From contig OX597823.1 of NCBI GenBank assembly GCA_951406725.2, forward strand, positions 77,190,001 through 77,254,000: 64,000 nucleotides of DNA. Reading direction: 5' to 3'. A program made the position numbers and the translations under genes. Positions within the stretch are counted from its first letter, which is position 1. Each line of letters opens with the position of its first letter. A model generated the notes under the pieces. That model saw nothing but the letters and a program-made list of their open reading frames with translations, was not told the origin of the DNA and did not search any database. The DNA comes from Octopus vulgaris (Eukaryota). This document shows positions 1-64,000 of this stretch, piece by piece.

Positions 1-243
1 GTTATGTGATGGTATATTGCTAATGCAAAATACCATATTCTGATCACCGATTTGTTAAAAAGGATGTATCTAAAGTTCTGACTGTGTTAGATCCTAAAAC
101 ATGAAGCTTCAGTGACTAAAGGCAGAAGTACCAGTTTCACACCATACAACAAAGAAACAGGTCTCCTAGATCAGATTTATGAAGTTCTTTTGCATTTAGT
201 TTGTCTTTTTACATATCTACAAACACACAAGACTACCCTCAAC

Positions 244-650
244 TCTTTTAATCTTTTACTTGTTTCAGTCATTTGAATGTGGCCATGCTGGAGCACTGCC
301 TCTAGTCGAGCAAATCGACCCCAGGACTTACTCTTCATAAGCCTAGTACTTATTCTATCAGTCTCTTTTGCTGAACCTCTAAGTTACGGGGACGTAAACA
401 CACCACCATCGGTTGTCAAGCAATGGTGGGAGGACAAACACAGATACATAAACATATACACACACACACACACATATATATATGCATATATACGATGGGC
501 TTCTTTCAGTTTCCGTCCACCAAATCCACTCACAAGGCTTTGGTCAGCCCGAGATTATAGTAGAAAACACTTGCCCAAGGTGTCACGCAGTGGGACTGAA
601 CCCGAAACCATGTGGTTGGTAAGCAAACCACAGAGCCACTGCTATGCCTA
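244..650 (-). mobile_element. tRNA-derived SINE, family A (Octopus-type, CORE-like body), near full length
   Basis: Minus strand gives a tRNA-like head (B-box-like GGTTCAGTCCC), CCTTGGGCAAGTG body, internal (TA/TG)n and AAGTAAAAGA tail; matches >10 other copies in the window. Confidence 0.85.
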
Positions 651-1324
651 TACCACACAGCCGATAATATTTGTTCAGTATGTTGTCTTTAATATATCTT
701 TGAAAGAAAATATGTAGCAGTAATGTGCTCGACAACGATGACTTCCACTGAATAGAATTGTGAGGGTTGCTACTAATGAAACACCATCATCATCATCATC
801 ATCATCATTATCATCATCCAGTGTTTTAAATCCTGGTTTTGTCCCCGTTAACGGGGTTGGTTGGATCTACCTCAATGCCATAGCAACTGAGGCAGGTAGG
901 TGCAGCCCACCCCAGCCCTTGGGCTGGCTGGTGCCCATTCTCCCTTGCTTTCATGAGGCTTTGATAGGATAAAAGGTAGTAGCAGCTGTATTTATGAGAA
1001 ATGACCCCGGTTTCCCTTGTTGATTGCACTTTCCATTAGGTGACCCCTGAAAGATAAAATGCAACCTGGAACTTCACATAATTCGAACTTGTGCTGTGAG
1101 TTCTAATCCAGCCAAGACCAACATAACCTTCATACTTCTGGGGTCAGTAAAATCAAGATAGTGTACCTGTCTCATACTAGGGATGATTTATCTAACCCTT
1201 CCCCTGAATTTGTGACCTTGATCCTATGTAATAGAAATCTTTATTTACTAGGAAGCAAATGACAATTACAACGACTATGAAGATACTATTAAATTTGTTT
1301 CCTTTTATTTTTTATAAAAATCTC

Positions 1325-1860
1325 TTTCTTGTTTCAGTTATTCGATTGCAGCCATACTGGAGCACTGCCTGGAAGAATTCTTAATTAAATGTATTGGTCC
1401 CAATACTTATTTTTAAAAGCTGATACTTATTCTATCAGTCTCTTTTTACCAAATCACTAAGTTACAGGAATGTTAACAGCCCATCACCAATTCTAGTGGT
1501 TGGTAGAGGTGGGGGAGACAAGCACAGACATACACACACAGATACATACACACACACACACACACATACATATTTATATAGTGGAGGCACATGGCCTAGT
1601 GGTTCAAGCAGCAGGCTCACAGTCGATATGTGAGTTTATGAGCAAAACATCTAAGCTCCTTGCGGATCCAGCAGAAAGATAATGGGGAACTTCTCCTGAC
1701 TCTTTCACCACAACTTTCTCTCACTCTTTCCTCCTGCATCAAACAGCTCACCTGTGATGGACCAGCAACCCATCCAGGTGGGGGACCTATAAACCAATGA
1801 AACTGGGAAACCAGCCCTTATAAGCCAGTCATGGCTCAAGAAGGAACAAACAACACACAC

Positions 1861-1905
<45 letters not shown>

Positions 1906-2034
1906 GATGGGCTTCTTTTCAGTTTCCATTTAGCATATCTACTCACAAGATTTTGGCTGACCTGGAGCTATAGTAGAAACACTTACACAAGCCACCATGA
2001 AGTGGAACTGAACCCTGAACCATGTGGTTGGGAA
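1325..2034 (-). mobile_element. Decayed family A SINE split by insertion of another SINE at ~1580-1853
   Basis: 1325-1560 and 1904-2034 match the two halves of family A either side of the insert. Confidence 0.65.
1580..1853 (+). mobile_element. tRNA-derived SINE (family C head, alternative tail)
   Basis: Head GTGGAGGCACATGGCCTAGTGGTT and body CTCTTTCACCACAACTTTCTCTCACTCTTTC are shared with 9598-9985 and 29580-29887. Confidence 0.7.
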
Positions 2035-3308
2035 AATTAGTTTTATACATTTAAACAGAAGGACCCTCAGACATTTTGGAAGTTTTCTTAAAGAATCAGA
2101 ACTTGAAGATAAGATGATAACTTTCTCTACTGCATTGTGTGGTGGCCGTGAACCAGTAATTTCTTGTGTGGGCTTATAGATGTGTTGAAGCTTTCTATCT
2201 TGGAAAAATATCTTGTTTTCAATTGGAAAATGATGAAGAGATACATAATCAGGGATTCCTTACTGATATAATAAATATCTCATGAACTCTGAACTTGGCA
2301 CCCTAGAGAAACTATAAGAATGCTTCTGATGTCCATCAGACAATTTTCAACTTTCAAAATAAAGTATAGTCTTTTTTCAAAGAGAAATATTGTCAAGAAA
2401 CTTCAATCACTTTCCCAATCTCGGTAAGAGAATAAATACATTACCTGATATTTGAATAAAAGATCACAGACAAGAAGAACACAGAAATAAATTACAAGGA
2501 CTGTTTGATATTTTCCTAGTTAGGTCTGATAGCTTGCAAAAGACGAAGCCCTCCTTCATCTTTCTTGTAAATCCAATTATAGTTGATATGGTTAATGTCG
2601 GTAACCTGATACTTAACTCTTTGGTTACAGATTCATTCTTCTACTGTGGAAAATGAAATTAATGGAATTACAGGAAGAACTAGATCTAATGCTGATCTAC
2701 AAATCCCAGTCCAGTCTGCAATTAAGTTCTAGAAACAAGTTCCACTAATAAGATATCTGAAAGCTAATGTGTGACTTATTATTGCAATTTTCAGCACAAT
2801 ATACCTGTAATTAGTGAAGTCAAAGCATCAAGCAGTCCTTAAATAAACACTCAACAGAGTTAAGTCATTCAGTCTTGACAACATATCAATCAGATTTTAA
2901 TGACTTACAGTCAAGATAAACACCCTCACACACACACACACACAACCTCTACCAGCTGTAAATAATAGCTTTAAAAGCCTGTTAATTATAGCCTTGTCTG
3001 TTTGTCTTAGAAAGACGATAAAACTGTAATTTTGTAAGGTGGCGTCTGATTAAAAACATTTCCAATTGTATTGGTTTGCTTTTCTTTTTTTACATATTTT
3101 CTTCCACACTCTGGCCGGATATTAACTGAGGCAAATATAATTTTAAGTATCTATTTTTTTTTTGTTTACTTAGTGCAGGCATGGGTGTGAGTTTAAGAAT
3201 ATTGCTTCCCTACCATGTGATTTCAGGTTCAATACTGTGGCAGCTTGGACAAGCATCTTTTACTGTAATTTTAAGCCTAGAAACTCAAATTCTTTTAAAG
3301 TATATATA

Positions 3309-3598
3309 CTAGCTGGCCCTGTGCCATCAAAAATGATGGCTGATTGTAGTATTTGTTACTGAAAGGACAGTGGTTCACACACACAAACATTCACATACTT
3401 TCCTTATACATGCACACACATACACACATCTACTCACACAGAGTTGAAACACTGTTTGATTTTTTCACCATAGAATTTCCATCATCCCACTGCCAAGTTT
3501 GCCATCACCCCTACCTTATTCATCTGTATCTGTTGCCCCTTCCTTTCTCATCTACAGGTTTTGATGGGGAAAGCACTAGATTATTTATATATATATAT
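3309..3598 (-). mobile_element. Possible non-autonomous Helitron-like element
   Basis: Left end ACTAG with a nearby hairpin (gccatc-aaaaat-gatggc), right end in (TA)n; weaker than the other Helitrons. Confidence 0.35.
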
Positions 3599-3599
3599 A

Positions 3600-3945
3600 T
3601 CATCATCATCATCATCGTTTAGCGTCCGTTTTCCATGCTAGCATGGGTTGGACGGTTCAACCGGGGTCTGGGAATCCAAGAGGTTGCACCAGGCTCCAGT
3701 CTGATTTGGCAGTGTTTCTACAGCTGGATGCCCTTCCTAACACCAACCACTCCGTGAGTGTAGTGGGTGCTTTTTATGTGCCACCGGCACAGGGGCCAGA
3801 GGTGGCTGGCAATGGCCATGATTGGTTGGTGCTTTTTATGTGCCACTGGCACAGATGCCAGTCAAGATGGCAATGGCATCGGCCATGTTTGAATGGTGCT
3901 TTTTACATGCCACCGGCAAGGGTATTGCAACTACAATTTCCATTT
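3600..3945 (-). mobile_element. RTE LINE 3' tail copy (family B)
   Basis: Matches 9115-9577: (TGA)n tail, GGAAGGGCATCCAGCTGTAGAAAC, ~60-bp GTGCCGGTGGCAC units. Confidence 0.85.
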
Positions 3946-3958
3946 GATTTATATACAT

Positions 3959-4005
<47 letters not shown>

Positions 4006-4211
4006 CTCTCTCTCTTTCGGAGAGGCACTGAGCAGCTATACGCACACATACACACACGGCAGTAACTTCCACCTACCGAATTCAATCACAAAGCTTTGGT
4101 CGGCTTGGGGCTATAGTGGAAGACACCTACCCAAAGTGCCACGCAGTGGGACTGAATCCGAAACTATGTAGCTAGGAAGCAAGCTCCCTAACCACACAGC
4201 CATGCCCGTGC

Positions 4212-4349
<138 letters not shown>

Positions 4350-5114
4350 GATAATAAAATTAATAATTATATAGCTATATATGCATACATATAGTTACGT
4401 ATGCATGTATGGATTTGTGTGTGTGTGTGTGTTAGTGACTCCTTGTATTGATCACTCATGTTAATAACAAATGAATATCACCATAATATAAATTTTCATG
4501 TCTGGCCATGTAAAAATATCAAGTTACTTGGAAACAGGTGAGGAATGGTTACAGGAAGGGCATCCGACAGTAAAAAATCTCCCTCAATAAATTCATCCAA
4601 CCCAAACATGTATGTAAAGAGGGGACTTTAAAAATTATGATAATCTTTTATATTGTTTATGTTTTACCTTTTCACAACTATCAGAGTGCGAAGTGCTCCT
4701 CATGAACACACATTTGTGATACTCAGAACCAGCAAGTATTGTAATCTCTGAGTCACAACCAGTACATGATCTGGGGAATCTATGTCAGTAATGATATATC
4801 GTTTTATATGCCTATTGTGAAATTGACATTGAGGTGCAGGCAACTGGCTGGCTTTGTTCTGAGATTATTCAGAACAAGAAAAATGGAAAACAAGTTGGCT
4901 TTACTGAGAATATTTGCCTGAAGAACTATTGTTCTAAATTATTGTTGCCAAATAGTGTTAAAATAACAGTGAAGCTCAAAGCAAAAGAATAGAGATTACT
5001 TCAGTGTAACAAGGATTAAAAAACTAAAAGTTTACTCCCTAGAATGAAGATATGACAGATTTGTAAGAAAGAGAGAGAGTGTGTGTATGTGTGTGTGTGA
5101 GAGAGAGAGAGAGA

Positions 5115-5490
5115 GATTCTGGAAATGCTAGTGCCTAACTTTCGGATTGAAAGCAAAACTATACCAGCCCGCCAAACTGGACACCACCATATAGTTCCAA
5201 TGGTCCTACCTACTCTATTTACAATACTGTAAGGTTACAATACTGTAAGAATTTAGTCTTCAGAAACCCACAAATTTTCAATAGTTTGCAGTGAAACCTT
5301 AAAGATCTGCAAAACTGATAAATTTTTATCTAAAATATCAAATGAATCCATGTCATGGCAGAAAACCAATTGAGGGCAAATATGTCCAACTCTTTCATTC
5401 ACTGAAGCTAAACATGAAAAGAGGGTTGTGTAAATGTAATCACACCCATGGGGAGTTCCTCAACTCCAAGCTGGAACAAATACAAAGTAA
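5115..5490 (+). mobile_element. Old CR1/L2-group LINE 3' fragment
   Basis: Decayed ILE.LVPNFGIES...YC...PQIFNSL-like C-terminal RT-ORF remnant with stops and frameshifts. Confidence 0.45.
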
Positions 5491-6601
5491 CAGGCAAAAA
5501 AATAAAAAATACAGATAATTTGTGATTAGTGAAACTAATACAAATTAGTTTAAAAAATAAGTTATTTACACGAAGAATTTTATTGCATAAATGTACTTCT
5601 TGTCATTTATCTAAAATTTTTGTAACAAATTCAGTAATAATAATAAAAATGATTATGTAAGTTTTGTTCATGTCTTGCAGCTTTCTAATGTCTGAAGTTT
5701 ATCATATGGCCTCCCTTGGCATATATACTGTTTCAGATAACTGATATTAACTGGAAAAGAAGACCAATTTTCTTTAAAAATTATAATTATTCAACAAAAC
5801 TAGACAAACTCATAATAAACATACAGAAAATAAAAGAAAGAATAATACGACGTTTTAATAGATTTTTATATGAAATTACATTGAAATAAAACAGTCTTAA
5901 ATATTTTACAATATAAAGAAATACAACAGAAATTCCCCTGTGAAAAGAAATAATTGAGATTTTAAAGATGTTGTATCAACTAATTCATCTAGTTAAAGAG
6001 ATAGTGATGATGTAGTTAGACAAACTTCATTCATGAATATTAAGTATATTATTTAGTTGTAGTAATTGTAGTCATATAGTTAGTCAATCTTTATTCATAA
6101 AATTTATCTTTTTTCCAGAGTTTACTACATTATTTAGTTCTGAATGAAGTTGTCATCTAGTTTATCTTCATTCATTAATATTCAGTATATTGTAGCAGAT
6201 TTGAAACTGAATCCTGAAGTAGCTGAGCAAACATCACCATCAAACCACATAATTGATCATATTAAGCACCCAATCAACATGAAGCCATCACATAATTTGA
6301 TTTTCTAGAACTTTCTCATTGTCCCTAATATGGGTAGTTTTTGGTAGTAATCACAGAATGAGGCAGCTACTCAACATCTCCATTCTCATCACCACATCCA
6401 GCTGATAACAAATAGAAGATAGGAGTTTTCATCATAACAAATATAGCGCAATTATTTTCTAGTTGTTATGGGCCAGCCACAGATGGCTATATCAGTTAAC
6501 TTATTGTAGATCTCAGCAGTATGTCTCTTCCTGTGTGTAATTGTCACTTAGTATTTGTTAAAAGACCTACATAGAAATAATACTATCAGTAGTAATAAAA
6601 T

Positions 6602-6817
6602 CTTACTCTTTACTCTTTTACTTGTTTCAGTCATTTGACTGCGACCATGCTGGAGCACCACCTTTAGTCGAGCAAATCGACAACAGGACTTATTCTTTGT
6701 AAGCCTAGTACTTATTCTATCGGTCACTTTTACTGAACCGCTAAGTTACAGGGGACGTAAATACACCAAACATCAGTTCTCAAGTGATATTGGGGGAACA
6801 GACACACAAACATATAC

Positions 6818-6872
<55 letters not shown>

Positions 6873-7068
6873 TGATGGGCTTCTTTCAGTTTCCGTCTAC
6901 CAAATCCACTAACAAGGCTTTGGTCAACTCAAAGCTATAGTAGAAGACACTTGCCCAAGGTGCCACACAGTGGGACTGAACCCAGGACCATGTGGTTGAT
7001 AAGCAAGCTACTTACTATACAGCCACTCCTGCGCCTATACTTACCACACAGCCACTCCTGTGCCTATT
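6602..7068 (-). mobile_element. Family A SINE, full length, with duplicated 5' end
   Basis: Full match to family A; the ~30-bp head segment (cacagccactcctg.gcctat) occurs twice. Confidence 0.9.
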
Positions 7069-7431
7069 AATTGTTTGTGAGTGTTGTTAGTTACTTTTCA
7101 CAGAGCCCCAGGAAATATATTTTCATTCACCAGCAACAACAACAGTAGCTGTCAGAACTACCACCATGACAACCAGTCCCTTGCTACAATATTATATGAG
7201 GGACACACATATGCACACACACATAATATGAATGCATTTTCCTTTTGGAACTCTGCAAGGTTGCTCAATACATGAGCAGGAGCAAAACTGAGTACAGTTG
7301 ACATCAAAAGAGTAATATATATATTTTGGTTTAATTTCTATACACCTCAAATTGTTTTCTTCATTCACTTACTCAGCATTGATTAAGTTACACATGCATA
7401 CATGCATATACGCGTATAAACACTCATTCAC

Positions 7432-8959
<1,528 letters not shown>

Positions 8960-9134
8960 TGAAGCCATAATCCGTGGCCCCTACCTGGGACGTAGTCAGT
9001 CCACCTGTGCATACCTCCCTTCTTGTGACACTTGTGAAGACCTGTTGAGGCAAGTGAGAATCGAATCGTATCGAATCAAATCGAACCAAATCAAAATAGA
9101 TGAACATCAATGGAATTTGTATCCTTGTGGTACC

Positions 9135-9416
9135 AGTGCCGGTGGCACATAAGAAAACCATCCGAACGTGACCGTAGCCAGTACCGCAATGACTGGCCTC
9201 CGTGCTGAGGGCACGTAACAAACACCATCCGAGCGTGGCCGTCCGCCAGCCTCGTCTGGCACCTGTGTCGGTGACACATAAGAAAACACCATCCGAGCGT
9301 GGCCGTCTGCCAGCCTCGTCTGGCACCTGTGTCGGTGGCACATAAAAAACACCATCCGAGCGTGGCCGTCTGCCAGCCTCGTCTGGCACCTGTGTCGGTG
9401 GCACATAAAATCACCC
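9135..9416 (+). repeat. ~63-bp tandem units in the RTE 3'UTR
   Basis: Recurrent GTG(C/T)CGGTGGCACATAAAAAACACCATCCGAGCGTGGCC, 4-5 units. Confidence 0.9.
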
Positions 9417-9597
9417 ACTACACTCTCGGAGTGGTTGGCGTTAGGAAGGGCATCCAGCTGTAGAAACACTGCCACATCTGACTGGCCTGGTGCAGCCTTC
9501 GGGCTTCCCAGACCCCAGTTGAACCGTCCAACCCATGCTAGCATGGAAAGCGGACGTTAAACGATGATGATGATGATATATATATATATATATTTAT

Positions 9598-9985
9598 GGA
9601 TGGAAGCACTCCGTCGGTTACGACGATGAGGGTTCCGGTTGATCCGAATCAACGGAACAGCCTGCTCGTGAAATTAACGTGTAAGTGGCTGAGCACTCCA
9701 CAGACACGTGCACCCTTAACGTAGTTCTCGGGGATATTCAGCGTGACACAGAGAGTGACAAGGCCGGCCCCTTGAAATACAGGTACAACAGAAACAGGAA
9801 GTAAGAGTGAGAGAAAGTTGTGGTGAAAGAGTACAGCAGGGATCACCACCATCCCCTGCCGGAGCCACGTGGAGCTTTTAGGTGTTTTCGCTCAACAAAC
9901 ACTCACAACGCCTGGTCTGGGAATCGAAACCGCGATCCTATGACCGCGAGTCCGCTGCCCTAACCACTGGGCCATTGCGCCTCCA
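9598..9985 (-). mobile_element. tRNA(Arg)-like SINE, family C, full length and young
   Basis: Head GGAGGCGCAATGGCCCAGTGGTTAGGGCAGCGGACTCGCGGTC...GGTTTCGATTCCC with A/B boxes and TCG anticodon-like loop; CpGs intact; (TCCA)n tail. Confidence 0.85.
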
Positions 9986-10008
9986 ATATATATTTATATA
10001 TATGTATA

Positions 10009-10498
10009 TACATTATTTACATTATTTACAATTGACAGATATTTGTCCTCATCCTGTTTGTTGTTAACACAATGTTTCGGCTGATATATCCTCCAGACTT
10101 CATTATTATTATTATTATTCGGGTCACTGCCTGGAATCAAACTCAGAATCTTGGGGTTAGTAGCCCACACTCTCAACCACTACTCCATATGCCCATGAGC
10201 ATAGTGCTTAAGAGTGCGGGCTAATAACCCCAAGATTCCGAGTTTGATTCAAGGCAGTGACCTGAATAATAATAAAAATAATAATAATAATAATGATAAT
10301 AATAATACCAATTACATCAAAAAATATCATAAGAATGAGAATCCAGGTTTGAAATTTCCCCAAGACACCTGATAAAGGCTGGAGGGTATATCAGCCAAAA
10401 TGTTGTGTTAACAACAAACAAGATGAGGACAAATATCCATCAATTATAAGTAATGTAAATAATGTACATAATTCCTCATCTCTTAAATATAGAACTGT
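10009..10498. mobile_element. Palindromic element: two divergent tRNA-like heads, each followed by (AAT)n and a hammerhead-like motif
   Basis: 10009-10194 is the reverse complement of parts of 10200-10466; A/B-box-like heads at the centre; hammerhead remnants at 10066-10105 (-) and 10364-10409 (+). Confidence 0.75.
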
Positions 10499-10511
10499 AT
10501 GTATATACATG

Positions 10512-10603
<92 letters not shown>

Positions 10604-10647
10604 TACATATATATATATATATATATTTATACATACATATATATATA

Positions 10648-10711
<64 letters not shown>

Positions 10712-11344
10712 TGTATGTATGTTTGCATGCATGCATATTTTCAGGTGTTGGGTATGCAATCAGAAGACCATAGATTTGATTTCTGGGTTCAATGCCATGG
10801 AGTGAGACATGAGTTCACTGAAAATGAGTAAATTGTTATAAAATAATTATGAGTGATGGAAGCAGTATTAATAACAAAAAGGTAATCTGTATATTCACCT
10901 TAATGTGGACATATTGATAAAGTGCTAAATAAGGTTATATTCATCCTGGGAACTCCTCTCATATAGACACATAGTGCATAAAAGCACAGGCATATCACGA
11001 CAGATGAGAATCGTCTGGCACGAGTGTTAGAATTGCCAGATCACATGATTTCAGTATACTGCACTTTCTCAGTGACAGACAAAACTGAATATTTCTGGGC
11101 ATTTAGTCAAACAACTTGACTGCCATCTTTCAAACAGGTTATTATCTATGGTCCAAGTGTTACATTACATTCCAGTCAATTTGTCATCTATTTCTAATTT
11201 ATTCTCTTAGTTAAACCCCAGGCCAACTCTGACTGAACAAATTTATGACCAAAGACATCGTAGTTATGATCATCTCATCTTTTTATTACAGTTAATGTTT
11301 CTAATACTACAATATTCAATATAGCTTGACTATTTTAAATAGAG

Positions 11345-11762
11345 TAAGACAGACTGCAGGGAAATTTGACTGCTTTTTTAAAAACAGTTTGAAGGGAAAT
11401 TTGACTGCTTTTTAAAGACTGATTGTAAGGATATTTGACTGCTTTTGTAAAGAAAGAATGCAGGGAAATTTGACTGCTTTTGTAAAGAAAGAATGCAGGG
11501 AAATTTGACTGCATTTTTAAAGACAGTTTGAAGGGAAATTTGACTGCTTTTTTAAAGATAGTTTGAAGGGAAATTTGACTACTTTTTTTAAAGACAGACT
11601 GTAGGAAATTTGACTGCTTTTTTAAAGACAGACTGCAGGGAAATTTGACTCCTGTTTTAAAGACAGACTGCAGGGTAATTTGACTAGTTTTTTAAAGACA
11701 GACTGCAGGGAAATTTGACTGCTTTTTACAGACATATTGAAGGGAAATTTGACTGCTTTTTT
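11345..11762. repeat. ~35-bp minisatellite, ~12 copies
   Basis: Unit AAAGACAGACTGCAGGGAAATTTGACTGCTTTTT; TTTGACT recurs every ~35 bp. Confidence 0.93.
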
Positions 11763-13519
11763 GATAGACTGTGTAAGCACCAAAGCACTCCACAATTGGC
11801 TCCTACATTTCTGAGTTAGCAGTTGGGTAAATTCATTTTTACTTATGGCAATATAAAGTTCTTGTGAACAAAAATAAAACTTTATCTATTTCATGAAACA
11901 AAGTTGGTTGCTAGTTGTTATACTGGCTTTTGAAACTGCTGTTATTTTTGTTGTTGTCTTCATTGTTTGCTGTTTCACTTTATCAATTATCATTGCTATT
12001 GTTGTGGTTGTTATTGTAACTGATATTCAATGTAAGGTTACAGAGTTATGGCAGTTCTTATCAGCTTCCAGCATTTTGAGCGTCATAGAGTCCGTTGATC
12101 TTTTCAAAACAAAAATCTAACGCAACTGATTTAACTTTTACATTGGTTTTCTTGTAAATATTTTATGAAATGCGATTGTGAATAATACCCATATCAAATA
12201 CTTCATGTCTTTTAAAGAGAGATATCTATTAAACTAATCAATGGTTATTCTACAGCTAAGAGATCTTTTTTTTAACCTTTAAGTATTCACAATACTAATA
12301 GCATTATGATATGTTGATAAACCCACACACATACACACATATTTACTCACATTTATATAGATTTATATACAAATAATGAAATGATGCTACTAAGAAAACA
12401 GTGAATTCCTAAGTAATTTAGTGGGAATTACATTCTACAAAAGATAGAGTGTGAATAGAGGAGACTATAGTTATGCAAAAAAGAAAAAAACATTGTCTTT
12501 ATAAGGAAACATATTTAAGTGGCTGAAAGCTAATGAGTTATAATTACATACCAGTTATTCAGATGTTTAAATAGTTAAAAATTATTCTAAACTATAGTGA
12601 TACACAAAAAACGATTATACATATCATACATAAATAAGAAAATATCATCATTATCATTCTCATTATCATCATTATCATCATTATCATTATTACCATCATT
12701 ATCACTTCCATTATTATCATATTTTAACGTCCATCTTTCATGCTGGCATGGGTTAGTTGGTTTAAGAGGATGTCACAAGTTCCAGGACTGCATGCATGCA
12801 AATGTTTGCTTTGGCTGGATATTCTTCATAATGCTAACCTCTTTAAAGAATGTAGTGGGTGCATTTTTATTCGTGGCACCAGCAGCACTTGTGGAACTAC
12901 TACGCAGCTTGCATGATTAAGATTTCTTTTGACTGAAGAGAGCTACAGTAGAGAAGAAAGCAGCTTTATGTTCGGAGATGAGAGGATAAAGTATGAGAAA
13001 AGAAGCTAAGATCAAACAGGGTTCTTGCTGTAGAGGATATATTTGGTTACTCGCATAAAGAAGTGAGTGTATTAAAAGTCTGCAGATAATCTGCTATGCT
13101 CATGGTAACCAGAATAGTAACAGAGTAATAAACCTACATATTTCGTTTTTGGATTTGGTTTGCAAGATTCTTTATGTGAGTTTGTGTGTTGAAGCATATT
13201 CTGTTGTGTCTAGGGAGAGTCATTCTCTTTTGGTGCTTTATAATTTAACACACTCACCGGTAAAATTTCCACTTATTTCTTTTTTATTTTTCTAAAATTT
13301 TCCTTGCGGCTTGCAACCTTTACAATAAAATCAAAACTATTGAAAACGTTGTAAGAAGCAACAATATTGACAACCTTTTCTACACATTTAATAAAAGGAT
13401 GTATACAAAACAAAACTCAGCAATACCATACATGTCAGACTCTTCAATAGCACCATACTATTTGTGCCTCCTTACATGCAAGTGGGATGTGGGCTACTAC
13501 AAAGACGATAGAACATCAA

Positions 13520-13830
13520 TTAGCTATGAAGCAAAGGGTCATGGAAATATCCATGCTAGGAATATCATTATGGGAGTATATTCCAAATGAGATAAATCAA
13601 GAACAGAGTAAAGTGATTGGTGTGACCATGGAATATTAAAAGTATAGGTTCCACTGAGCTGGGTTGTCACAAAATTCACAGACAACAGACAGACCTGTGC
13701 AGTTGCTGAGTGGTATCAAAAAGATCAGAAAAGGCCACTTGGTAAAGGCCTCCATGATGATGGAAAGACCATTTAGTTAAGCAACTTGGAAAAGAATGAT
13801 GCAATCAAGGCAGAATTGGAAGTGCATTGT
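13520..13830 (+). mobile_element. Old RTE-type LINE C-terminal fragment (different family)
   Basis: Decayed QR.ME.SMLGISL...FTDNR.T.AVAEWY.KD.KRPLG-like translation. Confidence 0.55.
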
Positions 13831-14317
13831 GACCAGTGATATATAACAGCATATGATGGTTTAGATGATGCTATACTACAGTTGTATAATAAAATCCAGT
13901 TTTGGTGAGTTTGGATTTGGTTGCAAATTACTTTGGATATGTGAGTGAGTGTTTATACATCTATGCATGTGTTTATGAATGTATGCATGAGTAACTTAAT
14001 CAATGCTGAGTAACAGAATGAACAATTTGAGGTATATAGATATTAAAGCAAAATATATATATATTACTCTTTTGATGTCAACTCTACTCAGTTTTGGCAC
14101 TGCTCATATATTGAGCAACCGTGCAGAGTTCCAGAACGAAAATGCATTCATATTATGTGTGTGCATGTGAGTGTGCACACATGTGTGTCTCTGTGTGTAT
14201 GTACATACATATATAAAAAATGCATACATAAATACATGCATGCATACATGCATATATACATATACATATACATATTCATATATATATATATACATAATAC
14301 ATATATATATATATATG

Positions 14318-14660
14318 TGGTGACCACCTTCGGTCAGACACTGACCATGGGTTTGCACCTAGAGAGTTACCCTCTGAGGCACAAGTCTGGGCAAGGTTGT
14401 TTTATGGAAGACCAGCAGTCGCCCATGCATACCGGCCTCCCCTCTCCACGTCACCGATGCTGTCCAAGGGAAAACACAGGGGCCGATACAGCTTGGCACC
14501 TGTGACGTCACAACTCATTTCTACAGCTGAGTGTACTGGAGCAACGTGAAATAAAGTGTCTTGCTCGAGAACACAACACACAGCCCGGTCCGGGATTCAA
14601 GCTCACAACCTCACGATCGTAAGCTCGACGCTCTAACCATTGAGCCATGCGCCTTCACGT
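14318..14660 (-). mobile_element. tRNA-derived SINE, family D
   Basis: Head GAAGGCGCATGGCTCAATGGTTAGAGCGTCG...GAATCCC, CORE-like GAGCAAGACACTTTATTTCAC; copies at 26270-26602 and 35043-35197. Confidence 0.85.
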
Positions 14661-14693
14661 GTGTGTATATATATACACACACACATATATATA

Positions 14694-14729
<36 letters not shown>

Positions 14730-14994
14730 TACATAAAAAAACGGAGGTGAAAATAGCACAGACGTAAGTCTAAGACATTTCAATTAATAGAGAATTTAAT
14801 AAAAATTACTTTTAAAAATTATATAAAGAAAATATTACAGGTTTCAATGAATCTCATCATATCAAATATCAGTAAACATTTATGAAAATTCTAAGTAAAA
14901 AACAGTTTGTCTTCTCTCTGGGGATCAAGAACATGTCTCTTGACCCCCAGACAGAAGGTAAACTATTTTTACTTCAAATTTTTATAAATATCTA

Positions 14995-16358
14995 CTGCTA
15001 TTTGACCGGTTTCTCTTACATCAATAATCAGCAAGATGTTCGAAACCATCCTTAAGAAAAGTATGATGCTCCACCTCCTAAGCACAGCCTCGATCACTGA
15101 TTCCCAACACGGCTTCGTGCCGAAGAGATCATGCTTGACCAACTTACTAGTAATGGAAGAATTGGTGACGCGCATCCTCGATGATAGTGATGCTGTTGAC
15201 ATCGTTTTATTGGACTTTGCCAAAGCTTTTGACTCGGTAAACCACCGCCTACTACTTGTCAAGCTTCAAGCATATAGTTTCCATCCGGATATTGTACGAT
15301 GGGTTGGTGCCTTCCTCTCAGATCGCTCCTTCCAAGTTCAAGTTAATGGTTCGCGGTCCGACGTCTCCAGTGCGAGCAGTGGCGTGCCTCAAGGTTCAGT
15401 GCTTGGGCCCTTGTTGTTCTTAGTCTTCATAAATGACTTGCCCGACGACCTCACGCAACACACCCTTCTATTTGCCAATGATATCAAACTGGTCGCTCCT
15501 CGCGGTAGTATAGAGGATCTTCGTCGATGCCTCCACCAAATTTGGAAGTGGTCTAACGATTGGGACCTGTGTCTGAACGTGTCAAAGTGCTGTCATCTGC
15601 CTGTCGGCTCTACTCCTACAACTCAACTTGATTTCGAGCCGGGTCGTCTGCTGCTGGAGAGGACCGATCAGGTAAAGGACCTGGGTATCTTGGTGGATTC
15701 CTCCTTTTCGCCTTCGGCCCAGTGCGTCCATGCTGCCAACAAAGCGCGCGGAATTCTGTTTTTGATTCAACGGTCATTCGGAGTGCTCACAGCAGCCATA
15801 TTCCTGCCACTCTATGTCACGCTGGTGAGACCCATATTGGAGTATGGGATTCAAGCCTCTTCTCCTTATCTCCTCAAAGACATACAGCACCTCGAAAGAG
15901 TCCAGAGGCTGGCTACCCGCCTGGTTCATGGTCTCAAAAATTTGTCCTACGAAGAAAGGCTGAGGACGCTCGACCTTTATTCTCTTGAAAAACGCCGCCG
16001 CCGTGGTGATCTCATTCTCGCCCACAACATCATAAGTGGGAAGTGTAACCTCTTGAAAGAGCTGTTCTTCACTCCTGCTCCGGAGCGTCGGCTGCGGGGT
16101 CATTCCGAAAAGCTCTACCTGCGACGATTTCATCTCAATCGAAGGAGAGGAGTTTTCTCCGTCCGGGTTGCGGATCCGTGGAACAAGCTGCCAGATGAGA
16201 TGGTGAAGATGCCGACGACCGCTTTGTTCAAAGCCTCCCTGGACCTCAAGTGGCCTGAACTCTTTACATGAACACCACCCTGTACTTAACTCCATGTCCC
16301 CCTACATGGCCTTGCTATTTGCTTTTGAGCCAAATTAACTAACTAACTAACTAACTAA
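14995..16358 (+). mobile_element. 5'-truncated CR1-group LINE with (AACT)n tail
   Basis: PVSLTS, QHGF, LDFAKAFDSV, GVPQGSVLGPLLFLVFINDL, LERVQRLAT, LEKRRRRGDLI; short 3'UTR and (AACT)n. Confidence 0.93.
15036..16271 (+). pseudogene. CR1-group reverse transcriptase ORF fragment (411 aa, open)
   Basis: Uninterrupted RT plus C-terminus, but catalytic FADD reads FAND and the endonuclease is missing. Confidence 0.88.
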
Positions 16359-16751
16359 GATGAGATTCATCAAAGCTGGTAATATTTTATTTATATAATT
16401 TTAAAAAATCATTTTTATTAAATTCCCTCTTAAGTTGAAATATCTTAGACTTACTTCTGTGCTATTTCCACCTCCATTTATGTATAAAATTTGATTTGTA
16501 TAGATCTCTAACCATTTTTCAACTGTGTACATATACATATATGTACATATATACATGTATATGTGTGTGTGTGTGTGTGTGTATGCATATACATATATAT
16601 ATATGTATATATATAAATATATATATACATGAATATATATTTATACATGTATATATTTTTATATATATATACATGTATATATACATATAAATGTATGTGT
16701 GTATTTTTCCCTTGTTAACAATTAACATGGAATATATATATATGTATATAT

Positions 16752-16940
16752 ATAGGGAGAATTCGTGAAAAAAGCAAAAGACGAAGACAGGTGGTGTAGA
16801 AAACAAACAGATGTATTAGTATAACGCTCAGGAATTGAAAACTTCTTTTACGTTTCGAGCCTACGCTTTTCCACAGAAAGGAACACAGAAAGAAACAAGG
16901 AGGGGAACAAGGAGAGAAAAGAAATGTGTGTACTGGCTAC
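16752..16940 (-). mobile_element. Solo Penelope terminal-repeat-like unit with variant hammerhead
   Basis: Homologous to 21465-21650 and 21675-21870; minus strand cttt CTGTGGAA aagc gtag gctc GAAA cg TA aaag. Confidence 0.7.
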
Positions 16941-18289
16941 CAATACATACATAAATATATATATATATATATATATACATTATATATATATACATTATAT
17001 ATCTATATCTATATATATGGTAGCCTCACTTGTGCTACTTCCATGGAAAGAGCACCCAGTGTACTCTGTAAAGTGGTTGGTATTAGGAAGGGTATCCAGC
17101 TATACAAGTTACAATTACCTCAGTTTTTTCAACCAATGATATTACTTGCTGCTATTTAGTCCTTATATCCTCTTTAGCCAAAACATCACACATATAGAAC
17201 CTCCCCACGCACACACTCATATGCATAGTTACAAATAATCACAAACAACTAACTCTTTATATTTGTTGAAAACAGCCCCAATTATGCAATATTAATAACA
17301 TTCTTTCTCCCACTATTGTTATCATAATTATTCATTATTTTTTTTTTCTAAACATATTATCTCGTACTTTCATTAATAAATTTCGATTTCTTGATTTAAA
17401 TAGATAATTTTATCGCTTTGGTGAAACCATTTCAGTTTTATTAATATTTTAAGAGGAAAGTGAATGTGAGAGAAGTTGTAGATGAGGAGAAAGTTCAAGG
17501 GCAAGAGGTGTATAGATGTAGAGATAGGGGAATAGATAGATAGATACACAGATAAACACAGAGGGAGCAAAAATGAACAAACAATGACAGAGAAATGAAA
17601 GGAAGCATCCATTTTGTTATTACTTCAGAAATATATATACATTGTTCTAAATAATTTGCCATATAATTATACATCCTGTATTGTTTCAATCTAACTCTTC
17701 AGTGGCTTTTACAAATTTCTGAAAGCCATGACCTATAGAGAAAAAGAAAATTTTGTATGGTTGCTTAAACTGCTAGAAATAGCAGCTATATCTCCACTAA
17801 GTCATACACATTGTTTCCATAAAAGAAGAAGGGCAGATTGGAGAATGTGGTCCTTAGTATAAAGAGACAGGATAGTCATGGGTGAAGTGCATTGCATCAA
17901 AGGTTTGCTCAAGTATGGCTAATCTAAGGATAAATAACAATCAAAAGAGTGTCTATGTGTTTGGAAATGATAGCCAAAACACTCTCAAATCACATTGTTA
18001 CACTTTCAAAAAAGAAGAACAAATTCGAGAATATTGTCTCTAATATAGAAAAAGCTTGGTAGGCTTAGGAGGAAATTTTTCATCATAAATCTGCTCAAGA
18101 AATAATTTGTGAAAACAAAAGATTCATCCTGCATACAACTGGCTTGAGAAAAAGGAAGGACAGATTGGAGGATGCAGTCCTTTGGTATACATGTGTATGT
18201 GAAAGAAAGGGAGAGAAGGAATATATGCACATGCATGTATATGCATGTGTGTCATCATGATCATCACCATCATCATCATCACCATCATC

Positions 18290-19880
18290 ATCGTCATCAT
18301 CATCATCATCACTTAATGTCCATTGTCCATGTTGGCATGGGTTGGACGGTTTGACTGGGCTGGCTTGCTGGAAGGCTGCGCCAGGCTCTAGTTTTATTTG
18401 GCCTGGTTTTCTATGGCTGGATGTCCTTCCTAATGCCAACCACTCTGAGAGTGTAATGGGTGCTTTTACATGCCACCGGTATCTGCCATGACTGTGATTT
18501 TGCTCAGATTGATTGGTCTTCTTCTCAAGCAGTACATAATGTCAAAGGTTTTGGTCATTGCCTCCATGAGGCTCAACACTTGAAAGGAACTTGGCCACTT
18601 TGTCTCTATCAGGCCCAGTGCTCAAAAGGAACTCAGTCACCTTGTCTCCATGAGGCCAAATGCTCGAAAGGAACTCACCCACTTTGCCTCCATGAGACCC
18701 AACACTTAAAAAGCTCAGCCTCTTTACCCCAGTCAAGCCCAATGCCCGAAAGGAACTCAGCCACTATGCGTCCATGAGGCCTAATGCTCAAAATGAACAA
18801 ACAGCCACGTTGCCCCTATGAGGCCCAGCGTTCAAAGGTTGATTTCTTGCATGCCACCAGCATAGGTGCACATGGCTAGACAGGACCTCTTAAGCAGAGC
18901 ACATCGCCAAAGGTTTCAGTCAGTAGTCACTGCCTCTGCAAGACTCCAAATTCGGAGGTCATGCTTCACCGCCTTGTCCTATGTCTTCCAGTGTTTACCT
19001 CTACCACAGGTCCCCTCCAAAATTAGGGATTGGCACTTCTTTACACAGCTGTCCTCGTCTATATGCATCTCAGGACCATACCAGCACAGTCATCTCTCTT
19101 GCACACCATATCTAATTCCTGTTATGCCTAACTTTTCTCTCAAGATGCTTACACTCTGTTGAACATGTACACTAACATTGCACATCGAGTGAAGGATACT
19201 GGATTCATTTCTTTAAAGCCTACACATGTCCTCAGCTGTTATAGCCCATGTTTCACTGCCATGCAGCATAGCTGTTCACACACAGGCATCTGCCTTTCAC
19301 TCTGAGAGAGAGGACAGCAGGGGTAGGATCTCCCTGAGCTTTTCCTAACCTAATCTTATTCTCACACTTACACTCTCAGAACATCCAGCTCTACTACTAA
19401 CCTAGATACTGGAAGCTATCAACAACCTCTAGCTTTCCCCATTGGCAGTTGATGGAGTCTATTTTCCACGCATGTTCAGCAATTATTATGCCTGTTTACC
19501 TTCCATATACAAAAACTAGTTTCTCTGTTAACCTTCCTTTGATATTGCTGCACCTCTTATGTGTCTAAACCTTACACTGGGTGCATCTTATGGAGTTTCT
19601 ACCTACACCTTTTCTACAGACTGAGCAGGGCCATCTACCTCAAGGGATTTGTGATTTGTCTGCCTTGCTACTTAGTAGAACTTTGGTTTTTGCTAGGTTA
19701 ACTCTAAGGCCTTTCGATTCTAGACCTTGTTTCCATACCTGGAATTTCATCTCTAATTCAGATGGTGATTCAGATATAAGAGCAAGGTCATCTGCAAAGC
19801 AGAGCTCCCAGGAACAGCCTGTCTTGAATTCCTCTGTTATTGCTTTGAGAACTATGATGAACAAGAGGGGGCTGAGCAAC
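18290..19880 (-). mobile_element. Decayed RTE LINE copy (RT fragment plus 3'UTR)
   Basis: [31 protein letters not shown] matches the 7578 copy; 3'UTR has a different ~37-bp tandem repeat (18560-18840) and a (TGA)n tail. Confidence 0.88.
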
Positions 19881-20600
19881 GAGTATGTCAAAGTATGTCA
19901 AATAAAATACAACATAAATTTTTGATTTATTAAAATTAATTCTAATTCTGGATGATGTAACATAGTTACCAAATGGTAATTAGGAAGGGGAGATAACCTC
20001 TTGGGGAGGGGAGATAACCTCAAGAATCAAGAATTTTTCCAAAACTAACATTCCATTACAGAAAAAGGCTTATTGTTTCAAGTTGTCCAAGATGCCAAGC
20101 AGTAGGACTGAAACTGAAACCATGTAGTTGGAAAGCAAACATTTTAACACACAGTTCTATATTTAAGAGATGAGGAATTATTTACATTATTTAGATTATT
20201 TACATTTGACAGATGTTTGTCATCTTCTTTATTGTTAACAACAAACAAGAGGAAGACAAATATCTGTTAAATGTAAATAATGTACTTTTAACACACAGTC
20301 ATGTATTATATATTTATCATCATCATCACCAACTTTTAATGTCCATCTTCCATACTGGTATGAGTTGGATAGATTGACAGTATCTGATGGATCCGAGGAC
20401 TGTACTATTTTACAGTATCTGCCTTGACCTGGTTTCTATTGCTGGGCAACCTCCCTAATGCCAACGACCTTTCAGAGTGCACTGGGTGCCTTGTTGTGGA
20501 ACTAGCAAAAATAAGGTCACCATAGAGATTCTATGACTAAGATTCTCTTCAAATGAGTGATGCTGTAGTAAGGGAAGATGACTTTATTCATACATATAGA

Positions 20601-20655
<55 letters not shown>

Positions 20656-21024
20656 TACATACACATACAAACATGCATATTTAATGTAGATATATCCTTA
20701 CAGAGTTTTGGAATATGGCCTTATCAAAGATTAAAATTCCAATCATTTTATCAAGCATCATTGTTACTTATACTATTGTTCCAGGTGATTCTTAAGAGTA
20801 TTCTTATATTTCTTGAAGATGATATACATATTTAATTCTTGAACTTTTCAAATTGTATTATATTTTACTGTACTTTTATATCTCATAACCATGTCAGTTA
20901 TCGTGTCACTTAACTTTTTAGATTGCAATAGTTGATATATACATATATATGTGTGTGTTTGTGTGTGTGTAGGTAGGTATATATAAGTATATATATATAT
21001 ATCAGTGATGATTATGATATATAT

Positions 21025-21410
21025 ATCATCATCATCATCTTCATTTCACGTCCGCTTTCCATGCTAGCTTGAGTTGGACGATTTGACAGAGGGCTGGCGA
21101 ACCAGTTGGCTGCACCAAGCTTCAATCTTGATCTGGCAGAGTTTCTACAGCTGGATGCCCTTCCTAACGCCAACCACTCCGAGAGTGTAGTGGAAGGTTT
21201 TTACGTGCCACCGGCATGGGGGCCAGAGAGGCGGTACTGGCAACGACCTCACTTGAATGTTTTTACACATGCCACCGGCACAGGTGCCAGTCAGGCGATG
21301 CTGGTAATGGTCACGCTCGAATGGTGCAACTTACGTGCCACCAGCACGGAGGCCAGTTAGCCGATCTTGCAACGATCATGCTCGGATGGTGCCCTTAGCA
21401 CCATATTAGC
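21025..21410 (-). mobile_element. RTE 3' tail copy (family B)
   Basis: Same tail and tandem units; subfamily shared with 57475-58080. Confidence 0.85.
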
Positions 21411-21429
21411 ATGGGGCTCAAGTAAGGCG

Positions 21430-21464
<35 letters not shown>

Positions 21465-21979
21465 TAGGGGGAGAATACACAAAAAAACAAAAGACGAAGG
21501 CAGGTGATGTACAAACAAACAGATGTATTAGCATAATGCTCGAGAAATGAAAAAGTCTTTAACACTTCAAGCTTCCGCTCTTCCACAGAAAGGAACACAG
21601 AAAGAAACAAGGAGAAAAGAAAAGAATATGTAGTGGCTAGCAATCTATCATGGCAATATTTATATATATATATAACGGGAAGCTTTATGAAAATAGACAA
21701 AAGATGAAGGCAGGTGGAAAACAAACAAACAATTGTATTAGTATGACGCTCAGGAAATATAAATAAAACAAGTCTTTAACGTTTCAAGCCTACGCTCTTC
21801 AACAGAAAGATACACAGAGAGAAAAAAAACACAGAAAGAAGGAGAGAAAAAAATGCGTGCAGTAACTAACGAATCAACATGGCGATCTGATTTCGGCCAG
21901 AAGTCAAAGATCAAACATGAGACGCGAGAGCGAAATAAGGAGAGATAATAGGGTTGATAATAGGGTTGAATGACCACCT

Positions 21980-22053
21980 ATTAGTGCGTAGGAGGGGTCT
22001 GGACGTGTGTATGTGTAGGGTTGGTGTATGTATTAGTATGTATTAGTATGTAT

Positions 22054-22092
<39 letters not shown>

Positions 22093-22330
22093 AGAGAGGA
22101 TTAGTGCGTAGGATAGGTCTGGACAGGCGTATGTATGGGGTTGGTGTATGTATTAGTATGTATTAGTATGTATTAGTACGTATTAGTATGTATAAGTGTG
22201 TGTGTGTGTGTATGAGAGAGTATTAGTGCGTATGAGGGGTCTGGACGTGTGTATGTATAGGGTTGGTGTATGTATTAGTATGTATTACTACGTATTAGTA
22301 TGTATTAGTTGGTGTATGTATTAGTATGGC
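21980..22330. repeat. ~120-bp tandem repeat x3 with internal (TATTAGTATG)n and (TG)n
   Basis: ATTAGTGCGTA.GA.GGTCTGGAC recurs at ~21980, ~22100, ~22222. Confidence 0.85.
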
Positions 22331-22629
22331 ACATCATATATGATGTGATGTGTAAAGTCGTGTGGTGTAGTGAGGAGAAGAGGGGGAGGGGGAGAAGAGG
22401 GGGAGAAGGGGAGGGGGAGGAGAGGGGGAGGAGAGGGGGGAGAGGAGGGGAGAAGGAAGTGGAGGGGAGGGGGAGGAAGAGGGAAAGAGGGGGAGGGGGA
22501 GAGAGAAGGGGAGTGAGGGAGCAGAGGGAAGGGGAGTAGGGGTGAAAGGATGAAGGACTGAAGAAGTAGGGGTCGGGGGGAAGGATAGGTGAGGAGGGGG
22601 AGAGGGGGTTAGATGAGGAGGGGGGAGAG

Positions 22630-23362
22630 TTGAGACCAAATGGCGTATAAGAGCGAAGAGAGAAGATTAATTCCTGTTCACGGCGCAAACGGGAATCCGG
22701 ATGGCCTCTGTGTAAGGACAAACCGAACACAGATAGGTGTTGCAAGGAGTGACCGGTGGAGCGGAAATGGCGTGAGACCGGTGTGTCATTTGCAAGGTGG
22801 ATGTCACGAAGGTGTTCCGCGAACTGGTCAGCCAAGCGGGGTCCCGTTTGTCCGATGTACAAGGAATTGCAGAGAGAGCAAGAGACGCAATAGATAATAT
22901 TGCTGGAGGTGCAGGTGAAGGAGTGGATGATGGGATAGGGTCGATGGTGGGTGCTAGTGAGGCGGGTGGTGTTGGAGAGGTAAGGGCAAGTGCGGCAACG
23001 TGGGCGGGAGCAGGGGAACGAGCCGGGTTGGGAGGTAGGGTCAGGGAAGGAGCTATGGACCAAAAGGTCTCGAAGGTTGTGGGCTCGTTTGAAAGAGGGG
23101 AGGGGTCGGTTAGGGAAGAGGTGTGAAGTGGACGGGTCGGACTGGAGATGACGGAAAGCTCGAAGAATGGTGCGTTGGAGACGTAGGGTCGTGGGGTGGT
23201 AAGTGAGGGGAAAAGGGAGGCGGGAGACTACAGGGCGGGTTCGGGGAGAGAGAGCAGATACATGGTCCACGGACCGTGCTCTGGCAAGGGCGGTGTGGAT
23301 AGTGGTGAGGGGGTATCCACGTAGGGTGAAGTGGTGAGCCATGCGTTGAGACTGAGTCTCAA
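22630..23362 (-). pseudogene. Penelope-type GIY-YIG endonuclease domain fragment
   Basis: IIY...YIGQT motif and Cys/His zinc-binding residues within ORF 22305-23393; RT absent (5' truncated in (TA)n). Confidence 0.88.
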
Positions 23363-23397
23363 AATATATATATATATATATATACATATACATTTAC

Positions 23398-23429
<32 letters not shown>

Positions 23430-23849
23430 GTCCAAGCACACATAAAACATATATGTATATCAATATATATATATACTGATTACATATATATAAATATATA
23501 TATATATAGATATAGATATAGAAAGATAGATATATATATATACAAATATGTGTGTGTGTGTGTGTGTGCATGTATATTCATATATGTGTGTATATATATT
23601 TATAAATGAGGGTGGAAAATTTGATATTAATTTGATAATACCATCAATTTAACACCAAGTGGCTTAGCACATAAAAACCAAGGGAAAAATACAATTTTAT
23701 ACATAAATATTAGAGAGTGACCACTATATGGTTCACTCTAGTGCTAAAAATAGCTCTGCTAATGGTTTAACCACTAAAAGTTGTTTCCAAGAAGAAATAC
23801 CACTACATTTAACGTAAGGTAAGTGAAACACAACGAAAAAATAGATTAA

Positions 23850-23922
23850 CCCTGAACAATTGTTTCATTATTAATGTAATATGCAATTTTCCTTACACAA
23901 CATCCATAAATCTTCAGCAGAG
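23850..23922 (-). ncRNA. Putative minimal type I hammerhead ribozyme
   Basis: ctctg CTGAAGA tttat...ataat GAAA caattg TT caggg; 5-bp stem I, palindromic stem III, weak stem II. Confidence 0.6.
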
Positions 23923-24649
23923 GTTTGTCTTAAATACAATTTATTAAGTCGTAGCAAGCGTCAAATACACGTGCGGTTTAATCGCACGTGTGTATATCTA
24001 TACATGTGTGTATATATATACATACTTACACATATATCCATATCAACGCATGTGTGTGTATGTTCATATGTACTTTTATTATAGTTCCTATCATCATTAC
24101 ATGTTTTTTTTATACATCATATTTATTTCTTAAAAAACATATATTTTTTTTATTTTCTCCAGTGTTGTCAGTGAAGCATCTTACTTTAATTTCCTTGACA
24201 TAAATTTTAAATAATGACAGTTTATGATGCTGAATTACTTTTTTACAACTTCCTTCTGTTCAAGGGATTTCAATGCTGCAAGAATTTGTATGCCAATATA
24301 CTTCGACAGGTTTGGTTTTATTTCAAAAAACACTATAATTACAGATATTTACACTCAATACGCATTGCTGTTTTTGTTATATATTTTTTATTAGATTATT
24401 ATACAATTGTACTTTTTTCTTAATTTTATGTGTGATGCAGTAGGAAGATTACTTATCTTATTATATCGGGTTATTATTTTAAAAAAATTTCTTGTTTTTT
24501 TTTATATATTTGTTGTTTGTACCTTTGTTTGTATGTTTGTTTGTTTCATTATGTCTTATGGCTGCAACTACTAGAATGAAATTACTTTGTGAGTAATAAA
24601 ATACATGAAATGAAATTTAATGATATATATATGTATGTATGTATGTATG

Positions 24650-24713
<64 letters not shown>

Positions 24714-24853
24714 TATATCTATATATATGTGTATATATATATGTATATGTATGTGTGTGTGTGTTTGAGTGTGTATTTATATATATATATTGTGGTTGTA
24801 TGGGCATAAACACACACAGATACATACAGAAACATATGTATATATATATATAT

Positions 24854-25069
24854 ACTCTTTTACGATTTTACTTGTTCAAATCATTTGACTGTGACCATGC
24901 TGGAGCACCACCTTTAGTCGAGCAAATTGACCCCAAGACTTGCTCTTTGTAAGCCTAGTACTTATTCTATCAGTCTCTTTTGCCAAACTGCTAAGTTACG
25001 GGGACGGAAACACACCGGCATCGGATGTCAAGCAATGTTAGGAGAACAAACACAGACACAAAAACATGT

Positions 25070-25101
<32 letters not shown>

Positions 25102-25273
25102 GCATATATACAACGGGCTTCTTTCAGTTTCCATCTACCAAATCCACTCACAAGGCTTTGGTCGGCCTGAGGCTATAGTAGAAGACACTTGCCCAAGGTG
25201 CCACGCAATGGGACTAAACCCGGAATCATGTGTTTCGTAAGCAAGCTACTTACCACACAGCCACTCCTATGCC

Positions 25274-25275
<2 letters not shown>
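24854..25275 (-). mobile_element. Family A SINE, full length
   Basis: Full-length match to family A. Confidence 0.9.
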
Positions 25276-25305
<30 letters not shown>

Positions 25306-25817
25306 TAATATATATATATATCTGTAAAATAATATGTGACAATTATTCAGTTTTTACAAATAAATTTCCTCTATTTACATAATATTGTGGTCTCTTTCTT
25401 TCTTTTGTTATCTTACCATTTTTACCAATATATATATATATATACACTTGTACACGAATATTTATACATATAAACATACACACACATATATAAATAATAT
25501 AAACATATATATTCATATACATAATTAGCTTGTGTTTTATCTTTTACATTAAATTTTTTAATTTTTATTTGCTAGTTTTAATTCAATTTTAATTGCAAAG
25601 TCATTCTTAAATTTACTATGTATGTGTTCTTTGAAGTATGCAAACATATACCTTCATTTATTATTTAAGTTTACTCGTGGGCATGTGTGTTTGTATCTGT
25701 ATCTATTTATGTGAGTGTATATAGTGTATATGCATATGTATGTATCTATGTATATATGTATGTATGTATGTATCTATCTATCTATCTGTTTACCTAATCT
25801 ACCTATCTAACTGTATA

Positions 25818-26197
25818 TCTCTCTCTATATAAACAGCAGTTTGTCTGTGCGTGTTTCTGTGTGTCTGTTTGCTTGTACCCTCACCCTGACCACGGCTTTC
25901 AACCGATTCTGATGAAACTTGACACACACATAGCCCAATGTCATAATTCAAAACTAACGCAGCGAAAATTTTGAAAAGTTCCCCCAGTTCTGAAAAAAAT
26001 CGATAAATTCGACATGGGGTCGAGAATCAGAAACACAAACCAGACTGTCTAGGGGGCGCAACTCGACCTTTTTAACTAAAAAAAAAATTTACCATCATTT
26101 TTTTCCATTTTTTTGCTATTTTTTGGCTATAACTCTCTAAAAATGCTTTATAGTTATTTCCCTTACAAACCCGAGCAACGCCGGGTGATACTGCTAG
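25818..26197 (+). mobile_element. Non-autonomous Helitron
   Basis: 5' TC...TATATAAAC start after A, 3' hairpin CCCGAGCAACGCCGGG then CTAG followed by T; no TSD. Confidence 0.8.
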
Positions 26198-26202
26198 TAT
26201 AC

Positions 26203-26260
<58 letters not shown>

Positions 26261-26269
26261 CAAAAGTGA

Positions 26270-26602
26270 AAAGACCCACTTCGGTCATGAATGGCAATCT
26301 GATTGCATCTAGAGTGTTCCCCTCTGAGGCACAAGTCTGGGCAAGGTTGTTTACGGTAGATCAGCAGTCGTCCATGCATACCAGGCTCCCCTCTCCATGC
26401 CACTGATGTTATCCAATTAAAAGACAAAGGCTGATGCAGCTTGGCACCTGTGACATGACAATTCATTTCTACAGCTGAGTGAATGGAGCAACATGAAATA
26501 AATTGTCTTTTCTCATGTACACAACACACAGCCCAATCTGGGAACTGAAGACACTACCTCATGTGAGCCTTGATGCTCTAACCATAGAGCCATGTGCTTT
26601 CA
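26270..26602 (-). mobile_element. Family D SINE, decayed
   Basis: Colinear with 14318-14660. Confidence 0.8.
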
Positions 26603-26813
26603 CATCTATCTATCTATATACATACACACACAAACACACACACATATATATACACACACACACACATTTATAGAAGCATACATTTATATATATACATACA
26701 TATATACATATTCATATATATACATATATATATACACACACACATATATATATATATATATACACACATACATATATATACATATATATACATACACACA
26801 CACATATATATAT

Positions 26814-26862
<49 letters not shown>

Positions 26863-26957
26863 TATATACATACATACATACATATATACTTACATACATA
26901 CTTATATATATATATATATATGTGTGTGTGTATATATGTATATATATATATATCATA

Positions 26958-27376
26958 TATGCCAACCCCACCTCGAATGGCTTCTGTGCCGGTGGCACAT
27001 AAAAAGCACCATCCAAACGTGGCCGATGCCAGCACCGCCCCGACTGGCTCCTGTGCCGGTGGCACATAAAAGCACCATCCGAACGTGGCCGATACCAGCA
27101 CCGCCTTGACTGGCTTCTGTGCCGGTGGCACATAAAAAGCACCAACCGATCGTGGCCGAGGCCAGACCCCTCTGGCACCTGTGCAGGTGGCATGTAAAAA
27201 GCACCCACTACACTCGCGGAGTGGTTGGCGTTAGGAAGGGCATCCAGCTGTAGAAACACTGCCAGATCAGACTGGAGCCTGGTGCAGCCCCTGGCTTCCC
27301 AGACCCCGGTCGAACCGTCCAACCCATGCTAGCGCGGAAAACGGACGTTAAACGATGATGATGATGATGATGATGA
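26958..27376 (+). mobile_element. RTE 3' tail copy (family B)
   Basis: Four ~64-bp units, conserved terminal segment and (GAT)n. Confidence 0.88.
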
Positions 27377-27715
27377 TATGTATAACTGGAGCAGGATCAG
27401 TTGTGTAGTTTAGAAGTTTCCAAACCATGTTACATTTGGTTCAGTCGCAATACATTTCTTGTCTTCTTGTTACCCTAGGCAGGCCAAATCCTTGTGAGTG
27501 GATATGGTAGAGAGAAACTTGATGAAGTCTAGTGTATATCTGTGCATAATCACATAGATATATGACTTATATTTCAGACAACCTGCAATGTATTCTAATT
27601 TTAAATATATTTATACACTTTCTGTGAATTAAAAGCATTATATACCTTCCTTAACTATTTAGCATATGGATTATGCTGTCAAATGTTATACTTGTTTATT
27701 TACATTGTTTTAAAT

Positions 27716-28310
27716 CAGGAGTCCTCAACTATTTTGGGCCTATAGACCCTTTTCATTACTATTTTATTCTGGTGGACCCCCATAACCATTTGATGCTTAC
27801 AAACTAGCCTTATAGAAACTTCTCTCCAAATTCTTTTTTTTTTTTTTCCCCACACATTCATTTGCGTAGGTTGATCTGGGGAAAATGCTTGAAAAACAAA
27901 GCTCACAGTTTCTTGCAATAGATACTAAAAGATAAAATTTTTTTTATTAGTAAGGTGGTGAGCTGGCAGAACCGTTAGCATGCCGGGCGAAATGCTTAGC
28001 AGTATTTCGTCTGCTGTTATGTTCTGAGTTCAAATTCCGCTGAGGTCGACTCTGCCTTCCATCCTTTCGGGGTCGATAAATTTAGTACCAGTTACGCACT
28101 GGAGTCAATGTAATCGACTTAATCCCTTTGTCTGTCCTTGTAAGTCCCCTCTATGTTTAACCCTTTGTGGGCAATAAAGAAATAAAAAAATTTTCAGTGG
28201 GGTCATTAAAATACTATTGTGGATCCTCAATTTGTTAATTTGTTGTGTGGACCCCCAAAAATCTTATATGGATCCTGAGAGGCCACATGGTCCTCAGTTG
28301 AGAACCACTG
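27716..28310. mobile_element. hAT-type MITE with 8-bp TSD
   Basis: TIRs CAGGAGTCCTCAACT / AGTTGAGAACCACTG; TTTTAAAT duplicated at 27708-27715 and 28311-28318. Confidence 0.85.
27952..28185 (+). mobile_element. tRNA-derived SINE, family E
   Basis: GAGCTGGCAGAA head, GAGTTCAAATTCC B box, GAGGTCGACT.TGCCTT.CATCCTTTCGGGGTCGATAAA body; copies at 38105-38302, 49355-49687, 60792-61026. Confidence 0.85.
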
Positions 28311-28946
28311 TTTTAAATCAATCATGCATTATCTCATACATTCAAGATTTTGATGAGATGTTTGCTTACTTTTAGGCATTGTAGGGTAGGTGGGCAAAGT
28401 TGGATCTTGCATGTATGGCCATAAAACAGTTAGAATATTTAAGCAAAGCATGGCCAGTTTAACTGCTAAAATGCTAAATTTATGACTAATTGCCTCTTCA
28501 TTTTTTAAATCAATTGCATTACTTCACTTCTTCATCTTTTAGTTATATGCACTTCGAATGACAACAAGACATGATCTGGTTTTACAAGTATATGATCTTT
28601 ATCTTCATACACTTGCAGTCTTTGTTCATTATTTACTTTAGCTGTTTTAATATAACATTTATAATGCTTATTGTTGAGTTCTTTACTGTATAAGTATTTT
28701 CTCAATGCCTTTTTCTTTTCACATATTATATTTCTAATAGAAATGGTGTATTTCATTTTCAGATTTCAGAACTATTCCTGAAGAAATTAATTTTTTGTCA
28801 AACTCAACAGAATATATTTAAATAACATGATTAATATTTATGTAGCTATTTATCTCATTGACAATGAATTCAGGTGACTTATTAAAGCAGGTGTTGGGAA
28901 AATGAAGTAATTGCTTTTATGCATTGTGCCAAATATACATACACAC

Positions 28947-29003
<57 letters not shown>

Positions 29004-29329
29004 AGAGAGTGACCACTATTTCAGTATTACGTGTTAAAAGTGAAACAAAAACATTTCTCTATTTCATGTCAGATACTTTCACTTTAACAATAAAAATAAT
29101 AATAACAATTGAATTATATGTAGTAAGTAATAATTAAAATCAAACTAAAGTATAATATAATCGTATGTATAAAATTTACGTATAAAATTTATTGTATTCC
29201 TGGTTTTTATGCACTAAGCCACTTGGTGTTAAATTGATGGTACTATTAAACTAGTATCCAATTTTCTCACCCTTATTAGTTGATTATATATATAATTAGT
29301 TGATTGTATATATGTATATATATATGTGT

Positions 29330-29550
29330 GTATGTTTGTGTGTTGTGTTTATCCCCACCAACATCGCTTGACAACCGATGCTGGTGTGTTTACGTCCCCG
29401 TAACTTAGCGGTTCGGCAAAAGAGACTGATAGAATAAGTACTAGGCTTACAAAGAATAAGTCTTGGGGTCGATTTCCTCGACTAAAGGCAGTGCTCCAGC
29501 ATGGCCACAGTCAAATGACTGAAACATGTAAATGAGTAAATGAGTAAATG
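29330..29550 (+). mobile_element. Family A SINE, 3' half
   Basis: Matches the family A 3' body and tail. Confidence 0.85.
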
Positions 29551-29551
29551 A

Positions 29552-29579
<28 letters not shown>

Positions 29580-29582
<3 letters not shown>

Positions 29583-29887
29583 GTTGTTTGTTCCTTCTCT
29601 AGCCATGCCTGGCTCATAAAGGCTGGTTTCTTGGTTAAATTGGCATATAGCTTCCCCACCTGGATGTGACACCAGTCCATCATAGTTGAGCTGCTAGATG
29701 CAGGAGGAAAGAGTGAGAGAAAGTTGTAGCAAAAGATTCAGCAGAAGTTTGCCATTACCGTCTGCCAGAGCCACATGGAGCTTAGGTGTTTCGTTTATAA
29801 ACACACACATCACTCGGTCTGAGATTCGAACCCATGATCCCTCAACTGTGAGTCTGCTGCTCTAACCACTGGGCCATGTGCCTCCAC
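29580..29887 (-). mobile_element. SINE with family C head and alternative tail
   Basis: Colinear with 1580-1853. Confidence 0.75.
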
Positions 29888-30899
29888 ACACACACACACA
29901 CATATATATATACATACATACAAACACAATGACATGTGTATGTGTGTGTGTGTTTTAATATTTTGCTTAGGCATTATGGGACTAATAACCTGATGTAGAA
30001 CTCAATATACGTATACTTCAGAACAAAGTGTTAGTTGAGTATAGAGCAGTAATAAGAAAAAGATATGACAAAGGAAAAAAAACAAAGGTTATGTGATGAA
30101 CCTCATTAGCTCACAGCTGTTTCTGCTACAGCATGCAGTGGACACATAGTTCAGTGCCCAGACAATAACCTATAGCTTCATGGGAACCTTGAAGACGAAC
30201 TGCACTTTAATTGGGAATACTATATTTTCAGAACAATCTGGCATTATGAGAGGGAAGGTCTGTCGATGCCCATGGGAAATTCTGTCTGCTTTTGGACAGA
30301 ATATTCCATAGGCATCAACATAGACTTTCTCACTAGAATTGCCTGAAAATGTAATTTTTCTAAATAAAGTGCATCTTATCTTCAAGGCTCTGATGAAACA
30401 ACTGAATATTATCTGGGCACTCAACCAAGAGTCCACTGCATCTTATAGCAGAAATAGCTAAAGATATGTGTGTGTGTGTGCATATGTATGTATGTATACA
30501 TATGTATGTATCTATATGTATATATGCAGAGTGCTGTGAATATATTGTCATCTAAATTATACAAAAATGAAAATTTTTTGAGCTTCTCATTTTAACAGAT
30601 ATATTTACCAAAGTTACATAAAAAATATCTTGAAATACTAAAGGGTAAATTACGGAGATGTACTTGCATAGCAAGTGACCTGATCTGAGATCGTGTGCTG
30701 GAACAAAACAATTGCAGCATTGAAGTTGTTTATAAGCCATTTAAGAAACACACAAAAACTGTTAGATTCACAACAACATTTAAATGTTGAAGTGAATCTA
30801 ACGGTTTTTGTGTTTCTTAAAGAGTAAATTTATTCAATAAAATCACTATTGGCTGAAGCCAATGGCGATTTTATCTCCTACTACTCTTCTGGACTGTCT

Positions 30900-31020
30900 C
30901 CTCTTTCAAGTTGGTGAATGCTGCCATAATCCTTGCCTTCAGTTCATCTTTCATGTTACAAGTATTGGTCGTCTCTCACCCAACTGTGCTCCACACTTAA
31001 TAATCAAGAGGGTTGCAGAT
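30900..31020 (-). pseudogene. Tc1/mariner transposase C-terminal fragment
   Basis: Minus strand CNPLDY*VWSTV...KDELKARIMAAFTNL, resembling the SPDLNPLDY.VW motif region. Confidence 0.6.
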
Positions 31021-31122
31021 GTTCTTTTTGCATTATCTGAAATGGAATACCCACAAATCTATTGATTGAAATCCCAATAACTGAACTATATATATACATA
31101 CATGCATACATACATATATATA

Positions 31123-31156
<34 letters not shown>

Positions 31157-31157
<1 letters not shown>

Positions 31158-32170
31158 TAGCATTATGACCCGTAGTTGCCGGGTCATAGTGCTAGTGCAT
31201 GTATATATGTGTATGTATATGTGTACATATTACATGTACATCTATATATATACATCTACACATAAAATACAAAATACAAAGTTATATCTTGATATCGCTA
31301 GTGATAACAATACCCAAATTATATAACAGACTGGAATTGCAAGCCCGTCTCTTGCAATTTCGATCAATTGTATTTTGTCCTCCCTCTTGTATAGAAGTGT
31401 GGCTACAATCCAGCCTACCTCTACTTCTGGGGGGGGGTGTTGGCATTTTAAATTTTTATTCAGGATGTCCTACGTCCCAGATATAAAGGTAAAAATAAAA
31501 TATTTCCACTTTGCAAGTTCGAGTCGAGTACTCCCTTGCACGCTCCGTTGACTCGAACCTTGCTTCTATTGTGGCGAATTTACTGCCTCTGGTTAGATAT
31601 CTTTTATAGTCGCACCAAGACACTTTTCGATAGTGCTTTCCTCCAGGTGTTCAAATCATTTTTCTCTTTTATAGACAATAGTCTTTCTTTAATTTAATTT
31701 TTTATTATCCATCTGGACTATTCCATTTCTGCAGGCTAATTTTATTTCTAATTTATTCCCATTCATGTGAAACCACTTATTCAAGTTCAAGTCATTGATG
31801 CAATTTTATACCAATTGCTACTTTTACTTTTGTTATGTTACGATTATAGTATACTTTAGTTTGATTTTAATTATTACTTACTACATATAATTCAATTGTT
31901 ATTATTATTTTTATTGTTAAAGTGAAAGTATCTGACATAAAATAAAGAAATGTTTTTGTTTCACTTTTAACAGGTAATACTGAAATAGTGGAGAAGATAT
32001 GATATTGCTATGGGCTCGCTCTAGGCAAGAAGTTGAACATTTTTTTGCCCATGAAACTACATGGACTCTAAGTAAGGCATGTGTAAAATTTGAATGAAAT
32101 TGGTTGTGTAGTTCTCAAGTTTTAGGGAAACACACAGACAGACAGACACATTCTCAGTTTTATATATATA
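31157..32170 (-). mobile_element. Non-autonomous Helitron
   Basis: Minus strand starts TCTATATATATAAAACTGAGAATGTGTCTG and ends in hairpin GACCCGGCAACTACGGGTC plus CTAG. Confidence 0.7.
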
Positions 32171-32242
32171 GATATATATATATATATACTCTTTTACTCT
32201 TTTACTTGTTTCAATCATTTGACTGCGATATATATACATACA

Positions 32243-32326
<84 letters not shown>

Positions 32327-32715
32327 CATACATATATATATACATATATATATATATATGTACATATATATATGCACACACACACATATATATATTTGTA
32401 TATACATATATACATAATATAACATATATACATAATATAACATATATATTTATATATATATATATATACAATGAGAGTTTATGAAAAAACAATAGACGAA
32501 GACAGGTGTGTAAACAACAAACAGATGTATTAATTTCATGCTTGGGAAGTGAGAAAGCTTTTTAGGTTTCGAGCCTGTGCTCGACAGAAAAGAACACAGG
32601 AATAAGCAGGGAGAGAAGATAGTGAAAAGTTTAAGGGATAGTGATCTACATACATATATGTATGTATATATATATATATCTATATATCTATACATATATA
32701 TATATATATAAAAAT

Positions 32716-33303
32716 TCATAATTCATAGCTATATAATGCTATTGTGCCTGCGATTCACCTATATCACTGCTGTTGATATCATCAATTTTAAAATTTATCT
32801 ACCGATGATATGAACAGTAGTGACATCTGATTTCAAATCTCAGTGTTTGAATGTTTTGCTAAATTTTTATTCACCACGTGCTCTGTTTTTGGCACAAAAC
32901 AAAACCAGTTCCACTGTCAGAGTTTAACATGACGGTTATGAATTATTACTCAGTAGGCCACTCTGATGAGGCTCATGGTTTAAATACTCAGAAGCCGAAA
33001 CCTGGTTTGTGGATATCCCTAATGTTTTAATTCTTTCTGTCTTCCTTGCAAACAGTTTTTCTCTTTTATCTTGGTGCAGTATGGTGGATTAATTCAAGAC
33101 TTTAACTCTTATTTCTAGCAGGTATATTCTTGTTAAGCATCATTACTCTTTGTGCAAATTTATAATTCATAGCTATGTAATGCGATTGCCCCTGCGATTC
33201 ACCTATATCACTGCTGGTAATATCATCAATTTTAAATTTCTCCACCGATGATATGAAGAGTAATGACATCTGATTTCAAATCTCAGTGTTTTAATGTTTT
33301 GCT
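32716..33303. repeat. ~145-bp direct repeats (32716-32860, 33162-33303) flanking a hammerhead-like motif
   Basis: Near-identical ATAATTCATAGCTAT...AATGTTTTGCT blocks. Confidence 0.85.
32958..33012 (+). ncRNA. Putative minimal hammerhead ribozyme
   Basis: ccact CTGATGA ggct...agcc GAAA cctgg TT tgtgg. Confidence 0.55.
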
Positions 33304-33334
33304 TATAATAATGTTTTGAACATTTAATGTGGTT

Positions 33335-33990
33335 TTCTAGCATGGTGATATCATTTAAATACCATTAATTATAATTTTAATAATAATTATTACCTTTGAG
33401 GTTTTTATTCCCATGCTGGCCACCTGATAAGATTGGTATTTTAAATAACGTTCTTATTCTTATTTGTGTAAATTTATATATTTATTTCATCATTATATTC
33501 ACTGTGGGAGTATTTTATTTTTACTATAGTATTTTTACTATATCGCTCGAGGAGTTTTAGGTGGGCAATTTAAACTGGTCATGTGCATACATGCCTATAT
33601 GTGTATGTATACGTTCGTATATGTAAGTATTCATATGTTATGTGTGTATATATATATGTATGTATGTATTTATGTGCTATCTGCATATATTCCACTTATG
33701 AAAGCAAAGCATTTCTTACACAGAGTCAGAAATCCAGGATCTGGAATTATCCAGTAATTTTTTTTGTTTTTTGCTAGTTTATTTTGTCTCTTTGTCTTCT
33801 CTCCTGGTGCTGTATGATCATTTAATGTGGTTTTAGAGTCAAGTTTTGGCTGCTATTTCTGACATGGTGGTATCTCTTAGATACCCTTAATTATAATTTT
33901 AATAATAATTACTACCTTTGAGGTTTTTATTCCCATGCTGGCCACCTGATAAGATCAGTATTTTAATTAACCTTCTTATCCTTATTTATA
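33335..33990. repeat. ~130-bp direct repeat pair (33335-33468, 33855-33990)
   Basis: Shared TTAATTATAATTTTAATAATAATTA.TACCTTTGAGG...GGCCACCTGATAAGAT. Confidence 0.8.
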
Positions 33991-34466
33991 TAAAAATATA
34001 TATATATGCATATATGGATACAGGACGTCACCAATAGATATATAACAGCAGAAAGAATACAAAACACCACATGAGAGCCATCACTTCTCTGTTGTATCAA
34101 GTTGATTCCTTTACTGGAGATGTCATCACTGCTACAGATGAAGACAAAGTCTTGTAGCTTACAAATGAGCCACCTATCAGTGAGGATTTCTGAACAAGAA
34201 CAGTCAACTGATAAAAGATATATATATATATATGTATGTATGTACAGAATATGATGGTTTAGCTCACTGGTGATCTAAATGAAAAGGTACGCTGGGTAAG
34301 TGCTGTAACAGGTTATCAGAGCTCCAAGCTTGTAACCGAGACAGAAGCTATGGAACCATTTTAGGTTTCCGATATACCTGATATATATTTGTGAAAGAGG
34401 ACAACAAATGCCAAAACATAACAAGCATCTCAAGTCATATACATTATTATTCTTGAATTAGTTAAG

Positions 34467-34542
34467 GTCTTACAGCTGTTTCTGGGATATCTCAACTGAT
34501 AGGCGAGTATGCCTGCATATGGGGTATTCCATCATCAGAGAC
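34467..34542 (-). ncRNA. Putative minimal type I hammerhead ribozyme with intact core
   Basis: gtct CTGATGA tggaata...tatccca GAAA cagctg TA agac; GUA cleavage triplet. Confidence 0.72.
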
Positions 34543-35042
34543 AAATAGAGAAAATATGAAGGATCTAGACATGGAAATAATCAGATAAGAGATCTAGACA
34601 TGGGAAATTCACAGATAATAAGTGTAGAGAGTAAAGAAATAAGGTTCACTGTAGTAGTAGTAGTAGGAGAGAGAGAGAGAGAAGAAGAAGAAGAGAAGGA
34701 GAGAGAGAGAGAGAGGGTGAAAGGGAAAGAAAGAAAGGAATAGATGTTGGATGGAATAGACATTGGGTGGAAATATGAAAAATACTTACTGTAAACAAAA
34801 TAAAATAAAAGTATGTAGTATTTCATTAAATAAGTTAAAAACTTACAATAAATGCACAGATAGAAAACAGATGCAGAAGGTCACCAAACCCTCTCTCTCT
34901 CTCCCCTCTCTCTCTCTCTCCCCCTTTTTCCTCTTTGCACTTCTGTGCTGCTATCTGTTCCTGTTTTTTGCCATCCTTTCAGTTCTCTGTGTCGCTCTCT
35001 CTCTCTACCCTACTACTATTTTTCTCCCTCCTACTACTGACA

Positions 35043-35197
35043 GGCGCATGGCTCAGTGGTTAGAGCGTCGAGCTTACGATCGTGAGGTTGTGAGCTCGAA
35101 TCCCGGACCGGGCTGCGTGTTGTGTTCTTGAGCAAGGGGGTAACTTTCTAGGTGCAATCCCATGGTCATTCATGACCGAAGGGGGTCTTTACCCCTT
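35043..35197 (+). mobile_element. Internally deleted family D SINE with TSD
   Basis: Head fused directly to tail; TACTACTGACA duplicated at 35032-35042 and 35198-35208. Confidence 0.8.
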
Positions 35198-35402
35198 TAC
35201 TACTGACAAGTGACCTGTGGTCATCATCATCCCGTATTTTCTCTCCCTTCCTTTTCATGCCAATCCCTGAAATGGGCTGGTCGTATTTTCTCTTGTCTTA
35301 CACTTTCAACATGTTTCACTGTCTCTCTGTTGTCCTGTTTCTAATCCTTCCTCCTCCTGACATTAACCATATTTTTGTCTCCTCTCTAGCCCTAAGGCAG
35401 TA

Positions 35403-35815
35403 TTCTCTTTACTCTTTTACTTGTTTCAGTCATTTGACTGTGGCCATGCTCGAGCACTGCCGTTAAGTCGAGCAAATCGACCCCAGGACTTATCTTTGTA
35501 AGCCTAGTACTTATTCTATCATTCTCTTTTGCCGAACCGCTAAGTTACAGGGACGTAAACACACCAGCATCGGTTGTCAAGTGATGTTGGAGGGACAAAC
35601 ACAGACACACAAACATATACGCACACATATACATATATATACATATATACGATGGGCTTCTTTCAGTTTCTGTCTACCAAATCCACTCACCAGGCTTTAG
35701 TCAGCCTGAGACTATAGTAGAAGACACTTGCCCAAGATGCCACACAGTGGGACTGAACCCGGAACCATGTGGCTGGTAAGTAAGCTACTTACCACACAGC
35801 CACTCCTATGCCTAT
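35403..35815 (-). mobile_element. Family A SINE, full length
   Basis: Full-length match to family A. Confidence 0.9.
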
Positions 35816-36184
35816 CTGTTTATTTATTCAATTTGTTTTATTCTGTTTATTTCAATTTGTTTGTATGCCCACATTTCATCTTGTTTGTCTTTACCCTCAT
35901 CTGTCCCCTAATGGTCTCGTTTTGAATCACATTTATTTTATGTTTGTATGTTCACTTTCTGTATTGCATATTTGTTTATTTCTTGTTTGTTCACTCTCTC
36001 TCATGTTTGGTCCCTTGTTCGTTGGCTCACCGTTTCCAGGTGGCTTCTTGCTATCAGTGTCACTAGAGGGGATCAATATTATCGTGGAAGGTGTGAAATT
36101 GCGTTTGACCCTCTAGGCAATAAGTTATGAGAATTTGGTGACCTTCCGCGTCTGCTTTCCATTTGTTTGGGCATTTATTACATA

Positions 36185-36807
36185 AGGAAAGGTATGCATA
36201 AGTGGGATGGTTACACCCCTGGCATAAGCCACGAGCGAGACCATAACCCGTGGCCTATGCCAGGGGTGTAACCAGCCCACTTATGTGTACCTTTCCTTCA
36301 GTGGACACTAAGCTCTGCTTCTGAAGACCTGTTGAGGCAAGTGAAATTCGAAATCAAATCAAATTCGTAAATTCAATGTCTAGCACCCGTGCCAGTAGAC
36401 CGTAAGAGCACCATCCGAGCATGATCGCTGCCAGAGCAGCTGACTGGCTTCCATGCTGGTGGCATGTAAAAAAGCACCATTCAAACATGATCAGTACCAG
36501 TGTCGCTCTACTGGCACATGAAAAACATTCGAGTGAGATTGTTGCCAGTGCTGCTTGACTGGCTCCTGTGCAGATGGCATGTAAAAAAACACCATTTGAG
36601 TGTGACCATTGCCAGTACTGACTGACTGGTGCTCGTGCCGGTGGTACATAAAAGCACCCACTACACTCTCAGAGTGGTTGGCATTAGGAAGGGCATCCAG
36701 CTGTAGAAAGTCTGCCAGATCAGATTGGATCCTGGTGCAGCCATCTGGTTCGCCAGTCCTCAGTCAAATCGTCCAACCCATGCCAGCATGGAAAGTGGAC
36801 GTTAAAC

Positions 36808-36845
<38 letters not shown>
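36185..36845 (+). mobile_element. RTE 3'UTR copy with 5' fold-back inversion
   Basis: 36235-36845 is colinear with 8960-9577; 36185-36234 is an inverted copy of 36249-36298. Confidence 0.85.
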
Positions 36846-36849
<4 letters not shown>

Positions 36850-37120
36850 TAAACTTAACCTATATCTATATCTACATATCTCTTTTTCTCACTATATATA
36901 TATATATATGTATGTGTAAAAGAGAGAGAAGTCATGCTTCTTCTTTCATATTTGAACATACTTCTAATCTATTGCTGGTCTGATATATATATTTAAAGAT
37001 ATAGAGAAGAGCAGTTAAAAAAAGTTTGGCTTTTTTAACTGCTCTTCTTCCCCTCTATATCTTTATATATGGGTATATGTATATATGTGTGTGTGCATAT
37101 ATATATATAAATATTTGTGC

Positions 37121-37151
<31 letters not shown>

Positions 37152-38104
37152 CCAAATAAAAGACGGAAGATGGAATAGACAAGAATTTATTAATCACAAC
37201 AATTGTTTCAATGCATCTAGTTTGGTAATGAGAGGAAATATACTTGTACAAGTAATGCTTTAATTCTTTTGTATGGTATCGATTTTATTTCTCAACTAAG
37301 GATATAAATTATTACCACCAAATTATTTCGAAATTATTTATAATTATTCATTGTATCTTTTAACTGAGTCATTCTTCAATTAATGTGATTTAAGTTGACT
37401 GTCTTCAATTAATGTGGATGTTATTACTTCATACATGTATGTATATCAATGCTGTATGTTTAATACTATCAGAGAAAGTGGCATGCAATTGGTCCTAATA
37501 AAGACAGCAAAACACGAAACCATTTGTTGCTGTGCAAGGAATATGCTAGAAGGATATAAATGCAATTTTCCACTATCTGAATTCCAATAATAAAAAATAT
37601 GCTTACAAAATTTAGCTACTACTGTAATTCTATATTCAAGATCAATGTTAATAAGTTTTGTCATATAAAATACTAAAAAACAATTATCGTAAACAATAGC
37701 TGATATTGTTATGTCGACAGCCCCAGACTCCAGTTTGATTATAATCTTTGTTTCTGAGTGTATGTTATTAGATTAGAAAACAAATTACGATAAGATTGTA
37801 TCATGTTATTACAAGAACGGAGTTATATATGAAGAAAATAAATTTCAGTTAATTAATCTTGAATGGAATTTATGCATTCAACGTCTCACATAAAAACAAA
37901 CATGGATAATATGGATAATGTGGTGTTAGAATGTTGCATACCATTATTCCTAATATTTGTTACCATTGTATAAGCATACTATCCTTCTATATCATTGGAT
38001 AATTGTAGTCAGGTGTAGAAAAACTGTAGAACAACTAGCATGAAATGTTGTAGCAGTGGACAGAAAAATTACTTTCTCATTGGGATCTATGATTATTCTT
38101 GTCT

Positions 38105-38302
38105 ACTCTAGGTCTGAAATTTTGGAGGAGAGGGCTAGTCAATTAGATCGACCCAGTACGCAGCTGATACTTAATTTATCGACCCCCGAAAGTATGAAAA
38201 GCAAAGTCGACCTCCACAGTATTTGAACTCAGAATGTAAAGACAGATGAAATACTGCTAAGTATTTTACCCAGCATGCTAACGTTTCTACCAGCTTACTG
38301 CC
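38105..38302 (-). mobile_element. Family E SINE
   Basis: Reverse-complement match to the head and body of 27952-28185. Confidence 0.8.
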
Positions 38303-38480
38303 TTTGGATCTATGATTATTGCATGAGCTTAATATCTATAATAAATTTGTTATCTTCGAGTATTGGGCACTGTTCAATATCTAAACCAAGTATGTGCTGT
38401 GTGTGTATTTATACATCGATAAATATGAGCATCTATATATGTATGTATGCATATATACATACATACATATATATATATAG

Positions 38481-38815
38481 CATCATCATTATCATCATCA
38501 TCGTTTAATGTCCGTTTTCCATGCTGGTATGGGTTGCACTGCTTGACTGAAACTGGTAAGCCGGAGAGCTGCCCCAGGCTTCAGTCTGTTTTGGTTTGGT
38601 TTCTATGGCTGGATGCCCTTCCTAATGCCAACCACTCCACAGAGTGTACAAGGTGCCTTTTATGTGCCACCAGCACTGACCCCAACTACAACTTCACTTA
38701 ATTTGACATATCTTCTCAAGCACAGTAAATTATCGAAAAGTCTTGGTCACTTTTCATCACCTCCATGAGATTCAACATCTGAAGATTAAATTTCACCACC
38801 TCATTCCAAGTCTTC
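38481..38815 (-). mobile_element. RTE 3' end copy, decayed
   Basis: (TCA)n, CTGGATGCCCTTCCTAATGCCAACCACTCC and a remnant of the ORF end. Confidence 0.75.
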
Positions 38816-38948
38816 CTTATATATATGAGTAAACTTATATATATGAGTAAACATCATTTTTGCCTGTACTTTTCCATTCTTGCATGTGTCAAATGGACTT
38901 CAATAAGCAGATTTTCAATGTTTAGATATCCTTCCTGTCACCAGTTTT

Positions 38949-38994
<46 letters not shown>

Positions 38995-38998
<4 letters not shown>

Positions 38999-40277
38999 TG
39001 GCAAGTCAAAAATTATACGCACTCCTGTTTCTGTACTTTATTAAAACAAAACCATAGGTTGAACAATTACATCAGATTTTGAGATAGTTGTCTTGCTTTT
39101 CAATGCACTACTTCCAGCAGTCCACATGCTTGCTTATTCCATTGGTGAAAGTTTTTGACTGGTCATGCAGCCATTTATATGCAACTTCCTGCAATCCTTC
39201 ATCCATAGCAAACTGAGGACTTCCTAAAGAGTGCATGAGCAAGCCAGAGAGAAGATAGTCAGAAGAGGTAAGATCTGGACTTTGTCTGTTGAATATTCAA
39301 GCAACTCAAAACCCAATTGCTCAATGGCCTCGTTCATGTTGGTAGCTGTATGTGGGTATGCATTGCCATGCAACAATGACACTTCCTTTGACAATATACC
39401 TCAGCATTTGGTGTGAATTACTGATCTCAGTTTGTTGGCCAGCATTTCACTGTAGCTAATACTGGACACTGTAAACCCCTTTTCCAGGTAGCGTTCCAGT
39501 ATATGCCCTTTTGCTTAGTATTACTTTTCCTGCAAAGGTTCTCTTGTATTTCTTTTTTAATGGTGATTCTGGATGTTTCCATTGCATACTCTGCCTTTTG
39601 ATTCTGGTTCAAAGATTTGGGCCCAGATCTCATCTGTTGTGATTATTCTTTCTAGAAAATCTTCACCTTCATCTTTGTAGAAGTCAAGTAAGAGGCGACA
39701 GGTTTCCACATGATTAAGCTTAAGCACTTCAGTAAGCTCTATTAGCACAGACCTCATGGATTTGAAGATTATTGTGGATTATTTTGTATGAAGAACTATG
39801 ACTAACTTGCAGAGAACATGCCACCTCTTTGACATTGACTTGTTAATTCACCAGAACCAGCTCTCAAGCTTGTTGAATCTTCATGTCAGTGGTGATGTTG
39901 ATTGGTGCCTTGTTTCTTCTTTATGCTTTATGCTTGTCCAGCCATTTAAAAACTTTTTGATCATCTCATATACACTTCTATGTGGTAGAGCACAGTCCCT
40001 GTATTGTACTGAAAGCCTGGGATGAATTTCAGCCTTTGACATACATTAATCATAGAGAAATCAAATTAGTGATCTCCGTTCTTTTTTGGTGCTCACTTCC
40101 AGCTGAGTGGCTATGTTTATTCTGTAAGACAAGACCAAGAACTGGAGTGGCCAAAGTCAAACCTTGGTTATGTAATCACAAGAGAACCACCTTTTAGAAT
40201 GAGAGTACTAAAAGCAGTGTATCCAATCCAAAGGAAGTTTTGATGAAAGTGCAATTAATTTTTGCCTTCTCCTTGTA
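38995..40277 (-). mobile_element. Mariner DNA transposon fossil (~1.28 kb)
   Basis: Degenerate TIRs (..AAGTCAAAAATTATACGCACT / AGTGCAATTAATTTTTGCCTT..); transposase remnants EGEDFLERIITTDEIW; many stops. Confidence 0.8.
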
Positions 40278-41039
40278 TATATATATATATATGTGTGTGC
40301 GTGTACAACATTGCACTGTGCTTTACAAGTACTATGTAGTGATGTATTAAACTCACAAATCAACGTAATCTACATGGCTAGAGGCAAAGTAATGGTTGCA
40401 GCTGCGTAAGAATATATTAAGAAAAATAACTAATAAACAACACCAATGAAATATTAATATAGTCATTCCTACAGTTATTTCAATATTGCATATTTTGCTG
40501 CACCTAGGCAGTGCACGCATTGTTTCTTCAAGGAGAGTCATACTGTCTGTGCCCATAGAAGAACTTGGTCATTTAATATTTGTTTTTTTCCATGCTAGCA
40601 CAGGCTTAACAGTGATCTATTACAGAAGCGTCAATTATACAGGCAGATGCTCTCCCTGTTGCTAACCCTCAACTGTTTTTAAAGTTAGGGATTTGTATTC
40701 TAGTGCTGAGCTACAGAGTGATGTGTTGACTGGGAATTGTTAACATAATGTTTCTGCATTTCCACAATCAAATTCATGTGAAGATATCACAGAATGTAAA
40801 CATTCAAAGAAATACAAATTTACAGCCCACACGTGTGTGTTCCAGGAGAATAATAATAATAATAACAACAACAACAACAACAATAGTGTTAAACATATGG
40901 AATTCAAAAAGGTGCCCAAGGTTGTTGATGGAACGATGGGGGATAATCTTGTGGGTGTCTCCTAAGCGAGTTGCCAGACGTCTGAGCTTCAATGTGTTCA
41001 TGCCCAGGGAAGCAAGACATTCAGAGTATGGTTGATGCC

Positions 41040-41920
41040 TCTTGGTGGGTATTTGTCTGGTTGCACATTTCTGTGCCAAATTTTTGTTTCTTCATTTCTC
41101 AGATTGAAAGAGAAGGTTGTAACAATATTTTGATCACACACTATTGAACATTGCTTGTCACAGCTGACTAACTAGCAGAATGCGGTCAAGATGTAAAGAT
41201 AATTTAGAAGCTCACTATGAAATAAAAGTTTTGTACTAAACTGAGTAAAAATGCTACAGATTCTTATGAAATGCTCTAGATTGCTTATGGATTAACTTGT
41301 AAGAGTCAGGCACCTGTTATGTGGTTGCACAAGAGACCAGGCAAAGTGAGTTCACCAGGATAGCCATGATAATCCCCTGTTTTTGGCAACAAGGCATCGT
41401 CTACATCAATGGAGTTCCCTCTGACCACAATGAGTATTTTTTGGCAGCTTTGAGATTTCATTGCAAAATGTCAGAGCTCTTCAATTTTGATCGTTGGCAC
41501 CTGCACCAGGACAATGCACCAGACCACAGTTCCATCCTGGTAACCAACTGCTTCAAATACATGGGTATCACAAATGCCCGTCGCATTTACTATTACATCA
41601 AGGCAGATGGAATGGTCACTTAAGGGCTGGTTCTAATTGCACCTGTCAGTTTTAATATATATATATATGTGACTTTTGGTTATTCCTCAACACAACTTTT
41701 GGTTATTCCACAATGGTTGGTGGAGGCTGTGACAGGGGTCCTAGACACCTTCACTTTCAAGGACTTCCTTGGGGGTTTTCATGAAGTGGCTGTAATGCTA
41801 CAACCAATGCATTGAAGTCAAAGGATCCAAATTTGAATGTGATTAGAGCTTTGTACATTTTTGAAATTAATAAATGTCTCTCATGAAAAAGTCTCAAAAC
41901 ACATCTGCATCTTGTCTATA
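41040..41920 (+). mobile_element. Second mariner-like fossil, internally deleted
   Basis: WHLHQDNAP and CDFWLF motifs, N-terminal KNATDSYEML-like remnant; interrupted by a short repeat at 41590-41668. Confidence 0.7.
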
Positions 41921-41965
41921 TACATGTGTCTGTGTGCATGTCTGTGTGTATGTGCATGTATATAC

Positions 41966-42028
<63 letters not shown>

Positions 42029-42178
42029 AAATAGAAAGATGAATAATGCTTGTAGTAGATTAATCAAAAGTTTAACCGATACCTTAGTAGCAAAAATCAC
42101 AGCAGTTAAAACAGCACGGTTGGAGGTACAACCATATGGCTGTTGCAAAACGTCTTGGTGCGATAAGAAATTAGAACC

Positions 42179-42486
42179 TTATTGGTGAATTGAAGAAATG
42201 GCTGAGCACGCAATTGAAATACAGAAATCGTTTTATTTCATTCTACACGTGTTTCGAAAGGCACAAATTACCAAAATCCGATGGAATAATGGGACCATAT
42301 TGTGTCTTTCTCTTCAGGAAGACACAATTCCAACGGATTTCCTATTTTCTTCCTGAAGAGAAAGACACAATATGGTCCCATTATTCCATCGGATTTTGGT
42401 AATTTGTGCCTTTCAAACACGTGTAGAATGAAATAAAACGATTTCTGTTCAATCTGCTTGAGTCCATTTCTTCAATTCACCAATAA
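42179..42486. mobile_element. Near-perfect palindromic element with a hammerhead in each arm
   Basis: ~140-bp arms; minus arm ttc CTGAAGA gaaagacacaa...ttgtgcctttc GAAA cacgtg TA gaa (42241-42320); plus arm lacks the G of GAAA. Confidence 0.8.
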
Positions 42487-42488
42487 TG

Positions 42489-42537
<49 letters not shown>

Positions 42538-42749
42538 TACACATATATATACACACATATATATATACACACATATATATATATACACACATATATATAC
42601 ATATACATACACATATATATATATACATACACACACACACACACACATATATATACATATATGTATACAGTTGTGTGTACATATATGTAGATGTATATAT
42701 CTATACACCCAGACACACACATACATATATATATATATACATGCATGTG

Positions 42750-42839
<90 letters not shown>

Positions 42840-43628
42840 GTGTGTGTTTATATATATGTGTATATGTATACACACACACATACTCACACACAGATATGTA
42901 TGTAATAATTATACAGCAGACTGCGTTTATTGGATGATATGAAATTTTTAAAGTCAAACTCACAATTTTACCCTTACTGCTTTCAATACAAATAAGTATA
43001 AACATAAGTTAAAAAATGCTTTTATCTCTCTGTGGGCAATTTTGGGATTGTCCTCTCTCTTTTCATCTCTATTTGGTGAATCATAAGAGAAATAAAAGCA
43101 TTTGTTTACATTTGTTTACTCTTGTTTATATTAAACACTATGAGGCTAAAACTGTAGATACAACACACATTTATAAGCACACACACACACACACAAACAT
43201 CGCACACACAAACACACATGGCACACACACACACTAATATATATATGAGTATGTATGCCTATATGAATAGAGAGACAGTGAGCCAGACAGTGAGAGAGAG
43301 AGAAAAGCATATACGTGCATATATGTGTATGTATATATATGTGTGTGTGTCTATTTATTTACACACACACACACAAATTTCATTTTTTTTATCTCTTAAT
43401 TGTTTTAGTCATTAGACTGTGGCCAAACTGGGGCATCACCTCTAAAGATTTTAGTCAAACAAATTAAGACAGTACTTTTTTTTTTAATTTGAAGTCTAAT
43501 ATTTATACAACCAGTCTGTATTGTGAAACTACTAAGTTATAGATATTAGGACACCAACACCAGTTGTCAGGCAGTGATGGGAAAGAAACACAGACACAAA
43601 GACAACCACGTGCATAAATGTCTATATA

Positions 43629-44138
43629 TCTACATATATAAAACTCAACTTGTGTGTCTGTGTGTGTATCTGTGTGTGTAACTGTGAGTTTAACTTCCCG
43701 GCACATCTCCTCCTAGCCAACAAATCGTACAACTACCAAAAATGGGTCACTTAATGTTTAGGCGAATGAAAATAGAACTGCACTATTTCTGTTCTAAAAT
43801 TCATCTCGCAATTGCAAAAATCGATAATGTGTTTGTTTAGGCCTTATCCCATGCATTGAATAGTGAACTTTACTCAGTCAGCTGTTTGACATGAACTGTG
43901 TTCACCACGCATGCAAGCATGTGTAAATTGCATGAAAAATAAAAAAATCAAGATATAAAAATGAATCACCGTAAACATTGTAGAAATTCGGCAAAGAAAT
44001 GAATTTTCGGGATGTAGCCTGGAGGGTTTTTTCGTATTAATCATTTGGACTTTGTGAACACATACCAATTGTTTTCATAACATTTTTAACGCTTTGAATT
44101 AAATGTGACCATTTTGCAAAACCGGGCAATACTGCTAG
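43629..44138 (+). mobile_element. Non-autonomous Helitron
   Basis: 5' TCTACATATATAAAACTC, 3' CCGGGCAATACTGCTAG followed by T; an inverted copy of the 3' end starts at 44511. Confidence 0.7.
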
Positions 44139-44437
44139 TATATATATATATATATATATATACTGTCCTTACCTTCGAAACACACTTTGAGTCGAACCAG
44201 GGACAGCTGATGAAGGGGAATTTTCCTTGTATTGTTTGTCCTGTACTCTGTTTTTCATTGTTTAAAAAAAGTCCGTTTCCTTGTTTGATTTTATGTTCTC
44301 GTCTCTTGTTGTGTTCTACGTTTATTTGTGATGTCCCATACTCTTGTATATATATATATGTATGCATGTATATATACATGTAGATGTAAGTATGTACATA
44401 TATGTATATATGCATATATTTTATTTATTTATTATAT

Positions 44438-44511
<74 letters not shown>

Positions 44512-44726
44512 TAGCAGTATTGCCCGGCTTTTCAAAATGGTCAAATATATATATATACATGTCTTTCATTTGTTCCTTCTTCTAGCAGCCCTTCCACACT
44601 TTGTTCATTCCACTCTTCATTCTTTCGTTCCCTCTCTCTCACATTTCCTGGCTTTCTCTTCTTGCTCACTTTCCTTCTTTCACTTCACTGTGTCTCTTTC
44701 ATTTTTTTTTCTCGTCCCTCCTAATT

Positions 44727-44773
<47 letters not shown>

Positions 44774-45184
44774 TTTTTGCATGCACCAATGTACATACAC
44801 ACACACACACATATATATATGTATGGTTTTTATCCAAAATCGAGACAAATGCCATTCCTCCATGAAATCGGCTTGAAAAATTGTTAGGTTATTAAGATAT
44901 TTTTCGTAACATGAAACTAATGGTAGCCTTAATACACAAATACATAAATTCTATCTACCAATGCGTTGCTGAGCACTCATTTTCATCATTTGACATTTGT
45001 GTGTGTGTGTGTGTGGTTGTAGAGATCACTTCATAACCACATGGATCCATGTTTTATTTCACTGCATGGTGCATGAGGCTAGTGTTTTTCATTCAGGCCA
45101 CCCATTATCTTGAGTGAAATAGGTAGATGGAAACTTTATGGCAGTCTGTCATGTATGCATACACAGACATAAAAATAAATACGC

Positions 45185-45422
45185 CCTTTTAAAGCTTAGT
45201 CAGGTTCATGGACCCGGTTTCCTGGTTTCTATGGTGTATGTGTTCCCCAGCTGGATGGGACGCCAGTCCATCGCAGCATCACTTATTTTTGCCAGCTGAG
45301 TGGACTGGAGCAATGTGAAATGAAGTGTTTTGCTCAAGAACGCAATGCATCGCTTGGTCCTGGAATTGAAACCACAATCTTACGATGCTGACGCCCTAAC
45401 CACTAAGCCACACGCCTCCACA
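45185..45422 (-). mobile_element. Chimeric tRNA-derived SINE
   Basis: GTGGAGGCGTGTGGCTTAGTGGTTAGGG head, family D-like core, tail like 1580-1853. Confidence 0.7.
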
Positions 45423-45559
45423 TACACACATATATGATTAAATAATATGCATAATATATATATAACCATTATATATATATTCCATACACACATATTCATG
45501 ATGCATATATCTAATGTATAACATACATAATATACATAATATATACAATATAATATATA

Positions 45560-46157
45560 CAATGTAAAGTATAATAGCCATCTCAATATGGCTAACCACA
45601 AAGTGGGGTGTTACTGTAGCTTTTAGACCCAGGAGATCATCATCTCCAGCTGGCTTTAGGCACACTATCTGTGCCCTTATGGTATTTGCAAAGGGAGGCC
45701 ATCCTTTTCTCGTAAGCTAAGTGATACACACCGGACTGCGGTTTTGAGGTTATTGCCTCTTATCAACGGGCGGTAATCACCGAATCACAATAAAAGAAAA
45801 AGCCTGTTTGCAAATATATAAGAGTTTTTCTAGTGACTTCTGCCACTGATTTCGAAAAACTGACTGGAAGAATTATTATATCTCAGAACAAGTTGTAAAC
45901 AGTAATCGCTTGACAATGTAAAGTATAATAGCCATCTCAATATGGCTAAACACAAAGTGGGGTGTTACTGTAGCTTTTTAGCCCCAGGAGATCATCATCT
46001 CCATAAGGGCACAGATAGTGTGCCTAAAGCCAGCTGGAAATGATGATCTCCTGGGGCTAAAAAGCTACAGTAACACCCCCATTTGTGGTTAGCCATATTG
46101 AGATGGCTATTATATTTACATTGTTGAGCGATTACTGTTTACATCTCGTTCTGAGAT
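45560..46157. repeat. Direct plus inverted repeat element (direct copy 45560-45682; palindrome 45880-46157)
   Basis: CAATGTAAAGTATAATAGCCATCTCAATATGGCTAA...GATCATCATCTCC present twice forward and once reversed. Confidence 0.85.
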
Positions 46158-46313
46158 TTAAAAATATATACAATATATCTCTTGTATGCATATGACTGTA
46201 AACAACAGTAACAACAATAACAACAATAATCTTTATAATTTATAATTTCATAATGAATAAATTTAAATTTTCAATTTCTGTTTTGATTTTTTTTTTGTTT
46301 TGATAATAATTAT

Positions 46314-46755
46314 TATCATCATCATCATCATCATCATTTAGCGTCCATTTTCCGCGCTAGCACGGGTTGGACGGTTCGACCGGGGTCTGGGAAGCCAGGG
46401 GCTGCACCAGGCTCCAGTCTGATCTTGCAGTGTTTCTACAGCCGGATGCCCTTCCTAACGCCAACCACTCCATGAGTGTAGTGGGTGCTTTTTACGTGCC
46501 ACCTGCACAGGTGCCAGGGGAGTCTGGCATCGGCCATGATCGATTGGTGCTTTTAACGTGCCACCGGCACGGAAGCCAGCCAAGGCGGCGCTGGCATTGG
46601 CCACGTTCGGATGGTGCTTTTTATGTGCCACCGGCACAGGAGCCAGTCGAGGTGGTGCTGGCATCGGCCACGTTCGGATGGTGCTTTTTATGTACCACCG
46701 GCACAGGTATCACAACTACTATTTCCATTGATATTTATTTCGATGTTCATGTACT
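46314..46755 (-). mobile_element. RTE 3' tail copy (family B)
   Basis: Very similar to 26958-27376 in reverse orientation. Confidence 0.88.
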
Positions 46756-48039
46756 TCTTGAAAACTAATGATTTTTCTTTTCGTTACCAGTGTATTTTTA
46801 CCCTCATCATCATCATGATTCACACCAAGGTGCATATGTTCATCAATGCATGCATCTATGCATTTATACATACTTGCATTTACCTGTGTATATATGAATA
46901 TGTATGCTGGCTGCTCTTTTATGCATATGTGTGTGTTTGAGCATGACTAAATATTTCGAGTACATGTGGCCACATGTATGATGTGTGTGGGAGTCTGTGT
47001 ACATAAGCACATGGAAACACATATGTGGTTGTGTTGGTGTTTATGTCTCTGAGTGTGTCTGTGTAAAACCATAAAAGTTCTTCATAAACTTAGATTTTCT
47101 CAATTTCATGAAATTCTGGTTTGCCATGGAATTCAAATTGCTCTCGAGAAAGAGAGCTTAGGTCAATAAATCCTATTACATCAAGGCAGATGGAATGGTC
47201 ACTTAAGGGCTGGTTCTAATTGCACTTGTCAGTTTTAATATATATTTAATTTAGTTGGCTTACTGGTGCAAAAAGCTGCTTGTCATTCGATTGCTTATGA
47301 TTATAGATGCTTTACAACACTTGTAAGCCACTGCAGCTGCTTCTTCCAGATTTAATATGCTGTAGGTGGTAAACAGAGAATCTACAGGAGTGAAAGATAT
47401 AGCAGTAATGCAGCAGTTATGGTTTCCACCCTCATAAACTAAAATAAGCTATAGTTACTTTCAAGTTTTCGCCCGCTAACAAAACAATAAATAAGCTTTT
47501 AAAGAATCTCTTGTCTTGCTCATAGTAACCAATAGCTTCTCCTTCAATGGGCTTCTTGCTAATTTTAAGATATATGGGCAAGCATGTTTAACTGTCACGA
47601 GTTTTAGGAAGCCTTCCTTTAACAAAACACACGTTGATCGTTGTAGCTGAAAGATTTGAATTATTGTTTTGTGAGACCAGCTACTTCAATAATACATGTC
47701 TTCCTAAATCTAACTGGATTTGCTCTAAACCAATTTTAAATTTCCTCAATGAATAATTATGGTTGTCCTTCCATTTGAAATTGTCATAGCTGCACTTTAT
47801 AACTGACACTTCTTTTAGAACCAAAAAATACTTTTGCTCCGATCCATTGCTGACCTTCACTAATGCTCAAGCGTGATTCATATCAATTACTCCTCAAATA
47901 TCTTTATCTCCTACTTGTTTCTGTCATTGAAATGTGGTTATGCTAGGACACTGCCTTAAATGGTTTTTAGTAAAATGAATCAATGCAAGTGGTTTCCATT
48001 TTTAAATTTGGAACTCATTCTGTCAGTCTCTTTTACTGG

Positions 48040-48310
48040 ATTCTTCTTATTCTTATTCTTATTCTTAATCCTTTTTGCACCTTGTTGATCATAGGGCCTC
48101 GACAGTTGTTTTCCACTTTTTGCGGTCATTGGCGTGTTTCTTGGCTGCTTCCTATGTCAGACCGGTGGTTCTGAGCTCACCCAAAATGCTCCGCTTCCAT
48201 GGCTGCTTAGGGCATCCTCACTTCCTTTTCCTTTTCCCCTGTGGGTTCCAGTTAAGTGCTTGTTGTGTCACATTTGAGGGTTCTTTCCACAGCGAGTGTC
48301 CAATCCATGG
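48040..48310 (-). mobile_element. Old RTE-group LINE 3' end (third family)
   Basis: [13 protein letters not shown] remnant and (AAGAAT)n tail. Confidence 0.65.
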
Positions 48311-48587
48311 TTCTTTCCACAGTGTAGGTCAGCTCCATTTACTGGATGATACTCAAGAAAAGTTAGGACAGTCAAGGCTAGAGCACCAGTTGAACAAAGT
48401 AATGTCTTAGTCGATGTTGCTGTTGTTAAGCCTTAAGTCAATCTTACAACCTATGAGTAAAGATAGTCAAGCCATCTCACAACACCATCATTTTTCTGTC
48501 ATGCAAAATGTATCAAGGACTACAACATTGTTTTCTACTCTAGGCACAAGGCCCAAAATTTTTGGAGAGGCAGGCCAGTCGATTAGA

Positions 48588-49354
48588 TCGGAGATGGTCT
48601 AACGAATGGGACCTGTGTCTGAACATGTCAAAGTGCTATCATCTGCCTTTTGGCTCTCCTCCTGCAACTCAACTTGATTTCGAGCCGGGTCGTCTGCTGC
48701 TGGAGAGGACCGATCAGGTAAAGGACCTGGGTATCTTGATGGATTTCTCCTTTTCGCCTTCGGCCCAGTGCATCCAGAACGCTCACAGCAGCCATATTCC
48801 TATCGCTCTATGTCACGCTGGTGAGACCCATATTGGAGTACGGGATTCAAGCCTCTTCTCCTTATCTCCTCAAAGATATACAGCATCTCGAAAGAGTCCA
48901 GAAGCTGGCTACCCGCATGGTTCTTGGTCTCATGAATTTGTCTTATGAAGAAAGGCTGAAGACACTCAACCGTTATTCTCTAGAAAAACGATGACGCTGT
49001 GGTGATCTCATTCTTGCTCACAACATCATAAGCGGAATGTGTAACCTCTCGAAAGAGCTGTTCTTCACTCCTGCTCCAGAGCGTCGGCTGTGGGGTCATT
49101 CCGAAAAGCTCTATCTGCGATGATTTCATTTCAATCGAAGGAGAGGGGTTTTCTCCGTCCGGGTTGCAGATCTGTGGAATAAGCTACCGGACGAGATGGT
49201 GAAGATGCCGATGACCACTCGGTTCAAAGTCCCCCTTGACCACATGTGGCCTGAACTCTTTACATGAACACCACCCTGTACATAATTCCATGTCCCCCTA
49301 CATGGCCTTGCTTTTTGCTTTTTGAACCAAAAAATTAACTAACTAACTAACTAA
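48588..49354 (+). mobile_element. CR1-group LINE 3' fragment inserted in a family E SINE
   Basis: Colinear with 15545-16358 with stops and a deletion; (AACT)n tail; SINE continues on both sides. Confidence 0.9.
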
Positions 49355-49687
49355 CCGCAGCACACAACTGGTACTTAATATATAGACCCTGAAAGGATGA
49401 AAGGCAAAGTTGACCTCGGTGGAATTTGAACTCAGAACGTAAAGACAGATGAAATACCTATTTCTTTACTACCCACAAGGGACAAACAGAGAAGACAAAC
49501 AAGGACAGACAAACGGATTAAGTTGATTATATCAACCCCAGTGCATAACTGGTACTTATTTAATTGACCTCAAGAGGATGAAAGGCAAAGTCGACCTCGG
49601 TGGAATTTGAACTTAGAACGTAACGGCAGAGGAAATACTACTAAGCATTTCGCCCGGCATGCTAACATTTCTGCCGGCTCACCATCT
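49355..49687 (-). mobile_element. Family E SINE (partial tandem dimer)
   Basis: Two GGATGAAAGGCAAAGT.GACCTCGGTGGAATTTGAACT blocks. Confidence 0.8.
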
Positions 49688-50574
49688 TTCAAGGACTACA
49701 ACATTAGCCAATGTGTTCTCTTTTTTAAGATAGTTGAATACAGTACGAGGAAGATATGGCATCTCTTTTTAGTAGCTCATTCAATGGATCTATTAATGTT
49801 TTCTCTGCCAATGTCATCTTACCAAAATTTCAAAATGAACATGAATCACATATTACTGACAAATGGTACTGGTGTAGCAGAAATGATAAGTTAACTCGCT
49901 AAATTATCCTGTAATTCTATTATTTCAACCAGATTTTCAGCATATAAAATGTATCGGGTAGTGAACAATGTTAATAAAGCAAGATTATGCTAGCTGTAAA
50001 TGGACCACATTACTGCAAACTATATCCTGTCATGTTCAGGTCATATAGAATCACCTTTATGTTCTTGCGGAGATTATTCAGAAACTTTATAGTACTATAT
50101 GGGAAAGCAAGACAGAGAGAGAGAGAGAGTGAGAGAGGAGGGACTTAGTGAGAGGGGTGGGAGAGGGCGGAGAACATGAGAAAAAAAGTAGAGAAGAGGA
50201 GAGAATGAGAGGGAGAGGAAAGCGAGTGAGAGGGGTTAGAGACTGAGAGAAAAAAATGAGAGAGAAGAACTTGGTCCTCAAAAGGTTACTAAGTTTGGAA
50301 GTATGATTCATTCTCAGAGATTATGCTATTCAACAATAAGAACTTCTAATACGAAGAGGCTACAAAAGGATTTAACAACAGAAGCATGCAGTTATTCTTT
50401 GTACTTTTTTGCTTTTAGTTTTCATGCCTTTTGCTTTTTATTCTTTTATTCTTATATATAAAGGGTCTTATGGCCCTATTTTACTCTGTCATAATCTTCT
50501 GATTTCATCCAATTTAATTTACATAAACATCACACACACTCACATACACACACGCACACAGAAATTTTTTCTTG

Positions 50575-50735
50575 CTGTCTCTCCCTTTTAGTCAACTCTC
50601 AATCCTTTCTGTTGAAGGGCATAGACTTGAAATGTCAAAGACTTTTTCATTCCTCCTGAGCATCAAACTAACATCCCTGGTTGTTGTTCCCTCACCTGCC
50701 TTCATCTTTTGTTTTCTGTGAATTTGAATTGTATA
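50575..50735 (+). mobile_element. Solo Penelope terminal-repeat-like unit
   Basis: cttt CTGTTGAA gggc atag actt GAAA tg TC aaag; homologous to 21675-21870. Confidence 0.65.
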
Positions 50736-50769
50736 TATTATGTATGAATTATATATATATATGACGCAT

Positions 50770-51376
50770 CGGATGTGGCATGCAGGAGAGACATTTGCAT
50801 TGGCATGGTCACATACTATGGATGGATGAGGAGAGATGTATGAAGAAATGCCACTCCCAAACAGTTGAAGGAATCTGGGATAGAGGTAGACCCAGAAAGA
50901 CATGGGATGAGGTGGTCAAGCATGACCTTCAAACATTGGGTTTCACAGAGGCAATGACAAAAGACTGATACCTCTGGAGATATGCTGTGATTGTGAATAC
51001 TCGACAAATGAGGTGAGTTCATGGCTCACAGAACGGCCTGCTGTGCTTACCTTGGATCGTAGGGTGACCTGCTGTGCTTGAGGAGACCTATTGAGTCAAA
51101 TACATTAACATCAAATTAAAATTCAAATGGAAATTGTAGTTGTGATATCTGTTCCGGTGGCACGTAAAAAACACCATCCAAACGTGGCAGATGCCAGTGC
51201 TGCTGGACTGGCATGTAAAAAGCACCCACTACACTCACGGAGTGGTTGGCATTAGGAAGGGCATCCAGCTGTAGAAACACTGCCAGATCAGACTGGAGCT
51301 TGGTGCAGCTTCCTGGCTTCCCAGACCCCGGTTGAACTGTCCAAGCCATGCTAGCATGGAAAACAGACGTTAAACA

Positions 51377-51408
<32 letters not shown>
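50770..51408 (+). mobile_element. RTE LINE 3' fragment
   Basis: RGRPRKTWDEVVKHDL ORF end plus 3'UTR and (GAT)n. Confidence 0.88.
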
Positions 51409-52044
51409 ATATCTGTGTGTGTGTATGTGTACATGAATATATATGTATGTGTGTGTATGTATATATATGTATGTGTGTGTATGTATATATATGTATGTGT
51501 GTGTATGTATATATATGTGTGTATGTGTGCATAAACACACACATACACACAACAGGTTTCCTCACAGTTTTCAGCTACCAAATCTACTCACAAGGTATTG
51601 GTCAGCTCAGGGCTATAGCAGGAGACACTTGCCCAAGGTGACACACAGTGAGACTGAAACCCTAAACTTAGGGTGCAAAGGGACCTTCTTAACCACACAA
51701 CCATGCTTGTGCCTTTGTCTCTATATTTTTTTTTTTTAAATACATAAATATATTTCTGTATATTGAATTTAACAAATAAAAACAAAAGGTTACTTCAATG
51801 ACAATAATTCTCTTAATATATACTGACAATGTATATATATATATATACACATCCTACGTTTATATTTCTTACGAACCTTCACCAACCCTTCCTGCCATTG
51901 TTCCTCCTTACCCCAACCTTCCCCCACTGGTGCTCCCCTATATTACCCGCACCCCTTTACTATCTCTCCCTCTCTTTTCACTGGTGAAACCTTTCTCAGC
52001 TGAACCCCCCCCCCCCCAACTCAACTCTACCCCGCATCCCGTTG

Positions 52045-52307
52045 CCCCCGTGTCCCTGGCACGTTAAAAGCTCGAACCGATCGTGACCGATGCCGGACCC
52101 CCCGGCCCCTGTGCAGGTGGCACGTAAAAAGCACCCAATCCACTCACGGAGTGGTTGGCGTTAGGAAGGGCATCCAGCCGTAGAAACTCTGCCAGAATCA
52201 GACTGGAGCCTGGAGCGGCCCCTGGCTTCCCAGACCCCGGTCGAACCGTCCAACCCGTGCTAGCGCGGAAAACGGACGTTTAAACGATGATGATGATGAT
52301 GATGATG
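52045..52307 (+). mobile_element. RTE 3' tail copy (family B)
   Basis: Conserved terminal segment and (GAT)n. Confidence 0.85.
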
Positions 52308-53017
52308 AATGTGTTTCATTTAGTTTTCGGTATAACAAAGAATTTGGAGTAGTCTAGCTAAATAACTTTTTCATTACTAAGTTGGTGTCTGGAACATAAG
52401 TTAACAAAAGGTTTCTAAGATAAAATTATGATTAAACATCTAAATTTAACACTTTCATCCCTGATACATGTGAAACCATTTCTAATCTTAGATGAAAATT
52501 TCATTATTACCTGACAGGTAATATTAGATGTCAGCAAGTAAACATGTCTTTTATTAAGTTGAAAGTTAGTTATTTCCTTAAAGTGCTAATAATTCTTGAC
52601 TCTGTTGAATATTAAAACACAATGGCAGAATTATTTTTGTTAGGAATATGGTTACAAGGTGTTTTAAATATGGACTTTTTAAAATAGATGGTTTTTATTT
52701 TGTAGAATTAAAGTGTAAGGCATAAAGTTGAGAAGTTCGCTTCTCTACTAATGGTTTTAGGTTGTCTTCAGGTTCAGTCTCACTGTATGACACCTTTGGT
52801 AAATATCTTCTACTATAACCCCAAGATGTCCAAAGCTTTGAGATTGAATTTGGTAGTAAATTAATCCTGAAAGAATCCTTCATATGTGTGTGCATGCATG
52901 TATGGATGTGGGTGCATGTGCATAGGTGTGCATGTGTGCATATGCATGCATGTGTGCATTTGTATGTATGTATGTGTGCAGGTGTGTATATATGTGTCTG
53001 TATGCATTTGTGTGCAT

Positions 53018-53340
53018 ATGAAGGCACGTGGCTTAGTGGTTATGGTATTTGGATCATGACTTAAAGGTGTAAGTTCAATCCCTGGTGATGCATTGAGTCC
53101 GTGAGCAAGACACTTTATTTCACATTTCTCCAGTTCACTCAGCTGACAAAAATGAATGGTACCCATAATGCAGATAGACATATTCTGTGTCACACTGAAT
53201 TGACCTGAGAACCAAATTAAGGGCATTCATGTCTGTGGAGTGCTCAGCCTGTTTGCTGTTAATGTCATGAGCAGCCTGTTCTGTTGATTGGACCAACGGG
53301 AACGGAACCCACATTGTCATAACTGATGGAGTGCCTCCAA
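53018..53340 (+). mobile_element. Chimeric SINE: family D-like core with family C tail
   Basis: GAGCAAGACACTTTATTTCAC core; GTCTGTGGAGTGCTCAGCC tail as in 9598-9985. Confidence 0.72.
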
Positions 53341-54384
53341 CATAGCTTGACAAACGATGCTGGTGTGTTTACGTCCCAGTTCAGCAAAATAGACCGATAG
53401 AATAAGTCCTAGGGTCGATTTGCTCAACTAAAGGTGGTGCTCCAGCACGGCCACAGTCAAATGACTGAAACAAGTAAAAAAGTAAAAGAGTAAAAGAGTA
53501 ATACATACCCCCCACACACACACAGCTAAACATAAGCACACACACACACACACAGAGCTAAACATAACGCACATACATAAGCACACACACACAGCTAAAT
53601 AAAATGCACATACATAACCACACACACACACACACAGCTAAACATAATGCGCATACATAAGCACACACATACACACACATGCAGCTAAATATAATGCACA
53701 TACATAACAACATACACAAATGCATCTAAACATAGTGCATATATATAACCACATATACAAGCAAAACAACAAGCACACACACACACAAAAACACATACAC
53801 ACACACAAAAACACATACACACACACAGAAGTATAAACCTAAACACAAACATAAACAAATACATACACACACACACATATGCCTAAACAAAACACATACT
53901 GACAAACAAACACACATTTGGTGCACTCTCAAAGCCACAAACATAAAGAAGAAACATGCCAAAAATAAACATAGGCAAAAACAAATCAATAAACACATAA
54001 ACACAACAATAAACAATAATATAAACATTGCAATAAATAATAAAAAAACAACCGTAAAAAAGTAGATGAATTGTACGAAAATATAATATGTTAACAAACA
54101 ACGAGTATTTAGCTTGTATTTAATGCCACAATGAAAACAAAATCATTATTTCTGTAACATGGTATCTAAATTGAGTTTTAATGTGCGTTGGACATACTTC
54201 TGTTTTGTATTTGCGAAACGGCTTGTGATATATGCGTGTGTGTGTGTGTGTGTGTTTGGGTGGGTGCGTGTGTGAAAGGGAGAGAGAGAGAGAGAGAGAG
54301 AAGTGGGGTCTCTCAGATTGTGGCAAAATATAAGATGTCAAAAATTGAACTCTTCAGGACTTTCGTTCTCTGTATGTATGCATG

Positions 54385-54444
<60 letters not shown>

Positions 54445-54448
<4 letters not shown>

Positions 54449-54805
54449 CGCAGGAGTGGCTGTGTGGTAAGTAGCTTGCTAACCAACCACACGGTTGCGG
54501 GTTCAGTCCCACTGCGTGGCATCTTGGGCAACTGTCTTCTGCTATAGCCCCGGGCCGACCAATGCCTTGTGAGTGGATTTGGTAGACGGAAACTGAAAGA
54601 AGCCTGTCGTATATATGTATATGTGTGTTTGTGTGTCTGTGTTTGTCCCCCTAGCATTGCTTGACAACCGATGCTGGTGTGTTTATGTCCCCGTCACTTA
54701 GCGGTTCGGCAAAAAGAGACCGATAGAATAAGTACTAAAAGGTGGTGCTCCAGCATGGCCGCAGTCAAATGACTGAAACAAGTAAAAGAGAAAAGAGAGA
54801 AAGAG
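54445..54805 (+). mobile_element. Family A SINE
   Basis: GGCGCAGGAGTGGCTGTGTGGTAAG head, GGTTCAGTCCC B box; short internal deletion. Confidence 0.9.
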
Positions 54806-54899
54806 ATATATGTATATGTACACATGTACATATACATGTATATGTATACATGTATACATATACATGTACATATACATGTATATGTATACATGTATACAT

Positions 54900-54981
<82 letters not shown>

Positions 54982-55055
54982 ATATTATATATACATATAT
55001 ATATACATATATATATATATACATATATATATACATATATACATATAATATATAT

Positions 55056-55116
<61 letters not shown>

Positions 55117-55122
<6 letters not shown>

Positions 55123-55243
55123 TATATAGAAGGAGCTTCTACAGGACTAGTACTGTTTCATTCAAGAGAAATCTTCAGGAGCTTCCTGAAGATTTCTCTT
55201 GAATGAAAGTACTAGTCCTGTAAAGTCCTTCTATATAATAAAT
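55117..55243. repeat. Palindromic element centred on TCTTCAG-gagcttc-CTGAAGA
   Basis: ~60-bp arms between (TA)n tracts; decayed hammerhead-like CTGAAGA...GAAA..GTACTAGTC in each arm. Confidence 0.75.
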
Positions 55244-55312
55244 TAATTTTACTCTGCTATGTATTGAGTACCTTACTTACTGTGGTTAACCCCGAATCAA
55301 CCCGGGACCTAC

Positions 55313-55345
<33 letters not shown>

Positions 55346-55546
55346 ATACATATAATATACATATATACATATAATATATTTATATATATACATATACCTA
55401 TATACATATAATATATATATATATATACATACATACATGCATGCATGCTTACATGCATACATCTGTGTAATGTATATAATACATACATATAATTATATGA
55501 ACATACATGCAAAAATACATACATATATATATATTAATGTATGGGT

Positions 55547-55590
<44 letters not shown>

Positions 55591-55741
55591 ATGTGTGTAT
55601 GGGAGAGAGAGAGATGTATCGACATATAGAGTGAGAGGGACAGAGAAAGAGGAAGAGAAAGTGATGGCAAAGCACAGGAGTCGTATTTATATAAGCATGT
55701 GAATCTGTAAGCATATATGCATGTAAATATTATGCAAGTTA

Positions 55742-55772
<31 letters not shown>

Positions 55773-56063
55773 TGCGTGTGTGTGTGTATGTGTGTGTATG
55801 TGTGCATATAGTACTATGGATTTGTTAGAAAAATATCACCATGTAAATATATGGTCAGATAGATATTGATTGATATCTAGTCATATTAATGTGTGTGTGT
55901 ATATGTATATGCATATATGTGTGTGTATATATATATATATGCATATATATATGTATATATATGTATATATATGTATATATATATATATATGTATATATAT
56001 GTATATATATATATATGTATAAATAATATTTATATCTGTATATATGTATATACATATATATAT

Positions 56064-56517
56064 ATATTTACATGATACATACTCATATATGCAAATATAT
56101 TCATCTATACATGTACATATATACACACATATATATATACATTTAAAAGTTATACAACCATACATACATATATACATACACACATGTATATATATATATA
56201 TATATATACGCACACACACGCTCACATATATATATATATTTACAGATAAATAGACAGATAGATACATACATATACATATGCACACACACACACACATATA
56301 TATATATACACATATATATATGCGTAAAATCTGAGTAATTTCCTGACATGGTCACAAACTTGTGGCTGAAACCAGCAAATAAATATATAAACAAATGATG
56401 CATATTTACATGATACATACTCATATATGCAAATATATTCATCTATACATGTACATATATACACACATATATATATACATTTAAAAGTTATACAACCATA
56501 CATATATACATACACAC

Positions 56518-56555
<38 letters not shown>

Positions 56556-56573
56556 GCACACACACGCTCACAT
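56064..56573. repeat. ~170-bp direct duplication (56064-56228, 56402-56573)
   Basis: Identical TTTACATGATACATACTCATATATGCAAAT...TTAAAAGTTATACAACC. Confidence 0.85.
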
Positions 56574-56872
56574 ATGTATATACGTGTATGTGTATGTATG
56601 TGTGTGTGGGTATATGTATTTATTTATTTACACATACACACATATTCACACGTAAGTATATAAAGTATATCTATGCTGTTCTTATGCGACCTAATGGGAT
56701 TTAAATGTTTCAGCTGCAATCTCGATCATATTTCTTGTAAACATCAAATTTGACACTGGAAATCATTTATTTGTTTATTTCATCGATATTGGAAACAATA
56801 TATTTACACTTTAATGCACCTTTACCTCATAAATATCTCTCCATGTGAACACTGGCACACACACACACACAT

Positions 56873-56950
<78 letters not shown>

Positions 56951-56989
56951 GTATATATATATATATGTATATATATATGTATATATATG

Positions 56990-57053
<64 letters not shown>

Positions 57054-57474
57054 ATATTTATGTGAGTGTATGTATATGTATATATGTATACTCATTTATG
57101 TGTGTATGTTTACGTGTTGTTGTATTTGCGAGATAGCACAGCATTAAATATAGTGAATGTGTATATTATTACAGGTTTGTCTATCTGTATGCATATTTCT
57201 GTATAAGTGTGTATACAGGTATAATTTTGTGTATATATCTATGAGTATTTCTATATATGTTTTGGTCTAAATCTGTATATGCGTAAAAATATTCTATAAA
57301 CATATGTGTGTGTGTGTGTTTTCACATATATGTTTATGTGTGAACGTTTTCAAATGAGTTACATGTTTTCTTTAAAAACATGCCATGGCAAACCACATAA
57401 CTTATGCATTTTTAATAATTTCTAGTGTAGCTTCTTTTGAGTTATTATAAATTTGTATGCCTTCATCAATCACT

Positions 57475-58079
57475 GCATCATCATCATCATTGTTCAATGT
57501 CCGTTTTCCATGCTAGCATGGGTTGGATGAATGACTGAGGGCTGGCGAACCAGGTGGCTGCACCGGGCTTCAATCTTGATCTGGCAGAGTTTCTATAGCT
57601 GGATGCCCTTCCTAATGCCAACCACTCCGAGAGTGTAGTGGTTGCTTTTACGTGCCACCGGCATGGGGCCAGTCAGTCACTACTGGCAACAACCTCGCTC
57701 AAATCTTTTACACATGCCACCGGCACAGGTGCCAGTAAGGCGATGCTGGTAACGATCATGCTCGAATGGTGTCTTTTACATGCCACTGGCACGAAGGCCA
57801 GATAGCCACTCCGGCAACGATCACGCTCTGATGGTGCTCTTTAAGGCGATGCTGGTAACGATCACACTCAAATGGTGCCTTTCAAGTACCACTGGCACGG
57901 AAGCCGGTTAGCCGCTCTGTCAATGAGCATGCTCGTATAGTGCTCTTTGCACCCCGGTAGCACGGACGCCAGTCATTGAATTTGATTTTGATTTTGATTT
58001 TTGATTTCACTTACCTCAACAGATCTTTGCAAGCAGAGTTTTAATGTCCAAAGAGGGAAACGGTATGCATAAGTGGGCT

Positions 58080-58080
<1 letters not shown>
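57475..58080 (-). mobile_element. RTE 3'UTR copy with ~6 tandem units
   Basis: Family B tail plus upstream UTR as in 36249-36360. Confidence 0.87.
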
Positions 58081-58139
<59 letters not shown>

Positions 58140-59307
58140 ATATTTCGGAATGGTCATTTTGCCAGTTTAGCCAATAAAAACACACGCACTATATATTTGG
58201 TGTTACTTTGCTTCAGTGTTATTTATTTTTTACTTTAATCTTAATCTTATTTCTGCTAGAGTTCTTTCGTCACACTCCTGTGACCGCATCAGTGGTCCTT
58301 TGTTTTCTTCTTTCTGTCTTTCCTTACTAACCATCAGCCATTTTGTATTTCTATTGTATGTCTTCATTTGCATATGCTTATATGTGCGTCTATGTTTATT
58401 TAGTGTGTGTGTGGGGGGGGGGGATGCCTGTAATATTTGTATCTTCTGTTTATATACGTTCATGTAATTTGTTTTTGTTTTTGTTTTTGTTGTTTTTGTT
58501 TATTCTTATTTAAGACAAAATCCATTGCCACTGATATAGGAAAACAATGACTGAAAAACCACTGATGTTACAATTACTGTGGTTAACAATGAGTACAGGG
58601 TATTGACAAAGCCTAATGAGCCAGAAATACACATCTGGCACTCTCGCTGCCACAGTTGGATAGCTTCCATCTGGTACTGATGCATTTGTGTTTTTAAACT
58701 CAGTATGTCCATAAGAGATATTATCTCCAGACAAATACCGCAGTTGATATCTGCTGTTCATAATGTATAGTAGGATACACAGATGGCTATTGTAATCTAA
58801 TGCTACTTCTGTTGCACACTGAGATTTATATACACACACACACATGCACACACACACACACACACATGCTCACATATACATACACACGCACACTCACTCA
58901 CAGAAATGCATATAGGTAGAGCATTTAACCAAAGAAACCTTGTCAAAGCAGACAGCAGAGCTTGGCATAGTCCTCTGGCTTGCCAGCAATTGTCAAATCC
59001 TCCAAACCATGCCAGCATGGAATGCAGATACTGAATGATGATGGTGATATATGCGCACACACACAGGCACATGCACACACACACACACATCGTTCTAATT
59101 TTTACATAAAACAGGAAAAAGAAAGAAGAGAGACAGGTGAGATAACAACAAACAATACGTATTAGTGTGATGTTCAGAAACAATGGAGAACTCTTTGACA
59201 TTTTAAGCCTACACTCTACGACAGAAAAGAATGAGGAGAGAAAAACAGAGAGAGAGAGAGGAAAAAATAGAAAGAAAATAATGTGTTTGGATTAATATTT
59301 GCACAAG

Positions 59308-59860
59308 TTGAATGGAAATTGTAGTTGTGATACTCATGCCAGTGGCATGTAAAAAGCACCATCTGAATGTGGCCAATCCCAGCGCTGCCTTGACAGGCTT
59401 CTGTGCCAGTGGCACATAAAAAGCACCACCGATTGTAGCCGCTGCCAGCCTCCTCTGGCCCCTGTGCTGGTGGCACATAAGAGAACCATCCGAACGTGGC
59501 CGTAGCCAGTACCGCATCGACTGGCCTCCGTGCTGGTGGCACGTAACAAACACCATTCGATCGTGGCCATTGCCAGCCTCGCCTGGCCTCCATGCCAGTG
59601 GCATGTAAAAAGCACCATCTGAGAGTGGCCGTTCGCCAGCCTCCTCTGACCTCTGTGCCGGTGGCACATAAAAATAACCCACTACATTCACAAAGTGGTT
59701 GGCATTAGGAAGGGCATCCAGCTGTAGAAACACTACCAGATCAGACCGGAGCCTGGTGCAGCCTCCTGGCTGTCTAGACCCCAGCCAAACTATCCAACCC
59801 ATGCTAGCATGGAAAACGGACGTTAAACGATCATGATGATGATGAGGCTGATGATGATGA

Positions 59861-59862
<2 letters not shown>
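59308..59862 (+). mobile_element. RTE 3'UTR copy with six ~64-bp units
   Basis: GTGGCA(C/T) hairpin recurs at ~59340, 59405, 59470, 59533, 59597, 59660. Confidence 0.88.
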
Positions 59863-59899
<37 letters not shown>

Positions 59900-59974
59900 C
59901 GCATAAATATACTTTTGGTGTGAATGCTTTTGTTATATGGCGCCGAATTTTATAGTCTTGTAAATAATGATAAA

Positions 59975-60179
59975 GGTATTTATATAAGCTTAAAGCTTAT
60001 AGCAATCACCGTGCTATGACTAAGGAAAATGGTCTAATAAAGGGGCATAGAAGCCCTCAAGTCCCATGTAGATGGGAAGCCTACATTTTTCTGTTGAAGG
60101 CTTATATGCCCCTTTATTAGACCATTTTCCTTAGTCCTTACACGGTGATTACAATAAGCTTTAAGCTTATATAAATACC
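59975..60179. repeat. Palindromic (fold-back) element
   Basis: ~85-bp arms GGTATTTATATAAGCTTAAAGCTTAT... / ...ATAAGCTTTAAGCTTATATAAATACC. Confidence 0.85.
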
Positions 60180-60199
60180 ATATATACACATATATATAT

Positions 60200-60358
<159 letters not shown>

Positions 60359-60369
60359 CACATATGTAT

Positions 60370-60400
<31 letters not shown>

Positions 60401-60421
60401 CATAGCTATATAAAATATATA

Positions 60422-60580
60422 CAATGGGCTTCTTTCAGTTTCCATCTAAGAAACCCATTCACAAGGCTTTGGTTGGCCATAGGCTATAGTAGAAGACACT
60501 TGCCCAAGGTGTCACACAGTGGGACTGAACTCAGAAGCATGTAGTTGGTAAGCAAGCTACTTACCACACAGCTACTCCTG
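60422..60580 (-). mobile_element. Family A SINE, 5' half
   Basis: Head and CORE-like body. Confidence 0.82.
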
Positions 60581-60791
60581 ACACAATGTTAGAAATAAGA
60601 TGGCTTTAAACATCATCATCACCATTATTGTTTTAACATCCACTTTGCCATGCTTACGTGGGTTGGACAGAATTTGTTCAGGCAGATTTCCTTAGGCCAG
60701 AAGCCCTTCTTCTTGCCAACCCTCACCTTTCTTCCAAGCAAGATGATGCTTTCCTACACGCAGACATGTTTTCCACATGTCTGCCTGTAGG

Positions 60792-61026
60792 GAAGGTGGC
60801 GAGCTGGCAGAATCGTTAGCACGCCAGGCGAAATACTTAGCGGTATTTCGTCTGCCATTACATTCTCAGTTCAAATTCCACTAAGGTCGACTTTGCTTTC
60901 ATCCTTTTGGGGTCAATAAATTAAGTACCAGTTATGCACTGGGGTCGATGTAATCGACTTAATCCCTTAGTCTGTCCTTGTTTGTCCCCTCTATGTTTAG
61001 CCCCGTGTGAGCAATAAAAAAATAAG
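60792..61026 (+). mobile_element. Family E SINE, full length
   Basis: Colinear with 27952-28185. Confidence 0.87.
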
Positions 61027-61283
61027 ACATGTTTTCCACAGAAGACTGGAAACAAAACAAAACCCATTGTATGATGTTGACATTCATTTACAATTGTTAC
61101 ACAATGCTGAAGCAAGAAGGCACCAACTCACACACATACATAGAGGTCTTGTGTGTTGGGTGGATCATTATGCCAGTACATTTGTTTATTAATTGGTGCA
61201 ATGACCCTCCCAAGCCACAACAAGGTTTTGTTCCAACACATATATTCACAACAAGAATATTGCAAACCACATACAAAAGCAAT

Positions 61284-61560
61284 ATCATCATCATCATCAT
61301 CATCGTTTAGCGTCCGCTTTCCATGCTGGCATGGGTTGGACAGTGCAACTGGGGTCTGGGAAGCCAGAAGGCTGCACCAGGCCCAGTCTGATCTGGCAAT
61401 GTTTCTACAGCTGGATGCCCTTCCTAACGCCAACCATTCCATGAGTGTAGTGGGTGCTTTTTACGTGCCACCTGCACAGGTGCCAGACAAGTCTGGCAAA
61501 TGGCCACGGTCGGATGGTGCTTTTTACGTGCCACCAGCACAGAGGCCAGGCGAGGCTGGA
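61284..61560 (-). mobile_element. RTE 3' tail copy (family B)
   Basis: (TCA)n and conserved tail. Confidence 0.85.
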
Positions 61561-61805
61561 AATATATATATATATAAAGGTGAGTTCAGTTAGAGGTTAT
61601 ATATACATATATATATACACATACATACACACACACATGCACACACACACACACACACACACACATAAATATGTGATAAAAAAGACAAGGTAGAAAATGC
61701 TAAAATAATTTTATAAAAAACATTTAAGTACCAGTTTTAGTCATTGAGACTTTTTCAACTGCAATTATGGAAAACAATTAAATTTTGGAAAAATTAAAAG
61801 AAAAG

Positions 61806-62010
61806 TTACGGAGATGTACTTGCATAGCAAGTGATCTGATCTGAGATCGTGTGCTGGAATGAAAACAATTGCAGCCTGGAAGGTGTTTGTAAGCCATTTA
61901 AGAAACACACAAAAACCGTTAGATTCACTTCAGCATTTAAATTTAATTTGCCAAAATGTTTTCACCACTTTGAGACTGCGACCTGTTCACTGACAAAATT
62001 CCGTGCTGCA
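61806..62010 (-). mobile_element. Short dispersed repeat (also 30650-30820) carrying a G3-C8 hammerhead-like motif
   Basis: TTACGGAGATGTACTTGCATAGCAAGTGA... shared; the copy at 30740-30820 folds back on itself. Confidence 0.65.
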
Positions 62011-62550
62011 TCTCTTCAAAAAGAAAAGTTTTTTAAAAGAATATTTGCATAGTGTTCGAATACAAGGGGCATTTTCCTTGTTCCTGCCTGTTTCTGTCTC
62101 TCTTGTTTACTCTTGTGGGTTCAAGGTCATTGTAGGTTGGAGGTCGTCTATATATATATATATATATATAAAGGTGAGTTCAATTAGAAGTTATAAAAAC
62201 CATCTAAGGGACATTTGTATCCAATGAATTATTGGTTTATTACTTGTGTGAGTATGGGTATTAGTATTAATGTTCATAAATGATAGGTAAGTAAAGGAAT
62301 AAACTGAAGTTTATCTTTATTTAAGGAAATAGAAGAAAATGGAGATAAAATTGATAATTGATAACATCAATTATTATCTATTATTTACCTAAAAAGGTAT
62401 AGGAGGCGGTGGGGTTTCTAAAGTGAGTAATAAACCACAAAATGGAAGGGGTGAATACTAAGAATGGTCAAGTTTCTACAAATAGACTTATATATTTATA
62501 CAGACAGAATACAGACATACAGATAGATAGATAAATAGACAGATAGATAG

Positions 62551-62935
62551 ATAGGCGTAGGAATGGCTGTGTGGTAAGTAGCTTGCTTACCAACCACATA
62601 GTTACAGGTTCAGTCCCACTGTGTAGCACCTTGAGCAAGTGTATTCTATAGCCTTGGGCTGACCAAAGCCTTGTGAGTGGATTTGGTAGACAGAAACTGA
62701 AAGAAGCCCGTTGTATATATGCATATATATATATGTGTGTATGTGTTTGTGTGTCTGTGTTGCCTCCCCACCAACATTGCTGATGTGTTTATGTCCCCGT
62801 AACTTAGTGGTTCAGCAAAATAGACCGATAGAATAAGTACTGGGCTTACAAAGAATAAGTCCTGGGGTTGATTTGCTCGACTAAAGGCGGTGCTCCAACA
62901 TGGCTACAGTCAAATGACTGAAACAAGTAAAGAGA
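62551..62935 (+). mobile_element. Family A SINE, full length
   Basis: Head through tail match. Confidence 0.9.
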
Positions 62936-63464
62936 GTAGAGATTGGTAGATATTTACACAATGGACTTCTATTATTTTTCATTCACTAAATTTTTTAACA
63001 AGTCTTTGGTTGGCCCAGGGCTATACAAAAAGAGATACTTTTCCTGATACTTAAGAATTTAATTTAACCCAGTACGAAATAGCCAGTTAATTTGATCTAT
63101 TGATTTGTGAAGCATGCAAGACAAAATTGTTTCTAGCAGCATTTGAACTCAGTTTGCAAAATAAGATAACTAGAATCCAGTGATTCCAACATCTTCAACT
63201 CCAATTGTAGTTCTACCATGAAATGCATTTGGCTGTCTCTTTTAGAGAAACTGTTCAGATATGTGTGCTGTCTTCTCTGTGATACCATACATATGTTGCC
63301 TTTATTGTAGCTATTGTCAAGTTGTCAAGTTAAGTTGGATTAATTTGTGTTCATGGTGATTTATTTGCAGAAATATCCCAAAAATACAATAGGTATATGT
63401 CATGTTTGTTTAGTAGGTGTGTGTCTATATATGTGCACGTGCATGTGTGTATACATATAGATAT

Positions 63465-63513
<49 letters not shown>

Positions 63514-63536
63514 TATAGAGGTTTATAAATATGTAT

Positions 63537-63957
63537 ATAGGTGCAGGAATGGCTGTGTGGTAAGTTGTTTGCTTACCAACCACATGGTTCCACATTCAGT
63601 CCCACTGCATGGCACATTGGGCAAGTGTCTTCTACTATAGCCTCGGGCCGACCAAAGCCTTGTGAGTGGATTTGGTAGACGGAAACTGAAAGAAGCCCAT
63701 CATATATATGTATATGTATGTATATATATATATGTGTGTGTGTGTGTATTTGTGTATCTGTGTTTGTCATCCAGCATCGCTTGACAACTGATGCTGGTGT
63801 TTTTACGTCCCCGTAACTTAGCAGTTTGGCAAAAGAGACTGGTAGAATAAGTACTAGGCTTACAAAGAATAAGACCTGGGATTGATTTCTTCGACTAAGA
63901 GCAGTGCTCCAGCATGGCCACAGGCAAATGACTGAAACAAGTAAAAGAATAAAAGAA
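63537..63957 (+). mobile_element. Family A SINE, full length
   Basis: Head through tail match. Confidence 0.9.
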
Positions 63958-64000
63958 AAGAAAGAAAAAATGAATATATACACCCATATATATCAATACA

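Follow-up and report, generated by a model that had tools for sequence, protein, structure and literature searches.

We have analyzed a 64,000-nt stretch of Octopus vulgaris DNA (contig OX597823.1, positions 77,190,001 to 77,254,000 of the forward strand), referred to here as the window, and within it a fold-back insertion at positions 10001 to 10510. A preliminary description of this segment had reported a head-to-head palindrome centered at about 10195. We observed that the palindrome is real, that its center is 10194/10195, and that its arms are 85.7% identical over 182 nt and 87.9% identical over 99 nt. The insertion is bounded by identical, TA-rich, 13-bp target duplications (TSDs) at 10001 to 10013 and 10498 to 10510 (both plus strand), an assignment that draws on the family-wide flank test described below; the last 4 nt of the left copy are also compatible with the end of the element.

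As judged by alignment of the arms, the inverted arm (10010 to 10194, minus strand) is a copy of positions 1 to ~253 of a terminal repeat (pLTR) and is without the tail. Its tRNA-derived head at 10120 to 10194 (minus strand) was recognized with nhmmer against a genomic tRNA profile (E 6e-6) and by alignment to tRNAs, and its A box (10187 to 10177) and B box (10142 to 10134), both on the minus strand, have one change each. An internal deletion of ~60 nt has removed the spacer, the start codon and the 5' half of a hammerhead ribozyme, whose 3' part remains at 10066 to 10103 (minus strand); with its 5' core missing, this hammerhead is not expected to cleave. The sense arm begins at about pLTR position 6 with a second tRNA-derived head at 10195 to 10264 (plus strand; arm alignment and majority of copies), in which the A box is damaged and the B box (10242 to 10250, plus strand) has one change. 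An (AAT)n tract, which had been said to follow the head on each arm and is present on both, occupies 10265 to 10308 (plus strand) between this head and the start of an open reading frame. The first ~54 codons of that RT-endonuclease ORF (10335 to 10497, plus strand, ATG at 10335) were located by tblastn with the majority protein of the family, residues 1-53 of which matched the window with an E value of 3e-17. The ORF start holds both a minimal type I hammerhead (10364 to 10409, plus strand; architecture as in the available text of PMC4209133), decayed by comparison with the majority through two core changes (G8 and G12) and an altered stem III, and a one-sided tail of ~34 nt (10464 to 10497, plus strand), which lies between two 3' termini found in family copies and is comparable to a tail described in the available text of PMC11167929. 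By analogy, we infer that these two termini are the start sites of reverse transcription.

Other repeats were noted nearby or elsewhere in the window. A second, shorter fold-back of the same family, recognized by alignment and by the flank test, is located at 20151 to 20284 (minus strand) and consists of the 3' part only, with its own TSD. An unrelated tRNA-headed, SINE-like repeat lies just upstream of the insertion at about 9590 to 9985 (minus strand), and positions 9128 to 9414 are a tandem array with four to five copies of a 63-66-bp unit.

The fold-back is, we are confident, a pLTR pair, each arm being the pLTR of an abundant Penelope/Poseidon-type retrotransposon. A sequence upstream of the head is common to 5 of 60 early loci and is found inverted in a sixth, and its translation corresponds to the C terminus of a protein of the Penelope type. 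Among 20 loci picked by this ORF end, the ORF end runs into the pLTR in 19, in keeping with the Penelope-type mobilization originally proposed, and RT motifs were found on walking upstream from it. Locus L119 is a partial tandem of the order ORF end-pLTR-ORF-pLTR, and one copy begins at the head and then enters the ORF. In long copies, the repeat continues into this ORF. The column majority of 41 copies yields an open frame of 835 codons, with its ATG within the pLTR and upstream of the hammerhead, in a 2.7-kb unit that reads head, (AAT)n, ORF, 30-nt UTR, next head. We also observed, in the 30-nt UTR before the head (e.g. in L046, L119 and L186), a degenerate inverted copy of the first ~18 nt of the head, which is perhaps the relic of a fold-back that created the junction.

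The ORF consists of RT plus a GIY-YIG-like domain at the C terminus, with the hammerhead within its first codons. Its Penelope/Poseidon placement is based on similarity: the element protein has a Pfam RVT_1 match, and a natural copy with 569 stop-free codons is 37% identical over those 569 aa to an 836-aa Anolis protein (E 2e-108; 46% in the RT segment). Pfam returned no GIY-YIG match for the element protein or for the Anolis protein, and the endonuclease region of the former aligns with the latter. With the RT segment we found 151 relatives at E values of 1e-20 or less among 793 candidates, the closest being 60-73% identical and a barnacle cluster 59%. The plus arm is a high-copy repeat (4858 candidates, of which 40 were scored, at 85-90% identity), and exact genome matches number 2608 for the 34-nt tail, 2288 for a 27-nt head motif and 1427 for a 36-nt hammerhead core, with 0 for the reversed-pattern control of each; given a divergence of about 5-6%, copy number would be on the order of ten thousand. 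In contigs from runs labeled as four organisms, the ORF end and pLTR are covered, and a contig spanning the junction between them is listed for 3 of the 4.

In the head, the A box at position 8 and the B box at position 53 are in tRNA register, and in the family majority both boxes are perfect although the acceptor stem has not survived. When the head was aligned to tRNAs of the same genome, the best match was tRNA-Arg, with z about 7-8 relative to 200 shuffles, and p was at most 0.02 for 26 of 30 tRNA loci. The tRNA-like heads described earlier are present on both arms of the insertion, each with lesions. Rfam scoring, which had been suggested as a check, did not add to this: the tRNA model matched neither the window element nor a good head copy, the hammerhead covariance models matched neither the window element nor a good family copy, a scan of the whole window gave only microsatellite noise, and ARAGORN found no tRNA in the window. 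The tRNA likeness of the head rests on box positions and on alignment to the genome's tRNAs rather than on Rfam or ARAGORN. The expected linkage of head and hammerhead across copies was seen, the pLTR body being present in 28 of 30 head-anchored loci; by this count we rejected as its source a donor SINE having the same head and another body. No tRNA head was found at the pLTR position among 80 metagenome loci of relatives, most of which are without a full pLTR and whose best segments match the query protein at 28-48% identity; a single tRNA-like match among relatives lay in unrelated upstream DNA and was discarded. In L050, L059, L196, L205, L206 and L212, the 3' end of another repeat abuts the (AAT)n tract in place of the head. 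This repeat reads like an R4/Dong-type LINE, an identity that would be consistent with insertion targeted to TAA microsatellites.

Neither hammerhead in the window is intact. The preliminary description had reconstructed an intact minimal motif with a palindromic stem III from the two damaged arms jointly, and the genome bears this out, the same type I motif being the majority sequence of 30 genomic copies and its 36-nt core recurring exactly as stated above. The core is intact in 54 of 114 distinct matches elsewhere, and in intact copies the predicted cut falls between the positions equivalent to 10404 and 10405. The fold of the monomer with stems I and II lies 1.4 kcal/mol above the minimum-energy fold. 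Among the 114 matches, core position 7 is freer than its neighbors (top forms: T 59, A 16, C 6), a variation that the constraint on a ribozyme would allow and that amounts to a conservative change in the coding frame as well. At the N-termini of relatives that are ~60% identical (P0020, P0138 and P0149), one can recognize the short peptide that the hammerhead encodes, which points to conservation of the hammerhead within the ORF in this subgroup. A hammerhead-like motif of type I also occurs in another dispersed repeat, unrelated to this family, at window positions 32950 to 33020 (plus strand; also L169-L183); 135 candidates were obtained, of which 40 were scored at 73-89% identity, and in 15 loci the core is kept in most, with no ORF of the Penelope family nearby.

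The head is also where copies of the repeat end. Among 73 distinct heads that are intact, the UTR follows on in 12. The other 61 start at the head boundary, the match ending between about -7 and +4; a short fold-back is found there in 17, and the remaining 44 adjoin different sequence. Of 70 tail-anchored loci, 18 have sense arms starting between -19 and +7, and 6 extend into the ORF. The 5' boundary is the same in DNA contigs, and it coincides with tRNA position 1. Since copies stop here, the head probably marks the 5' end of the RNA, a start of the RNA at this point being the simplest interpretation. With a Pol III promoter of type 2, transcription would start at this position. A hairpin between the UTR, with its degenerate inverted head start, and the head might also stop RT at the boundary.

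From its boxes and register, the head may act as a Pol III promoter from which the element is read. The sequence TTTT is absent from the 2.7-kb majority unit, where a mean of 2.9 is obtained by synonymous shuffling (P 0.029) and of 4.5 by shuffling of bases (P 0.009), and this absence fits transcription by Pol III. GGGG is likewise absent, which weighs against this reading. The density of TTTT is 0.45 per kb in 66 own copies vs 2.3 per kb in 55 relatives with a comparable T content (after 3 near-duplicates were dropped, 77 of 80 loci entered the count). However, the 66 own copies descend from one ancestor, which makes the T-run result one observation. Also against the reading, 3 of 44 control loci of at least 1300 nt were free of TTTT, and one of these three, in which TTTT is missing throughout 2265 nt, is of the TATA type. 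We sought a further T-run control in a second Poseidon family of the genome and rejected it, as 30 of 30 loci found with a distant relative belonged to the same family. In its fullest form, which we put forward as possible but rather speculative, the proposal is that an autonomous coding retrotransposon captured a tRNA-derived internal promoter, lost every TTTT and is made as a full Pol III transcript of 2.7 kb or more, that internally primed RT turns this one RNA into full elements as well as SINE-like solo repeats by the thousand, and that the RNA, having no cap, is translated near the hammerhead by a cap-independent route. Such a route would be required for an uncapped Pol III RNA, and translation would need uncut RNA, because cleavage by the hammerhead would remove the ATG. 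Ribozyme-linked, cap-independent translation has been reported in other systems (available text of PMC13725137).

We find quite plausible, if short of probable, a competing account in which the arms are still pLTRs but the tRNA head is a passenger, the stub of a captured tRNA-SINE, and Pol II starts from a TATA-like motif at the end of the preceding unit of a partial tandem, the start falling at the head by chance. A weak TATA-like hexamer lies at -34 and would allow a plausible start at -2, so that Pol II could start at the same place; TATAAAT is found upstream of the hammerhead in 4 of 13 other Poseidon-like pLTRs inspected; the available text of PMC6765202 describes PLE transcription from the pLTR of an upstream partner; and the translation problem would be solved. 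However, the hexamer, which overlaps the end of the ORF, is poor as a TATA box and includes the stop codon, the A and B boxes are perfect in the majority despite loss of the acceptor stem, the boundary falls on tRNA position 1, and TTTT is missing over the whole 2.7 kb. An extra 5' G, as a signature of a cap, was not seen by eye among intact heads, an observation that is not decisive.

RNA-seq data from a related organism (about 6% of three runs, from libraries that look unstranded and were made by a standard protocol) gave no peak of starts or ends on the element and no signal at the cut site, where the preliminary description had hoped to find RNA ends, and none of the joints listed ran from cut site to cut site. 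We observed that 85-87% of reads run on into unlike sequence and that the pLTR is covered some hundred-fold more than the ORF. These results fit passive read-through and say nothing about the polymerase. The reads do have loose ends at two sites 34 nt apart. Family copies end, on the 3' side, at either of two termini separated by about 34 nt, and on the 5' side at a sharp boundary that coincides with the head.

We have compared 127 solo pLTRs with 49 ORF-linked pLTRs, and observed that all majority alleles are common to both, with no fixed allele in about 250 positions; 4 positions were distinguished at p<0.01, and these differ in mutation load only. With no fixed solo allele among these copies and the whole sequence contained in the autonomous unit, no separate non-autonomous SINE lineage was found; the arms are the pLTR of an autonomous element, and not the separate SINE or retrozyme that had been suggested. 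It might still be supposed that solo pLTRs also multiply as a true Penelope-mobilized SINE, Pol III transcribing the solo copies and the enzyme copying them in trans, and we think this unlikely. Solo copies do hold every cis part (promoter, RT start sites and tail), pLTR depth in DNA contigs is several times that of the ORF end, and solo copies are slightly less diverged than ORF-linked ones (5.5% vs 6.8%). But solo copies were picked by exact patterns, which biases them toward young copies; 5' truncation alone enriches 3' ends; no fixed solo-only allele was seen; and flanks past the 3' end favor the next letters of the ORF for 5 nt, although AT-rich targets could explain this. Ohshima and Okada in 1994 reportedly described three octopus SINEs, and the solo repeat may belong among these. 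A literature search with the octopus SINE names OR1 and OR2 found no paper.

We surveyed 70 tail-anchored loci in genome order for fold-backs. Inverted upstream pieces are common among them, and both breakpoints are variable. For the flank test we used 36 cases with an inverted 3' piece, comprising 34 loci and the two window copies, a few miscalled ends being kept; a flanking direct repeat score of at least 9 was obtained in 24 of 36, compared with 0.6% of 1260 mismatched pairs. Direct repeats around the fold-backs indicate a single insertion event. The inverted outer ends lie at pLTR position 240-260 in 31 of 36 cases, short of the tail, and the sense arm ends near 284. Also, paired arms have rare variants in common in 42 of 606 vs 92 of 6310 between loci (99 pairs, some loci possibly being counted twice), or about five times more often, as fits either a single template or later conversion; the arms of the window fold-back have 1 of 13 variant positions in common.

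On our reading, the fold-back is one decayed insertion of two head-to-head pLTR copies, and we consider the chain as a whole likely, including the mechanism of its formation and the head as RNA 5' end. According to this mechanism, the element's enzyme would prime reverse transcription from both strands of one cut, starting internally at either 3' terminus, as in anole Poseidon, for which the available text of PMC11167929 describes cutting and extension of both strands and RT from two internal sites bounding the tail. A start in the 5' pLTR that ran to the RNA 5' end would give SINE-like solo pLTRs, a start in the 3' pLTR would give ORF-bearing copies, and two cDNAs joined at their ends would give a fold-back with the tail on one side only. 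Such internal priming would make poly(A) or a fixed 3' end unnecessary. That the template RNA would be made by Pol III, after binding of TFIIIC to the A and B boxes, is a step for which we regard the chances as evenly balanced. Inverted 5' copies with a one-sided tail are a known PLE insertion pattern with variable breakpoints (available text of PMC8557442), and the bidirectional design perceived in the preliminary description is an instance of it. A purpose-built bidirectional self-cleaving retrozyme or SINE, with two heads driving divergent transcripts, is very improbable, because although two near-complete heads face each other here and in some other copies, the breakpoints of both arms vary freely between loci, the symmetric form is no conserved unit, both window hammerheads are broken, we saw no tandem arrays of regular form, and the cut site has no excess of 5' ends. 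A sense arm starting at most 3 nt from the cut was seen at only 2 of 70 loci, and in place of retrozyme-type tandem hammerhead units, which were not found, the copies are dispersed and head-to-head.

Among the systems with which the octopus element can be compared are SINE-like elements of Schistosoma, which we take to be Sm-alpha. The comparisons are with the available text of each source. Poseidon_Ac (PAc) of the green anole, a member of the Penelope/Poseidon clade (PMC11167929), which we infer to be the source of the 836-aa Anolis protein, likewise has a single ORF of RT and C-terminal GIY-YIG, a pLTR that overlaps the ORF start with the hammerhead in the first codons, and two RT start sites bounding a 30-40-nt tail. 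In contrast, the text available for PAc describes no tRNA-derived head, and the octopus ATG is about 35 nt upstream of the hammerhead core, behind the head and (AAT)n. Insertion units of EN+ PLEs (PMC8557442) share the inverted 5'-truncated copy and the one-sided tail, whereas octopus arms often reach a fixed 5' boundary at the tRNA-like head. From the minimal hammerheads of PLEs (PMC4209133) the octopus motif, a putative ribozyme, does not differ in architecture. In the Schistosoma elements (PMC6765202), a Pol III-type promoter is also followed by a hammerhead, but those elements are described as non-coding and tandem, and the octopus repeat is dispersed and forms the end of an element that codes for protein. 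The non-LTR retrozymes of animals (bioRxiv 10.64898/2026.07.22.740005) are similarly derived from PLE pLTRs and have a type I hammerhead, but they are defined by tandem units, with no tRNA head reported in that text. Finally, the Cassandra, Helenus and Ajax TRIMs (PMC10886601) also contain a small-RNA-derived (Pol III-type) sequence inside a terminal repeat, yet they are non-autonomous LTR elements, while the octopus element is an autonomous PLE.

The element class, the hammerhead, the fold-back, the one-sided tail and the target duplications are already known, and there is nothing out of the ordinary in the fold-back as such. What stands out is that the pLTR of an autonomous PLE contains a tRNA-derived head. 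Among the papers that our literature searches brought up, none described such a head; it was not found in the available text of the 2026 octopus repeat annotation (PMC13282606), including a term search of its supplement, nor in that of PMC8967140.

In repeat libraries, the solo copies are likely to be wrongly entered as SINEs. Independently of the question of Pol III, the fixed 5' boundary would map the start of a PLE RNA from DNA alone, and the family offers thousands of natural read-outs of the poorly understood PLE cycle, among them two RT start sites, priming from both strands, and duplications of 9-13 bp. If the head is a working Pol III promoter, the element would be a coding mobile element run by a polymerase reserved for short non-coding RNAs and, if true, this would provide one direct route from an autonomous element to SINE-like repeats.
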